This document shows, piece after piece, positions 1 through 47,716 of a DNA stretch of 47,716 nucleotides. The stretch covers positions 1 through 47,716 of the IMG/VR virus record IMGVR_UViG_3300016476_001127; one strand, 5' to 3'. Made by a program: the position numbers and the translations under genes. This DNA is from a virus. How positions within the stretch are numbered: position 1 is the first letter of the stretch; the number at the start of each line of letters is the position of its first letter. The notes under the pieces are model-generated. The model was not told the DNA's origin. It was given only the letters and a program-made list of their open reading frames with translations, and did no database searches.

Positions 1-135
1 CAACGGCAACCGATATAAAAATCTACACGGGCCAGAGACGACACACTAAAGGGCGACCCTCGGACTGCTGAAACACGCAGGGGTACAAGACGGCCCGATA
101 CTGACATCAACGTGTGTCTAAGAAAGAAGAGATTT

Positions 136-179
136 AGCTAGAACTATTCTAGCTTCATATAAGAATAATCGAATATAAT
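136..179 (+). promoter_or_regulatory. AT-rich block with palindrome and TATAAT hexamer; candidate early promoter/operator
   Basis: AGCTAGAA-cta-TTCTAGCT inverted repeat at 136..154 and a perfect TATAAT at 174..179, inside the only strongly AT-rich part of the repeat. No convincing -35 at 16-18 nt. Confidence 0.3.
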
Positions 180-192
180 CAGATACATACAA

Positions 193-222
193 GAAAGCCA
201 CCGGCTGGAACCAGTGGCTTTC
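193..222 (+). other. Stem-loop inside the terminal repeat
   Basis: GAAAGCCAC (193..201) pairs with GTGGCTTTC (214..222), plus 2 further G:C pairs. There is no clean T-run after it, and it abuts motif copy 219..231. Confidence 0.5.
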
Positions 223-231
223 CTATCATCA
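219..231 (+). promoter_or_regulatory. Copy of conserved TTCCTATCATCA motif (also present in the right DTR at 47685..47697)
   Basis: tttcctatcatca, 26 nt upstream of the first ATG (257). Shares a 12-nt core with 1748..1764, 4011..4027 and 11492..11507. Confidence 0.5.
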
Positions 232-256
232 ACAGCCATCACAAGGATCAATCATC

Positions 257-559
257 ATGGCTATCGATCTCAATACCTATTCCAACAGCCGCGATACGTC
301 AATCGTCATCCGCTACGAAATCATCACCCGCTGGAACAGCCGCATCACCGAAATGCGTGAGTTCTCCACGAAGCAGGCTGCCCAGTGGTTCCTCCAGCAG
401 CATCTCCCCAGGGATGCCCAGAATCTCGACGTCTGGATCACCGATAACTCCCCTCGTCAGGAGCCGACCTTCGCTGGAAAGAGGGAACCTCGCAACCGCT
501 GGTGGGATGAAAACAAGCGTCCCTTCACCGACAGGTACACCGAAGAGGATGCCCACTGA
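257..559 (+). CDS. Hypothetical early protein (100 aa)
   Basis: ATG ORF starting 7 nt after the repeat, with AAGGA 9 nt upstream. G/C-ending codons. No recognisable motif. Confidence 0.6.
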   Translation: MAIDLNTYSNSRDTSIVIRYEIITRWNSRITEMREFSTKQAAQWFLQQHLPRDAQNLDVWITDNSPRQEPTFAGKREPRNRWWDENKRPFTDRYTEEDAH

Positions 560-630
560 TGGCCGCTTACATCTTCATCATCGCAATCCTCTTCCTGGTC
601 ACCGCGATCGTATCAGACCCTTACGCATAA
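559..630 (+). CDS. Tiny hydrophobic peptide (23 aa, MAAYIFIIAILFLVTAIVSDPYA)
   Basis: ATGA start/stop overlap with the upstream gene. One predicted membrane helix. Below the ORF-track size cutoff. Confidence 0.35.
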   Translation: MAAYIFIIAILFLVTAIVSDPYA

Positions 631-637
631 CGGCTAG

Positions 638-655
638 CGGGGGCTTCGGCCCCCG
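638..655 (+). terminator. GC stem-loop, copy A of a 2-copy element
   Basis: CGGGGGC-ttcg-GCCCCCG, flanked by GGCTAGCGGG on the 5' side and CCCTTCTTC on the 3' side. A similar element lies at 3726..3740. Confidence 0.35.
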
Positions 656-690
656 ATTCCCTTCTTCAACATCACACAAGAGATACAAAC

Positions 691-915
691 ATGTTCAACG
701 AAACCATCGAACGCTGGAAAGACGGTCTCATCTCAACGGGTGAAGCTCTCTCTTTGATCCTCACCCACCCCTACGCGTCCAACAGCCAGAAGCTAAGTGC
801 CGTCGCCAAGCTCACTGTCGAAATCAATGAGAAAGAACTTCGTCAAATCAACAACGAAGTGCTCTGCGAAATACTCGCCAACGAGTCTTTGCGTTGGGAG
901 CACGAAGATAAATGA
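691..915 (+). CDS. Hypothetical early protein (74 aa)
   Basis: ATG ORF in the track with consistent codon bias. No motif recognised. Confidence 0.6.
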   Translation: MFNETIERWKDGLISTGEALSLILTHPYASNSQKLSAVAKLTVEINEKELRQINNEVLCEILANESLRWEHEDK

Positions 916-933
916 AATCTAAGAAATGGAAAG

Positions 934-965
934 CGGGGGGCTGCCGCCCCCCGAGTCCTCTTTTT
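934..965 (+). terminator. Rho-independent-type terminator
   Basis: 8-bp GC stem CGGGGGGC-tgcc-GCCCCCCG (934..953), then agtcctc and TTTTT (961..965). It lies inside the 5' part of track ORF 926..1615, which argues for the 1016 start. Confidence 0.55.
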
Positions 966-971
966 GTAAGT

Positions 972-983
972 GCCTATTCATCA
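972..983 (+). promoter_or_regulatory. Diverged copy of the TTCCTATCATCA motif plus duplicated leader
   Basis: gcctattcatca, followed by TCATCAACAGC ... ATCAACAAGGATCAAgCATCATG. This parallels 226..259. Confidence 0.4.
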
Positions 984-1015
984 ACAGCTTCAAGCATCAA
1001 CAAGGATCAAGCATC

Positions 1016-1615
1016 ATGACCAACAACGTCTCCGCCAACAACTCCTTCGCCGCCGTCGTCCTCAACCAGTTCGAGGCTGACTTCCAGAAGCACATCAACG
1101 CCCTCGCTGACTGGGCTGCCTTCGCCTCGCAGATGGAGACCCGGGAAGGGTCGAACAAGATCACCGCCCGCATGGAGTACGAACTCAACAACGAGTGCTC
1201 CAACGTCTGGGCTGCCCTCTACGGCAACACGACGGACACAAAGTTCATCCCGGACCGCAACACCGAGATCGACAATCGCACCCGGTTCTGTGCCCGTCTG
1301 AACGTCTCTTACTGGGAAGACCGCAAGGCCCAGTACCTCGACAAAAACCCGAACCTCGATCCGCAGGCTCCGGAGTACAACGAGATGGATGCGGCTGGGG
1401 ACATGGAACTCCTCAACATCTACGTCTCCCTCGAAGAAGCCACGCTGAACTACAACCGCCTCCTCACGAAGTTCCACATGTACCGTAACATGTACGAGAC
1501 CATCACCGGGGCTGAGTTCGTCTACAAGCCCTACGCAGTGAACACGAAGCCCAGCAACGTCGTCGCTGCCAACGCCAAGCTGGGTGCTGCCCTCCTCAAG
1601 CGGGCTGCAGCCTAA
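1016..1615 (+). CDS. Hypothetical early protein (199 aa)
   Basis: Internal ATG of track ORF 926..1615, preceded by CAAGGATCAAGCATC-ATG, the same leader as gene 257. The upstream part of the track ORF contains a terminator hairpin. Confidence 0.7.
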   Translation: MTNNVSANNSFAAVVLNQFEADFQKHINALADWAAFASQMETREGSNKITARMEYELNNECSNVWAALYGNTTDTKFIPDRNTEIDNRTRFCARLNVSYWEDRKAQYLDKNPNLDPQAPEYNEMDAAGDMELLNIYVSLEEATLNYNRLLTKFHMYRNMYETITGAEFVYKPYAVNTKPSNVVAANAKLGAALLKRAAA

Positions 1616-1747
1616 CCGAGAACCACCTGAGCATGTGGCTAAACTGCTCACCCGCAGCCCATCTGCCCCCTCAGTCTCAACAAAGGGACTGAGCGGGGCG
1701 GATGATTCAACACCAGCCCGGGGCCTGGTCACATAGGCTGGAGTCTA

Positions 1748-1764
1748 GGGGTTCCTATCATCAT
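1748..1764 (+). promoter_or_regulatory. Copy of conserved motif GGGGTTCCTATCATCAT
   Basis: 17/17 identical to 4011..4027. Lies in a non-coding gap after a stem-loop (about 1665..1700), 18 nt before AGGAG and ATG 1782. Confidence 0.5.
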
Positions 1765-1781
1765 CTCAGCAGGAGTATCTC

Positions 1782-1961
1782 ATGTCCTCTCTGCTTTTCA
1801 CGCTCGTCTTCATTTCCTCCGGTGTCGCATATTACCCGTACACCGATCTCTCTCTATCCCAGTGTGTCTCTCGTCTCATTGAAGAAAAAGCAGCAATTGA
1901 ATCAGTACAACAACAATTCCCATCATTTGAACTTAAAGTCTTTTGTAAAGCCCAGGAATAA
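1782..1961 (+). CDS. Small protein with hydrophobic N-terminus (59 aa)
   Basis: AGGAG (1771..1775) then ATG. MSSLLFTLVFISSGVAYYPY... Below the track cutoff. GC falls toward its 3' end. Confidence 0.4.
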   Translation: MSSLLFTLVFISSGVAYYPYTDLSLSQCVSRLIEEKAAIESVQQQFPSFELKVFCKAQE

Positions 1962-2229
1962 ATCTTTGCCGTCTGTAGTGGTTGAGTAATCCAACCGAAG
2001 CATGAATTAGATTCGTCCATGCAGTGCAACATAACTCTCCATGGTTACATATGAAACTCACTCTCTCTTTTATCCGTAGCGTCATTAGTTACGCTTTGGT
2101 TCCAAAGAAAACGAGAAAGGAGTCACTCATGACCGCCGTAGCACGCGTCCGGCAACAATAGGTTGCAGGGCATCGCCCTGATCCATGAATAAATCTAATA
2201 TTCAGTATGAGCAATTCTAAACATTTCAA

Positions 2230-2258
2230 TTGACCACTCGCCATCCAGTACGTACTTT
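2230..2258 (+). promoter_or_regulatory. Sigma70-like promoter candidate for the xis/int module
   Basis: TTGACC (2230..2235), a 17-nt spacer, then TACTTT (2253..2258), about 28 nt before ATG 2286, within the AT-rich gap 1962..2285. Confidence 0.35.
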
Positions 2259-2285
2259 CCCTTACATTAAGTGCAGAGGGAAATC

Positions 2286-2573
2286 ATGCCAAATGACAAC
2301 GTTCCATTCACCATCGAAACGCTAGCATCTCATTGGAATTGTTCAGAAAATCATATCCGTAATCTCATCAATACTGGCCAACTTAAACACTTCCGTATCG
2401 GCACAAAGCTCATCCGCATCCCCGTCGTCGCAGTTCTGGAGTTCGAAGAGAAATGCTCAAGCCAACCCTTAGGAAGCATAGAGGCGTATTCGTCGTCGTC
2501 TACACCCAGAACGGGAAGCGCATCAGGCGCTCGCTTGGCACGAGTAACGAGGCCGAGGCTCGGCGACGACTAG
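2286..2573 (+). CDS. Excisionase-family / MerR-like helix-turn-helix DNA-binding protein
   Basis: FTIETLASHWNCSENHIRNLINTGQLKHFRIGTKLIRIPVVAVLEFEEK resembles the excisionase-type winged HTH. The last 40 codons overlap int in another frame and look like off-frame sequence. Confidence 0.55.
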   Translation: MPNDNVPFTIETLASHWNCSENHIRNLINTGQLKHFRIGTKLIRIPVVAVLEFEEKCSSQPLGSIEAYSSSSTPRTGSASGARLARVTRPRLGDD

Positions 2574-3433
2574 CCCACATCGAGCTCACAGAAACCGTCG
2601 TCGACCGGCAGACTCAGAAGACCGTACATGAAATCTATTTGTTGTACCTTCGAGACAAAGAACTCGAAGGCAAGCAGCTACGGCGGATGAAACTCTCTTG
2701 GAATGCCTTAGCACCGACATTCGGAGAGCTCTTCCCGCAGTACGTCACCAAAGAGGTTCAGAAAGCCTACAAAGACAATCGCCAGGCAGCCCCTGGTACC
2801 ATACACCAGGAGCTAAACTTCCTGCGTACGGTGCTCCGCTGGGGCTTTAAACACGGCTTTCTGGATCGCCCTGTCCACATCGACCCAGGACCTCAGCCAC
2901 CACCGCGTACAGCCTACATCCGCAAGGAGGACTTCCATCAGCTCCTGAAAGGTTCAGAAGCTCCGCACATCATCCTGTTCATGATCCTCGCCGTCACCAC
3001 AGGGGCTCGCAGCAATGCGCTGATCGACCTCACCTGGGACCGTGTCGATCTCGACAAACGCATCATCGACCTCCGTAACCCGGAGAAGTCAGTCACCGCG
3101 AAGGGCCGTGCCGTCGTTCCCATAAACGACACAGCCTACCGCTACCTCATCGAAGCAAAGAAAGGGGCAACCACCCGATACGTTCTCGAATACGCCAATC
3201 GACCCATCAAACAGGTCCGCTCGTCCATGACAGTCGTGTCTCGTCGCCTTGGTATCAAGGTAACGGCCCACATGTTCCGTCATTCCGCAGCGGTATGGAT
3301 GGCCGAAGGGGGCACTCCAATGAGTGAGATCGCCCAGTATCTCGGCCATGCCAACACAGCCATTACCGAGCGCATCTACGCCCGGTACTCACCGAACTAC
3401 CTACGCAACGCAGCAAGGCATCTTGAGCTCTAA
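2453..3433 (+). CDS. int: Tyrosine recombinase / phage integrase
   Basis: N-terminal arm-binding-like RKHRGVFVVVY..GKRIRRSLGT. Catalytic signature TGARSNALIDLTWDRVDL, HMFRHSAAVWMAEGG (HxxR) and LGHANTAITERIYARY (Tyr). Confidence 0.9.
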   Translation: MLKPTLRKHRGVFVVVYTQNGKRIRRSLGTSNEAEARRRLAHIELTETVVDRQTQKTVHEIYLLYLRDKELEGKQLRRMKLSWNALAPTFGELFPQYVTKEVQKAYKDNRQAAPGTIHQELNFLRTVLRWGFKHGFLDRPVHIDPGPQPPPRTAYIRKEDFHQLLKGSEAPHIILFMILAVTTGARSNALIDLTWDRVDLDKRIIDLRNPEKSVTAKGRAVVPINDTAYRYLIEAKKGATTRYVLEYANRPIKQVRSSMTVVSRRLGIKVTAHMFRHSAAVWMAEGGTPMSEIAQYLGHANTAITERIYARYSPNYLRNAARHLEL

Positions 3434-3497
3434 CACATGACCGTTCTTCGCAACAAAGGACTGCCCAAAGGGTCAGGGGTGAGTAGCTTCCGGGTTG

Positions 3498-3676
3498 TGG
3501 TACATTTGTACCAGAACTCCAGCAAAAACCGCGTACCAATTGGTAGCACGACCTCACTGTTGGTAGCTAACGTACTCAATTCGTTAGAGTATTTCTCCAT
3601 CCTCGGCTCTGCCATAGACACTGCGTTGCGTAGCAATATCATAGGGTTAGCTGGCTATCCCCGGTACGAATGTACC
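3498..3676. promoter_or_regulatory. Palindrome-rich non-coding spacer downstream of int; candidate attP / recombinase or regulator binding sites
   Basis: TGGTACA-tt-TGTACCA (3498..3513), GTACCAATTGGTAG (3533..3546), TTGGTAGC (3560..3567) and GGTAC-gaat-GTACC (3663..3676). About 8 GGTAC/GGTAG half-sites in 180 bp, with no convincing ORF. Confidence 0.4.
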
Positions 3677-3725
3677 ACATACCGCCGTAGCTATCCCTCA
3701 GCATGCCTCGATCAACAATGGCTAG

Positions 3726-3740
3726 CGGGCCTGCGGCCCG
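3726..3740 (+). terminator. GC stem-loop, copy B of the 2-copy element
   Basis: CGGGCC-tgc-GGCCCG with the same flanks (GGCTAGCGGG ... CCCTCTTC) as 638..655. 20 nt upstream of ATG 3760. Confidence 0.35.
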
Positions 3741-3759
3741 ACCCCCTCTTCGTTTCAGC

Positions 3760-3975
3760 ATGAGGTTTACCATGGACCCCACCGTCCTCAAAACACCTGT
3801 CTTCATCGCCATCGGCCCCGGAAGTCCGACGCTCAGGGGTGTCTACCCCAACGGTGACGACGCCCGGAGACATGTCGAAACCCTCCCGAATGCGGAAGGC
3901 GTCACAATCTACATGTGCGCCCCCATCGCCAAGGCCTTCTACCACCCCTGCAAGCTCCAGTGGGAAGCACTGTGA
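3760..3975 (+). CDS. Hypothetical protein (71 aa)
   Basis: Internal ATG of track ORF 3703..3975, chosen because the upstream codons cover the stem-loop. No motif recognised. Confidence 0.55.
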   Translation: MRFTMDPTVLKTPVFIAIGPGSPTLRGVYPNGDDARRHVETLPNAEGVTIYMCAPIAKAFYHPCKLQWEAL

Positions 3976-4010
3976 TCGAGCACTGGCGCAACGTCCAGAG
4001 GTCCAATGAA

Positions 4011-4027
4011 GGGGTTCCTATCATCAT
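4011..4027 (+). promoter_or_regulatory. Copy of conserved motif GGGGTTCCTATCATCAT at the head of the ligase cassette
   Basis: Identical 17-mer to 1748..1764. Its last bases overlap ATG 4026. Confidence 0.5.
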
Positions 4028-4082
4028 GGCCATCCTCGTCATCCTGTCCATCTTCATCCTCCTCCTCATCATTCTCCGGTGA
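4026..4082 (+). CDS. Tiny hydrophobic ORF (18 aa, MAILVILSIFILLLIILR)
   Basis: ATG embedded in the motif; stop is 8 nt before ATG 4091. Could be a leader or membrane micropeptide, or not translated at all. Confidence 0.3.
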   Translation: MAILVILSIFILLLIILR

Positions 4083-4090
4083 CGTGTCTC

Positions 4091-4828
4091 ATGCGCTTCG
4101 TCGTCAAGCCCAGCAAGTTTCGTAAGACCCCTCTGCTGTTAAAGCGAGCGATCCCGGCGCGTAAGCTTGTCTCCTGGCCAGGCAGATACCAGCCTGCCTT
4201 GGACTACTCCCAGGACCTGTTCCTGGCCTTCCCCCAGCGTGGTCAGTATCCAAACCCGATCGCCAATGTGCCTGACTCGTATGACTTCATTGCGTCGTTC
4301 TACACGCTGAACAAGCATGCCCAGCGGGGTGTCTTGCTTCAGCACGGACTGAAGACCCCCGAAGCCTATGCAAGCACACATTTTATTGTAAGGCCTCTGC
4401 ATCACTTCGGGGGTCACGACTACCGCATTACCGACGACCCGAATGATTACGATCCCAACACCCAGTACATCTCGCCCGCGTTTGAAAAGTGGCGGGAGTA
4501 CCGCGTCCTCTTCGTAAAGGGCTCTCCCCTCGTCGTTCTCCGCAAGAAGCCAGGCCCCTCCGTGGGCCCCTTCGAGGCCTGGAATCACGCATCCGGCAGT
4601 TACTTCCAGACGGTCTTGGACCGTACCAACAGCCCGCTGATGCAGACGTCATTCCTCGCTGGCGCAGAACGCTTTTGTGTGTCGAGGGACACGCACCTTG
4701 TCGCCGTGGATGTCCTCGTCAACCGCAATTTCAACTACGCGGTCACCGAGTTCAATTTCGCCCCGGCACTGTCCATCCCTTCCAACATTGAGGTTATTTC
4801 ACATGCCCTTTCCCGTTCTGAATCGTGA
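4091..4828 (+). CDS. ATP-grasp-fold ligase-like protein (RimK-like minimal version)
   Basis: FIVRPLHHFGGHDY (P-loop-like strand), EYRVLFVKGSPLVVLRKK (typical E-x-R-v strand), WNHASGSYFQTV and LVAVDVLVNRNFNYAVTEFNFAPAL (D...E-x-N metal-binding segment). Start taken at ATG 4091 inside track ORF 4079. Confidence 0.6.
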   Translation: MRFVVKPSKFRKTPLLLKRAIPARKLVSWPGRYQPALDYSQDLFLAFPQRGQYPNPIANVPDSYDFIASFYTLNKHAQRGVLLQHGLKTPEAYASTHFIVRPLHHFGGHDYRITDDPNDYDPNTQYISPAFEKWREYRVLFVKGSPLVVLRKKPGPSVGPFEAWNHASGSYFQTVLDRTNSPLMQTSFLAGAERFCVSRDTHLVAVDVLVNRNFNYAVTEFNFAPALSIPSNIEVISHALSRSES

Positions 4829-6650
4829 CACTTTCGAACGCACCGGTGTCTTCCTCGAGCCCATCGAGTATTTCAACCCCAGCATCAACACCGAATACCA
4901 CTACCCCCTTACAAACCAGGCTGCCCGTGGGCTTATCACCATCGCTGACAGCATCAAGATCGCCTCTGGCCTCCTCTGCGACGAGTCCATCGACAGCCTG
5001 CTGCCCTACATCGCGAGGTATTTCTCGGGCAACTCCACCCTCGAGACCCTCCGCATGCTGCGGGAGGTCTACACCCGCCTCCCCGACGACAAGAAGTGGA
5101 TGCTGTTCTTCACCAAGGTCGGCTACGACCTTGAGGGTCCGGTCCATACCTACAACTACTCGGTGTCGTTCCGCTACCCGGAGCGCATTGCGTACAACGA
5201 GAGCATCCTGGGCCAGGCGAAACTCACATCCTACGTCCAGTGCACTGCCAACTCTCTCGGCGATATCGAGACAAACGAAAGGGGCAAGGCTGTTCTCGAC
5301 GAGCAGTTCCTGCCTCTCGTCGATCGCGCCTATGCCTATTTCGAGGCCCACCTCTCCACTCGCATTAGCTGGAGTGACCATTGTGCCCCGGGGATCATCG
5401 GAACGCTCTACAAATACGCCTCGGGTGGTTCTGTCTTCGTCCCCGAGGGGCATGCGCATGATTGGTCGGTTCCCTACGACTATTCCTCCGCACGAATCGT
5501 CCAGCAGTACATCGATGACGGCTACCGCGTCACGTTCAAGTTATCCAACACCGGATCGAGGCTCTCCTTCCTCGTCCGCCACATGGCAGGCGATCGCCGT
5601 GCCCTCGAGCGGATCATGAACTACTCCACCAACATCTTCGATCACCTCCCCTACACGATCAAGGGGCCGAAGGAACCGGCTGCCGTGCTCTATGGCGTCG
5701 AACTCGAAGCAAATGGCGACTACACCCCGAAGGAACTGATCACCGCCCAGAAGGACCTGTTCTTCATCATGAAGCAGGACGGCTCGGTCTGGGGCTCGAA
5801 GTCGCAGAACTACGAGCTCGTCACCGTCCCGGCCTCGCTCAAGGCACACAAGCGCCTGTGGGCCGAGTTCTTCGAGAAGGTCGACTACCAGAAGTTCGAC
5901 ACGACGAAGGACACCGGCAATGGCATGCATGTCCACATCGACCGCAAGGCGTTCAAGACCAGCCACCTGAACCGCTTCACCTGGTTTATCACCAACCCGG
6001 CCAACGAGGAGTTCATCCTCGCCATTTCGGAGCGCCCGACCAAGCGCAACCTCGAGGAGTGGGCAAGGATGCCCAACCACTTTGCCCATGCCTCGAAGCT
6101 CAAGGCGGCACGGCTTGCATCCCGGACGAATGACGGGCTCCGGGGTGCCGTCCACTTCAAGCGTGACAAGACCGTCGAGGTTCGCCTGTTCAAGGGTATC
6201 GTGTCCTACGCCACGGTGGTGAAGAACCTCGAATTCGTCGACTCCGCCTTCCACTACACCCAGCAGACTGCGCTGTCGCAACTCTCCCTGAAGCACTACC
6301 TCGCCTGGCTGCAGCGGACGCCGAAGAACAAGTACCAGATGCTCAAGGCCTTCCTGTCCGAGGTCAAGCTCCCGGATCTCGTCGCCAGTTCCGAGGTCGT
6401 CGAACTCATCTGGACCGAGAAGGCCGAGCACACCGTCGCCGAGAAGCTCAACAAGGCGCCGTTCAAGCTCACCAACGCCCACATCACCTACCTCAACAAG
6501 AAACGGAGGAAGCGCACCTTCATTCTCAAAGACGGCACGGTGAAGTGCATCGCCAGTTCAGGCGGGCTCCTCGCCAAGCTCGACAAGTCCGTGCAGCAGA
6601 AACAGACCCGTGGTGCTGCGACCTTCGCCATGACCAACTTCGCAGCCTGA
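4803..6650 (+). CDS. Glutamine-synthetase-like amidoligase (COOH-NH2 ligase, Amidoligase_2-type) with about 330-aa unassigned N-terminal region
   Basis: YGVELEANGDY...MKQDGSVWGSKSQNYELVTVPASL...GNGMHVHIDRKAF matches the G-x-E-x-E ... DGS ... E-l-V-S/T-P ... G-x-H-V-H pattern. GAGG then ATG 4803; 26-nt overlap with the upstream gene. Confidence 0.7.
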   Translation: MPFPVLNRDTFERTGVFLEPIEYFNPSINTEYHYPLTNQAARGLITIADSIKIASGLLCDESIDSLLPYIARYFSGNSTLETLRMLREVYTRLPDDKKWMLFFTKVGYDLEGPVHTYNYSVSFRYPERIAYNESILGQAKLTSYVQCTANSLGDIETNERGKAVLDEQFLPLVDRAYAYFEAHLSTRISWSDHCAPGIIGTLYKYASGGSVFVPEGHAHDWSVPYDYSSARIVQQYIDDGYRVTFKLSNTGSRLSFLVRHMAGDRRALERIMNYSTNIFDHLPYTIKGPKEPAAVLYGVELEANGDYTPKELITAQKDLFFIMKQDGSVWGSKSQNYELVTVPASLKAHKRLWAEFFEKVDYQKFDTTKDTGNGMHVHIDRKAFKTSHLNRFTWFITNPANEEFILAISERPTKRNLEEWARMPNHFAHASKLKAARLASRTNDGLRGAVHFKRDKTVEVRLFKGIVSYATVVKNLEFVDSAFHYTQQTALSQLSLKHYLAWLQRTPKNKYQMLKAFLSEVKLPDLVASSEVVELIWTEKAEHTVAEKLNKAPFKLTNAHITYLNKKRRKRTFILKDGTVKCIASSGGLLAKLDKSVQQKQTRGAATFAMTNFAA

Positions 6651-6660
6651 GGGGAACCCT

Positions 6661-7683
6661 ATGTGCGTCATCATCTACCGTGAACCCGGGGTTACCATCC
6701 CCTTCGACAAGCTGAAGTCTGCCTGCATCGTCAACGCTGACGGCATGGGCCTTGTCGCCATCGACCGTGGCAAGCTCGAGCTCCGGAAGTTCTTCCAGGA
6801 GAAGGGCAACGAGCCCGAGACGCTGGCGAAGTTCCTCGAGGATGCGAAGGACCTCCATGTCTACGCCCACCTTCGCTTCCGGACGAAGGGGGCGAAGGAC
6901 AAGGACAACGTCCATCCCTTCGGCGTCCTGAAGAAGAAGCTGCACGGCATGGACCTCCAGTTCATGCACAACGGCACGCTCACCGACTTCGGTACGACGA
7001 ATGACTGCGACTCGAAGCACTTCGCCAAATCCCTGCTGCGTCCGCTGTCCGAGACCTTCCTCAAGGCCAATGAGGGCAAGCCCTTCCTGCATGACCCGGT
7101 CTACGTCAAGCTGCTCGAGAAATATGCAGGCAAGGGCTCGGTCTTCCTGCTCGTCGACAATCTCGGCAACCACCAGATTGTGAACTACGACAATGGCAAA
7201 GCCTTCGATGGCTGGTGGGCCTCGAATGAGTACTCGTTCAACCGCACCCACCGGGAGTCCTACGACTACGGCTACGGCAGCCGTGGCTACTCGAAGGGCT
7301 ACCAGCAGTGGAAGGAGGATGGCTACTGGAAGCCGGACTCTCCCCAAGCGGAAGAAAAGAAGGTCGTCTCCCTCCCGCCCATCAAGTCTGGAGGAGATAC
7401 TCAGCCTCCTTTTGACGACGACGTCCCCTTCGAAACCGCGAAGAAGGAGGTAGCCAAGGCGGCGACGGTAAACCCTACTTTGCCGAAGCGCCCACGCTTC
7501 ATTGACGTCGCCGAGTTGTCTTGCCTCGCCGATGTCTGCCAGTTGTCCATGGACCAGATCAAGGACCTCGTCGATGACTACCCGGAGGAAGCCGCGCTCC
7601 TCATCCGGGACCTCATCAAGGAGGTCTACGACCTGGATGTCGAAGCCGACGACGAAATCGAGGAGGTCTACGTAGCAGCATGA
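6661..7683 (+). CDS. Class-II (Ntn) glutamine amidotransferase-like protein with acidic C-terminal extension
   Basis: Begins MCVIIY (nucleophile Cys2). AHLRFRTKGAKDKDNVHPF and FMHNGTL match the H-x-R-x-A-T ... N-x-H-P-F and H-N-G motifs. The last ~130 aa are acidic and unassigned. Confidence 0.8.
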   Translation: MCVIIYREPGVTIPFDKLKSACIVNADGMGLVAIDRGKLELRKFFQEKGNEPETLAKFLEDAKDLHVYAHLRFRTKGAKDKDNVHPFGVLKKKLHGMDLQFMHNGTLTDFGTTNDCDSKHFAKSLLRPLSETFLKANEGKPFLHDPVYVKLLEKYAGKGSVFLLVDNLGNHQIVNYDNGKAFDGWWASNEYSFNRTHRESYDYGYGSRGYSKGYQQWKEDGYWKPDSPQAEEKKVVSLPPIKSGGDTQPPFDDDVPFETAKKEVAKAATVNPTLPKRPRFIDVAELSCLADVCQLSMDQIKDLVDDYPEEAALLIRDLIKEVYDLDVEADDEIEEVYVAA

Positions 7684-8180
7684 GCGACTTCTCTGACTTC
7701 ATTGCCGACTGCCGTGCCGAGAATGGCTGGACGCCTGACGTCCCGCTGCTCGACACCCAGGATGACTGGTACGTCTTCGTCTACGGAAAGCGCCGGGGGA
7801 AATCCTCGGCGTATTTCACCCACGCCAACTCGGAGGCTGAGTTCGTCTCGATCGCCTGGACAAAATCCGACATATATAGTATACTAAATATCCAGGACGG
7901 TGATTCCGAACTCAAGCTCGCAACTCTGAACGGCACGGACCGCATCCTCGGTGAGGTGTGGAAGGTGCCGACCGAGAAGCTCATCGAACTCGACGGCGAT
8001 GAGCGCAACATCATGCTGACCGAACGCATCCGTGTCCCGGTCTGCATCGGTGCCAGGGGTGTCGTCTCGGCCTGGATCTACCTCGCCCATCGAAGTTATT
8101 TGCTCGAGGGTGGTCTCAAGATTTCCAAATACACCGGCTGCACATATTTCGGCAGCCAGAAGTTCCTCGAAATTCATTAA
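7680..8180 (+). CDS. Gamma-glutamyl cyclotransferase / AIG2-like protein
   Basis: WYVFVYGKRRGKSS (compare YGTLKRG), GEVWKVPTEKLIELDGDERN (G-E-v-y-x-v ... LD-x-x-E) and SAWIYL. ATGA overlap with the amidotransferase stop. Confidence 0.6.
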   Translation: MSDFSDFIADCRAENGWTPDVPLLDTQDDWYVFVYGKRRGKSSAYFTHANSEAEFVSIAWTKSDIYSILNIQDGDSELKLATLNGTDRILGEVWKVPTEKLIELDGDERNIMLTERIRVPVCIGARGVVSAWIYLAHRSYLLEGGLKISKYTGCTYFGSQKFLEIH

Positions 8181-8209
8181 AGCCCTTATTTTATTGAGGT
8201 TTTTCAACC

Positions 8210-8470
8210 ATGAGTCGTTGCGCTATCTGCGACTATTCCCAATCGGCTGATTCGCTCTACCACAACAGCCTGTCATTCTCGGCCTCACTCGAAAACAACC
8301 GCGTCGTCTACTCCCCGGATTTGAAGAAGGACGTCTGCATCTCCTGCCTCGAGCAGCATCTGCAGCAACAGAACTTCTGGGAATCTTTGGAGGACACAAG
8401 CGATGTTTATGAAGTCGAAGCTGAAGACGCTGCCGAATACTGCGGATGCACCGAAGTCGAAGCTGACTAG
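8210..8470 (+). CDS. Small Cys-rich (zinc-ribbon-like) acidic protein
   Basis: CAIC ... CISC pairs and an acidic C-terminus. Overlaps the primase start by about 65 nt. Confidence 0.55.
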   Translation: MSRCAICDYSQSADSLYHNSLSFSASLENNRVVYSPDLKKDVCISCLEQHLQQQNFWESLEDTSDVYEVEAEDAAEYCGCTEVEAD

Positions 8471-10025
8471 GTCGCACCTTCCGTGTGACCGATGCGGCAG
8501 CAGCGATGCCCGCTCCGAATACAGCGACGGACATAGCTTCTGCTTCTCCTGCAACAATTACACCCACGGAGACAGCGTGAGCGAACAGACGACAGCCGAC
8601 GACTTCGAATACACCTACCAATACGTACCCCTGCGCGGGCTCACGGCAGCCACGATGGAGAAATACGGCATCCTCACCAAGGTCGATGCCAACGGCACCC
8701 CCGTGGCCCAGGGCTACACCTACCCCAACGGGGCGATCAAGATCCGGAACCTCCAGAAGAAGGAGTTCCATGCAAAAGGAGACATGAGTAATGCCACGCT
8801 CTTTGGACGAGACCGATTTAACGCTGGCTCTGCTCGCAGCATTACGATCTGTGAGGGAGAGCTTGATGCTGCGTCCGTTTACCAACTCCTTGGAAGCAAA
8901 TATCCGGCAGTGTCTGTCCGATCAGCTTCATCAGCTCGAAAGGACTGTGCTGCAGAATTCGAGTACCTCAATTCATTCGACTCCATCTACCTCTGCTTTG
9001 ACGGAGACGATGCTGGTCAACGAGCCTGTGCTGACGTTGCAGGGTTGTTTAACTTTAACAAGATCTTCCATGTAAAGCTCACGAAATACAAGGATGCGAA
9101 CGACTACCTTGTCAATGCTGCGGAGAAGGAATTCCTCTCTACGTGGCACAACGCCCAGAAGTTTCTTCCCGAGGGCATCATCTCGAGTAACTCGGAAGTC
9201 CTGGAGATCTTCAAGGAAGAGAAGTCCACTTCTGTTGCGACATACCCTTGGGCAACTCTCCAGGATCTTACGAAGGGCATCCGTTACGGCGAAGTGGTTC
9301 TTCTTACGGCAATGGAAGGGGTTGGCAAGACGGAAATCTTTCGTGGTCTTGAGTACCATCTTCTCCAGACGACAGAGTCCAACGTCGGTATCATTCACCT
9401 CGAAGAGGGCAAGCGTCGCTTCTACGACGGCCTCGCGGGCTATGAGCTCAAGACGGCAGCCCACCATGACCCCTACCTCACGCCTGAACAGAAGTTCGAG
9501 GCCTTCACGAAAGCGGTAAAGCGTGACAATCGTCTACACTTCTATACGCATTTTGGTAGTGATGATCCTGATACTATACTCGACAGCATTCGTTTCATGG
9601 CTGGCGCGTGTGAGTGTAAGTTCATCTTCCTCGACCACATCACACTGCTCGTCTCAGGAGTCGCCGAAGGTGACGAGCGGCGGATACTCGACTATATATC
9701 GACGAAACTAGCGCAGATGGTCGAGGAGCTCGACTTCTGCCTATTCCTGATCAGCCACATCAATGACGACGGCAAGACCCGAGGATCGCGGAACATCTCC
9801 AAGATCGCGGATCTCCATGTCCAGTTGGTGAGGAATCTCGACAGCGCTGATCCGATCGAGCGCAACACCACCCACCTCCTCGTGAAGAAGAACCGCTTCG
9901 CGGCCCAGACAGGCCCCGGTGGCTCTCTCTACTTCGACAAGGACACCTACATAATTTCTGAACGCACCATCCCCCCTCACGATCTACCCCCTACGGAGGT
10001 ACCCCATGGCAATCACGCTTCTTAA
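8403..10025 (+). CDS. Bifunctional DNA primase/helicase (T7 gp4-like)
   Basis: Zinc finger CDRCGSSD...CFSC. TOPRIM ITICEGELDAAS and LCFDGDDAGQRA. DnaB/RecA-type Walker A MEGVGKTEIF and Walker B FIFLDHITLL. Start may be 8403 or 8409. Confidence 0.9.
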   Translation: MFMKSKLKTLPNTADAPKSKLTRSHLPCDRCGSSDARSEYSDGHSFCFSCNNYTHGDSVSEQTTADDFEYTYQYVPLRGLTAATMEKYGILTKVDANGTPVAQGYTYPNGAIKIRNLQKKEFHAKGDMSNATLFGRDRFNAGSARSITICEGELDAASVYQLLGSKYPAVSVRSASSARKDCAAEFEYLNSFDSIYLCFDGDDAGQRACADVAGLFNFNKIFHVKLTKYKDANDYLVNAAEKEFLSTWHNAQKFLPEGIISSNSEVLEIFKEEKSTSVATYPWATLQDLTKGIRYGEVVLLTAMEGVGKTEIFRGLEYHLLQTTESNVGIIHLEEGKRRFYDGLAGYELKTAAHHDPYLTPEQKFEAFTKAVKRDNRLHFYTHFGSDDPDTILDSIRFMAGACECKFIFLDHITLLVSGVAEGDERRILDYISTKLAQMVEELDFCLFLISHINDDGKTRGSRNISKIADLHVQLVRNLDSADPIERNTTHLLVKKNRFAAQTGPGGSLYFDKDTYIISERTIPPHDLPPTEVPHGNHAS

Positions 10026-10206
10026 AATGAAGGAAGGAGAGACAGTCCCGAAGATCCCCGAGTGGCTCCGGGGGAAGTTCTTCGAGCTCCACAAGGAGGT
10101 CACCTACTCCATCGACGAAGACTGCTCCTACGAAGACTTCGAATACGCTGGGTGGCTTCACATCAAAGACGACGGCACCATCGAGATTGGAGAGCCTGGA
10201 GCATAA
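10006..10206 (+). CDS. Hypothetical protein (66 aa)
   Basis: GGAGG then ATG. 20-nt overlap with the primase-helicase end. Confidence 0.55.
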   Translation: MAITLLKMKEGETVPKIPEWLRGKFFELHKEVTYSIDEDCSYEDFEYAGWLHIKDDGTIEIGEPGA

Positions 10207-10208
10207 CC

Positions 10209-10382
10209 ATGCACGATGACATTCTAAAAGAAGAACTGGAAGATTGTCGAGTCGAGATCGAGCGGCTGCGTGCGGCGCTGGAGAAATTGGCAACAGGGTA
10301 TCACGGTGGCGCTATTGCACAACAGATCGCCCGCGCCGCACTAGAGGCCCAGCCCGCCGCGCCGGGAGGTGACAATGGTTAG
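10209..10382 (+). CDS. Hypothetical coiled-coil protein (57 aa)
   Basis: Internal ATG of track ORF 10062..10382, 2 nt after the previous stop. MHDDILKEELEDCRVEIERLRAALEKL. The upstream part of the track ORF is Arg-rich off-frame sequence. Confidence 0.5.
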   Translation: MHDDILKEELEDCRVEIERLRAALEKLATGYHGGAIAQQIARAALEAQPAAPGGDNG

Positions 10383-10533
10383 GCCAGCTTCACCGTGTCC
10401 GTTCTACAGGATGCCCTGCGAGTATGTGCCGATGGCTCACACCGCACATGCCTTGAAGGAAGAGAACGAGAAACTGCGGAAGATCGTTGAAGAGTATGCT
10501 CCGCATCGTTTGAAGGAAGTTTACAATGATTGA
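10375..10533 (+). CDS. Hypothetical protein (52 aa)
   Basis: ATG 10375 overlaps the previous gene; its stop overlaps ATG 10526 (ATGATTGA). Below the track cutoff. Confidence 0.4.
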   Translation: MVRPASPCPFYRMPCEYVPMAHTAHALKEENEKLRKIVEEYAPHRLKEVYND

Positions 10534-10858
10534 CCCGAAGAAACTTTATCGCACCCGCGATGGCCGCGAGGTTCGCATCTATGCAGTGGATGGGGGTGGG
10601 CATAGGCCCATTCACGGTGCCGTTCGTGATGGACGTGAGTGGACTGCTTATACATGGTTGGAAAGTGGAGAGGCGGCGTTGCACTGTGCCAGCCTCATCG
10701 AAGTGAAGCCCCGTATCCAGCGTGAGGTGTGGGTGAACGTGTATGCAGAGTATTGCTGCATCTTCCCAAGCAAGGAACACGCAGACCAAGTATCGCTGTG
10801 GAACCGCATCGCCTGTGTGAAGGTCGTGATTGATTGCGAGGAAGGAGAGGGGCTGTGA
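10526..10858 (+). CDS. Hypothetical protein (110 aa)
   Basis: ATG ORF in a chain of overlapping small genes. No motif recognised. Confidence 0.6.
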   Translation: MIDPKKLYRTRDGREVRIYAVDGGGHRPIHGAVRDGREWTAYTWLESGEAALHCASLIEVKPRIQREVWVNVYAEYCCIFPSKEHADQVSLWNRIACVKVVIDCEEGEGL

Positions 10859-11346
10859 GTCATATTGTTTACATATGTTTTGCCAGTACGGGCGAGTATT
10901 CGGATCGCACCGAGATCATGCTGCACGGGTATCGCACCGAGAAGGAGGCGCAGGACTTCGTTCTTTGTTCGCAGGAACACTTCAACAAACGGTGGGTAAA
11001 CGTGAAGGACGACTACCATAACTTGGAAATCAACTTCCCCAAAGGCTGGCACCCCGAGTGCCCGGAATTGGATCAGCCCGCCTACACTGGCTATCGCTTC
11101 TGGTACGAAGCCGTTGAGATCAAGCCACGATCTCGAAGAGGCGCTGAAGACATACCGCATGAGGTGGTGGAGGCGGCGTTGAACGCATACACCGGGAATA
11201 ACTGCAACTGTAATAGCTGTCGCAAGGATGTTATTCGCACCATCGCCGCCGCCCGTAATGCGTGGCCGGGGTCTGAGATTTCATGGATCGCCGGAGAAAG
11301 CGAAGATGGTGATCTCATCCTCCCCCTGCCGCAGGAGAACCCTTGA
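10855..11346 (+). CDS. Hypothetical protein (163 aa)
   Basis: GGAAGGAGAGGGG then GTG 10855, with a GTGA overlap on the previous stop. Track start 10834 (TTG) is less likely. Confidence 0.6.
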   Translation: MSHIVYICFASTGEYSDRTEIMLHGYRTEKEAQDFVLCSQEHFNKRWVNVKDDYHNLEINFPKGWHPECPELDQPAYTGYRFWYEAVEIKPRSRRGAEDIPHEVVEAALNAYTGNNCNCNSCRKDVIRTIAAARNAWPGSEISWIAGESEDGDLILPLPQENP

Positions 11347-13289
11347 GCTACTGCATCCTCGACATCGAGACCAACGCCATCGACAACCCGGACAAGCTCT
11401 GGTGCATCGTGGTGAAGAACCTCGACAGCGGCGAGGTATCTACCTGGAGCTTTCCTTCGGGGGTTCCTGGGGAGTACCCGAGGCTTGTCGAGGGGTTCCT
11501 ATCATCTTGTAGCTCTGTCTCCTGCTGGGTTGGTCACAACGTCATTGCCTATGACCTTCCTCACCTTGTCCGGCTGATCCCTGGCTTCAGCTTCGATCAG
11601 TCCCGTGTCATCGACACTCTCGTCGTTGCCCGTCTTCTCAACTACGGCGTCGAGGGTGGCAACTCCCTCGAGGCCTGGGGGAACCGCCTAGGCTTACACA
11701 AAGCCGACTTCTCAGACTTCTCTGCCTACTCACAGCAGATGCTGGACTACTGCATCAACGACGTCCTTGTTACGGAGAAACTCTATGCCCTCCTCGAACC
11801 CTACGTATCCTCAAGCCAGTGGAGTCGTTCTCTACGACTCGAACACGATACAGCCTTCCTCTGCCACGACCTTCACACCAACGGATTTTCTTTTGACCTC
11901 GAACGAGCGGTTTCCCTGCATCATTCAATCACGAGCAGACTCGGAGCCTTGGAAGACGATCTCGCCCGAGATTTCCAGCCGCGACCTACCCTGGTACGCG
12001 AGGTACACCCTCGAGTCACCGCTTCAGGAACGCTTAGCCGCGTGGATTTCCGGTGGCTGGATAGTCCTGGCGACCTCACCCAGTTCAACGGAGGCCCTTT
12101 TTCCCGAATTGCCTGGGTACCCTTTAACCCCGGGAGTCCGAAGCAGTGCGTCGAGCGGCTCTGGGAGTGTGGATGGAAGCCCTTCGACAAGACCAAGGGA
12201 CACATCGCCGCCGAACGAGCATCCAATAGTCGACCTGTACGAGGAAGAGCAGGCGCTCAGACGGCTGGACGAGGACTTCGAGGACTACCTGAACCATCTG
12301 ATGTAAGAGGAAGCAGAGACCTTGAGCATTACCGCTACTACGGCTGGAAGGTCAACGAAGCCAACCTTGCTACACTACCCCGGGACGCACCAGAAGCAGC
12401 CCACAAGCTCGTCGAGTGGCTGATGCTGGACTCGAGGCGCTCCACCCTCGAGGAGTGGTTCGCCGTCTATAACCAGGGCACACAGCGTATCCATGGCCGC
12501 TTCAACCATATCGGGGCCTGGACCGGACGCATGTCCCACAACAGCCCCAACATGGCGAACATCCCAGGCCATGGCTCCGTCTACGGCGACGAGTTCCGCA
12601 GCTTGTGGCGGGCCGAGCCAGGAAAGTACCTCGTCGGTGTCGACGCTGACGGCATCCAACTCCGGGTGCTCGCCCATTACATGAACGACAAAGACTTCAT
12701 CGCAGCCCTCACCCAGGGCAGAAAGGAAGACGGTACTGATGCCCACACTCTCAACAAGATCGCCCTGGGCGATGCATGTCGAGATCGAGACACAGCGAAG
12801 ACTTTTATCTACGCATTTCTCCTTGGTGCGGGAGTCGCTAAGATCGCTGAAATCCTTGGCTGTTCTTCCGATGACGCCCGAGGAGCAGTTGACGCTTTCC
12901 TCAACTACTATCCAGGCCTTCGAGGACTTAAGGACCACCGACTCCCTGCTGATGCAGCTCGAGGCTATTTTATCGGACTCGACGGACGACTCGTCGCCTG
13001 TGACTCCGAGCACCTGATGCTGGCGGGCTACCTGCAGAACGGAGAAGCCGTCATCATGAAGACCGCGAACCTAATCTGGCGTGAGAACCTAAGAAAGGAG
13101 GGTATCGTCTTCAAGCAAGTCAACTTTGTTCATGACGAGTGGCAAGTTGAGGTTAATTCCTTGACTGATGCAACCAAAGCTGGTAATATAATGATATCGG
13201 CAATTGAAGAAGCTGGTCGCCAGCTTAACCTTAACTGTCCCCTCGCCGGTAACGCCAAATACGGCACAAGCTGGCTGGACACACACTAG
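11343..13289 (+). CDS. Family-A DNA polymerase with 3'-5' exonuclease domain
   Basis: Exo motifs ILDIETNA, HNVIAYDLPHL and YCINDVLVTEKLY. Pol motif A DADGIQLRVLAHY, motif B RDTAKTFIYAFLLGAG, motif C FVHDEWQVE. Ends ...SWLDTH with the conserved C-terminal His. TTG start with a TTGA overlap. See the finding on 12226..12330. Confidence 0.9.
   Translation: MSYCILDIETNAIDNPDKLWCIVVKNLDSGEVSTWSFPSGVPGEYPRLVEGFLSSCSSVSCWVGHNVIAYDLPHLVRLIPGFSFDQSRVIDTLVVARLLNYGVEGGNSLEAWGNRLGLHKADFSDFSAYSQQMLDYCINDVLVTEKLYALLEPYVSSSQWSRSLRLEHDTAFLCHDLHTNGFSFDLERAVSLHHSITSRLGALEDDLARDFQPRPTLVREVHPRVTASGTLSRVDFRWLDSPGDLTQFNGGPFSRIAWVPFNPGSPKQCVERLWECGWKPFDKTKGHIAAERASNSRPVRGRAGAQTAGRGLRGLPEPSDVRGSRDLEHYRYYGWKVNEANLATLPRDAPEAAHKLVEWLMLDSRRSTLEEWFAVYNQGTQRIHGRFNHIGAWTGRMSHNSPNMANIPGHGSVYGDEFRSLWRAEPGKYLVGVDADGIQLRVLAHYMNDKDFIAALTQGRKEDGTDAHTLNKIALGDACRDRDTAKTFIYAFLLGAGVAKIAEILGCSSDDARGAVDAFLNYYPGLRGLKDHRLPADAARGYFIGLDGRLVACDSEHLMLAGYLQNGEAVIMKTANLIWRENLRKEGIVFKQVNFVHDEWQVEVNSLTDATKAGNIMISAIEEAGRQLNLNCPLAGNAKYGTSWLDTH
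11492..11507 (+). promoter_or_regulatory. Copy of conserved motif GGGGTTCCTATCATCT inside the polymerase gene
   Basis: Matches 15 of the first 16 positions of the copies at 1748 and 4011. A partial GGGGTTCCT also lies at about 11460..11468. Confidence 0.4.
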
Positions 13290-13300
13290 GAATACCATCA

Positions 13301-13519
13301 ATTAGCAAGTTCTTTGAAGTCACTTTCTCCTACCTCGAGCCCGTTACGTCTATTGCGACGGTTGAAGGCGAGAGCCCCGACGATGTCGTCGACAAGATCC
13401 GGAATTATTTCTCCCATGTCGAAGACCTCGAAGTCCATGAGATTACCCTCTTGGACGAACCGCCTGAGGGAATTGACCCTCCCAAGAAGGCAAAGCCGAA
13501 CCTAAGGCTCGTGAACTAA
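13301..13519 (+). CDS. Hypothetical acidic protein; start codon unresolved
   Basis: The frame reading ...FFEVTFSYLEPVTSIATVEGESPDDVVDKIRNYFSHVEDLEVHEITLLDEPPEGIDPPKKAKPNLRLVN looks coding. From the upstream stop (13250) there is no in-frame ATG/GTG/TTG until TTG at about 13460. AGGA (13288..13291) then ATT at 13301 is the best candidate. Confidence 0.4.
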   Translation: MSKFFEVTFSYLEPVTSIATVEGESPDDVVDKIRNYFSHVEDLEVHEITLLDEPPEGIDPPKKAKPNLRLVN

Positions 13520-13571
13520 TCCTTCTCTCCCCGTAGTTTTTCAGACCACAACTATTTCAAGGATACGCATT

Positions 13572-14039
13572 ATGGCATCAAGCTATTATTACCTCTCGGG
13601 CAAGGCGAAGTGGGCCAAGCTCTTCAAGCCCGACGACAAGTACAAGAACTGGCAGATCCAGGTCTACCTCGACGACGAATCCATGAAGATCTACGACGAG
13701 ACCGGCATGTCCATGCAGAAGAAGCAGGACGATGACGGTGTCTTCGTTACCTTCCGCCGACCGGAAGCGAAGGTCATCAAGGATGAACTCGTGAAGTTCG
13801 ATCCGCCTGCCGTTCTCGATGCCGATGGCAACAAGCTCGAGCAGCTTGTCGGCAACGGCTCAGAGGTCACCATTAAGGTCATCGTCTACGACACCATGAA
13901 GGGCAAAGGACACCGCCTCGAGGCCGTCAAGGTCAACAAGCTCGTGCCCTACGTCAAGCAGGAGACGGCTCCCGTGGCCTCCGCAGGGGCCATGGCATCA
14001 ACGGCAGCGAAGCCTGCTCTCAAGGCCATTCCCTTCTAG
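13572..14039 (+). CDS. Putative single-stranded DNA-binding protein (T7 gp2.5-like / DUF2815-like)
   Basis: Lies between the polymerase and the exonuclease. OB-fold-like beta-rich sequence (KWAKLFKPDDKY...VTFRRP...IKVIVYD) ending in Phe. Homology not verified. Confidence 0.45.
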   Translation: MASSYYYLSGKAKWAKLFKPDDKYKNWQIQVYLDDESMKIYDETGMSMQKKQDDDGVFVTFRRPEAKVIKDELVKFDPPAVLDADGNKLEQLVGNGSEVTIKVIVYDTMKGKGHRLEAVKVNKLVPYVKQETAPVASAGAMASTAAKPALKAIPF

Positions 14040-14176
14040 GAGGGAAGACCCCTCAGCCGTGGAGAGGCTAAATTCCACGGGTAGCTATAGGCGCGACACG
14101 ATGGCGTCGTGATACCTGACCGGGGGAGCCGGTGACCAGCGGGGAGAGGCCCGCACATTTTTCAAGGATACCCGAT

Positions 14177-15016
14177 TTGAAGACGCTCGATACGCTCGTA
14201 TCCGATATCTACAAACTATTCACAGAACCCCATACATTCAACGAAGGCAACGTCGAAGAGTTCGGCAAGCGCCTTGCTACCCACATTTCCAACCGGATCG
14301 CAGATGAGAAACCTTCCAACACCCTTCGTATGTCTAACCTCGGGACTCGCTGCAATCGGAAGCTTTGGTACACCCTCAACAAGCCCGAAGCAGCCGAGCC
14401 CCTGCCCCCCGAAGTCCGCTTCAAGTTCCTCTACGGGGACATCCTCGAAGAGCTTGTTCTCTTCCTGGCTAAAGAAGCTGGGCACTCCGTCGAGGGAACC
14501 CAGGACACCCTCGAGATCAACGGCGTAAAGGGTCACAGGGACGCTGTCGTCGATGGCGTTGTTGTCGACGTCAAGTCAGCCTCGTCCTACGCCTTCAAGA
14601 AGTTCAACAGCCACCTCACCGAGGACCAGGACTCCTTTGGCTACCTCGATCAACTCGGGGCCTACCTCTACGCATCGAAGGACGACCCTGCCGTAAAGCG
14701 CAAAGACATCGCCGCCTTCATCGCCGTCGACAAGACCCTTGGCCACCTTTGTGTCGACGTCCAGCCCAGCACCTACAAGGACTACGCCAAGCTCGTCGAG
14801 GACAAAAAGGCCCTCGTCCAGCTCAAGGTACTCCCGCCCCGGGCCTTCACCGATGAACCGGACGGGAAGTCAGGCAACCGCAAGCTCTGCACCGAGTGCA
14901 GCTACTGCGCCTTCAAGAAAGAATGCTGGCCGGGGCTCCAGACCTTCTTCTACTCGAACGGCCCCCGCTTCCTGACTCACGTTGCAAGGGAGCCGAATGT
15001 CGAAAAAGCCTTCTAA
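14177..15016 (+). CDS. PD-(D/E)xK exonuclease, Cas4/RecB-like with Cys cluster
   Basis: GHRDAVVDGVVVDVKSAS (D ... D/E-x-K). Cys at LGTRCNRKLWY plus CTECSYCAFKKEC (4-Cys cluster). TTG 14177 chosen because TTCAAGGATACccgatTTG mirrors the SSB leader TTCAAGGATACgcattATG. GTG 14132 is the alternative. Confidence 0.75.
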   Translation: MKTLDTLVSDIYKLFTEPHTFNEGNVEEFGKRLATHISNRIADEKPSNTLRMSNLGTRCNRKLWYTLNKPEAAEPLPPEVRFKFLYGDILEELVLFLAKEAGHSVEGTQDTLEINGVKGHRDAVVDGVVVDVKSASSYAFKKFNSHLTEDQDSFGYLDQLGAYLYASKDDPAVKRKDIAAFIAVDKTLGHLCVDVQPSTYKDYAKLVEDKKALVQLKVLPPRAFTDEPDGKSGNRKLCTECSYCAFKKECWPGLQTFFYSNGPRFLTHVAREPNVEKAF

Positions 15017-15347
15017 GCCACGACAACGGAGACCCTTGAATGACTCACCAGCAAGATGGAAGCGAATCCAGGCGACGTATGGTCTTACGCGAGAGCAATA
15101 CCATGACATTCTTCGTGCCCAGGACGGCGCTTGCTTTATCTGTCAACGAACTCCTGAGCGGATCAGGCCACGAAGACACCTGGCAGTCGATCACGATCAC
15201 AAGACCGGTCGAATCCGAGGGCTGCTCTGTTACGCGTGTAACCATCGACTCCTTGGCTACATGATCAAGGACGACGTTCAGAAAGCAAAGCGCCTCGTAA
15301 AGTATCTCACCAGAAGGACTGACTATGGCTATGTCCCCGCTAATTGA
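14997..15347 (+). CDS. Endonuclease VII-type junction resolvase
   Basis: CFICQ...[25 protein letters not shown] is the T4 endonuclease VII family signature. AAGGGAG then ATG 14997. Confidence 0.85.
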   Translation: [116 protein letters not shown]

Positions 15348-15522
15348 TCCACCGCAGGGCTGGATGTACGGCTTCCCAAAGGTCTTCGACTTTATTCCCA
15401 GTCACCCCAACCTCCCTGGTGAAGAATACGAGCAGGAGTTCCGGGAGTGGCTTGTCGACAACGGCTACCCCCGAAATCTCTGCACTGAATCCAACCTCCG
15501 TCATTGCAGGTTTATCGGTTGA
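15325..15522 (+). CDS. Hypothetical protein (65 aa)
   Basis: ATG ORF overlapping the neighbouring genes at both ends. No motif recognised. Confidence 0.5.
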   Translation: MAMSPLIDPPQGWMYGFPKVFDFIPSHPNLPGEEYEQEFREWLVDNGYPRNLCTESNLRHCRFIG

Positions 15523-16280
15523 CCACACATCTCGTCATCCCCGACTCCCACGCACATCCCCAACATCACAACAAGAGGGCCGAGTGGCTTGGACACCTCA
15601 TTAATGATCTTAAGCCTGATGTCGTCATTCATATTGGCGACTCCGCTGATATGCCTTCATTGTGTTCGTACGATAAGGGCAAGAAGTCGTTCCAGGGGCG
15701 AACCTACCGAGCCGATGTAGACGCCCACCTCGATTGGCAGGACCGGATGTGGAGCATCGTGAAAGGCGCCAAGAAGCGTCTTCCCCGCAGGGTGTTCTGC
15801 ATCGGCAACCACGAAGAACGCATCAACAAGGCAATCAACATCCAGCCTGAGCTCGAGGGAGCGATCGGCATGGAAGATCTGGAGCTCGATTATTTCTATG
15901 ACGAAGTCGTACCCTACCAAGGCGGAAGCCCAGGAAGCATTGAACTCGATGGCATTCACTACGCTCACTACCATGTTAGTGGCCTTATGGGCAGGCCTGT
16001 GGGCGGCGAACACCCTGCTTACAGCCTGGTCTCCAAGCGATTTGTATCTTGTACCGCTGGTCACAGTCATCTCGCTGACCTTTGCATTCGCACTGACACT
16101 GCCGGTCGCAAGATCATGGGGTGTCTTGCGGGCGTATATCAGGACTACGAATCCGACTGGGCAGGAGAAGTCAACCGCCTTTGGTGGCGAGGCGTTGTCT
16201 TCAAACGCAATGTAGAGGCTGGCTCCTACGACCCCGAGTTCATCTCACTTGACCGTATCCGGAGGGAATATGGAGCGTAA
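15519..16280 (+). CDS. Calcineurin-like metallophosphoesterase
   Basis: IPDSHAH (DxH), HIGDSADM (GDxxD), IGNHEERI (GNHE), HYAHYH and TAGHSHLAD (GHxH). TTG start with a TTGA overlap. Confidence 0.8.
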   Translation: MTTHLVIPDSHAHPQHHNKRAEWLGHLINDLKPDVVIHIGDSADMPSLCSYDKGKKSFQGRTYRADVDAHLDWQDRMWSIVKGAKKRLPRRVFCIGNHEERINKAINIQPELEGAIGMEDLELDYFYDEVVPYQGGSPGSIELDGIHYAHYHVSGLMGRPVGGEHPAYSLVSKRFVSCTAGHSHLADLCIRTDTAGRKIMGCLAGVYQDYESDWAGEVNRLWWRGVVFKRNVEAGSYDPEFISLDRIRREYGA

Positions 16281-16428
16281 GGAACTCTTCCTCCGTGAGC
16301 GTATCCGGAGGCTGCTCGAGACCTACTCCCTCGAAGAGATCCTCGAGTTCAACGAGGCCACCGAGGAGGACATCCTCGTCTTCCTTTACTTCGAATACGG
16401 CCTGCAATTCCCAGAGGAACCTGTGTGA
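16270..16428 (+). CDS. Hypothetical acidic protein (52 aa)
   Basis: ATG 16270 overlaps the phosphoesterase end. Genome-typical codons. Below the track cutoff, and it replaces the 5' part of track ORF 16295..16675. Confidence 0.45.
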   Translation: MERKELFLRERIRRLLETYSLEEILEFNEATEEDILVFLYFEYGLQFPEEPV

Positions 16429-16429
16429 A

Positions 16430-16675
16430 ATGCCCCAGAAGAAACGCGACTACAAGAAAGAATACGCCGACTACCACGGCACGCCGGAGCAGAAGAAAAG
16501 GCGGGCGGAAAGGAACAAGGATCGACGAGCTGCCGAGCGACGTCTTGGCAAAGCTGCCCTCGCTGGAAAAGAGGTTGACCACCAGAACGCGCCCCGAAAA
16601 GGAAGCCTTAAGGGTGTACCTACACGGGTTATCTCGAAAGAAGCTAACCGGAAGAAGCAGCCCAAGCGAAGCTGA
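16430..16675 (+). CDS. Small highly basic protein (81 aa)
   Basis: ATG 2 nt after the previous stop. MPQKKRDYKKEYADYHGTPEQKKRRAERNKDRRAAERRLG...GKEVDH. Lys/Arg-rich, probably binds nucleic acid. Confidence 0.55.
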   Translation: MPQKKRDYKKEYADYHGTPEQKKRRAERNKDRRAAERRLGKAALAGKEVDHQNAPRKGSLKGVPTRVISKEANRKKQPKRS

Positions 16676-17142
16676 TGTACAGAGGGACTTGCAAAGAGTG
16701 CTCGAGCTCATTCGAGAATACAGCGAGCGGCGTTAAGTACCAGTGGTACTGCTCAAGAACCTGTGCCGTCAGATACCGCAACAGGAATTCTAAGAACTAC
16801 CAGACCACGCTTAAACTGCGGTCACGCAATCCAGAAGCCTTCATCCGGCAGCTTGTCCGTAAGAAGGTAATGCGGCAGTCGCTCGCTCCAGAATACTACA
16901 TCGAACTTTACCATAAACAGAAAGGACTTTGCGCCCTCTCTGGCCGAGAGATGACTTACGAACTCGGTAACGGCCTTATCAACACGAACATTTCGATAGA
17001 CCGGATAGACCCCAGCCGGGATTATGAAAAGGACAACGTTCAGCTTGTCTGCCGTCAGGCAAACACAATGAAATACGTCTGCTCGGCTGACGAACTCATT
17101 TCCTGGTGCAAAGATATTATCGCTTACAAGGAGTCAATTTGA
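16675..17142 (+). CDS. HNH-like (His-Me finger) nuclease-like protein, degenerate
   Basis: CKEC...CSRTC zinc-like pairs and GLCALSGREM...NISIDRIDPSRDYEKDNVQLVCRQANTMK (D-R-I-D where HNH proteins have D-H-I-D). GC lower than its neighbours. Immediately upstream of the RNR gene. Confidence 0.4.
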   Translation: MYRGTCKECSSSFENTASGVKYQWYCSRTCAVRYRNRNSKNYQTTLKLRSRNPEAFIRQLVRKKVMRQSLAPEYYIELYHKQKGLCALSGREMTYELGNGLINTNISIDRIDPSRDYEKDNVQLVCRQANTMKYVCSADELISWCKDIIAYKESI

Positions 17143-18839
17143 ACACTGGTCCGTCCCTTCCGATCTCGATCGAACTCGACGAAATGAAATACCGTCAGCC
17201 CGGTGAGTCCTTCCGCGAGAAGTGCTCCCGCATCGCTGATTCACTCAAGGACAGCGATGAACACTACCACGCCTTCCGTGATGCTCTCCTCGATATGCGC
17301 TTCCTTCCGGCAGGCCGTGTCCAGGCTGCCATGGGTGCGGCCCGACAAGTTACCCCCTACAACTGCTTCGTCGCCCCCACCATTCCTGACACAATGGCCG
17401 GCATCATGGCCACCGCAGGAGTCGCTGCGGAAACAATGCGGCTTGGAGGAGGTATTGGCTATGACTTCTCCACTATCCGTCCCAAGGGAGACCTCATCAG
17501 TAAAACAGGTTCGCCTGCATCCGGTCCCGTGTCCTTCATGCGGATCTTCGATGCCGTATGCGGGACTGTCGCCTCTGCTGGGCATCGTCGCGGTGCACAG
17601 ATGGGAGTGCTGCGGGTGGACCATCCTGACATTGAAGAATTCATCCGAGCCAAGCAGAACACCATCAACCTGACGAACTTCAATATCTCCATCGCCGTGA
17701 CTGACAAGTTCATGGAGGCGGTGAAGACGAACTCAGGCTTCGACCTCGTTTGGGGTGGCAAGAAGTACCGCACCATCAACGCAAGGAACCTGTGGAACGA
17801 GATCATGCGCTCCACCTGGGACTGGGCCGAGCCTGGTGTGCTGTTCATCGACCGCATCAACGAGATGAACAATCTCCACTACATTGAGAACATAGCGGCA
17901 ACAAACCCCTGTGCCGAGCAGCCCCTGCCGCCCAACGGGGCCTGTCTCCTCGGCTCCTTCAACCTCGTCCGCTACGTCCAGCTCGATGAGGCCACCAACG
18001 CCTTCTACTTCGATTGGGAGCAGTTCTTTAAGGACATCCCCGCCGTGGTCAGGGCGATGGACAACATCGTCGACCGGGCCCTCTACCCGCTCGAGGAGCA
18101 GTACCAGGAGGCGATTAGCAAGCGCCGCATGGGGCTGGGTGTCACCGGCGTGGCGAATGCCCTCGAGGCCCTGGGCTACCCCTATGGCTCCGAGGACTTC
18201 CTGGTCTACCTGAACTCGCTGCTCCGGGACTTCACCAACGCCGTCTACAAGGCTTCCTCCGAGCTCGCCCGGGAGAAGGGTCCCTTCCCGCTCTTCGTCG
18301 CCAAGGAGTATCTCGCAGGCAAGTTCATCCAGCAGCTCGACAAGGACGTCCGTGACCACATCGAACTCTTCGGTATTCGAAACAGCCACCTTACCTCCAT
18401 CGCACCAACTGGAACTATTTCCCTGGTGGCAGACAATATCTCTTCGGGGATCGAGCCTGTCTTCAGCTATGGATTCGATCGTACTATCCAGACATATGAA
18501 GGTCCCCGCGTCGAGCGTGTTGACGATTATGGGCTACGGGTCTTCGGAGTTCGTGGAAAGACAGCGGACCAGTGCAGCGTGGACGACCATCTTGCAGTCC
18601 TGCTCGTCGCCGCGAAGTGGATGGATTCTGCTGTATCGAAAACCTGCAATGTCGGAGACGCCGTAAGTTTCGAGGAGTTCAAGGACATCTACTGGAAGGC
18701 CTGGGAAGGCGGGGCCAAGGGCTGCACCACCTTCCGCGCATCCGGCAAGCGCATGGGCATCCTCAACGCTGCACCCCAGGAAGGAGAAGGAGCCGCCTGC
18801 TACTACGATCCCGAGACCGGCAAGAAGACCTGTGAATAA
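17139..18839 (+). CDS. nrdJ: Ribonucleotide reductase, probably class II (cobalamin-dependent)
   Basis: NPCAEQPLPPNGACLLGSFNL catalytic loop and C-terminal Cys pair ACYYDPETGKKTCE. No NrdB-like small subunit anywhere in the genome. AAGGAG then TTG 17139 with a TTGA overlap. Confidence 0.8.
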   Translation: MNTGPSLPISIELDEMKYRQPGESFREKCSRIADSLKDSDEHYHAFRDALLDMRFLPAGRVQAAMGAARQVTPYNCFVAPTIPDTMAGIMATAGVAAETMRLGGGIGYDFSTIRPKGDLISKTGSPASGPVSFMRIFDAVCGTVASAGHRRGAQMGVLRVDHPDIEEFIRAKQNTINLTNFNISIAVTDKFMEAVKTNSGFDLVWGGKKYRTINARNLWNEIMRSTWDWAEPGVLFIDRINEMNNLHYIENIAATNPCAEQPLPPNGACLLGSFNLVRYVQLDEATNAFYFDWEQFFKDIPAVVRAMDNIVDRALYPLEEQYQEAISKRRMGLGVTGVANALEALGYPYGSEDFLVYLNSLLRDFTNAVYKASSELAREKGPFPLFVAKEYLAGKFIQQLDKDVRDHIELFGIRNSHLTSIAPTGTISLVADNISSGIEPVFSYGFDRTIQTYEGPRVERVDDYGLRVFGVRGKTADQCSVDDHLAVLLVAAKWMDSAVSKTCNVGDAVSFEEFKDIYWKAWEGGAKGCTTFRASGKRMGILNAAPQEGEGAACYYDPETGKKTCE

Positions 18840-18855
18840 CGAAGGAAGACATTTC

Positions 18856-19596
18856 ATGAAGCAATTTCTGATCGCCATCGGCCTGCTCATTTCAGCAGCC
18901 CTCCCGGCCTCGGCCTGGGACATCGACAAGATGAACGAGCAGATCGAGAAGACGAACGTCATCGTCTCGGAGATCTGCTCTGGCACCATTATTGACATCG
19001 AGCAACGTCTCGTTCTCACCGCCCATCACTGCATCACCGAGAACCTCCGGGAGGTCGAGAAGAAGGAAGTCGACCCGATCACCGGAGAGATCAAGAGCCG
19101 CATGGTGGTCGAGAAGACCCCGATGTATGTCGAGACCTGGCATCGCCAGGACTACGACGTCGTCTCCCTCGATCGTCACTCGGCCATTATTAAAGGGTAT
19201 GACGCGAAGGCTGACCTCGCCATCCTCCAGGTCGTCGACGAGTCCTGGAAGCCTGCCATGGAAGCCCCGCTGGCAGGCAAGGGATACAAGTTCAAGCGTG
19301 GCCTTCCGGTCTATGCTGTCGGCAATCCCGGCATCGCCTACGACAACTCCCTGACGGCTGGCATCATCTCCGCTCCTGAGCGGGCCATCGACTTCGGCAG
19401 TGGGGCCATCCCGATGTTCCAGCACTCGGCCTCGATCATCGGTGGCTCGTCGGGTGGTGCGATCTACAACGACGCAGGCGAGATCATCGGCACGGTGTCA
19501 GCCGGTATCCGGGGTGCGAATATCGGCTTCGCCGTCCCGGTGTCGAAGACGAAGGAGCTCCTGAAGCGCCTCGGCCTCGAGGAGGTCCTCAATTGA
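18856..19596 (+). CDS. Secreted trypsin-like (S1/HtrA-type) serine protease
   Basis: Signal-peptide-like MKQFLIAIGLLISAALPASA. Catalytic triad contexts LTAHHC, DLAILQV and GGSSGGAIY. Confidence 0.8.
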   Translation: MKQFLIAIGLLISAALPASAWDIDKMNEQIEKTNVIVSEICSGTIIDIEQRLVLTAHHCITENLREVEKKEVDPITGEIKSRMVVEKTPMYVETWHRQDYDVVSLDRHSAIIKGYDAKADLAILQVVDESWKPAMEAPLAGKGYKFKRGLPVYAVGNPGIAYDNSLTAGIISAPERAIDFGSGAIPMFQHSASIIGGSSGGAIYNDAGEIIGTVSAGIRGANIGFAVPVSKTKELLKRLGLEEVLN

Positions 19597-19889
19597 GCTT
19601 CAAGCCGGAGGATGTCCGGATTCCCTACGACTACTACTACTACCCTTCCCCCGAGGAGATGAACGCAACGAAAAAGGAGCCCGCAACGGCTCCTTCTGCA
19701 TTGAACCCCAACCACTACGCCCGCTGGAAGATCGAGCCCCTGACCTTCTGCATGGAGAACAATCTCCCGTTCTGGATGGGCAACATCATTAAGTACATCA
19801 TGCGCTACGACCAGAAGGACGGTCTCCAGGACCTCTACAAGGCGCGTGTCTATCTCAACCGCATCATCGAAGAACTGGAGGGAAAATGA
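19593..19889 (+). CDS. DUF3310-like protein
   Basis: NPNHYARWKIEPLTFCMENNLPFWMGNIIKYIMRYDQKDGLQDLYKARVYL matches the H-Y ... gN-v-i-K-Y-i-x-R ... DL-x-KA-x-x-Y pattern. TTGA overlap. Confidence 0.65.
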   Translation: MSFKPEDVRIPYDYYYYPSPEEMNATKKEPATAPSALNPNHYARWKIEPLTFCMENNLPFWMGNIIKYIMRYDQKDGLQDLYKARVYLNRIIEELEGK

Positions 19890-20254
19890 TCCGACTCATC
19901 GACGAAACCGGACAGCTCGAGGAACTCACCTTCGCCGAGTACCAGGACATCGCCCTGGACTTCGCCATCTACTCCGAACAGAACGCCGTCATCTACCCCG
20001 CACTCAAGCTCTCGGGCGAGGCCGGTGAGGTGTCCGAAAAGGTCGGCAAGCGTCTTCGGGACGCTGGTGGTGACTTCGAGGACCTCGAGTGGCGGGAGTC
20101 GATGAAGAAGGAGCTCGGGGATGTCCTCTGGTACATCTCTGCGTTGGCTGACGATCTTGGCTACACGCTAGAGGAAGTGGCCGATACGAATCTGTCGAAA
20201 CTTTCTAGCCGTGTGGCACGGGGCGTGCTTCAAGGCAGCGGGGATGACCGTTGA
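19886..20254 (+). CDS. mazG: MazG-like nucleoside triphosphate pyrophosphohydrolase
   Basis: LSGEAGEVSEKVGK and ELGDVLWYISALADDLG are the all-alpha NTP-PPase E-x-x-E and E-x-x-D motifs. Confidence 0.8.
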   Translation: MIRLIDETGQLEELTFAEYQDIALDFAIYSEQNAVIYPALKLSGEAGEVSEKVGKRLRDAGGDFEDLEWRESMKKELGDVLWYISALADDLGYTLEEVADTNLSKLSSRVARGVLQGSGDDR

Positions 20255-20299
20255 CAGAAAAAAGCTCCTGACTCATAGTCCCTCTGCAAGGAGGGCACC

Positions 20300-20413
20300 A
20301 TGTCGCCAGAAGCCATAATCGTCGTGCTTGTCGTTCTCGTCTTTGGTCTTGTCTTCTACATCCAGAATACGAAGAACCCGAGACCGAAGGACCACTGGAG
20401 AGATTGGCAGTAA
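20300..20413 (+). CDS. Small membrane protein (37 aa)
   Basis: AGGAGGG then ATG. MSPEAIIVVLVVLVFGLVFYIQNTKNPRPKDHWRDWQ. Last plus-strand ORF before the terminator. Confidence 0.45.
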   Translation: MSPEAIIVVLVVLVFGLVFYIQNTKNPRPKDHWRDWQ

Positions 20414-20414
20414 G

Positions 20415-20447
20415 AAAAACCCCGGGGCTACAAACCCCGGGATTTTT
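20415..20447. terminator. Bidirectional rho-independent terminator between the convergent arms
   Basis: AAAAA-C-CCCGGGG (20421..20427), loop ctacaaa, then CCCCGGG (20435..20441)-A-TTTTT. The A-run and T-run allow termination in both directions. Confidence 0.8.
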
Positions 20448-20790
20448 ATTGCCAGTCCTTATTTTCAAATGTCTTTAACCTGTGGCAGTTAGCGCACAGC
20501 GTTTGAAGATTCTCTAACGTATTGTTGAAATGATCACCGTCAATATGGTCTACGTCCAACTGGCAACTGTGTTCAGGAACAAACCCACATCGTTGGCAAA
20601 ACGATTGTTTCAGTTTTGAGTGGGGACTATTTTTCTTTGGAAAGAATGTTCCATAGCGTTTATTGGAGCAAGTGGAGCATTCTGCGGCAAAAGTACCGTT
20701 TGATCGTTTCTTTTGTGGTCTTGTGCCGCAAGAAATACATACTGACTGGACCATAGAAGGTTCTTCCTTCCTTAAAGCCCATTTACCCAA
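20446..20790 (-). CDS. HNH homing-type endonuclease
   Basis: CQLDVDHIDGDHFNNTLENLQTLCANCHRLKT plus upstream CxxC pairs. Clearly lower GC than the flanking genes. TTG 20790 or ATG 20754 start. Confidence 0.85.
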   Translation of the reverse strand: MGKWALRKEEPSMVQSVCISCGTRPQKKRSNGTFAAECSTCSNKRYGTFFPKKNSPHSKLKQSFCQRCGFVPEHSCQLDVDHIDGDHFNNTLENLQTLCANCHRLKTFENKDWQ

Positions 20791-20803
20791 TTAACCCTCT
20801 CTA

Positions 20804-20815
20804 ATCCCGGGGTTT
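20804..20815. repeat. 12-bp inverted copy of the terminator arm flanking the HNH gene
   Basis: ATCCCGGGGTTT (20804..20815) is the exact reverse complement of AAACCCCGGGAT (20432..20443). The two copies bracket HNH ORF 20446..20790. Confidence 0.7.
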
Positions 20816-20819
20816 TCTG

Positions 20820-23420
20820 TTAGGCGCGGAGGCCTTCGAGCATCGAGACGAAACTCGATCGGTCCGTCGTAGATTTGTTGTTCATCACCCCCTCGTAGGC
20901 GCTCTTCCCATTCGCACCGGGGAGCGAGGCCCATTCAAGGGCCAGGCGATTGGCGAACTCCTCCGTCGTCAGCTTACCGGACTTCCAGTCCTCGTAGCCA
21001 CGGCGAGAGAGGAGCGCCATGCCGATGCGGTTCTGGACGTCCTCCGTAAAGGGCTCATCGGGATCGACGACACCCTGGTCAATCAAGTCCGACAGCGTCT
21101 TCCGCATCACCTGGTAGGCGCCGGTGGCTGAACTCCCTGTCGCCTTGCCGTGCTTGCGCTGCAGGGCCTGGACCTCCGCCACCGTCATGCCCTCGAGGTC
21201 GGCCTTCTGGCCGCCGAACAAGGTTCCGTAGTCTGCCCCCTCGGCATGGGAGACAAAGGCAAGGATCGAGGCAGCGTCCTGGTCAGGCAGGGCCGAGCGG
21301 CTGTCCTCGATCATGTTAAAATTTGCATCACCCTGGGGTACGATACCGAAGTCTTCCCCTGAGCGTTCGTTCTTGAGCTTCTTGTTCACCGTACCGTCGA
21401 GGTTGTCGGAGAAGTGCTTGCCGATGGCGTTGAGCGCCCTCGTCTGCCACGGGTCCTCCTTGTTGTAGGAGGCCTTCAGGTCACCCATATAGGTCTGGAG
21501 CTCCTTGGCGAGATCCTCGGAACTGATCCCGGGCTGCTCGGACTTCAAGGCCTCGACAAGGGCCTGGTTGATCATGTTGAGCTTCTGGATCGAGTCCAGG
21601 CCAGCCTTGATGTTGTCGAGGTCCGCGAGAGGGATATCCTTCGGCATGTTGTTCATCGCCGCATAGGACTTCCCGGCATTGCGGGCCTGGATATAGGCGG
21701 CAAGCTGCTGCGGGTTCTTGACAACGGCAGGGTTGAACGTCGCCTCGAACTGCATGGTCTTCGGGTTAAACGTAATGTCGATCGCCTTCGTGTTGACGTT
21801 CGTGGCGTTGACCTGTTCGACATTCCCCGAATAGAGGGCAACGGCAGACCGCTTCACCCACTCGGTATACGCAACCTCCTTGCCTGCGGCCTTCGCCGCC
21901 TGGGCCATCTCCGGCGAAGCGAGACGCTTGAACGCCTTCTCGCGGGAAGAGAGTCCGGTGTTGTCGGGCGTGTCTTTCAGCGAACGCAGGAACTTGTTCT
22001 CGGTATCGCCGAAGATGGCGTCCATCGCCTTCGCCCGGGCCTCGACAGGCAGGGAGTCGTCAACTGCCGTCTTGATGATGGCTTCGACACCGTTCCGTGT
22101 CCCCTCGTTGAAGGCAGACCGGAGCGAGGGGTCAACGCTGGACTGGATGGTCTCGACCGCCGTCCCGATGTCAGCCTTCTTCACCGCCGTTCCAAAGACC
22201 GTCTGGGCCATCATGTCGGCAATCGGGTCACCCTTGTCCAAGGCAAGGTTCTGGTAGATCAAGTTTGCCTGGTCCTGGCCGACGAGGTCGACGACTGACT
22301 TGAATCCGTCATACGCCTCAGCCCCCAACTGGTCACGGATCTTGGCAGCCCGGGCATTCACCGAGGCCGACTCCATCGTCGCATTCCATTCGAAGATGCC
22401 GGACTTCCCCGTCAGCAAGCCATCGAGGCTCCCGACCATCTCGTCGAGCTTCGCCTTCTGGGCATTCCAGACCGAGGGATCGGAAGCGAAATAGTCCTGG
22501 AGGGACTTGCCATTCTCCCCGGGCGTCGTCGTCGCAGTCACCCACTTCTGCTGGAGATTGACCTTGGCATCGTTGATCAGGGCCTCGGCCTGGGCGGTCT
22601 CTTCAGGCGTGAAGCCCCCCTCGCGCATCCGGGCAATCGTCTGGCGAAGGCTCTGCAGAGAGCCACCGCCCTTGTCAATCGCCCCGAGGTAGAACTCCCG
22701 CTGGATGTTGGCAACCGTCTGGGACAGCACCGGACCAGCTTCCAGGGCACCGGCCTTGCTGTTCTGCTCGAGTTGGTTCCACTCCGACTGCAGCCGTGCC
22801 TTGTCGCCCTTCAGAATGATCGCCTTCGTCTTCAGGCGCTGCTTCGTCTCATCCGTTCCCGTCTGGAACTGGACGACTTCCTCCTCCGAGAGGAACTCCG
22901 AGTGCTCGCTGAGGAAGGTCTGGTCCTTCGAAGCAGACGACGACCGTGCCTGGAGATCGTCCTCGTACATCTTGCGGGCTGAGTCGAGCTCCATGTTCGC
23001 CGGCGTACGACCCATCACCCGGGCAAGCTGCTGGTCGATGACGTCCCGGTACTGAGGGTACTTACTCTTCATCTCCTTCGCCCAGACATCCATCTTCGTA
23101 TAGAAGGTCGTATCCGAGTAGTTGCCGTTCTCGAAGGCCTTCTTGTAGAGTGCCGCCTTGTCCATGGATTTTGCAATGTCAGGCGGGATGTTCCCGGAGC
23201 TTGCCAGGGAGTCGAGACGGCCTGCCTCGGCAGCCGCATCCGCCGAAGCGTAAAGCTCGTTGGCGACAGCCTTCTCCTTCTCGTTCTTGTAGGTATCGGC
23301 TGCCACCACCGCGACCTTGGCGAAGATGTCACCGACACCGGAGCCGTCGATCAGGCGCCCTGGAGCGTTCGTCCAGTCCGGGATCGAGGGCTGGGGGAGT
23401 TGGGGGTTAAACTCGGCCAT
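20820..23420 (-). CDS. Internal virion / ejection protein with C-terminal lambda-lysozyme-like (GH104) lytic transglycosylase domain
   Basis: The last ~150 aa (20823..21275), LAFVSHAEGADYG...SATGAYQVM...EWASLPGANGKSAYEG, parallel lambda R (LAWSEGTD...GAGRYQ...WASLPGAGYGQ). Long alpha-helical N-terminal part. Occupies a T7 gp16-like position. Confidence 0.75.
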   Translation of the reverse strand: MAEFNPQLPQPSIPDWTNAPGRLIDGSGVGDIFAKVAVVAADTYKNEKEKAVANELYASADAAAEAGRLDSLASSGNIPPDIAKSMDKAALYKKAFENGNYSDTTFYTKMDVWAKEMKSKYPQYRDVIDQQLARVMGRTPANMELDSARKMYEDDLQARSSSASKDQTFLSEHSEFLSEEEVVQFQTGTDETKQRLKTKAIILKGDKARLQSEWNQLEQNSKAGALEAGPVLSQTVANIQREFYLGAIDKGGGSLQSLRQTIARMREGGFTPEETAQAEALINDAKVNLQQKWVTATTTPGENGKSLQDYFASDPSVWNAQKAKLDEMVGSLDGLLTGKSGIFEWNATMESASVNARAAKIRDQLGAEAYDGFKSVVDLVGQDQANLIYQNLALDKGDPIADMMAQTVFGTAVKKADIGTAVETIQSSVDPSLRSAFNEGTRNGVEAIIKTAVDDSLPVEARAKAMDAIFGDTENKFLRSLKDTPDNTGLSSREKAFKRLASPEMAQAAKAAGKEVAYTEWVKRSAVALYSGNVEQVNATNVNTKAIDITFNPKTMQFEATFNPAVVKNPQQLAAYIQARNAGKSYAAMNNMPKDIPLADLDNIKAGLDSIQKLNMINQALVEALKSEQPGISSEDLAKELQTYMGDLKASYNKEDPWQTRALNAIGKHFSDNLDGTVNKKLKNERSGEDFGIVPQGDANFNMIEDSRSALPDQDAASILAFVSHAEGADYGTLFGGQKADLEGMTVAEVQALQRKHGKATGSSATGAYQVMRKTLSDLIDQGVVDPDEPFTEDVQNRIGMALLSRRGYEDWKSGKLTTEEFANRLALEWASLPGANGKSAYEGVMNNKSTTDRSSFVSMLEGLRA

Positions 23421-23429
23421 GGTGCTTCC

Positions 23430-26400
23430 TTAAAACTTCTTCTGAAACGATTGATCGACGGAGGTCTCGAGACTGTCGCTGGCCCGCAGGGCCTGCTTGA
23501 CGAATTTGCGAACCTCCTTCGGGTCGAGACCCTCAAGCAGGGCCCGAGCCTTCTTCACCTTGAGCTCCCGCTCCTTCGAGCCGACCTCGAGGAGGCGGGC
23601 CTGACGGATGAGCTTGACATATTCCTTGCCGAGCTCGTCGGTCGCAGTTTTGAGGTCCTTCAACGAGTCGATCTTCAGGAACGTGTCCTTAAACCGTTGC
23701 TCCTCCAGGCCCGTCGTCCACGACACCCAGGCCGAAGCTGCAGACTTGTCGCCGAGGTTCAGCCCGTCCTTGGTGAGGTTCTTGTGGGTCTGAAGGGCCC
23801 AGTACAGCTTCGTCGTGTTGTTGACTGTACTAATCGTCGAGAACATATTCGCGTAGTCCTGCAACGTCAGCTTCGGGGCATTCGCAGCCGACTCGAGGAT
23901 GTCCCAGTCATCAGGCAGGACTTGCTTGAAGAAGTCCCGTGTAATCGAGCCCGAGGCACCGAAGGCAAGGTCGATCAAAGCGTCACCCACCCCGTCCTTC
24001 GCCTCGAGCAGGGTCTTGATCGTCGTCAGTCCACCCGGGCCATAGCGGCCACCGATGTCGAGTTGCAGGCCATTCTGGCCATTCTCGTCGGAGGTCATCC
24101 AGCGGATCAATTCAGCAGGCATGCCGTTCATGGCCACCGAGGCAAGGCCCGAATTGACGTCGATGCCGTTCTCCAAAGCATACTGGCGAAGGTCGTCCGT
24201 CGACCAGCCGGGGACCTGGAACATCGTCGCAGCGGCAAAGGAGACGGGAATTCCGTACATCGCCGCGAAGGCACTCCCGAGACGGAGCTTCTCCGCACGG
24301 GTCAGTTGCTTGCCGAGAAGTTGCTCCATGATGCGGGCCTGGTAGCCCCAGAACTGCGTCATCGGTCCCGTCAGACCCTTCTGCCACCAGGCATTCGAGC
24401 CACGGGACATGTTGCCCGAGAGGATCTCCTGACGTCTTAGAATTGAATTGATGTCGGCGTTGTTTAAAACCTTCGTCGGGTTGGCATCGCGGAACTCTTT
24501 AAAGGCGACGGCCCAGGCATTCATACGCACCGAGCGTTCACCCTCGCGGAAGAAGACGAGACCCTTATCCAGGAACATGCCGCCAACGCCCTTGAACATC
24601 TTGGGGTTGGTCATGATGTCCAAGGTTCCGACCTCGCCCTCGACGATGTGAAGGGACAGCTTGTGGAACCAGTCGTCCATCTCCAGCCACTCGCCAGCCT
24701 TCCAACCCATCTTCTCGGAGAGCTTGCCGAGATGGGCGAGGACCTCAGGGGTGCGGTTCACCCGGCTCATCTGCATGAGCGACACACCGGAGAGCGACGA
24801 TCCCACCCGGGCAGGATTGCCGGTGATCGCCCAGGTATTCACCATCGTGTTCATCTGCAGGAACAACTGGATCGGGTTGAAGAAGCCCATCTTAGTATGG
24901 AAGGCAAACGACCGCATGAAGGCGAGGGGGTTCTTCACATTCGGCAGGATGTGGTCGTCGACGAAGTCGGCAGCCCTCTGGCCCTTCGCGTTGTAGACGC
25001 TGTTCAAGAGCTTGTTCCGCATCCAGTCCAGGGTCGAGCCGAGCTCGTCCTTCTGGTTGAGGAAGGTAATGATCTGACGACGCTGGGCATCCAAGGTCCT
25101 GATCCGGGCAACGTCGCCATACTGGCGGTTCCATTGCGGATTGTTGAGAGCCGCCCAGGGATTCCTGCGGAGCTCCTCGATCGGGGTCTCGAGGATGTCG
25201 GCAGCCTCCTCGACCCAGGTCGTCGCTGACTGGATCTTCATGTTATCCGTTGCCATCGAGCGCGAGATCTCGGCCCAGGCCTGCTCGAGGGTTTCGAGGG
25301 GCGAGATCATCCGCGCCTTGTCGAAGTCGAAGAGTTTGCCGCCTTCGCCCCGGACGATCTTGGACAGCGCGAAATCCTTCTCGCCGGTGTATTTCTTGCC
25401 GATCACCCCATAGAGATTGGTCGGGTCGTCGATCGTGTCACGCACACCGGTGAAGCTGCCACGGAGTTCCGAGGCATGGGTCTTCGCAGCGTCGTTGACG
25501 CCCTGGCCATCGGCCACCCAGGTGAAAGGCGTGTCCTTATCAAGGAGCGCCTCCTCGAGGACCTCTCCATTCGGCCCCAGCTTCGGGCGGAACAGTTCCT
25601 CGAACTGGCCCACCGTCCAGGGCAGCGACGACTCGAGGTGGTTCTTCAGTGCAGCAAAGTCGCCCTTCACCATGAGTTGACGGGCAATCTCGATATTCGA
25701 TGCATGCTTCGCGGCCTCAGCCTGGGAGGAGGCGCCAATCAAGGACCGGTCACCGAGGTAGAGCCTGTCGCCGTTGGACGTCGTCTCGAAGCGGGGCTGC
25801 TTGACGTAGAAGCCTTCCTTGTATCGAACGTGGCCACCGGCAGTCGCAGGCAACTGGTCGGGGGTGAGCGGCACACGCTCGACATCCCGGGCGACGATGA
25901 ACTGGACATAGTTGTCGTTCACCATCTTCAAGGGACGCTGGTCGGGGTTGGCGATCTGGAGGATCTTGTAGCCCTGCGCCTGCAGGGCCTTGATGCCATC
26001 GGTGCCCGCCTTGGCGGTGTTGACGAGGGTGGCGCTCTGGCTGTCGCCGTTCAAAATCAGGACGTCGAGATTGCCCTCAGGGAGCGCGTCGACGAACTTC
26101 ACCTCGACGCCCTTCTTCATCGGCAGCCACTTCGAGCCACCGGCATCGTCGGGAATCGGGATATGGAGCTTGGCGTTCTCGATGCCGATCCGGGCCTTCT
26201 CGGCATAGAGCTTGTAGTTCCGGTGCATCAAGTCGAAGTCGTACATCTGCCGCATGGTGAAATAGGCAGACGTCACATTGTCGGAGGGGTACTCGCCGAA
26301 GGCCCGCTTGTAGGTCCGCTCGAGCTCGGCAGCGGAGTTGAACCACTCGCCCCGGATCTTCTTCTCCTGGCCGGTGACGGGGTCGATGACGGTCTTCTCG

Positions 26401-28976
26401 ACGTCACGCTTCGCTTCCATCAGCGCATCGAGGTTGCGGAGTTCCTTCTTCGACAGGGTCCCGATGTCCTTCGCCGCCACCATGAAGGCCTCATGGAGCG
26501 CCTTCGCATGGTGGGTAGAGATCGCGAGGTTCTCCTGTAGCGTCTTGGAGGACAGGCCAGCCGAGCCCCGGAGGTAGGCAGTAAACGTATTTGCAAACGA
26601 TACCGGTGTCTTCGTGTCGGTCTGGATGGCGTGCTTTAAAATGTCCGGGTCGGTTTCGTCGATGACCTTCTCGACACGCAGCGTAAAGGCCCCGGGCGAG
26701 AGTGACTCGACCGAGAAGGCGCCATCGGCCAGCCCGTAGAAGTCCTTCGCCACGGTCTCGGCCTGCTTTGCAGACCCAAAGAAGCCGCCATCGACATTGC
26801 CCATGCTGTAGACGATCTTGTTCAGCCGTGCGGGGCCGGTCTCCCACTCACGCAGGAACTTGACGTCCAGCACCGCAGCCGAGGGTGAGCGGACATATTT
26901 GTCCATCTGGGCCCGGGCAGCGCCCTGGACGGCCTGGAAGACATCATCCGACCAGCGGAGAGCTCCCATGGTCTCGGAACTGTTCCACGCCTTCCACATC
27001 GCGTCATTCACCGCAGCCTGACGGTCGAGGACAGATTTGTACTTCTGGGTGAGCTTGTTGACGAGCTTGTTGAGCGAGTTGTGCTTCGCCCGCCCGATGA
27101 CTGCCGTCGTCGGATCGAGCAGGGTGGGGAGCTTCCTAGCCAGGGTGACCGAGGCATTCTTCACCGCAGCGCCACCCTGTTCGGCAGCCGTCTGCTCGGC
27201 AGCCTTGGCGAAGGCAGCCCGTTCGGCATCACCATGGGCAACGAAGGTCGTCGCAAGGTCAGACTCATCGCCTGCCATCGCCGCCTTCTCGATATTGTCG
27301 GCGTAAATCTTCGTGAGGTTGTCGTTCGTCGCCGCCACCTGGACCGAGGCCGTGCCACCGGTGCGGGGATTCGGGATGTCTATAACGACATGGGGGCCAT
27401 CCCCCTTCGGGGGAGCCGGCACGATGTCAGGGTCAACGCCCGGGGTCTTCTTCGCAAAGATCTCGGGGTACATCTTCTTCAGGAGGTCCTTGCGGCCAAT
27501 CCGGGCCAGAGCCTCGCGGGTGACCTCCTCCTCCATCTGCTTCAGCGTGAGGCCTTCCCTGCGGGCAACGTCGATATGGGCGAGCTCATGCTGGACGAGG
27601 AAGTCTTTGAACTCCTCGACCGTCTTGAAGGCATCTTCGGGGAAGGCCCGGGCTCCATCGGCGAGGAAGCCATCCTTGCCCACCCACATCTTCGACGCGA
27701 AGGCTTTGTCGAGGCTCTCGGTATTGATGTAGATCTGGTGCGGCTTGCCCTTCTCGGCCTTGCCATAGACGATGGCCGCAATGCCCTTCTTGCCCCTGAC
27801 CTCGGGCATCTTGTCCCGCGCGACGTTGTTGACGACGAAAGGTTCGTCGGTCCAGTCCGTCCGGGTCGGCTTGAAGCCCGTCTGGGCCTCCTGGGCTGCG
27901 TCGGCGACGTCAGAAAGGACTTCCTCTTTAACGGCCTTGGGAGACTCACCAGCGGCCTTTGTAGCCGCTTGGCTACCACCCTTGCGGGCAGCCCCTTCAA
28001 CAGCCTCCTTGGCCGCGCTACGGGCCGTAGAACGGGCAGCGGCAGACACACCGGCCTTGCCGAGTCCCAGACCGGCATCACCGATGAAACCGACACCCGG
28101 AACGAGCTCGACAGCCGACAGAAGCGCAAAGGCATTGTCGACAGCAGCGTCGGCGTAGGCGTATTCATTTATCGCATCGAGGAACTTGATGACCGGGGCG
28201 TAGTCCCCGGAGGCCTTCGCCTGCTCCCGGAGCTTCTCCAGCGTGGCATCGAACTCATTCGATGGCATGGCAAAAAGATCCCGAATCTGGGACCGCCTGG
28301 CCTCGCCGGGGGTCAGACCCTCGACCTGTACATTGTCAGGTGTGACATTCCGGTCTTCCATCATGGTGAAGCCGGGGATCATGTCCGAGACGAAGTCGGT
28401 GACACCCCGGAGAATCCCGGTCTGCTGGTAGAGGGCGTCGAGCTCCTCACGGACCGCCTGGGCCCGCTCCTTCCGGTAGATGCGGTCGACCGAGGCATCG
28501 ACCCGCTCATTCACCCCGTCGGGATTGGCAGCGATGGCCTCATCAACGGTTCCCGTCTCATCCGAGGTCAGGCCCATGTTCACCCGCCATTCGGCGTATT
28601 TCTTCTCGAGAACACCCTGATCGGAGGAGAAGTCTTCCGTCGACAGACCCTGCAGGAAGGTCGTTGCTTCGGGTGAGACATCCCCCTTGTCGACGACTTC
28701 CCGGATCAAGTCCTGCTTGACCTTCATCTTCCGGAGGGACTCGGACTGGGACAGCCGACTCCGGAGGCGATCCTCACGGTTCGTCTTGATGTCGTTTAGG
28801 ATTTCGTCGTAGCCGGGAGCTCCCTCGACGCCGGTGAAGGCGATCTTGGCTTTCAGAGCCCGCTTCTCTGCGACGTCGTCAGGGAGACTCGCCGTCGCAG
28901 CGGTGTTGGCGTAAGGATCGAGGACTGCTTCTTCCTGGGTGGCGGGCGGAAGATCCCACTCTAAGTTCTTTTCCAT
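23430..28976 (-). CDS. Giant internal virion / ejected protein (1848 aa) with HExxH zincin-like motif
   Basis: Largest ORF, in the internal-core gene position. HELAH at aa 463..467 (27576..27590) within FLVQHELAHIDVARREG. The rest is unassigned. Confidence 0.7.
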   Translation of the reverse strand: MEKNLEWDLPPATQEEAVLDPYANTAATASLPDDVAEKRALKAKIAFTGVEGAPGYDEILNDIKTNREDRLRSRLSQSESLRKMKVKQDLIREVVDKGDVSPEATTFLQGLSTEDFSSDQGVLEKKYAEWRVNMGLTSDETGTVDEAIAANPDGVNERVDASVDRIYRKERAQAVREELDALYQQTGILRGVTDFVSDMIPGFTMMEDRNVTPDNVQVEGLTPGEARRSQIRDLFAMPSNEFDATLEKLREQAKASGDYAPVIKFLDAINEYAYADAAVDNAFALLSAVELVPGVGFIGDAGLGLGKAGVSAAARSTARSAAKEAVEGAARKGGSQAATKAAGESPKAVKEEVLSDVADAAQEAQTGFKPTRTDWTDEPFVVNNVARDKMPEVRGKKGIAAIVYGKAEKGKPHQIYINTESLDKAFASKMWVGKDGFLADGARAFPEDAFKTVEEFKDFLVQHELAHIDVARREGLTLKQMEEEVTREALARIGRKDLLKKMYPEIFAKKTPGVDPDIVPAPPKGDGPHVVIDIPNPRTGGTASVQVAATNDNLTKIYADNIEKAAMAGDESDLATTFVAHGDAERAAFAKAAEQTAAEQGGAAVKNASVTLARKLPTLLDPTTAVIGRAKHNSLNKLVNKLTQKYKSVLDRQAAVNDAMWKAWNSSETMGALRWSDDVFQAVQGAARAQMDKYVRSPSAAVLDVKFLREWETGPARLNKIVYSMGNVDGGFFGSAKQAETVAKDFYGLADGAFSVESLSPGAFTLRVEKVIDETDPDILKHAIQTDTKTPVSFANTFTAYLRGSAGLSSKTLQENLAISTHHAKALHEAFMVAAKDIGTLSKKELRNLDALMEAKRDVEKTVIDPVTGQEKKIRGEWFNSAAELERTYKRAFGEYPSDNVTSAYFTMRQMYDFDLMHRNYKLYAEKARIGIENAKLHIPIPDDAGGSKWLPMKKGVEVKFVDALPEGNLDVLILNGDSQSATLVNTAKAGTDGIKALQAQGYKILQIANPDQRPLKMVNDNYVQFIVARDVERVPLTPDQLPATAGGHVRYKEGFYVKQPRFETTSNGDRLYLGDRSLIGASSQAEAAKHASNIEIARQLMVKGDFAALKNHLESSLPWTVGQFEELFRPKLGPNGEVLEEALLDKDTPFTWVADGQGVNDAAKTHASELRGSFTGVRDTIDDPTNLYGVIGKKYTGEKDFALSKIVRGEGGKLFDFDKARMISPLETLEQAWAEISRSMATDNMKIQSATTWVEEAADILETPIEELRRNPWAALNNPQWNRQYGDVARIRTLDAQRRQIITFLNQKDELGSTLDWMRNKLLNSVYNAKGQRAADFVDDHILPNVKNPLAFMRSFAFHTKMGFFNPIQLFLQMNTMVNTWAITGNPARVGSSLSGVSLMQMSRVNRTPEVLAHLGKLSEKMGWKAGEWLEMDDWFHKLSLHIVEGEVGTLDIMTNPKMFKGVGGMFLDKGLVFFREGERSVRMNAWAVAFKEFRDANPTKVLNNADINSILRRQEILSGNMSRGSNAWWQKGLTGPMTQFWGYQARIMEQLLGKQLTRAEKLRLGSAFAAMYGIPVSFAAATMFQVPGWSTDDLRQYALENGIDVNSGLASVAMNGMPAELIRWMTSDENGQNGLQLDIGGRYGPGGLTTIKTLLEAKDGVGDALIDLAFGASGSITRDFFKQVLPDDWDILESAANAPKLTLQDYANMFSTISTVNNTTKLYWALQTHKNLTKDGLNLGDKSAASAWVSWTTGLEEQRFKDTFLKIDSLKDLKTATDELGKEYVKLIRQARLLEVGSKERELKVKKARALLEGLDPKEVRKFVKQALRASDSLETSVDQSFQKKF

Positions 28977-29440
28977 TAAGCGATCGGAATCCCGGCGACA
29001 GACTTGCCCTTGAAGGAGGAGTCGAGGAATGAGCCGACAGCCTGTCCGCCACCGGCGACAGCCCTGCCCATGCCGATCTGGGTCGAACCCTGGAAGTACT
29101 GCCGGTTGGCGGCAAAGATGCCCTGACCGATCTGCTGGTTCTGGTTGATCGCCACCTTCTGACGTCCAGCCTCGCCGCTGATCTGGCCATAGGCACCACC
29201 CAGACCGGAAGAGCCGGGAGCTGCTGCACCCTGCGAGGTTGCTGTCGCCAAGGCGGTTGAGCGGGCAAGGGTTGCCTGACGGATGACCTCCCGGCGCTCA
29301 CGCATTGCCTGGAGGTTCATCTGGCGCTCACGCAGCTTCTCGGCCTTCTTCTGGGCCTTGATCTGCTCCTTCTCACCCTGCATCTGCTTGAAGCCACCAA
29401 AAAGGGTGGAACCGAGAGTAATTGCTGCTGCTGCTGACAT
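28976..29440 (-). CDS. Internal virion protein (154 aa, Gly/Ala/Gln-rich)
   Basis: Hydrophobic N-terminus, a coiled-coil KEQIKAQKKAEKLRERQMNLQ, then a Gly-rich tail. TAATG junction with the 1848-aa gene. Confidence 0.55.
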   Translation of the reverse strand: MSAAAAITLGSTLFGGFKQMQGEKEQIKAQKKAEKLRERQMNLQAMRERREVIRQATLARSTALATATSQGAAAPGSSGLGGAYGQISGEAGRQKVAINQNQQIGQGIFAANRQYFQGSTQIGMGRAVAGGGQAVGSFLDSSFKGKSVAGIPIA

Positions 29441-29441
29441 G

Positions 29442-29927
29442 CTATAACTTCTTTAAATAGTTGGTTTCGACTTTGCCGTAGCCGAGGCGCTGGTAGCTTC
29501 TCTCGGTCTCATCCTGGAGCGGGGTCTTCGACAGGATGGCGTAACGGACTTTGGCGATATGCTTCGCCCAGTATTCAAAGGCTGAAATGAGGTCGAGGAC
29601 CCTGCGGGACTTGCGGTAGTCGGGGAGGAGCCAGAAGGCCAACTCGCTCGCCACCTTCTCCTCCGAGAAAGACACCTCCGAGACCGTGGCAAGGAAGACC
29701 CCGACGATCTTCGGCCCGTCCTGGGAGATCAGGAGGACCGATCTTGTGGGATCCGCGAGCGAGGCTTGGAGGATCTGGTAGACCTTCGGGCGCGAGAAGG
29801 GCAAAGCCCCGAAGGCGACGGAATCGTGGTGGTGCTGGCAGAGGTCCAGGATCGCGAGGAGGTCCGTCTTCTCCGCCAGTCTGACGTTACGGACCAGGGT
29901 TGACGGTCTCCAGCATCGACCAGCCAA
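29442..29927 (-). CDS. GNAT-family acetyltransferase-like protein
   Basis: VLLISQDGPKIVGVFLATV...ELAFWLLPDYRKSRRVLDLISAFEYWAK...YQRLGYGKV has the GNAT beta4-alpha3 layout, with a degenerate R/Q-x-x-G-x-G/A. ATG 29927 overlaps the upstream gene by 41 nt, so the start is uncertain. Confidence 0.5.
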   Translation of the reverse strand: MAGRCWRPSTLVRNVRLAEKTDLLAILDLCQHHHDSVAFGALPFSRPKVYQILQASLADPTRSVLLISQDGPKIVGVFLATVSEVSFSEEKVASELAFWLLPDYRKSRRVLDLISAFEYWAKHIAKVRYAILSKTPLQDETERSYQRLGYGKVETNYLKKL

Positions 29928-32187
29928 TGACCGAGAACGGCTTTCCTGCCGTGCTGCGGAAGTTCAGCTGACAGGCAATGCCCCGGCCCCGGAGCTTCAC
30001 GCGCCTGCGGAGCGTGTCGCGGTAGGCCCTTGTGACATAGACCTCCTGCTCGGAGGACCACTCGCCAGAGGCCGAGTTGTTGGCGTAGTCCCACTTCGCC
30101 CGGAGCTTCAGGCTCGAGTCTGCGGCGACATTGCAGAAGACGTTGATGTAGTTCCCGAACTGCTGCCGCATGCCCTCGCCCGGGACCCGGAAGCCTGTGG
30201 CGAAGAAGCTCGAGTAGTCGAGGCCCACCGAGGGCGTCTCCCAGTCGACATAGGCCGTATCCCGGACCTCCGAGAAGGTTGCCGTGTAGGTCGAGCCCGA
30301 GGTCAGCTTCGTCGTGTAGTACTTCACCTTCGAGGCGGCAGAGCCGACGTAAGGGGTGACGATGACGCCATTCACGTTCGGGTAGCTCGTACCCCCGGTG
30401 CCGATCGACCACGGGTAGAAGGCCCCGGTGAGGAGGTTGAGGCAGAGCACCCTGTCGTAGGCGAAGGCGCCATCCACCGTCGTCGAGGAGGTGCTGCGGT
30501 AGAGCCAGTAGACGGTCTTGGCGAGAGGGTCGTAGGTCCCCTTCGCATTCGACTTCGCATTCGTCGGCAGGACGTTGAACCAGCTCTTAATGGATTTGTC
30601 CGAGATCGCGATGACACCCTCGTTGGAGAGGGTGTAGATGCCGTCGGTGTTCCAGAAGATCGGAGCCCCGTCAGCAACGACGAAAGATAAGGGCGAGACG
30701 GCAGGGACATTCGAGATCTTGCGGACGGAGTAGTCGTTCGCCCTAAAGCCGATGCCCTCGGAACCGGAGATCGACCAGACGCCGTTGGTGGCGAACAGGA
30801 TGAGGTCGTTGCCGACCGGGATCATCTTCACGATGTTGCCGATCTCGGGGATGGAGATCACGCCACCATCGGAGGGCAGGAGGTCGGAGAGCTCTTCGGC
30901 AGTCGGGTCGTTGACCTGGTGGCAGCGGCCAAAGTCGGAGTCCTGCTCGATAATCTTCGAGAAGTAGATCTTGTCGTTGAACTTCGCGGTATTCGTCCCG
31001 GCATAGAAGACCCGGCCCGCGAAGAAGGCGATCGCCGAGGGACGTACCGTGCCTGCCGAGATCCACGCCTCGGTGGCGTTGCCGAGGCAGCAGTAGAAGT
31101 CGTCATCCTCGTTGGCCGTCGCAGCTGCCGTCGTGCCCGAGATCGGGATCACGAAGGTCGTGTTCGCCGTCGAGGAGCCGACCGAGCTGATGGTGAAGGT
31201 GCCGTTGAAGCGGGCGACAGACGCCCCCTCGATGGTGACGGTCGAACCGGAGACGAATGGGACACTCTCGGAGAGCGTCACGGTGGCGCTTGAGGACCCG
31301 GAGCCCTGGACGATCGAGCTGACCTTGCTCTCGCCCTTCCGCTGGTTGAAGGCGCGGAGGATGTAGTGGCCCTTCGGGGCGGGGGTGTTGTCGGGAACAC
31401 GGCCACGCTTGCGGACGGAGGGGATCGAGAAGTAGTTGTCGGCATCGCGGAACGACCACCAGACATCGGCATTGCTCGGATAGCCGCCGATCTCGGAGTT
31501 GTTCCGCCAGGCCTCCCAGTTCTCGAAGGGGACCGCTCCCTTGATCGCACCGGAGCTGTCACCGGTGTACATCGTCTGGTAGCCGGCATACCAGCCCTGG
31601 TTCCAGAGATTATATTTGTGCTGGGCCGTCAGGCTCGAGGGACGGAGGTTGAAGGGGATGTCCTCCTCGATGCCGATCAAGTCACGAACCCAGACATTGA
31701 TGACGCCGGTCGTGAAGCTGCTGCCGTTCCAGGAGACGTAGAAGGGCTCACAAGCGGCATTCGCCACGAAGAGGTAGCCGTAGCCTGAGGAGAAGGAGCA
31801 GTGCTTGTTGGAGGCCGTGCCACCGGCAACGGTGAAGGAGGACAGGCTCACCGTCCCGGACTTCCGCTGTCCCGACAGTGCGCCTGAGCTCGTAATCTCG
31901 TAGAAGTGCAGCGTGTCGCCAACCTGGACGACGACAAAGTTCAAGTTGCCATTGCCACCCACCGACTCCCAGAGATACTCGGTGATGGCGGAACTCGAGC
32001 GGGTGACGCTCGTCGTCGAGTTCGAAGATTCGTAATCGAAGCCGAGGCGGCGGCTGACCACACCCTTCTGGTCGAAGACGCAGTTCAGGGTGTCGGTGCA
32101 GCCGTCCTTCGGGAAATTGAGCCCCGTCGCCTCTGAGATGAGACCGCGAATGAAGCCATTCTCGACAGTGACCTGGGACTCAGCCAT
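29887..32187 (-). CDS. Tail tube/nozzle protein (T7 gp12-like by position and size)
   Basis: 766-aa beta-rich ORF after the adaptor-like gene and before the internal-core genes. Assignment is positional only. Confidence 0.5.
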   Translation of the reverse strand: MAESQVTVENGFIRGLISEATGLNFPKDGCTDTLNCVFDQKGVVSRRLGFDYESSNSTTSVTRSSSAITEYLWESVGGNGNLNFVVVQVGDTLHFYEITSSGALSGQRKSGTVSLSSFTVAGGTASNKHCSFSSGYGYLFVANAACEPFYVSWNGSSFTTGVINVWVRDLIGIEEDIPFNLRPSSLTAQHKYNLWNQGWYAGYQTMYTGDSSGAIKGAVPFENWEAWRNNSEIGGYPSNADVWWSFRDADNYFSIPSVRKRGRVPDNTPAPKGHYILRAFNQRKGESKVSSIVQGSGSSSATVTLSESVPFVSGSTVTIEGASVARFNGTFTISSVGSSTANTTFVIPISGTTAAATANEDDDFYCCLGNATEAWISAGTVRPSAIAFFAGRVFYAGTNTAKFNDKIYFSKIIEQDSDFGRCHQVNDPTAEELSDLLPSDGGVISIPEIGNIVKMIPVGNDLILFATNGVWSISGSEGIGFRANDYSVRKISNVPAVSPLSFVVADGAPIFWNTDGIYTLSNEGVIAISDKSIKSWFNVLPTNAKSNAKGTYDPLAKTVYWLYRSTSSTTVDGAFAYDRVLCLNLLTGAFYPWSIGTGGTSYPNVNGVIVTPYVGSAASKVKYYTTKLTSGSTYTATFSEVRDTAYVDWETPSVGLDYSSFFATGFRVPGEGMRQQFGNYINVFCNVAADSSLKLRAKWDYANNSASGEWSSEQEVYVTRAYRDTLRRRVKLRGRGIACQLNFRSTAGKPFSVIGWSMLETVNPGP

Positions 32188-32193
32188 GTTTCG

Positions 32194-32472
32194 TTAGTTC
32201 GCCTTCTTGCGTTCGAGTACGGGGATGACGGGCTTCGGCGGGGCTTCATCGAGGGCGACCTTGCCGCGCTCCTCCATGTACCGCTTGACATCGACCATGG
32301 CCGCCTCCCAGGTCGTGTACTTCGCGTCTTTGAGGTTGTCGGGGAGGCTTCCCCGCTCGAGGGACAGTTCGATGAAGCCGTAGGGGTCGGTGCGCTTCAG
32401 AAAGATCTTATTCGTGTCGATCTGGATTACCTTCGTCCGGGGGTCATCCCGGCTGGGGTCGAATTCGTTCAA
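32194..32472 (-). CDS. Hypothetical protein (92 aa)
   Basis: TTG 32472 directly follows the stop of the upstream gene, with GGAAGGAAA upstream. The longer track ORF (to 32547) would overlap that gene. Confidence 0.5.
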   Translation of the reverse strand: MNEFDPSRDDPRTKVIQIDTNKIFLKRTDPYGFIELSLERGSLPDNLKDAKYTTWEAAMVDVKRYMEERGKVALDEAPPKPVIPVLERKKAN

Positions 32473-32474
32473 GG

Positions 32475-33230
32475 CTATTTCCTTCCGTAACCGATGTAGG
32501 TTGTGGTTTTGTCGATGTTCTTCTTCGTGCGCTGGGCCTGGATCCATCCGCGCCTGGCACGCTTCTCGGCCTTCGGGTTCGCCGCCTGCTTCAGTTCGAT
32601 CGAGGCCTGGGCCTTCGCTTCGTTTAAGAGCAGCGTGAACTGGCGGGCATCGAGATCGGGGGTAAAACCATCGCTCGCCGTCCAGCTCGGGATCGAGAGC
32701 CCGAAACCCTGGGTCTTCGTCTTCTGCAGGAACGAGTCCTCGGCAGCGTCGTAGGCGTCGAAGAGGATGGTGTTGTCGTCGTAGGACGTATAGTATTTCG
32801 GGTGACGGTCGTTGTAGTAGTTCAGCACCAAGCTATCGGAGCCGAAGGTCGTGACGTTGCAAGTCTCGACATCCGCGTCCGAGGGGTTGAGCGCGTAGCT
32901 CATCTCCAGGAAGGTCTTGAGGTCGACATAGGCGACCGGCAGGAACTGGTGGTGCGGATCGTCAGCCGTATAGTAGTCGTACTTCAGCCACTCGATGTCG
33001 GTGATGTCTGAAGGTTTCGTCATCACGACGGGGGTCGACATGCCCGAGGCCGTGAGCTCGAAGAGCGTCTTGTGCTCCGGGAGGTCGAGGCTCGAGACGA
33101 TGTCGTAGTAGCTGTTCTTTAAGATGGTCGCGATCTGGCTGGACTCGACAGTATCGCTAATCGAGTTGACCTCATCGCCATCGAGGGACGACAAGATCAT
33201 CTGTGTCATTTCTAGAAGCGTGTATTTCAC
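32475..33230 (-). CDS. Head-to-tail adaptor / tail tubular protein A-like (putative)
   Basis: 251 aa. The N-terminal MKYTLLEMTQMILSSLDGDEVNSISDTVESSQIATILKNSYYDIV resembles podovirus adaptor-type proteins as I recall them. Position is upstream of the nozzle-like gene. Confidence 0.45.
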   Translation of the reverse strand: MKYTLLEMTQMILSSLDGDEVNSISDTVESSQIATILKNSYYDIVSSLDLPEHKTLFELTASGMSTPVVMTKPSDITDIEWLKYDYYTADDPHHQFLPVAYVDLKTFLEMSYALNPSDADVETCNVTTFGSDSLVLNYYNDRHPKYYTSYDDNTILFDAYDAAEDSFLQKTKTQGFGLSIPSWTASDGFTPDLDARQFTLLLNEAKAQASIELKQAANPKAEKRARRGWIQAQRTKKNIDKTTTYIGYGRK

Positions 33231-33451
33231 GGAACGATCTCTTTCTTGACTTGAATCCAGGCCTTTGGAATGGCCAGCCTGCGGTTTGATTCAGGATCGC
33301 TCCAGTCACCCGCGATAACGATGTCCCGCTTCGTTGTCCTGATGAGGAAGCCCACCGAGCGGATGATGTGGGACTCGAGGTCATGGGCTGCGTCCCAGCC
33401 GTCGTCGGTGGTGGCGTCAGCCCATTCGATGTAGAGAAGCTTCTTTTTCAC
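33227..33451 (-). CDS. Hypothetical protein (74 aa)
   Basis: GTG 33451 with a GTGA overlap on the upstream stop. The N-terminal part of the track ORF (to 33565) is off-frame overlap. Confidence 0.5.
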   Translation of the reverse strand: MKKKLLYIEWADATTDDGWDAAHDLESHIIRSVGFLIRTTKRDIVIAGDWSDPESNRRLAIPKAWIQVKKEIVP

Positions 33452-33699
33452 TTTCCCGATACCCGCTCGCGTTTCCGGATTGGATCCCACTGCCCGCCCC
33501 GGCGCTCGACAGCCTGTCTTCGCTTCCGGGTCTCGGGGTCTTCCTGCCGTGCGACGTAGGCCCACACGACAGGACCGGCGAGTTTCCCGAGGTCGGTGGC
33601 AAGGCGGATCCAGAACTGGGGATCGTGAATGACCTTCCAGATCACGCCACCGACGAGAAGGATGAGACCGAGGACGATGACGACCCCGATCCAGTCCAT
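33448..33699 (-). CDS. Membrane-anchored lysis-accessory protein (spanin- or antiholin-like)
   Basis: N-terminal TM segment IGVVIVLGLILLVGGVIW and a highly charged C-terminus. TAATG junction with the holin-like gene. Confidence 0.45.
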   Translation of the reverse strand: MDWIGVVIVLGLILLVGGVIWKVIHDPQFWIRLATDLGKLAGPVVWAYVARQEDPETRKRRQAVERRGGQWDPIRKRERVSGK

Positions 33700-33881
33700 T
33701 ACTTAGGAGCCATGACCGTGTTGATACCGCTGCGGATCGTCATGCCGAGAGCAGCCGTCACGATGCCCTGGGCCGCCGTGGCGATGTCGATGTCGCCCAT
33801 GAGGTAGCCAGCAAGGAAGCCGGCGATCGAGAGAGCGCCGACGATGTAGGTCTTGTAGCCTTTCAGAAGTCCAGAACCCAT
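33699..33881 (-). CDS. Holin-like protein (60 aa, two TM segments)
   Basis: YIVGALSIAGFLAGYLMG and AAQGIVTAALGMTI hydrophobic segments. Immediately downstream of the endolysin. Confidence 0.6.
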   Translation of the reverse strand: MGSGLLKGYKTYIVGALSIAGFLAGYLMGDIDIATAAQGIVTAALGMTIRSGINTVMAPK

Positions 33882-33901
33882 TTCAGTATCCTTTCTTGAA
33901 A

Positions 33902-34282
33902 TCAGGGGAGTTCAAAATGCGGGCCGTCCTTGAAGCTCTTCCAGTCCCCGCCCCAGATGATGCGGATCCCGAGCTTCCTGGCTGCGGCTTTCACGTTGTC
34001 GGCCATCGGGTAGAACGGAGACCATGAGCGCGTTTCCACCTTCCCGTTGACGATGGGGACGATGTCGACGGCCTTGCCGACCTGGTGCTTGCTCTTCTTC
34101 TTCACGCCGTCGAGCATCGAGGCTCCACGGGCGAAGTATTTTTGCTGGGTTGCCGTCGAGCGCAGGCCCTCGAGGACACGGAAAGGTGTCTTCGCCGTCC
34201 TCGCGGCCTCCTTGATGACCCTGACGAGGTCAGGATGGACGCCCTCCAGCTTCTTCAAATCATTTTCAGTCAGCTTAAACAA
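33902..34282 (-). CDS. Endolysin, peptidase M15 (VanY / L-Ala-D-Glu peptidase-like)
   Basis: SKHQVGKAVDIVP (H-x-x-G-x-A-x-D) and GGDWKSFKDGPHFEL (D-x-x-H) zinc-ligand motifs. Confidence 0.8.
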   Translation of the reverse strand: MFKLTENDLKKLEGVHPDLVRVIKEAARTAKTPFRVLEGLRSTATQQKYFARGASMLDGVKKKSKHQVGKAVDIVPIVNGKVETRSWSPFYPMADNVKAAARKLGIRIIWGGDWKSFKDGPHFELP

Positions 34283-34291
34283 ATCTGCCTC

Positions 34292-35077
34292 TTAGTAAGT
34301 CGTCGTGATCCAGGACGTACCGTTCCAGTATTTGACCGGCTTCTCGACCCAGCTTGAGCCGTTCCAGACTTTCACTGGCTTGGCGACCCATGCAGAGCCG
34401 TTCCAGACCTTGATCTTGCCGGTCGAGGACGCTCCAGCAGGACGCAGGGCCACCGTTGCCGTGCAGGAGCTGTTGAGGGTGCTGGTCGCGGAGTGGTCCC
34501 AGGCCGAAGGGGATTCCAGCCCAGCCGTGGCTTTCAGCTTGTAGCCGACGCCGATCCGGCCATATCCGGAAAGGCCACCCGTCTCGACAGTGTAACCGGA
34601 CGGGGCCGCAGTCAAAGAATTAAAGTCTCCCGTCCCGTAGGCCGAGAGGACCATGGCGTTGGCCGTCACCGTCGTGATCGACGGGCTCAGGCCATCCGCA
34701 CTGTCGATCCGGGTATTCGTCGTTGTCGTTGCATCCAGCGGCGTCGTCGTGTTGACACCCCGGAAGACGTAGACAAGCCATTGTAGCTTCGTAAGCCCGC
34801 TCGAGATCGAGACCGACGTATCGGGTGTCGATCCCATGATCTTGTAGAAGACGCCGAGATTCGAGTCCAACCCGTCATTGGCGTAGAGATCAGCGTTGAC
34901 CGTGTAGCCGCTCGGCTTGTAGGTCGAGAAATCGACGTCCGAGTTCATCGCGGCACTCAGGAAGACGAGGACGATGTCATTCTGGGCAGGGCTTGCCCCG
35001 ATGCCGTCGTACAGGGACGTCAGGTCGACGCTGTTGACCCCGTAGTCATAGGCCCAGCCGACGAGCTCGATCGCCAT
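34292..35077 (-). CDS. Second tail fiber / receptor-binding protein with C-terminal WNGS repeats
   Basis: KVWNGSAWVAKPV / KVWNGSSWVEKPV / KYWNGTSWITT tandem repeats at the C-terminus. Follows the main fiber gene with a 1-nt overlap. Confidence 0.55.
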   Translation of the reverse strand: MAIELVGWAYDYGVNSVDLTSLYDGIGASPAQNDIVLVFLSAAMNSDVDFSTYKPSGYTVNADLYANDGLDSNLGVFYKIMGSTPDTSVSISSGLTKLQWLVYVFRGVNTTTPLDATTTTNTRIDSADGLSPSITTVTANAMVLSAYGTGDFNSLTAAPSGYTVETGGLSGYGRIGVGYKLKATAGLESPSAWDHSATSTLNSSCTATVALRPAGASSTGKIKVWNGSAWVAKPVKVWNGSSWVEKPVKYWNGTSWITTTY

Positions 35078-37272
35078 CAGTTCGTATCCACCCAGAGGTC
35101 ATTCGTCGAAGGCGACGAAGGAGCCGTCGTGCCGACCGAGATGTTCCGTGTCGCTGCGGTGCCAAGACCCAGCGTGGTGCGCTGGGCGGCTGCGTCCGTG
35201 TCATCGAGAAGGGCCCGTCCTGCCGCCGTACAGGTGATCTCCTCGACGTCACCAGCTCCTGCCGTGACACGGCCCAGGATCTTGTCGGTCGCCGAGACGT
35301 TCTGCAGCTTGGCATAGGTCACCGCGTCATTCGCGATGTTCGACGTCCCGACCGAGGACTCCGTGGCAAGGGCTCCGAGGCCCAGCGTCGTCCGCTGGTC
35401 GGCGGCATTGGCATCATCAATGAGGGCACGGCCCGCAGCCGTCAGGCCGGTCACCGAGGCAGCGCCAGAGCCGGTGAAGTAGGGCACCGTATCGGCTGCA
35501 CTCGTCACCGAGGCGAGCGCTGTCAGGTCACTGTCGAGGGGCTGGGCGTCGGTGATGCCATAACCCGAGATCGTCGTCGGCTTGGAGCTGACCCCCGACC
35601 ATGGGACGACATCGGCATTCACCGCATTCGTCACCTTGCCATCGTCGTTAGGATCATAGGTCGACTTCAGCATGTCGCCGGAACCGGAACCCGAGGCACC
35701 GGTATTCCCCGTCCGGAAGAACGAGAAATAGAGGCTGTCGGAATTGCTCGGGATCGTGCCCGCGATGTAGGAGACGGGAACCGAGCGGTAGCCGGATTCA
35801 TCGACGACGGCACCGGTGACCTGGAAGAGGCCGATCGTCCCGGAGAGGCCGACACGGTAGAACAGCGTGCCACGGTTGGCAGAGGTCGTCGAGTCGTCGA
35901 AGCTGTCGAGCCAGGGCGTGACCGAGTTTGCATCCGCGTCCGAGTTGTCGATATAGATCGCGGTGACCGAGCCGATGGTCGCGTTGTTAAAGCGGATCTT
36001 GCCCGCCCCGGGATCAGCCTTCGTGGTGACACTGTCGAAGGTGTACTTCACCCCAGCCGGGATGCCGTTCGTTCCGGCAGCACCGGTCGAGCCCGTGGCT
36101 CCCGCTGGTCCCGCCAGATTGCCCGAGGAGCTCCAGGTCGACGTATCGGTCTTCTCGTAGATGTCACCCGTCGCGACATTGAGGTAGAGGTCGCCTACGG
36201 TGCCCGTGCCTCCGGAGGGAACGCCCGAGCCGGTGATCCAGGTCTTGCCGTCAGCGCCATCGGCACCGGTGGGGCCGGTGCTTCCGGTTGCCCCCGCAGG
36301 CCCTGTGGCCCCGGTCGGTCCAGTGGCCCCTGTGGGCCCCGTGGCACCCGTAGCGCCCTTGATGTTGCCGACGACCGAGTATGTGCCCCCGGACTTGTAG
36401 TAGAGGTCCCAGCTCGTCGTGTTGATGTGGTAGTCGCCATTGTTGCCGGTGGCATTCGAGGGGGCGCTGCTCGAGTTGCGGATGACCGCCCCGTCAGCCC
36501 CGGCACTCCCGGCAGGGCCCGCAGGCCCGGTCGGTCCCGCAGGACCCTGGATCGCCCCGACATTCTCCCAGGCCGTGCCGTTCCAGACCCAGAGATTGCC
36601 AGAAATCAAGTAGGCGTCCCCGAGGGAGCCTGAGCCGGGGAGAAGGCCGCTGTTGGCGAGCTTGCCGAGGATCTTCACGCCAGAGCCGTCCTGGCCGTCA
36701 GAACCCTTGATATTGAGAATGGCCGAGCCCCAGGAGCCCGACACCTTCGTGTAGACGTTACCGGTCGCCGTATCAATGAAGTAGTCGCCGTTGTTACCGG
36801 AGGCATTGCTCGGGGCACTCGTTCCGTAGAGCCACATCGCGCCGATGACTTGCCAGCCGGTGGTCGTGTAGACGCTCATCCGGTTGGTGACGGTGTTGTA
36901 GTACAGGGCACCCGTCGCGAGGGCATTGCCGCTGTTGTCGAGGCTGGGATCGGACGACTTCGCCCCGAGGAAGCGGGTGTCGAAGTCCGTATAGATCGCA
37001 AGCGTATCGGTGTAGACGTCGGTCACGGTGGAGACCAGGGCGTCGAATTCGTTCTTGCGGACAGGCTCCGTCGCAGCCACCGCTGCCGGGAGGTTCTGGA
37101 TCCGGTAGGAATTCATGTCGAGGTCGGCCTCCAGGCTGTTGGGGCTGGTGCCGTCCCGCGAAAGAAGATCGTCGATAGCGTCCGAGATCGTCTGCATGTT
37201 GCTGTTGATCGTCGCAACGGCAGAAGACTCGTTCGACAGATTCGACAGGTTAGACAGAGTGATCTTGGACAC
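35077..37272 (-). CDS. Tail fiber with collagen-like repeats
   Basis: Fiber-type N-terminus (LSRDGTSPNSLEADLDMNSYRIQNLP). Three G-X-Y tracts. Three GNNGDY.I.T..G..Y.K-type repeats. Duplicated C-terminal AAGRAL(I/L)DD..AA.QRTTLGLG modules. Confidence 0.8.
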   Translation of the reverse strand: MSKITLSNLSNLSNESSAVATINSNMQTISDAIDDLLSRDGTSPNSLEADLDMNSYRIQNLPAAVAATEPVRKNEFDALVSTVTDVYTDTLAIYTDFDTRFLGAKSSDPSLDNSGNALATGALYYNTVTNRMSVYTTTGWQVIGAMWLYGTSAPSNASGNNGDYFIDTATGNVYTKVSGSWGSAILNIKGSDGQDGSGVKILGKLANSGLLPGSGSLGDAYLISGNLWVWNGTAWENVGAIQGPAGPTGPAGPAGSAGADGAVIRNSSSAPSNATGNNGDYHINTTSWDLYYKSGGTYSVVGNIKGATGATGPTGATGPTGATGPAGATGSTGPTGADGADGKTWITGSGVPSGGTGTVGDLYLNVATGDIYEKTDTSTWSSSGNLAGPAGATGSTGAAGTNGIPAGVKYTFDSVTTKADPGAGKIRFNNATIGSVTAIYIDNSDADANSVTPWLDSFDDSTTSANRGTLFYRVGLSGTIGLFQVTGAVVDESGYRSVPVSYIAGTIPSNSDSLYFSFFRTGNTGASGSGSGDMLKSTYDPNDDGKVTNAVNADVVPWSGVSSKPTTISGYGITDAQPLDSDLTALASVTSAADTVPYFTGSGAASVTGLTAAGRALIDDANAADQRTTLGLGALATESSVGTSNIANDAVTYAKLQNVSATDKILGRVTAGAGDVEEITCTAAGRALLDDTDAAAQRTTLGLGTAATRNISVGTTAPSSPSTNDLWVDTN
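36064..36546 (-). repeat. Collagen-like G-X-Y coding repeats within the fiber gene
   Basis: aa 243..261 GPAGPTGPAGPAGSAGADG, aa 306..342 GATGATGPTGATGPTGATGPAGATGSTGPTGADGADG and aa 388..403 GPAGATGSTGAAGTNG. Confidence 0.85.
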
Positions 37273-37284
37273 TATCGACGCACC

Positions 37285-37518
37285 TTAGTTAAGTGAGATG
37301 TGATTTTTGATGTAATCAAGGCCGTAGATGAAGCCTGAGGAAAGAATTGCGAATGCACCTGAGACCCAGGCAATCCGCTGCAAAATCTGCTGTTTAAAGG
37401 ATTCGAGATCCTTCACACGCTTCTCGAGGTCTTTGTCACGAATGTGCGCCTCGATGTGTTTAACGGACTCTTCGATACGGGCCAGTCGGCCAGCCGTTTC
37501 CAATTGCCATTGTTCCAT
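37285..37518 (-). CDS. Coiled-coil protein with C-terminal TM segment (77 aa)
   Basis: LARIEESVKHIEAHIRDKDLEKRVKDLESFKQQILQ followed by IAWVSGAFAILSSGFIYGL. Confidence 0.55.
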   Translation of the reverse strand: MEQWQLETAGRLARIEESVKHIEAHIRDKDLEKRVKDLESFKQQILQRIAWVSGAFAILSSGFIYGLDYIKNHISLN

Positions 37519-37522
37519 TCGC

Positions 37523-37571
37523 CAACCTCCAAGAGGGAGGGACCCAGCCTAAGCTGAGTCCCCAGAGGTTG
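37523..37571 (-). terminator. Extended stem-loop filling the gap after the capsid-module genes
   Basis: Outer arms CAACCTC/GAGGTTG (37523..37529 / 37565..37571) and inner arms GGGAC/GTCCC plus CAGC/GCTG (4 bp, after one C/A mismatch). No U-run. Could be an attenuator or an RNase III-type site. Confidence 0.4.
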
Positions 37572-37572
37572 A

Positions 37573-38109
37573 TTACGGGAAGAGGTAGCGGATCCGGACG
37601 CGGATACGGCCAGCCGTGTGCGGGTGGGTGGCATGCGCGGTATTCGCGAACACGAGCACACCATTTTCCGCCAGCGTCGTACCGAGCAGCGCACCAGCGC
37701 CAGTCGAACCGACGCGCACCACCGTCTTCGTACCCACCGTGGCAAGGCCGAGGGCCGTGCCGGTAGCCGAGGCAGTCGTCAGGCCGTCGTGATCAAGCTC
37801 AGTCGACCGGTCGGAAGCCTTCTTGAGGCCAACCGAGAAGGTCGAGGAACCGATCGTGCCCGAGGAGGTAAAGGCGGTTTCGACAACCGTCTCGATCTCC
37901 TCGATGCGGGCACCCTTCGGCAGCACGACACCGAAGGAGTCGGTGGAGTGCGGCAGCGAAGGCGTGGCGCTGTCGAAGTCGGTGTAGGGAAGAACGACCT
38001 CGACCTCCTGCAGCGGGCCGTCCTTGCTGTACTGGCCGCCAACGGCGACTTCGGCCTCATCCGAACCGTAGCGGATGTAGAGGCCGTCAGAGTTAGTCCA
38101 AGTACCCAT
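37573..38109 (-). CDS. Putative capsid decoration / minor capsid protein (178 aa)
   Basis: Beta-rich ORF immediately downstream of the major capsid gene. Assignment is positional only. Confidence 0.4.
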   Translation of the reverse strand: MGTWTNSDGLYIRYGSDEAEVAVGGQYSKDGPLQEVEVVLPYTDFDSATPSLPHSTDSFGVVLPKGARIEEIETVVETAFTSSGTIGSSTFSVGLKKASDRSTELDHDGLTTASATGTALGLATVGTKTVVRVGSTGAGALLGTTLAENGVLVFANTAHATHPHTAGRIRVRIRYLFP

Positions 38110-38149
38110 AGTGATAATCTCCTATATTTCTAATTGGATCTGATCAGGA

Positions 38150-39103
38150 TTAGACCTGGTCGGTATCCGTGAGGACGACCACCATGTTTTCCGGACGGAA
38201 CAGCTTGAAGCCGTAACGGCAAGTCGTGACGTACTCCTCGCGCTGGAAGTCCTTGTTGTAGTCGGAGTCGACCTTCGGGGCCTGGCGGATGGAGCCGACG
38301 AAGGGAAGGACATCCGGGGCAGCCGAGAAGAACAGGTTGGCGACACCGGTCGTCACCGAGACGCTGTTGACGGTCTCGGCGATGCCCGACTTCAGGTTCT
38401 GCGAGACGTAGACGTCGAAGCCGTAGACGTTCGTGATGAACTTCATGCCGGTCGAGATGCCCGAGGACACGATGCCTTCCCAGCGCGGGTTGTACTGCAT
38501 CGCGGTCGAGGAACCCGTCAGGGTGGACAGGGTGTACTCGACGGAGGGATCGACGATGGCGACGAGGTTCGTCATCGGCACGTTCGCCTTCTGCAGGGCG
38601 TAGCGGGCCTTGGCGAAGTCGGTCAGCGAGATGACCTCGTTGGTGCCGGAACCCACCCAGCGGTGGTTCGCACCGTTGATGGTGTTGAGGTTCGACGCCG
38701 TCTGACCATCCGGACCGAGGGTCATGATGTCGATTTCCATCGCCTTCGAGATCGCACGGGCCTGCTTCGGCACGAACGAGGAGACGAGGCGGGACATGTA
38801 GAACGAGTCCTGCTTCATCTTCTCGGTGATGTACGTCGCCGAGGACTTGTACTTGTTGATCGTGAAGGTGAAGTTACCGGTGTCCATCCCGGTGTACTTG
38901 ATGCCCTGGCCTTCGGCGTAATCCAGGACTTCAGCCTGGCCGATGGACGGGATGTTCAGCGTGTCGCCGTCGGGGAAGTCCGTGATCATGTCGACGTACT
39001 TCGTGCCCATCAGCTCATCAAGGAGGACTTCCTTGACCTGGTTCGACCACAGGTTCGCACGAACGAGGTGGTCGCTGTGAGTAGCGTAACTAATACCGCT
39101 CAT
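38150..39103 (-). CDS. Major capsid protein
   Basis: 317 aa, follows a scaffold-like gene. Strong GGAG-type RBS and strongly biased codon usage. Its composition and size are consistent with an HK97-fold capsid protein. Confidence 0.75.
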   Translation of the reverse strand: MSGISYATHSDHLVRANLWSNQVKEVLLDELMGTKYVDMITDFPDGDTLNIPSIGQAEVLDYAEGQGIKYTGMDTGNFTFTINKYKSSATYITEKMKQDSFYMSRLVSSFVPKQARAISKAMEIDIMTLGPDGQTASNLNTINGANHRWVGSGTNEVISLTDFAKARYALQKANVPMTNLVAIVDPSVEYTLSTLTGSSTAMQYNPRWEGIVSSGISTGMKFITNVYGFDVYVSQNLKSGIAETVNSVSVTTGVANLFFSAAPDVLPFVGSIRQAPKVDSDYNKDFQREEYVTTCRYGFKLFRPENMVVVLTDTDQV

Positions 39104-39126
39104 TTGGGTTTATTCCTTAAATCGGA

Positions 39127-39933
39127 TTAAGAATAAAACCTCTCCCCGAGCTTCGCTGCCTGCTTGTGGATCTCGTTCTGCACTTGGCTCGACCAGTACG
39201 TCGCAGGGTTCTGGCGACGCATGTTTTCGTAGTATTTCCAGGTCTTCTCGGATGGCTGGTTCTGTCCGAGGCCAGCGGTGTTCACGCTGCCCTTCGGGGC
39301 GAAGATGTCGTCATTCCTGCGGGCCTGCTGGCCTTCGAGACCGAGGAGGGCGAAGAGCGCCTTCGGCTGGGTCCTGGCAAGATTGGCGACGAACTCCTTC
39401 GTCAGTCCAAGCTGGTTCGTACGAGCTTCGAGTTCCTGCTGATAATCCGGCCCCAGGACTTCCTGGAGCTTTGCCTTCGCAGTTTCGATGTTCTGCCTCT
39501 CGCGGAGCTCGGCTTCCTTAGCCGCTAGGCGCTCCTCGATGAGCTTCTCGATGTCGGGGGTGGAGGTTGCGTTAGACGCGGTCCCATCTGTTTGGTTGCC
39601 TTGACCAGCCGTTTGTGTGGTCTGGTTTGCACCACTGGAGTTCTGCGAGTTCATACGGTCCATGAATTCTTCAAGTTTGATCCGCGTATTGAGCTCCTTG
39701 CGGAGCCCGTCCATCTCCTGCTGGAGACGGGCGATGAAGGCGTCCGAATGGGCTTTCCCCTTTGCGAGGTCGGCTGCATCCTTGAACTTCTTCCCTTCAC
39801 CGACATATTCGGCCATCCAATCCTTGTTGGGGTCGATTACCGGTTCCCGGGTGCCTTCGTTCTCGAACAGCGGCAGGGTGGTCTGATCCCCGGCTGCAGA
39901 AGTGTTAGAACTGAAAAGGTCTTCAGTGCTCAA
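39127..39933 (-). CDS. Scaffolding protein
   Basis: 268 aa, acidic and helical with low-complexity Q/T/N stretches. Lies between the portal and capsid genes. Confidence 0.65.
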   Translation of the reverse strand: MSTEDLFSSNTSAAGDQTTLPLFENEGTREPVIDPNKDWMAEYVGEGKKFKDAADLAKGKAHSDAFIARLQQEMDGLRKELNTRIKLEEFMDRMNSQNSSGANQTTQTAGQGNQTDGTASNATSTPDIEKLIEERLAAKEAELRERQNIETAKAKLQEVLGPDYQQELEARTNQLGLTKEFVANLARTQPKALFALLGLEGQQARRNDDIFAPKGSVNTAGLGQNQPSEKTWKYYENMRRQNPATYWSSQVQNEIHKQAAKLGERFYS

Positions 39934-39937
39934 ATAG

Positions 39938-40198
39938 TTAGTCTCCTAAAAACGAAAGGAGGTCTAAAACCTTTCGTATGCGAGATCGCTCACCGGAAAT
40001 GTGAGCCTGTCTAAAAGCCCAACTGGCATCATTGTCAGGTTGGGTAATCTGGAGGTTGGAGAGGGCCGCATCTTCCTCCCGGAGGAGGTCCCGCAAGCGG
40101 GTCAATGCAGCACTGCTGTTGCGTACTGCACTCTCAAGGTTTGCCTTCTTCCCGGCGTCCTTTAGGTGCTTCGTCCAGGCCGTCGAGAGTGGCTTCAC
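39938..40198 (-). CDS. Hypothetical protein (86 aa)
   Basis: ORF overlapping the portal stop by 4 nt. No motif recognised. Confidence 0.55.
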   Translation of the reverse strand: MKPLSTAWTKHLKDAGKKANLESAVRNSSAALTRLRDLLREEDAALSNLQITQPDNDASWAFRQAHISGERSRIRKVLDLLSFLGD

Positions 40199-42009
40199 GC
40201 CATCCCTCCGACAGCCGACATCGGCATCTGGTCGGAATCGTCAGGTGACAGACCAGAGGGCGTCATCGCTTCCATCCCGACCTGTTCCTCGTGGCTGTTC
40301 ATCTGACGCTGGGCATCAGCACGCTCCGAGAGACGGATGTAGGGATCGACGATCTTGTAGTCCTCGAGGTTCAACAATTCCTCGAACATGTCGGCCATCT
40401 TGATCGAGGAGAAATGCATGCGGAACTCTTCGTCCGCCCACAGGCCAGAGCCCGCCAGGGTGGTGAGGTTCTGGATGACTTCGGCCTTCTCGGCGAAGTG
40501 ACGGGCTGCCAGCGGACGGAGCCGGCCCTGACCGGTGATGTCGGCAGCGGTAAGTTCCCGGAAGACGGCGATCTTGACCTCGTCATTGAAGCCACGGATG
40601 ACGGTCGGGCCCATCTTCCTGCGGAAGAGCTCGAGCATGCCATTTAAAACATTCTCGACGATCTCTTCCTCGAACTGGGAGATCTTCGACTGGAAGATAC
40701 GTCCGGCAGCCGACTCGAGGCGCTGGACCTCGTAAGCGGTCTTTTCACCAGGCGAGCGGATACCCATCGCCTCCTTCGGCGAGCCAGCCATCTCTTCCAT
40801 CAACTGCATGAGGAACTGGATTTCCATGTCCGTCTGCTGCGTCTGGTTCGGAAGCTGCACAGGTTCGACGTCACCGTCGTCACCGACGAAGATCCGTTCC
40901 ATCGGGCCCCATTCGAATTCGTCGACATAGCCCTTGATCTTGAGGACCGGGAAGGTCGACAGATCCGCGACGTCGGCTTTGAGATTCTCGAGGTGGTCGA
41001 TGCGGTACTGCATGCCGATAAGGTTATCGAGCGGCCCCATGGCCCAGAGGTTGTCCTGGCGGGGCCTCCATCCGGCATGCCAGATCGGGGCGGTGCCGAA
41101 GTAGCTCGGGTTCGGCTTCTTCGAAATGACTTTGTGGCGGTCGACGACCATGATGACATGGTTCTCGAGGAGCTCGTCATTCTCGACGTCATAAAGATCG
41201 CCGTAGAAGGTCAGGAGCTCGACGTAATTCGACTCGAGGTAGTGGCGCCAGGAGGCAAAGCCGTCGACGTTTAAGTAGCTGTCCTTCTCGGAGAGGTCAT
41301 AAGAGGGATTTGCCCCGGCAACGCCCCTGCGGAGGTCCATGAGGTAGGAGAAGAGCTCCTTGTAGGCCTCGGCATCCTCGCCGGTGGACTCGGCCTGCAG
41401 CACCTTCTTGAGCTCGCCCAGCGTGAGCATGGCACGGACGATCTTCGGGGAGGACTCGAAAGAGGCGGCGATCGGGTTGAAGACGATGTCGAGGGGCGAG
41501 ATGCGGCGGGGCGCGGAGCCGACATAGCCAACCTGTTGCCGGTCCTCCAGCATGCGGTTGTTGTCGATCCAGTCGACCATGGCGAAGCAGTTGCCGTAGT
41601 CGATATAGTCCTGGACGAGCTTGCCGACTTCCTTCTTGAAAGCCGAGCGGTCGATCGCCCACTCCATCACGCCCTCGATGGAGTCACGCTTGTCGCGGGT
41701 TTCGTCCTGCTCCTTGTCGCCTTCCCAGTACAGCCACTTCCGCTTCGGGAACAGCGAAGCCATGTAGTTTGCGTAGAGATTGTCCCGGATCTGGCAGAGC
41801 TTCGGGATCGTCGTCTTGTTCTTCCAGGGGAGCTTCGAATTCGTCGTCTGGGTCGTATCGGTCGCGTAGACGTATCGTCGGATCTCATTCCACTCCGCGA
41901 CCTTCGTCTGGCGGAGCGTGTTCCAGGTCACCCACTTGCTTGCGATGTCGCAGCCGAGCTTGTCCGGGGAGACGCCGAGGGAGTCAATATCGAGGGTTTT
42001 ACCAGCCAT
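40195..42009 (-). CDS. Portal protein
   Basis: 604 aa, directly downstream of the large terminase and upstream of the scaffold. Size and order are typical. Confidence 0.75.
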   Translation of the reverse strand: MAGKTLDIDSLGVSPDKLGCDIASKWVTWNTLRQTKVAEWNEIRRYVYATDTTQTTNSKLPWKNKTTIPKLCQIRDNLYANYMASLFPKRKWLYWEGDKEQDETRDKRDSIEGVMEWAIDRSAFKKEVGKLVQDYIDYGNCFAMVDWIDNNRMLEDRQQVGYVGSAPRRISPLDIVFNPIAASFESSPKIVRAMLTLGELKKVLQAESTGEDAEAYKELFSYLMDLRRGVAGANPSYDLSEKDSYLNVDGFASWRHYLESNYVELLTFYGDLYDVENDELLENHVIMVVDRHKVISKKPNPSYFGTAPIWHAGWRPRQDNLWAMGPLDNLIGMQYRIDHLENLKADVADLSTFPVLKIKGYVDEFEWGPMERIFVGDDGDVEPVQLPNQTQQTDMEIQFLMQLMEEMAGSPKEAMGIRSPGEKTAYEVQRLESAAGRIFQSKISQFEEEIVENVLNGMLELFRRKMGPTVIRGFNDEVKIAVFRELTAADITGQGRLRPLAARHFAEKAEVIQNLTTLAGSGLWADEEFRMHFSSIKMADMFEELLNLEDYKIVDPYIRLSERADAQRQMNSHEEQVGMEAMTPSGLSPDDSDQMPMSAVGGMA

Positions 42010-42012
42010 CTC

Positions 42013-43572
42013 TTACCTAATGCCGCCGAAGCGGGTTGATCCGATGATTTGTGCCCGGGCCTGCCTGCCTCTGAGTCCCGAGCCCTGGTTGCCAGTCGGC
42101 GGGACACACATTTCCAGAACAGAGGCGAGGGCGTCCTTGACGTCATCATGGGGCGGGTTCTGCAGGACGAGCTCTTCCTCGAGCGTCTGGCAGTTGCCCC
42201 CGGCGTAGTGCCAGACCTGTCCATTCTGGTAGCGGGGCTGGAGGATCGCATCCATGCGCTCTTCCTTTGAACCCTGATGGCGAGTGGGGCGAACCCCCTC
42301 GACCGATAGCGCAAGCCCATGCTTGCGGATGTAGTTATTCTTTAATTCCTCGACGATGACCTCCTGGGCGGCAGTCACTTCAGCCCGGATTTTGCGGAAG
42401 TCCCACTTCTGGTGGGCCTGGAGGATCTTCTGGAAGTACTCCGAGACTTGCTTCGTCTTGAACCGTTCGATGTCTAAGACGTAATAATTCGAGTTCGCAT
42501 CGACTCCGACGACGACGATCGAGGTGTAGTCGGACTTCTTCGACAGCGAGTAGGCGAAGTCGATGGCAGCGAAGACGTTCAGCCTCCGGTTCTGGTAGTA
42601 CCAGCGTCCATCCCGTCGGGCGAGGAAGCTTCGATCGTAGTACTGGAACAGATCTCGAGAGATGGCCGCTTCAGAAGCGTCGTTCGGATCGTTGTAATAC
42701 TGGGCACGGAACTGGGTCTTGTCGAGATACTGGGCTCGCTTCTTTGCCAGAATAGCCTGGTCAAACCCAAACCACTTACCGTCTGCACGCTGCTGACGAG
42801 GCCAGATAAACTCACCGGTACCGTCTCCGTGGCTTTCGACCTGGCATTCGAACTTCTCGTAGAGAGGCTCTGAGCCTGCGATGTCACCGTATTCGTCGAA
42901 GAGATCGACCTCCATCTCGACCATGTCGTTGTAGAGGTCCTTCGGGTGGTAGCGGGTGCCCACCGCCCATTCTCGGGCATCGGCACCCTCGATCGAGGAC
43001 AGCAGCGAGTATTGCTGCTTCGTCTTCTCGCGGCCTTCCTCGGTATAGGCGTTCTCGCGGACTACGACGTCATCCAGAACAGCAATATCGCAGTGTAGGC
43101 CGGTAATTGAGGTTGTGAGACCAGCAGTAAAGATAGTCGGGTCACGAACTAGCTCTTGTTTGCGTTTCGGGTGGTCGACGGCGATTTCGGTCTCCGTCCA
43201 CTTCTCGCGCTTACCTTCCTCCGGAATGATCATCTCGGGCCAGTAAAACCGGTAGATGTCGGAGGTCAGGATGTCTTTAATGAATTTGAGCTGCTTGATC
43301 GCGAGATTGGCAGTACTCGAGATGTAAAGGACACGGACGGCGGGGTTCCTGGTGATCTCCCAGGCGACACGGTAGGCGACGAGAGCCGACTTCTGGTGGT
43401 CACGCGGCATCAGGAGAAGCTGGTGGGACTTCGAATCTTCCCGGTTCCACCACCGGATGACGTCCCTGTGAATTCCACCGAGGACACGGTTCGGGTGGAT
43501 GAGGCGGATGAAGGCTTCGAGGTCGGATTCGGCTTGCTGCCGGATCTGCGTCTTGCGGTCGGTCTGCTTCAA
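42013..43572 (-). CDS. terL: Terminase large subunit
   Basis: LLLMPRDHQKSAL (P-R-x-x-x-K-S Walker-A variant), CDIAVLDDVV (Walker B) and a C-terminal nuclease-like IVVVGVD...DIERF. TTG 43572 with a TTGA overlap. The track ORF extends to 43887 through off-frame overlap. Confidence 0.8.
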   Translation of the reverse strand: MKQTDRKTQIRQQAESDLEAFIRLIHPNRVLGGIHRDVIRWWNREDSKSHQLLLMPRDHQKSALVAYRVAWEITRNPAVRVLYISSTANLAIKQLKFIKDILTSDIYRFYWPEMIIPEEGKREKWTETEIAVDHPKRKQELVRDPTIFTAGLTTSITGLHCDIAVLDDVVVRENAYTEEGREKTKQQYSLLSSIEGADAREWAVGTRYHPKDLYNDMVEMEVDLFDEYGDIAGSEPLYEKFECQVESHGDGTGEFIWPRQQRADGKWFGFDQAILAKKRAQYLDKTQFRAQYYNDPNDASEAAISRDLFQYYDRSFLARRDGRWYYQNRRLNVFAAIDFAYSLSKKSDYTSIVVVGVDANSNYYVLDIERFKTKQVSEYFQKILQAHQKWDFRKIRAEVTAAQEVIVEELKNNYIRKHGLALSVEGVRPTRHQGSKEERMDAILQPRYQNGQVWHYAGGNCQTLEEELVLQNPPHDDVKDALASVLEMCVPPTGNQGSGLRGRQARAQIIGSTRFGGIR

Positions 43573-43982
43573 GCAAGTTCCATGGGCGGATGGATGATCT
43601 GGAGGCCCATCCGGCTCAGGTGGACGAAGGGCTCCTGGTCGGAGACGTCGGCACGCAGGAAGATCCCCTGGATCTCTTCGAGGGTGACCGGGAGGCCAGC
43701 CTGGGAGGCGTAGGCGTAGACGGTCTCGGCATCCCCGGCGTAGTGGTCCGTCTCGAACCACTGGCCCTCGAGGTTCACGGACCAGCTGGAGAAGGGCGAC
43801 AGGGAGACGAAGGCCTCCGGGATGAATCCGGAAGAGATGTAGTGGGTCACCGGTTCGCTGCCTGTTGCCGAGAGCGGCGTCTTCCACATGCCTTCGCCAC
43901 CGGGGCCGAAGGCAGAGGCGATGGCACGGACCTTGGTGGCATCCTGGGCGGCGATGACGAGGGTTCGATAGAGATCAGCCAA
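43569..43982 (-). CDS. Hypothetical protein (137 aa)
   Basis: ATG ORF with consistent codon bias. No motif recognised. Confidence 0.6.
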   Translation of the reverse strand: MADLYRTLVIAAQDATKVRAIASAFGPGGEGMWKTPLSATGSEPVTHYISSGFIPEAFVSLSPFSSWSVNLEGQWFETDHYAGDAETVYAYASQAGLPVTLEEIQGIFLRADVSDQEPFVHLSRMGLQIIHPPMELA

Positions 43983-43983
43983 G

Positions 43984-45306
43984 TTAATACGCTCTCGTCT
44001 TTTGGTTCATCCAGGATTCGGCAGTGAGGATCTGGGCGGAGGTTGTCGCAGCCCCACGGACCACCAGTCCATAGAGGCGACCGTTAAACGGAAGAGTGCT
44101 GCCCGCGCGGCTGCCGATATAAATCGAGGCGTTGATGTAGTTTCCAGAACCTTGATCGCCGCTGCCAGTGCCTGTCGTTCCTTGATTGAGACGAATAGAG
44201 CGGATGTCGTTCAAGATATCAGCGGCTGCTGAGATAACTGCAGTTGCAGGGGCAGTAAGAGCCACCGATGCAACGCTGCCCGCCGATACAGTTCCGCGCG
44301 ACCACAAGGCGATGTCGGCAGAGAGCGGGGCGGCAAGATAAAATCCACCAGCGTTAGCAAAACTGTCCACGCCGAGTTCAGCAAGAATCGCTACAGCCGC
44401 GTCACTGTTTTTTCGCATTCCAGCGAACACGCTCATGGTGCTCGTTGAAGTAAAGTTGACTGCCCCCGTGGCAAGGCTGTCGTCTACACCATCGAACGCC
44501 AGATACTGCGGGAAGTCTGCGACATCGTAGTCTGTAGCAGCCCCGACGCGCTGGTAGACGGGAAGGCCAACACCGTCATTCGTATCGCGAAGATCGGTGC
44601 CCCAGAACAAAACGCCGGAAGTGCCATTGCCTGCAAAGGATGTAACACTGTTTGCGTTTACGACCCAAACAACAGCTTGTGTGCTGGCGGCGGTCATCGC
44701 GATTGTGCAGCGATACCACCCGTTTCCGACCGGCGTGATCGAGCCTGTGCAGAGTACCTGCGTACCAACCGTGCCGCTGTTTACATTGAACCAAGCATAC
44801 CCGGCACCTTGGAGAATAATCCAATCATATCCAGATGCTTTTGCGTAAACACTAAACGTGTGGCTAGGCGCCGTAGCGTTTACTATTTGCTGCAACAAGT
44901 GGCTGCCCGTTGTCGTATTGGGCACGAACAAGTCAGCAGTAGTCGCCCCATTCGGCGCTACACCGGCATTTGCAGTGATAGTGTCGCCAGCGATATTTTT
45001 TGTCCACGCAGCGTTATCAAACTGTTCGCTGTAATTAAGCCGATTGTACTTTGCGCGAAGCGTTGGGCGGGCTGCAGAAGTTGCCTGCGTGGCGTGGTTG
45101 CCGCGCCCGCTCTTGTCAAGCAAACGGCCAACGGGCTGCTCTACCGCCGTCACAGGAGTGGTTCCTGCGTCGTCCTGGAACATCGTGGAAAGGTCGCTCG
45201 GGTCGTACCAGACACCCTGCTCGCCTGAAGCAAACAGCATTGCAGGGGAGAAGGGAACACCCCCTCCGAAGTTCAGGCCAAGACCGAGACCAAGAGCGTT
45301 GGGCAT
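43984..45306 (-). CDS. LamG/concanavalin-like domain protein, fiber- or host-interaction-like
   Basis: Gly-rich N-terminus, LFASGEQGVWYDPSDLSTMFQD motif, and C-terminal YLAFDGVDDSL...IYIGSRAGSTLPFNGRLYGLVV (LamG-type). Noticeably lower GC than its neighbours. Confidence 0.55.
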   Translation of the reverse strand: MPNALGLGLGLNFGGGVPFSPAMLFASGEQGVWYDPSDLSTMFQDDAGTTPVTAVEQPVGRLLDKSGRGNHATQATSAARPTLRAKYNRLNYSEQFDNAAWTKNIAGDTITANAGVAPNGATTADLFVPNTTTGSHLLQQIVNATAPSHTFSVYAKASGYDWIILQGAGYAWFNVNSGTVGTQVLCTGSITPVGNGWYRCTIAMTAASTQAVVWVVNANSVTSFAGNGTSGVLFWGTDLRDTNDGVGLPVYQRVGAATDYDVADFPQYLAFDGVDDSLATGAVNFTSTSTMSVFAGMRKNSDAAVAILAELGVDSFANAGGFYLAAPLSADIALWSRGTVSAGSVASVALTAPATAVISAAADILNDIRSIRLNQGTTGTGSGDQGSGNYINASIYIGSRAGSTLPFNGRLYGLVVRGAATTSAQILTAESWMNQKTRAY

Positions 45307-45312
45307 TCTGGG

Positions 45313-45561
45313 TTAGTACAGAGCTACGATGTTGGAGGCGGTGGTAGAGGTAGAGTTTACCCGCTTTGCGATGACCGGGAGGATCGAGCCTGACTGAACG
45401 TTGGTGAAGGTTACGGTGGAGTTGTCCGGAAAGACGACAACGACATTGCCACCGGTGCCGACGTAGAGTGCTCTGGCATCGAAAGAGAGGTTGGTTGAAT
45501 CAGAAGGGGTGACAGCTACAGCCTTTGGAGAGGAGATCAGCCGTTCTTCGGTGTAGTACAT
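45313..45561 (-). CDS. Hypothetical beta-rich protein (82 aa)
   Basis: ATG ORF preceded by CAGGAT. ALYVGTGGNVVVVFPDNSTVTFTNVQSGSILPV. Confidence 0.55.
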   Translation of the reverse strand: MYYTEERLISSPKAVAVTPSDSTNLSFDARALYVGTGGNVVVVFPDNSTVTFTNVQSGSILPVIAKRVNSTSTTASNIVALY

Positions 45562-45669
45562 TCTGGATCCTGAATCTGAAATGGCTCTAGAAGGGCTTAG
45601 GAAGGCCGTAGAGCGGCTTTGTGTGGTAAGAGGCTAAGGGGTGGTAGCCTTGAGGTAAGGAAGGGCTTC

Positions 45670-46044
45670 CTAGGCTTTTCTACGTGGACCAGCGGGGCCT
45701 CTGGAGGCGATCATCTGCCGCTGCTTCTGGTAGTTCGTCATTGCCTTCTTGGCAGGAGCTGCAGCAGGCTTGGCCTTTGCAGCGGTTGCTACCGGCTTGG
45801 CCTTCGGCTTGGGAGCGGCTGCCTTAGCGGCGACAGAAGGCTTGGGCTTGGGCTTCGGAGCAGCTAACTTCGGCTTATCGACCTTCGCTGCCCGGTTGGG
45901 GTTGTCTTTCGGCATCGGCTTCTTGTCGCCCTTGGCGGCAACGTTCACCGTGTCCTTCGGCATCTTGCCCTTATCGACCTTCTGGGAGAGCCCAGCGTTC
46001 GGGTTTCTGGGCTTGGGATCTTTCTTGTAGCGATCGCGGTACAT
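45670..46044 (-). CDS. Lys/Ala/Pro-rich histone-H1-like basic protein
   Basis: Degenerate repeats DKGKMPKDTVNVAAKG / DKKPMPKDNPNRAAKV, then KPKLAAPKPKPKPSVAAKAAAPKPKAKPVATAAKAKPAAAPAKK. Confidence 0.65.
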   Translation of the reverse strand: MYRDRYKKDPKPRNPNAGLSQKVDKGKMPKDTVNVAAKGDKKPMPKDNPNRAAKVDKPKLAAPKPKPKPSVAAKAAAPKPKAKPVATAAKAKPAAAPAKKAMTNYQKQRQMIASRGPAGPRRKA

Positions 46045-46045
46045 T

Positions 46046-46567
46046 CTAGTTCAGTTCCTTGGTCAGTCGTTCGAAGTCTTCCTCGAGTCTGCGCTCGACG
46101 AGGGCGATCTCATTCGCTGCGGCCTTGACTTCGTCCTTGCTTGGACGGCCCCGGGTGTTGTTTCCGGAGTCTTTGTCGACCCAGCCCTTCTCGATGAGGA
46201 ATTTGTTTGCGAGGAAGGCGTTCTTCGAAGACGACGCAGCCTCGGATTTAAGACGGTTAAGGGCTCTGGCCTTGATTTTGAGCGAGAGCTCCTTCCTCCA
46301 GCGGGAGACGTAAGGCTTGAACCAAGTGCTGGAGGTCAACATTTCCCAATGCTCCCAGCCATCGAGGTGGAGATTGGCAAACTCGTATTCGGTTAGGTCC
46401 TCGGTCTCGAGGTAAAGACGATAAAGGCTGGGGTAGGTTACGTCTCCGACGACGTGGTCCCAGTCTTTTAGGGTGTACGACACAGAAGCTTTATCGGCTC
46501 CTGTAGTTTCGTAGAAGAGCCCCTTAAGGTACCGACCGTTAGCAGCATTACGGAACTTAGGATTCAA
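46046..46567 (-). CDS. First gene of the late arm; possible small terminase / DNA-binding protein (positional guess)
   Basis: 173 aa with a TTG start. RGRPSK AT-hook-like motif. Lies directly downstream of the promoter and repeat array. No verified homology. Confidence 0.4.
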   Translation of the reverse strand: MNPKFRNAANGRYLKGLFYETTGADKASVSYTLKDWDHVVGDVTYPSLYRLYLETEDLTEYEFANLHLDGWEHWEMLTSSTWFKPYVSRWRKELSLKIKARALNRLKSEAASSSKNAFLANKFLIEKGWVDKDSGNNTRGRPSKDEVKAAANEIALVERRLEEDFERLTKELN

Positions 46568-46576
46568 GAGGTATAG

Positions 46577-46719
46577 CCTTAGGTATTGCCTTAAGTAGCT
46601 TTAAGGTAAGGATAATAACGACTAACTATATAGCTTGGAGATATGCCTAAGGAGCTTAAGCTCTACTTGAAGGCGCTCTAGGGTAATGCTTAAGGAATGC
46701 CTTAAGCTAGTACCTTAAG
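46577..46719. repeat. Array of about 9 CTTAAG-type palindromic motifs in three triplets
   Basis: CCTTAGG 46577, CCTTAAG 46589 and CTTTAAGG 46599. CCTAAGG 46646, GCTTAAG 46654 and CTTGAAGG 46666. GCTTAAGG 46688, CCTTAAG 46700 and CCTTAAG 46713. Spacing within triplets is 8-13 bp. Confidence 0.75.
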
Positions 46720-46746
46720 TATACCATAGGAATAGCTGCCTGTCAA
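46718..46746 (-). promoter_or_regulatory. Near-consensus sigma70-type promoter for the minus-strand (virion) arm
   Basis: On the minus strand: TTGACA (46746..46741), a 17-nt spacer, then TATACT (46723..46718). About 150 nt upstream of start 46567. Confidence 0.55.
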
Positions 46747-46815
46747 GGAAATTACTCCTTGAAGGTACAGCAGGAATTTCTGTGAGAAAATCTGGAGGTG
46801 TAATTCACCTACAAC

Positions 46816-46847
46816 TCTACCCCCCTCACCCCCCTCTACCCCCTTCC
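46816..46847. repeat. C-run tract (G-runs on the minus strand)
   Basis: tctaCCCCCCtcaCCCCCCtctaCCCCCttcc: three C5-6 runs spaced by 3-4 nt. Confidence 0.8.
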
Positions 46848-47466
46848 AAAGGAAGTTCCACAGGGAATTCAAGTAGTTAGCTATGTGGGGAGGATGGGGT
46901 GTATTACCCTCTAGCCCACTCTCATTGCACTAACCTCTTGAAGTACCACATGTTCTAGCCTTAGCACATGCAGCAGGCAGATACTGTGATCAATGCACCT
47001 AGTTCTGCCTTGGTCGCTGTCGTTCTCAGTACCATCCTCATGCCTTAAGCAGTAGCCTTGGGCGCGCCCTTTGGGACGGGCTCTACTCGCAGCCACATCT
47101 CTAACCTCACACACCACAAGCAGTCCTAGTGGCTGCTCACCAAGCCGCCCTTCGAAGGGGGGCGTCTTGGCCTATCGGTGACGATCCCTCGCGCAAGAGC
47201 TTCTTTCTTAGACACCCGTTGTTGTCTCCACCAGTCTTGTACCCCTACGAGTTTCAGCAACCCCAGTCGTCGTAGCGCATCACTGACCCATGTAGATTCA
47301 TCAGTTGCCTATTGGTTGGACTATGAACCATCGCCGGTCGAGTTCAATAGTGCGGCTACGAGTTCAGACTCGAGGTCTCCCTTGAATCAGCACCTCGGTC
47401 TCCTTCTTCTGGTCGTTAACGCCGACTATTGATCTCGCCCTCAATGGCGATGGCTCATGTGACGTC

Positions 47467-47716
47467 CAACGGCAACCGATATAAAAATCTACACGGGCCA
47501 GAGACGACACACTAAAGGGCGACCCTCGGACTGCTGAAACACGCAGGGGTACAAGACGGCCCGATACTGACATCAACGTGTGTCTAAGAAAGAAGAGATT
47601 TAGCTAGAACTATTCTAGCTTCATATAAGAATAATCGAATATAATCAGATACATACAAGAAAGCCACCGGCTGGAACCAGTGGCTTTCCTATCATCAACA
47701 GCCATCACAAGGATCA
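47467..47716. repeat. Right copy of 250-bp direct terminal repeat
   Basis: Identical to 1..250 and ends exactly at the window end. Confidence 0.9.

Follow-up and report, generated by a model that had tools for sequence, protein, structure and literature searches.

A four-gene phage operon for two amide-bond ligases and two enzymes cleaving gamma-glutamyl-type amides

Which reactions are encoded by four consecutive genes just upstream of the primase-helicase gene of an environmental phage, and what might these reactions serve? The window, i.e. the whole stretch of 47,716 nucleotides that was analyzed (IMG/VR record IMGVR_UViG_3300016476_001127), represents a phage genome of podovirus size (47.7 kb) and carries a terminal repeat of 250 bp. 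The DNA polymerase encoded on it is approximately 43% identical to those of the roseophages CRP-4 and CRP-5. A preliminary description, made by eye, had proposed four consecutive and translationally coupled genes for an ATP-grasp ligase, an amidoligase, an amidotransferase and a cyclotransferase-like protein. The four genes, here called g1 to g4, were all found on the plus strand between positions 4091 and 8180 with the proposed junctions, and independent gene calls on public copies of the contig yielded the identical four genes. The features of the locus are as follows:

3972..4082, plus strand: small hydrophobic ORF at the head of the cassette, 36 aa from GTG 3972, with an 18-aa version from ATG 4026
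4011..4027, plus strand: repeated motif GGGGTTCCTATCATCAT, possibly a promoter or other regulatory element, located within the small hydrophobic ORF
4091..4828, plus strand: g1, compact ATP-grasp carboxylate-amine ligase of 245 aa (AF2, Foldseek, invariant residues)
4803 (g2 start) to 4828 (g1 end), plus strand: g1/g2 junction, 26-nt overlap
4803..6650, plus strand: g2, GS-like COOH-NH2 ligase of the Amidoligase_2 family, 615 aa (Pfam matches of relatives, AF2, Foldseek, residues)
6650 (g2 end) to 6661 (g3 start), plus strand: g2/g3 junction, 10-nt gap
6661..7683, plus strand: g3, class-II (N-terminal nucleophile, Ntn) glutamine-amidotransferase-like (GAT) amidohydrolase, 340 aa (Pfam GATase_4, residues)
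7680..7683, plus strand: g3/g4 junction, ATGA overlap
7680..8180, plus strand: g4, gamma-glutamylamine cyclotransferase-like (GGACT/AIG2) protein, 166 aa (Pfam GGACT, family profile)
8210..8470, plus strand: small CxxC...CxxC zinc-ribbon protein (86 aa, acidic tail), encoded between cassette and primase-helicase

The start of g1, previously placed at GTG 4079, is likely to be ATG 4091, since both the homologues and the gene callers begin at MRF. The AF2 model of g1 (pLDDT 84.9) was most similar to LysX/ArgX (5k2m, 8.8e-9), DcsG, PsnB, Ddl/DdlB and RimK in a Foldseek search of the PDB. Alignment of 39 family members with a mean identity of 31% showed that K75, Q78, R101, E136, R138, K152, D207, E220 and N222 are invariant, as is the ATP-grasp catalytic template ExR, Asp and ExN, and the by-eye signatures were recovered as REYRV, D207 and E220-x-N222. 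Weak matches of family members were to ATP-grasp_3, R2K_3, RimK, Dala_Dala_lig_C and TTL. The family comprises 334 clusters at 50% identity, and remote relatives with 27% identity still have an amidoligase and a GAT gene within 5 kb. With LysX, RimK and PsnB as its nearest folds, g1 belongs to the ExR "peptide-bond" assemblage; according to the R2K paper, the ExR motif marks peptide-linkage ligases.

The g2 protein consists of an uncharacterised N-terminal domain of approximately 290 aa, a catalytic core at approximately 295–490 and a helical C-terminal domain (approximately 115 aa) with a conserved basic LNKxxRKRTF patch. The N-terminal region had been estimated at 330 aa; the first core motif is however G298-E300-L301-E302. 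The Pfam Amidoligase_2 model scored 17.2 bits for g2 itself, which is under the 22-bit cut-off, and was matched by 29 of 44 relatives, with 2e-6 as the best value. The AF2 model (pLDDT 91.4) retrieved glutamine synthetases and YbdK (1r8g/1tt4) at the top of the Foldseek matches to the PDB, with Dop and GmaS further down, and phage "amidoligase enzyme" proteins from BFVD. Residues E300, E302, D326, E338, H376, H378, E459 and R461 are invariant in the family alignment, as are the motif residues ExE, E, HxH and ExR, and the signatures GVELE, DGS, ELVTVP and GMHVH were all confirmed.

In g3, a catalytic domain of approximately 200 aa and a linker that varies precede a helical segment of approximately 60 aa that is conserved at the C-terminus. 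The best Pfam family was GATase_4 (4e-7, 29.7 bits with a cut-off of 23), and M1, C2, R72, T75, G77, H103, N104, G105 and D117 are invariant among 35 sequences, in agreement with the signatures MC, RFRTKG, HPF and HNG. The family profile matched PA1307/YafJ-like 1te5, GFAT1 and PurF in the PDB, the best of these being the stand-alone YafJ-like protein. The g3 protein retains the residues that hold the free alpha-amino and alpha-carboxylate groups of glutamine or a gamma-glutamyl moiety, and its conserved residues fit a glutaminase and a gamma-glutamyl-amide hydrolase without discriminating between them.

The g4 protein has a family-specific N-terminal extension of approximately 30 aa and matched Pfam GGACT (1e-6, 29.8 bits with a cut-off of 22.8). 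Its family profile matched mouse GGACT (1vkb, 2.6e-15) and human GGACT (3jub, 3.6e-13) with the Glu of GE(V)Y aligned, as compared to an E-value of only 0.4 for the GGCT C7orf24. By this profile comparison, g4 is far nearer to the gamma-glutamylamine cyclotransferases than to GGCT. E92 is nearly invariant, the signatures FVYG, GEVW and LD were recovered, and a YGTLKxG motif is present in most relatives but degenerate in the g4 of the window (YGKRRG). Thus, the four enzyme assignments of the preliminary description held in both profile and structure searches, the signatures noted by eye were confirmed and coincide with invariant alignment columns, and the catalytic residues are conserved in the homologues. 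We conclude that g1 to g4 indeed code for a pair of ATP-dependent amide-bond ligases and a pair of enzymes breaking gamma-glutamyl-type amide bonds, organized as an operon in which all four enzymes are, by their residues, catalytically intact.

What could such a combination accomplish? Characterised ligases with a GS-like fold (GS, GCS/YbdK, PuuA, GmaS, PafA) activate the gamma-carboxylate of glutamate, whereas BtrG and GGACT strip gamma-glutamyl groups off amines, and EgtC, a member of GATase_4, hydrolyses a gamma-glutamyl amide. Following this family chemistry, g2 would use ATP to phosphorylate a glutamate-type gamma-carboxylate and couple it to an amine, yielding a gamma-glutamyl-amide, and g1 would link the same compound, a small molecule or a peptide, through a second amide bond. 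The gamma-glutamyl amides would be cleaved in two ways, by g3 through hydrolysis to Glu and by g4 through cyclisation to 5-oxoproline with release of the amine. The overall logic would be that of butirosin BtrJ/BtrG, ergothioneine EgtA/EgtC, Puu and the gamma-glutamyl cycle of glutathione. We tentatively favour, at somewhat below an even chance, a gamma-glutamyl-amide pathway of this kind that acts on a cytoplasmic amine or peptide during early infection and host takeover, with a carrier, protecting-group or write-and-erase role. The gamma-glutamyl-type conjugate chemistry that had been suggested at the outset would still be the most parsimonious reading, and none of the analyses made on the cassette identified a substrate, product or target.

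Two further observations bear on the gamma-glutamyl-amide pathway. The tight gene overlaps and the family-specific extra domains (the N- and C-terminal domains of the amidoligase and the C-terminal helices of the GAT) suggest that the four proteins act as a complex. Moreover, GAT-GGACT fusion proteins occur in two other phages, C75C1 and ctfjg026, which ties the Ntn domain to gamma-glutamyl-amide cleavage rather than to simple ammonia supply. The substrate class is also favoured by the nearness of the g4 profile to gamma-glutamylamine cyclotransferases and by the GATase_4 and YafJ-like matches of g3. Against the pathway, making and destroying one and the same bond calls for a step in between or for some regulatory reason, neither of which is evident in the operon; nor do the conserved residues of g3 tell a gamma-glutamyl-amide hydrolase from a glutaminase. 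Also counting against it are the degenerate YGTL motif and the sub-threshold Pfam score of the window's own GGACT and amidoligase, respectively, and the finding that EgtC is not among the PDB matches of the g3 family profile.

The distribution of the genes points to a smaller unit. Of the 92 sequences scanned, 88 contain both an amidoligase and a GAT gene, in most cases next to each other or no more than approximately 1 kb apart and usually with the ligase first, and 61 loci contain only these two genes. The deeper conserved unit is thus the amidoligase-GAT pair and not the quartet, the ATP-grasp and GGACT genes being lineage-specific additions, and the cassette is a member of a widespread phage amidoligase-GAT module. 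The two-gene loci leave no room for an intermediate enzyme and fit an ammonia-donor role of the GAT at least as well. The pair could represent a two-component glutamine-dependent amidotransferase, in which the GAT hydrolyses glutamine, the ammonia is passed to the amidoligase and/or the ATP-grasp ligase, and an ATP-activated carboxylate is amidated, so that a changed envelope excludes superinfecting phages. Examples of targets would be D-iso-Glu or meso-DAP in peptidoglycan precursors, as for MurT/GatD or AsnB/LtsA. In addition to the near-universal core, this reading is favoured by the presence in g3 of every residue of a working class-II glutaminase (Cys2, Arg72, Asn104-Gly105, Asp117) and by the conserved C-terminal helical segment, which could be a docking module. 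It leaves the GAT-GGACT fusions and the GGACT gene without a role, however, and the cassette contains no envelope-related gene or signal peptide. To our knowledge, the characterised ammonia-channelling class-II GAT domains are fused in cis to a synthase, those GATase_4 proteins that stand alone are either hydrolases or functionally uncharacterised, and no characterised GS-fold ligase draws ammonia from a GAT partner, all of which speak against such an amidotransferase. The idea of a cell-wall change recurs in the literature, where later papers attribute the proposal of a cell-envelope and superinfection-exclusion function for phiEco32 to Iyer et al. 2009. On balance, we consider an amidotransferase function unlikely.

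The complete quartet is also co-conserved. The four-gene order was observed in more than 20 phage contigs, down to approximately 32% identity and always just upstream of the primase-helicase, and the overlaps are likewise retained in L005–L008 and L012–L028. Contrary to the initial impression that the cassette lies apart from the replication genes, it adjoins them, with the zinc-ribbon ORF at 8210 and the primase-helicase ORF next at 8403, and this adjacency is conserved. No terminator-like site was found on the coding strand between g4 and the replication genes, and the cassette is probably co-transcribed with them. This location, together with the basic LNKxxRKRTF patch of g2 and the report by Lee et al. 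that amidoligase and amidotransferase genes are co-associated with some thymidine-hypermodification clusters, would suit a modification of DNA or nucleotides against restriction, in which a modified base would receive an amino acid or amine from the ligases, or be amidated by them, and the hydrolases would process the adduct. Yet scans with Pfam or PHROGs detected no dUMP/dCMP hydroxymethylase, 5-HMUDK, aGPT-Pplase, TET/JBP, DpdA/tgt or glycosyltransferase among the window ORFs that they covered, in line with the preliminary description as regards the last two, and the two-gene core is found in very different phages without such modification genes. Hypermodification is thus very improbable.

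The zinc-ribbon gene, the product of which often has an acidic tail, is present in the four-gene loci; it immediately follows GGACT in most of them and lies further downstream in L025 and L028. The acidic-tailed protein of the window, by analogy with the zinc-ribbon carrier LysW of LysX, might speculatively be the target of a tagging system, in which a host or phage protein receives glutamate or a short peptide from one or both ligases, much as with RimK, LysX, TTL or PafA, and maturation or trimming of the tag falls to the Ntn hydrolase and GGACT. Consistent with tagging, the best structural neighbours of g1 are RimK, LysX/ArgX complexed with LysW, and two ATP-grasp ligases of RiPP synthesis, PsnB and MdnC; its family members weakly match the RimK, R2K and TTL models; and the Pup enzyme Dop is among the fold neighbours of g2. 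The R2K paper predicts modification of host proteins by phage ATP-grasp ligases, and the title of a reference cited for GGACT names the gamma-glutamyl-epsilon-lysine isopeptide as its natural substrate. However, the tail and the C-terminal residue of the zinc-ribbon protein vary among relatives, as opposed to the C-terminal Glu of LysW, and in Rhizobium phage RHph_N3_19 the gene is located directly before the primase/helicase, apart from the cassette genes. The similarity to the ATP-grasp fold is moreover generic, with Ddl and DcsG scoring equally well, and Arg72 and Asp117 of g3 imply a substrate with free alpha-amino and alpha-carboxylate groups rather than a residue embedded in a protein. 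We regard tagging as rather improbable; the zinc-ribbon protein is more likely a member of the replication module, and only putatively linked to the cassette.

At the head of the cassette, the motif GGGGTTCCTATCATCAT has exact copies at 1748 and 4011 and a 1-mismatch copy at 11492, as compared to a chance expectation of 0.1 matches; a 3-mismatch copy at 216 recurs in the terminal repeat at 47682. The cassette had been described as having its own copy of this motif and an 18-aa hydrophobic micro-ORF. The motif copy stands, whereas the micro-ORF probably represents the end of a longer membrane peptide of 36 aa (MIEHWRNVQRSNEGVPIIMAILVILSIFILLLIILR), the GTG start of which overlaps the stop of an upstream 67-aa ORF. 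A similar 36-aa peptide (EFWR...GLPIIIIIAI) is encoded directly 5' of the ATP-grasp gene in L005, and L012 has a small hydrophobic ORF in the corresponding position; such an ORF is missing from most other relatives. The small ORF may be functionally part of the cassette.

The genes could, finally, be auxiliary metabolic genes, a phage-borne gamma-glutamyl cycle that boosts nitrogen, glutamate or glutathione metabolism of the host. This was proposed for Phage-ZRK32 in an eLife paper, which annotates the same four activities as auxiliary metabolic genes. The set of folds mirrors the cycle (GCS-like ligase, glutathione-synthetase-like ATP-grasp, Ntn hydrolase, cyclotransferase), and the phage encodes a ribonucleotide reductase that needs a thiol reductant. 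Still, all four proteins are distant from cellular housekeeping enzymes, with no NCBIfam equivalog match and, for the single proteins, no PDB sequence matches, and the cyclotransferase is of the amine-specific GGACT type rather than GGCT or ChaC-type. Among 185,579 representative genomes, the long amidoligase is all but missing, which indicates phage-specific families rather than captured host genes. Of all the readings considered, a metabolic supplement is the least probable.

How does the favoured gamma-glutamyl-amide pathway relate to known systems? In the synthesis of the butirosin side chain, the ATP-grasp gamma-glutamyl ligase BtrJ is paired with the GGCT-fold cyclotransferase BtrG, and the gamma-glutamyl group is a transient protecting group on an amine that is removed as 5-oxoproline. 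The cassette likewise pairs an ATP-grasp ligase with an AIG2/GGCT-fold enzyme, but the acyl carrier protein, PLP and flavin enzymes and acyltransferase used in butirosin chemistry are not in the window. The likeness is one of analogous logic, not membership, the homology shown being limited to the fold. Pairs of a GS-like ligase that forms a gamma-glutamyl-amide and a Cys-nucleophile amidohydrolase that later removes the glutamyl group are EgtA/EgtC (ergothioneine), PuuA/PuuD (putrescine) and GmaS with NMG synthase. EgtC belongs to GATase_4, the family matched by g3, and, taken together, the folds encoded in the cassette are those of the glutathione gamma-glutamyl cycle. Unlike in these systems, the intermediate enzymes are absent here and the cyclotransferase is amine-specific, and the PDB-profile and NCBIfam results above give no close sequence relation. 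The LysW/LysX/ArgX carrier system resembles the locus in that LysX/ArgX bound to LysW is the best structural match of g1, at Foldseek scores nearly equal to those for Ddl, DcsG and PsnB, and in the small acidic-tailed zinc-ribbon protein encoded beside the cassette. The phage protein lacks the conserved C-terminal Glu or any conserved tail residue, and the downstream enzymes LysZ, LysY, LysJ and LysK are missing.

The cassette type itself is already known, with identical or similar enzyme sets annotated in cultured phages and discussed in papers. Rhizobium phage RHph_N3_19 encodes an amidoligase, an ATP-grasp protein, a GATase and the GGACT-like EVB99_044 (E 3e-39); Xanthomonas phage DES1 a GGCT, a GAT-like gene, an ATP-grasp protein and a GATase; Pseudomonas phage GP100 a gamma-glutamyl hydrolase, an amidoligase and a Ddl-like ATP-grasp protein just upstream of the primase/helicase; and Proteus phage J3S two COOH-NH2 ligases, a GATase and a RimK-like ATP-grasp protein. 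All four activities are described for Poriferisphaera phage ZRK32 in the eLife paper. These five phages show no DNA-level match to the window, small ORFs lie between their cassette genes, the order of which differs, and their amidoligases are of a short form of approximately 300–350 aa.

Later papers credit Iyer, Abhiman, Burroughs and Aravind 2009 (Mol Biosyst) with the phage amidoligase/GAT-II/ATP-grasp systems, with or without AIG2. Typical carriers are phiEco32 and mycobacteriophage Marvin, and further annotated examples come from LUZ24-like, PA11-like, OM43 and Poseidoniales viruses; with our HMMs, Marvin gp105/gp106 is an amidoligase-GAT pair. The statement in the preliminary description that such phage neighbourhoods had been noted before, with no known substrate, agrees with the literature, in which we found no experimentally defined substrate. 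Shared with the window are Amidoligase_2 and a class-II GAT, accompanied by ATP-grasp and GGCT/AIG2 in some, and an early or middle genomic position. The nearest structural relatives of g2 are phage "amidoligase enzyme" proteins, among them those from Pseudomonas phage tf and Mycobacterium phage Tesla, while identity of the cassette proteins to any cultured-phage member is at most approximately 23–40% and partial. The window is distinguished from these systems by its four genes forming one overlapping operon of fixed order, by the long form of its amidoligase with the additional N- and C-terminal domains, and by the family-specific C-terminal helical segment of its GAT.

The four genes of the cassette follow one another on the plus strand of the window. 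They are referred to below as g1 to g4:

4091-4828, plus strand: g1, ATP-grasp gene, 245 aa
4803-6650, plus strand: g2, long amidoligase, 615 aa
6661-7683, plus strand: g3, class-II Ntn glutamine amidotransferase (GAT)-like protein, 340 aa
7680-8180, plus strand: g4, gamma-glutamylamine cyclotransferase (GGACT, AIG2 family)-like protein, 166 aa

Both the window ORFs and the public gene calls reproduce the junctions read in a preliminary description of this DNA, namely a 26-nt overlap between g1 and g2, a 10-nt gap before g3 and an ATGA overlap of g3 with g4. A GTG start for g1 is possible at 4079; homologues and public gene calls have an MRF start. The window carries an exact 250-bp terminal direct repeat (1-250 is identical to 47467-47716) and thus represents a complete genome, phage-sized at 47,716 bases. 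Either the genome ends in direct terminal repeats, or a circular assembly overlaps at its two ends. In ENA the contig has a length of 47,607 bp.

The plus arm encodes a tyrosine integrase, a primase-helicase, a family-A DNA polymerase, nucleases, RNR, a trypsin-like protease and MazG, and the minus strand contains a large ORF block including a terminase-like gene. The polymerase, found by tblastn, shares about 43% identity with its counterparts in roseophages CRP-4 and CRP-5. The trypsin-like serine protease (18832-19596, plus strand; Trypsin_2, 1.5e-18), which is odd cargo for such a phage type, is located downstream of the replication genes, as are the MazG pyrophosphohydrolase (19886-20254, plus strand) and a calcineurin-like metallophosphatase (15504-16280, plus strand). 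No tRNA genes were found in the window. Searches with the cassette DNA by blastn against 50,697 phage records gave zero matches, so that no cultured phage was found at the DNA level. The g1 and g4 proteins gave zero matches by tblastn, and single-sequence PDB searches with all four proteins returned nothing meaningful. The NCBIfam scan found no family, and the PADLOC scan gave no defence-system match.

For g1, an AlphaFold2 model was obtained from the alignment (pLDDT 84.9, pTM 0.84). The model had 388 PDB matches at E<=1e-3, and the best 50 of the 388 were all of the ATP-grasp fold. The leading matches were LysX/ArgX with LysW (8.8e-9), DcsG, PsnB, DdlB and RimK, with synapsin also among the best 50. 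Based on the model and these matches, we conclude that the two-domain ATP-grasp catalytic fold, a RAGNYA domain followed by a protein-kinase-like domain, is present in g1. Its family comprises 39 close metagenomic homologues, and a profile search extended it to 334 clusters at 50% identity. Residues K75, Q78, R101, E136, R138, G144, K152, D207, E220, N222 and P225 are invariant in the 39 members, which share a mean identity of 31%. The catalytic template of the ATP-grasp enzymes consists of a basic residue in the linker, a basic residue closing RAGNYA strand 2, an Asp in strand 4 of the kinase domain and a terminal ExN (PMC4431377). We matched residues to strands by eye against the secondary structure of the model, and found the template in K75, R101 (VVRP, followed by the HFGG loop), D207 and E220-x-N222. 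The ExR motif, the mark of the peptide-linkage assemblage of ATP-grasp enzymes (PMC4431377), is invariant in the family as E136-Y-R138 (REYRV).

The single g1 sequence matched nothing in Pfam, PHROG, NCBIfam or the PDB. Weak Pfam matches were obtained with its relatives (ATP-grasp_3, R2K_3, RimK, R2K_2, Dala_Dala_lig_C and TTL; E 4e-4 to 0.04, 3-5 of the 39 members), and the family profile weakly matched PurP, AMdnB, TTLL6 and cyanophycin synthetase. The R2K clade has lost the linker lysine and the ssxGbGl loop, and has a second Lys/Arg right behind the strand-2 lysine. With its invariant upstream K75 and Gly-rich RPLxHFGG loop g1 looks classical, although the weak matches include R2K_3 and R2K_2. 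Since the linker lysine and the Gly-rich loop are retained, we do not place g1 in the R2K clade. The ATP-grasp genes of four compared loci appear to be split (L016, 2409-3221; L018, 2887-3753; L019, 5434-6366; L020, 381-1268). The split is only apparent, as each contains an in-frame insertion of variable size, about 25-60 aa, past profile position 57 rather than stops or recoding. The ATP-grasp gene of L026 (2874-3643) does contain a true frameshift, which could be an assembly error or mark a pseudogene. Seven ATP-grasp relatives are longer, with C-terminal extensions that matched nothing in Pfam.

The AlphaFold2 model of g2 (pLDDT 91.4) was searched with Foldseek. Glutamine synthetases (GS) and YbdK/GCS2 were on top in the PDB (E 4e-5 to 1e-3), followed by the Pup enzyme Dop and the gamma-glutamylmethylamide synthetase GmaS at about 3e-3 to 4e-3. 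Together, the model and the matches show that g2 has a GS-like catalytic fold. Foldseek against BFVD retrieved many phage proteins named 'amidoligase enzyme', including those of Pseudomonas phage tf and Mycobacterium phage Tesla. The score of g2 itself against the amidoligase family PF12224 was 17.2 bits, under the 22-bit cut-off, and covered only profile positions 147-242, the C-terminal half; 29 of the 44 family members matched at E<=0.01, the best at 2e-6. Residues E300, E302, D326, E338, H376, H378, E459 and R461 are invariant in the 44 sequences (mean identity 29%), and the ExE / E / HxH / ExR pattern that they form is the one that would be expected of a working GS-type site. By analogy with GS, these acidic, His and Arg residues on the core strands would bind metal and ATP.

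The region N-terminal to the core of g2, put at 330 aa in the preliminary description, is shorter, about 290 aa, with the catalytic core beginning near residue 295. It is confidently folded in the model. No PDB match to this region came from the whole-protein profile, hhalign comparisons with the amidoligase core, the C-terminal domain and the ATP-grasp and GAT families gave probabilities of 0.2 or less, and Foldseek matches to the full model were dominated by the GS-like core. At the other end there is a helical domain of about 115 aa (6350-6650, residues about 515-615) with a conserved basic patch, LNKxxRKRTF, which hints at a polyanionic partner, for example nucleic acid or an acidic protein tail. 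The patch reads LNKKRRKRTF in the window.

In several relatives, an extra short amidoligase-like match, absent from the window, was observed in the ORF immediately 5' of the ATP-grasp gene. An ORF of this kind would give a five-gene cassette with two amidoligase paralogues:

L007, 4210-4344: short amidoligase-like match
L016, 1985-2311: short amidoligase-like match
L017, 4980-5489: short amidoligase-like match
L018, 2484-2867: short amidoligase-like match
L019, 4994-5410: short amidoligase-like match
L026, 2341-2709: short amidoligase-like match

The third protein, g3, matched Pfam GATase_4 with 29.7 bits (cut-off 23; E 4e-7), an annotation that is precomputed in most of its homologues. Invariant residues in 35 sequences are M1, C2, R72, T75, G77, H103, N104, G105 and D117. 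In the profile, the HLRxxTxG and HNG motifs line up with the stand-alone YafJ-like protein PA1307 (1te5) and human GFAT1, and PurF was also matched. By comparison with GlmS and PurF, we take C2 to be the nucleophile, N104-G105 to be the oxyanion hole and the Arg and Asp residues to bind the alpha-carboxylate and alpha-amino groups of the substrate. Behind the catalytic domain of about 200 aa, a linker that varies leads to roughly 60 aa of conserved helical sequence, a segment restricted to this lineage; no synthase domain is fused to the protein.

Protein g4 scored 29.8 bits against Pfam GGACT (PF06094; cut-off 22.8). The profile of its family (23 relatives) matched mouse GGACT (1vkb, 2.6e-15) and human GGACT (3jub, 3.6e-13), and gamma-glutamyl cyclotransferase proper (C7orf24) only at E 0.4. 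E92 (LGEVWKV) is nearly invariant and aligned with the Glu of the GE(V)Y motif in human and mouse GGACT, the catalytic Glu82 of the human enzyme. The N-terminal YGTL(K/R)xG motif, which serves in substrate binding, is degenerate in the window (FVYGKRRGKSS) and in the related locus L005 (FIYAGRKGK), and most other relatives keep FVYGTLKxG. The contacts made by the YGTL motif in known structures are main-chain contacts, and activity may therefore survive the degeneration. Thus, the enzyme identities proposed in the preliminary description are borne out by fold matches and an invariant catalytic template for the ATP-grasp ligase, a GS-like fold with invariant site residues for the Amidoligase_2-type ligase, a GATase_4 score above cut-off with an invariant Cys2 for the class-II amidotransferase-like protein, and a GGACT score above cut-off for the cyclotransferase, which is closer to GGACT than to GGCT.

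Gene calls on contigs with amidoligase homologues at 31-42% identity displayed the identical four genes in identical order. The g1 and g2 genes overlapped by 20-32 nt in three of these four contigs, and the cassette was located immediately 5' of the primase-helicase. For a wider survey, 80 viral contigs anchored on the amidoligase were fetched, and six-frame ORFs were compared with HMMs of the four families; 92 sequences were scanned. The full quartet was present in 23 of these, nearly all with a long amidoligase at >=32% identity. The amidoligase-GAT pair was present in 88, mostly as direct neighbours or no more than about 1 kb apart. GGACT was additionally found in 26 of the 92. The co-occurrence in related phages that the preliminary description proposed to check is thus seen as a fixed gene order in relatives, and on these counts the pair is the ancient core. 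The ATP-grasp and GGACT genes are additions in this lineage, and independently elsewhere too. Remote ATP-grasp relatives (27% identity) have an amidoligase and a GAT within 5 kb, and the Ddl-like gene of GP100 and the RimK-like gene of J3S match the g1 family HMM. When loci were anchored on ATP-grasp or GGACT instead, alignment A1 yielded no more than three, and the sequences of alignments A2 and A5 diverged too far for a pattern scan. The Pfam description of Amidoligase_2 names as conserved neighbours a GAT-like Ntn thiol hydrolase, an AIG2-family cyclotransferase or both, and such neighbours were found in the survey.

No fusions among the cassette domains were found in 429 retrieved homologues. 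GAT-GGACT fusion proteins were identified in two unrelated phages, with a class-II GAT segment (Cys at the N-terminus) followed by the GGACT domain:

L010, 5001-5897: GAT-GGACT fusion of Phage C75C1 (CDS0020), annotated 'gamma-glutamyl cyclotransferase'
L094, 5001-6218: GAT-GGACT fusion of Podoviridae sp. ctfjg026 (UOF82491), annotated 'gamma-glutamyl cyclotransferase'

These fusions would tie the GAT and GGACT activities together. Characterised GS-fold ligases (GS, GCS/YbdK, PuuA, GmaS, PafA) activate the gamma-carboxylate of glutamate. GGACT and BtrG free amines from gamma-glutamyl-amines with formation of 5-oxoproline, and Ntn GAT-like proteins that stand alone, EgtC among them, act as hydrolases of gamma-glutamyl amides. 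Judging from the chemistry of these relatives, three of the four cassette enzymes converge on gamma-glutamyl-amide bonds. A second amide bond would be made by the ATP-grasp enzyme, as a member of the peptide-ligase assemblage. Given these enzyme identities, the most economical model would be a pathway in which gamma-glutamyl serves as carrier or protecting group, or a cycle that writes and erases it, on some amine or peptide; we hold it tentatively, with confidence somewhat short of even. The cautious functional inference of the preliminary description, a gamma-glutamyl-type peptide conjugate that is made or edited, is reasonable. The near-universal pairing of amidoligase and GAT would be better accounted for by the main rival, a two-component glutamine-dependent amidation of a carboxylate, but this leaves the GGACT and the GAT-GGACT fusions unexplained, and we regard it as rather unlikely.

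The long amidoligase has dozens of metagenomic relatives. In 185,579 representative prokaryotic genomes it is all but missing, with a single 1.7-kb MAG fragment as the only find. The cassette enzymes are phage families and not recent host captures. A role as auxiliary metabolic genes in host metabolism is considered highly improbable. Since the coding strand has no terminator-like site after g4, the cassette would be expressed with the replication genes.

A motif of the form (GTC[T/G]A)GGGGTTCCTATCATC(AT) has three near-exact copies on the plus strand (1748-1764, 4011-4027 and 11492-11508; chance expectation 0.1). A weaker copy is located at 216-232, just past a hairpin near the left end, with a duplicate at 47682-47698. 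Two copies are intergenic, one is within the small ORF preceding the cassette and one within the DNA polymerase ORF. The motif does not match sigma-70 spacing. It could mark units of early transcription, as either a promoter or a site for a regulator. Three small ORFs flank the cassette:

3772-3975, plus strand: 67-aa ORF upstream of the membrane peptide
3972-4082, plus strand: probable 36-aa single-pass membrane peptide, with a GTG start that overlaps the upstream stop codon (GTGA)
8210-8470, plus strand: four-Cys zinc-ribbon protein (RCxICDY...CxxC), overlapping the start of the primase-helicase

The locus L005 has a homologue of the 36-aa peptide, and L012 a small hydrophobic ORF in the same position. 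In most four-gene loci (L005, 9409-9678; L006, 5206-5463; L009, 7809-8063; and others) the zinc-ribbon gene separates GGACT from primase-helicase, and in L025 and L028 it is found farther downstream. The protein matched no family in Pfam or PHROG and frequently has an acidic tail.

Tagging of a protein or peptide is unlikely in our estimate. Another reading of low probability is a self-contained phage 'gamma-glutamylation' system, in which gamma-glutamyl (isopeptide-type) marks would be put on, and taken off, the amines of a macromolecule or carrier. Lysines of host or phage proteins would be candidate targets, as would the acidic-tailed zinc-ribbon as a LysW-like carrier. If true, this would be a new kind of chemistry in viruses, directed at proteins after translation or at a carrier protein and serving host takeover or counter-defence, and not a small-molecule pathway. 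The LysW-like role of the zinc-ribbon was demoted to a low probability, as the tail and the terminal residue are not conserved and the gene tracks the primase-helicase in RHph_N3_19, where it is located immediately 5' of primase/helicase.

Amidoligase and amidotransferase genes have been reported beside some thymidine-hypermodification clusters (Lee et al.), which would speak for an action of the cassette on DNA. Against this, Pfam and PHROG scans of the window ORFs submitted to them gave an integrase, primase-helicase, PD-(D/E)XK nuclease, endonuclease VII, metallophosphatase, RNR, trypsin-like protease and MazG, but no dUMP/dCMP hydroxymethylase, 5-HMUDK, aGPT-Pplase, TET/JBP or DpdA/tgt; several small ORFs obtained no assignment. 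The absence of hypermodification genes noted earlier thus holds for the scanned ORFs, and we consider DNA hypermodification very unlikely.

Amidoligase-GAT modules are among the most widespread function-orphan enzyme sets of tailed phages. Later papers cite Iyer et al. 2009 for the phage amidoligase and GATase genes, and credit it with the idea that in phiEco32 these genes alter the cell wall and so block superinfection. According to published reports, the OM43 phages MEP401 and MEP402 have both genes, as do over 30 metagenomic genomes related to them. Such reports also exist for Pseudomonas phages of the LUZ24-like and PA11-like groups and for Poseidoniales viruses. These papers, together with the cultured phages, agree with the earlier statement that such phage neighbourhoods had been noticed. 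The short amidoligase form is present in 130 cultured-phage records. In Mycobacterium phage Marvin (L093), gp105 (3833-5194) matches the amidoligase HMM and gp106 (5274-6173) is the GAT; the public label 'glutamine amidotransferase domain protein' on gp105 appears to be one gene off in Marvin-like phages. A substrate or product is defined in none of the papers that we found on phage amidoligase-GAT modules, nor did we find it stated there that the pair, rather than the quartet, is the conserved core, or that GAT-GGACT fusion proteins exist in other phages.

Solving the cassette would reveal whether phages remodel metabolites, envelope precursors, proteins or DNA by gamma-glutamyl/amide chemistry. 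As a compact, complete and apparently intact quartet, with high-confidence models predicted for both ligases, it should be a good template for expression and metabolomics, and RHph_N3_19, GP100 and MEP401 are cultured relatives for genetics. The cassette extends a recognised pattern and is of value as a clean starting point for experiments. Sets that are the same or similar occur in the Rhizobium phage RHph_N3_19, the Xanthomonas phage DES1, the Pseudomonas phage GP100 and the Proteus phage J3S, but with small ORFs interspersed. The cassette is not a new kind of system but a compact, well-conserved member of a phage module that has already been recognised computationally.
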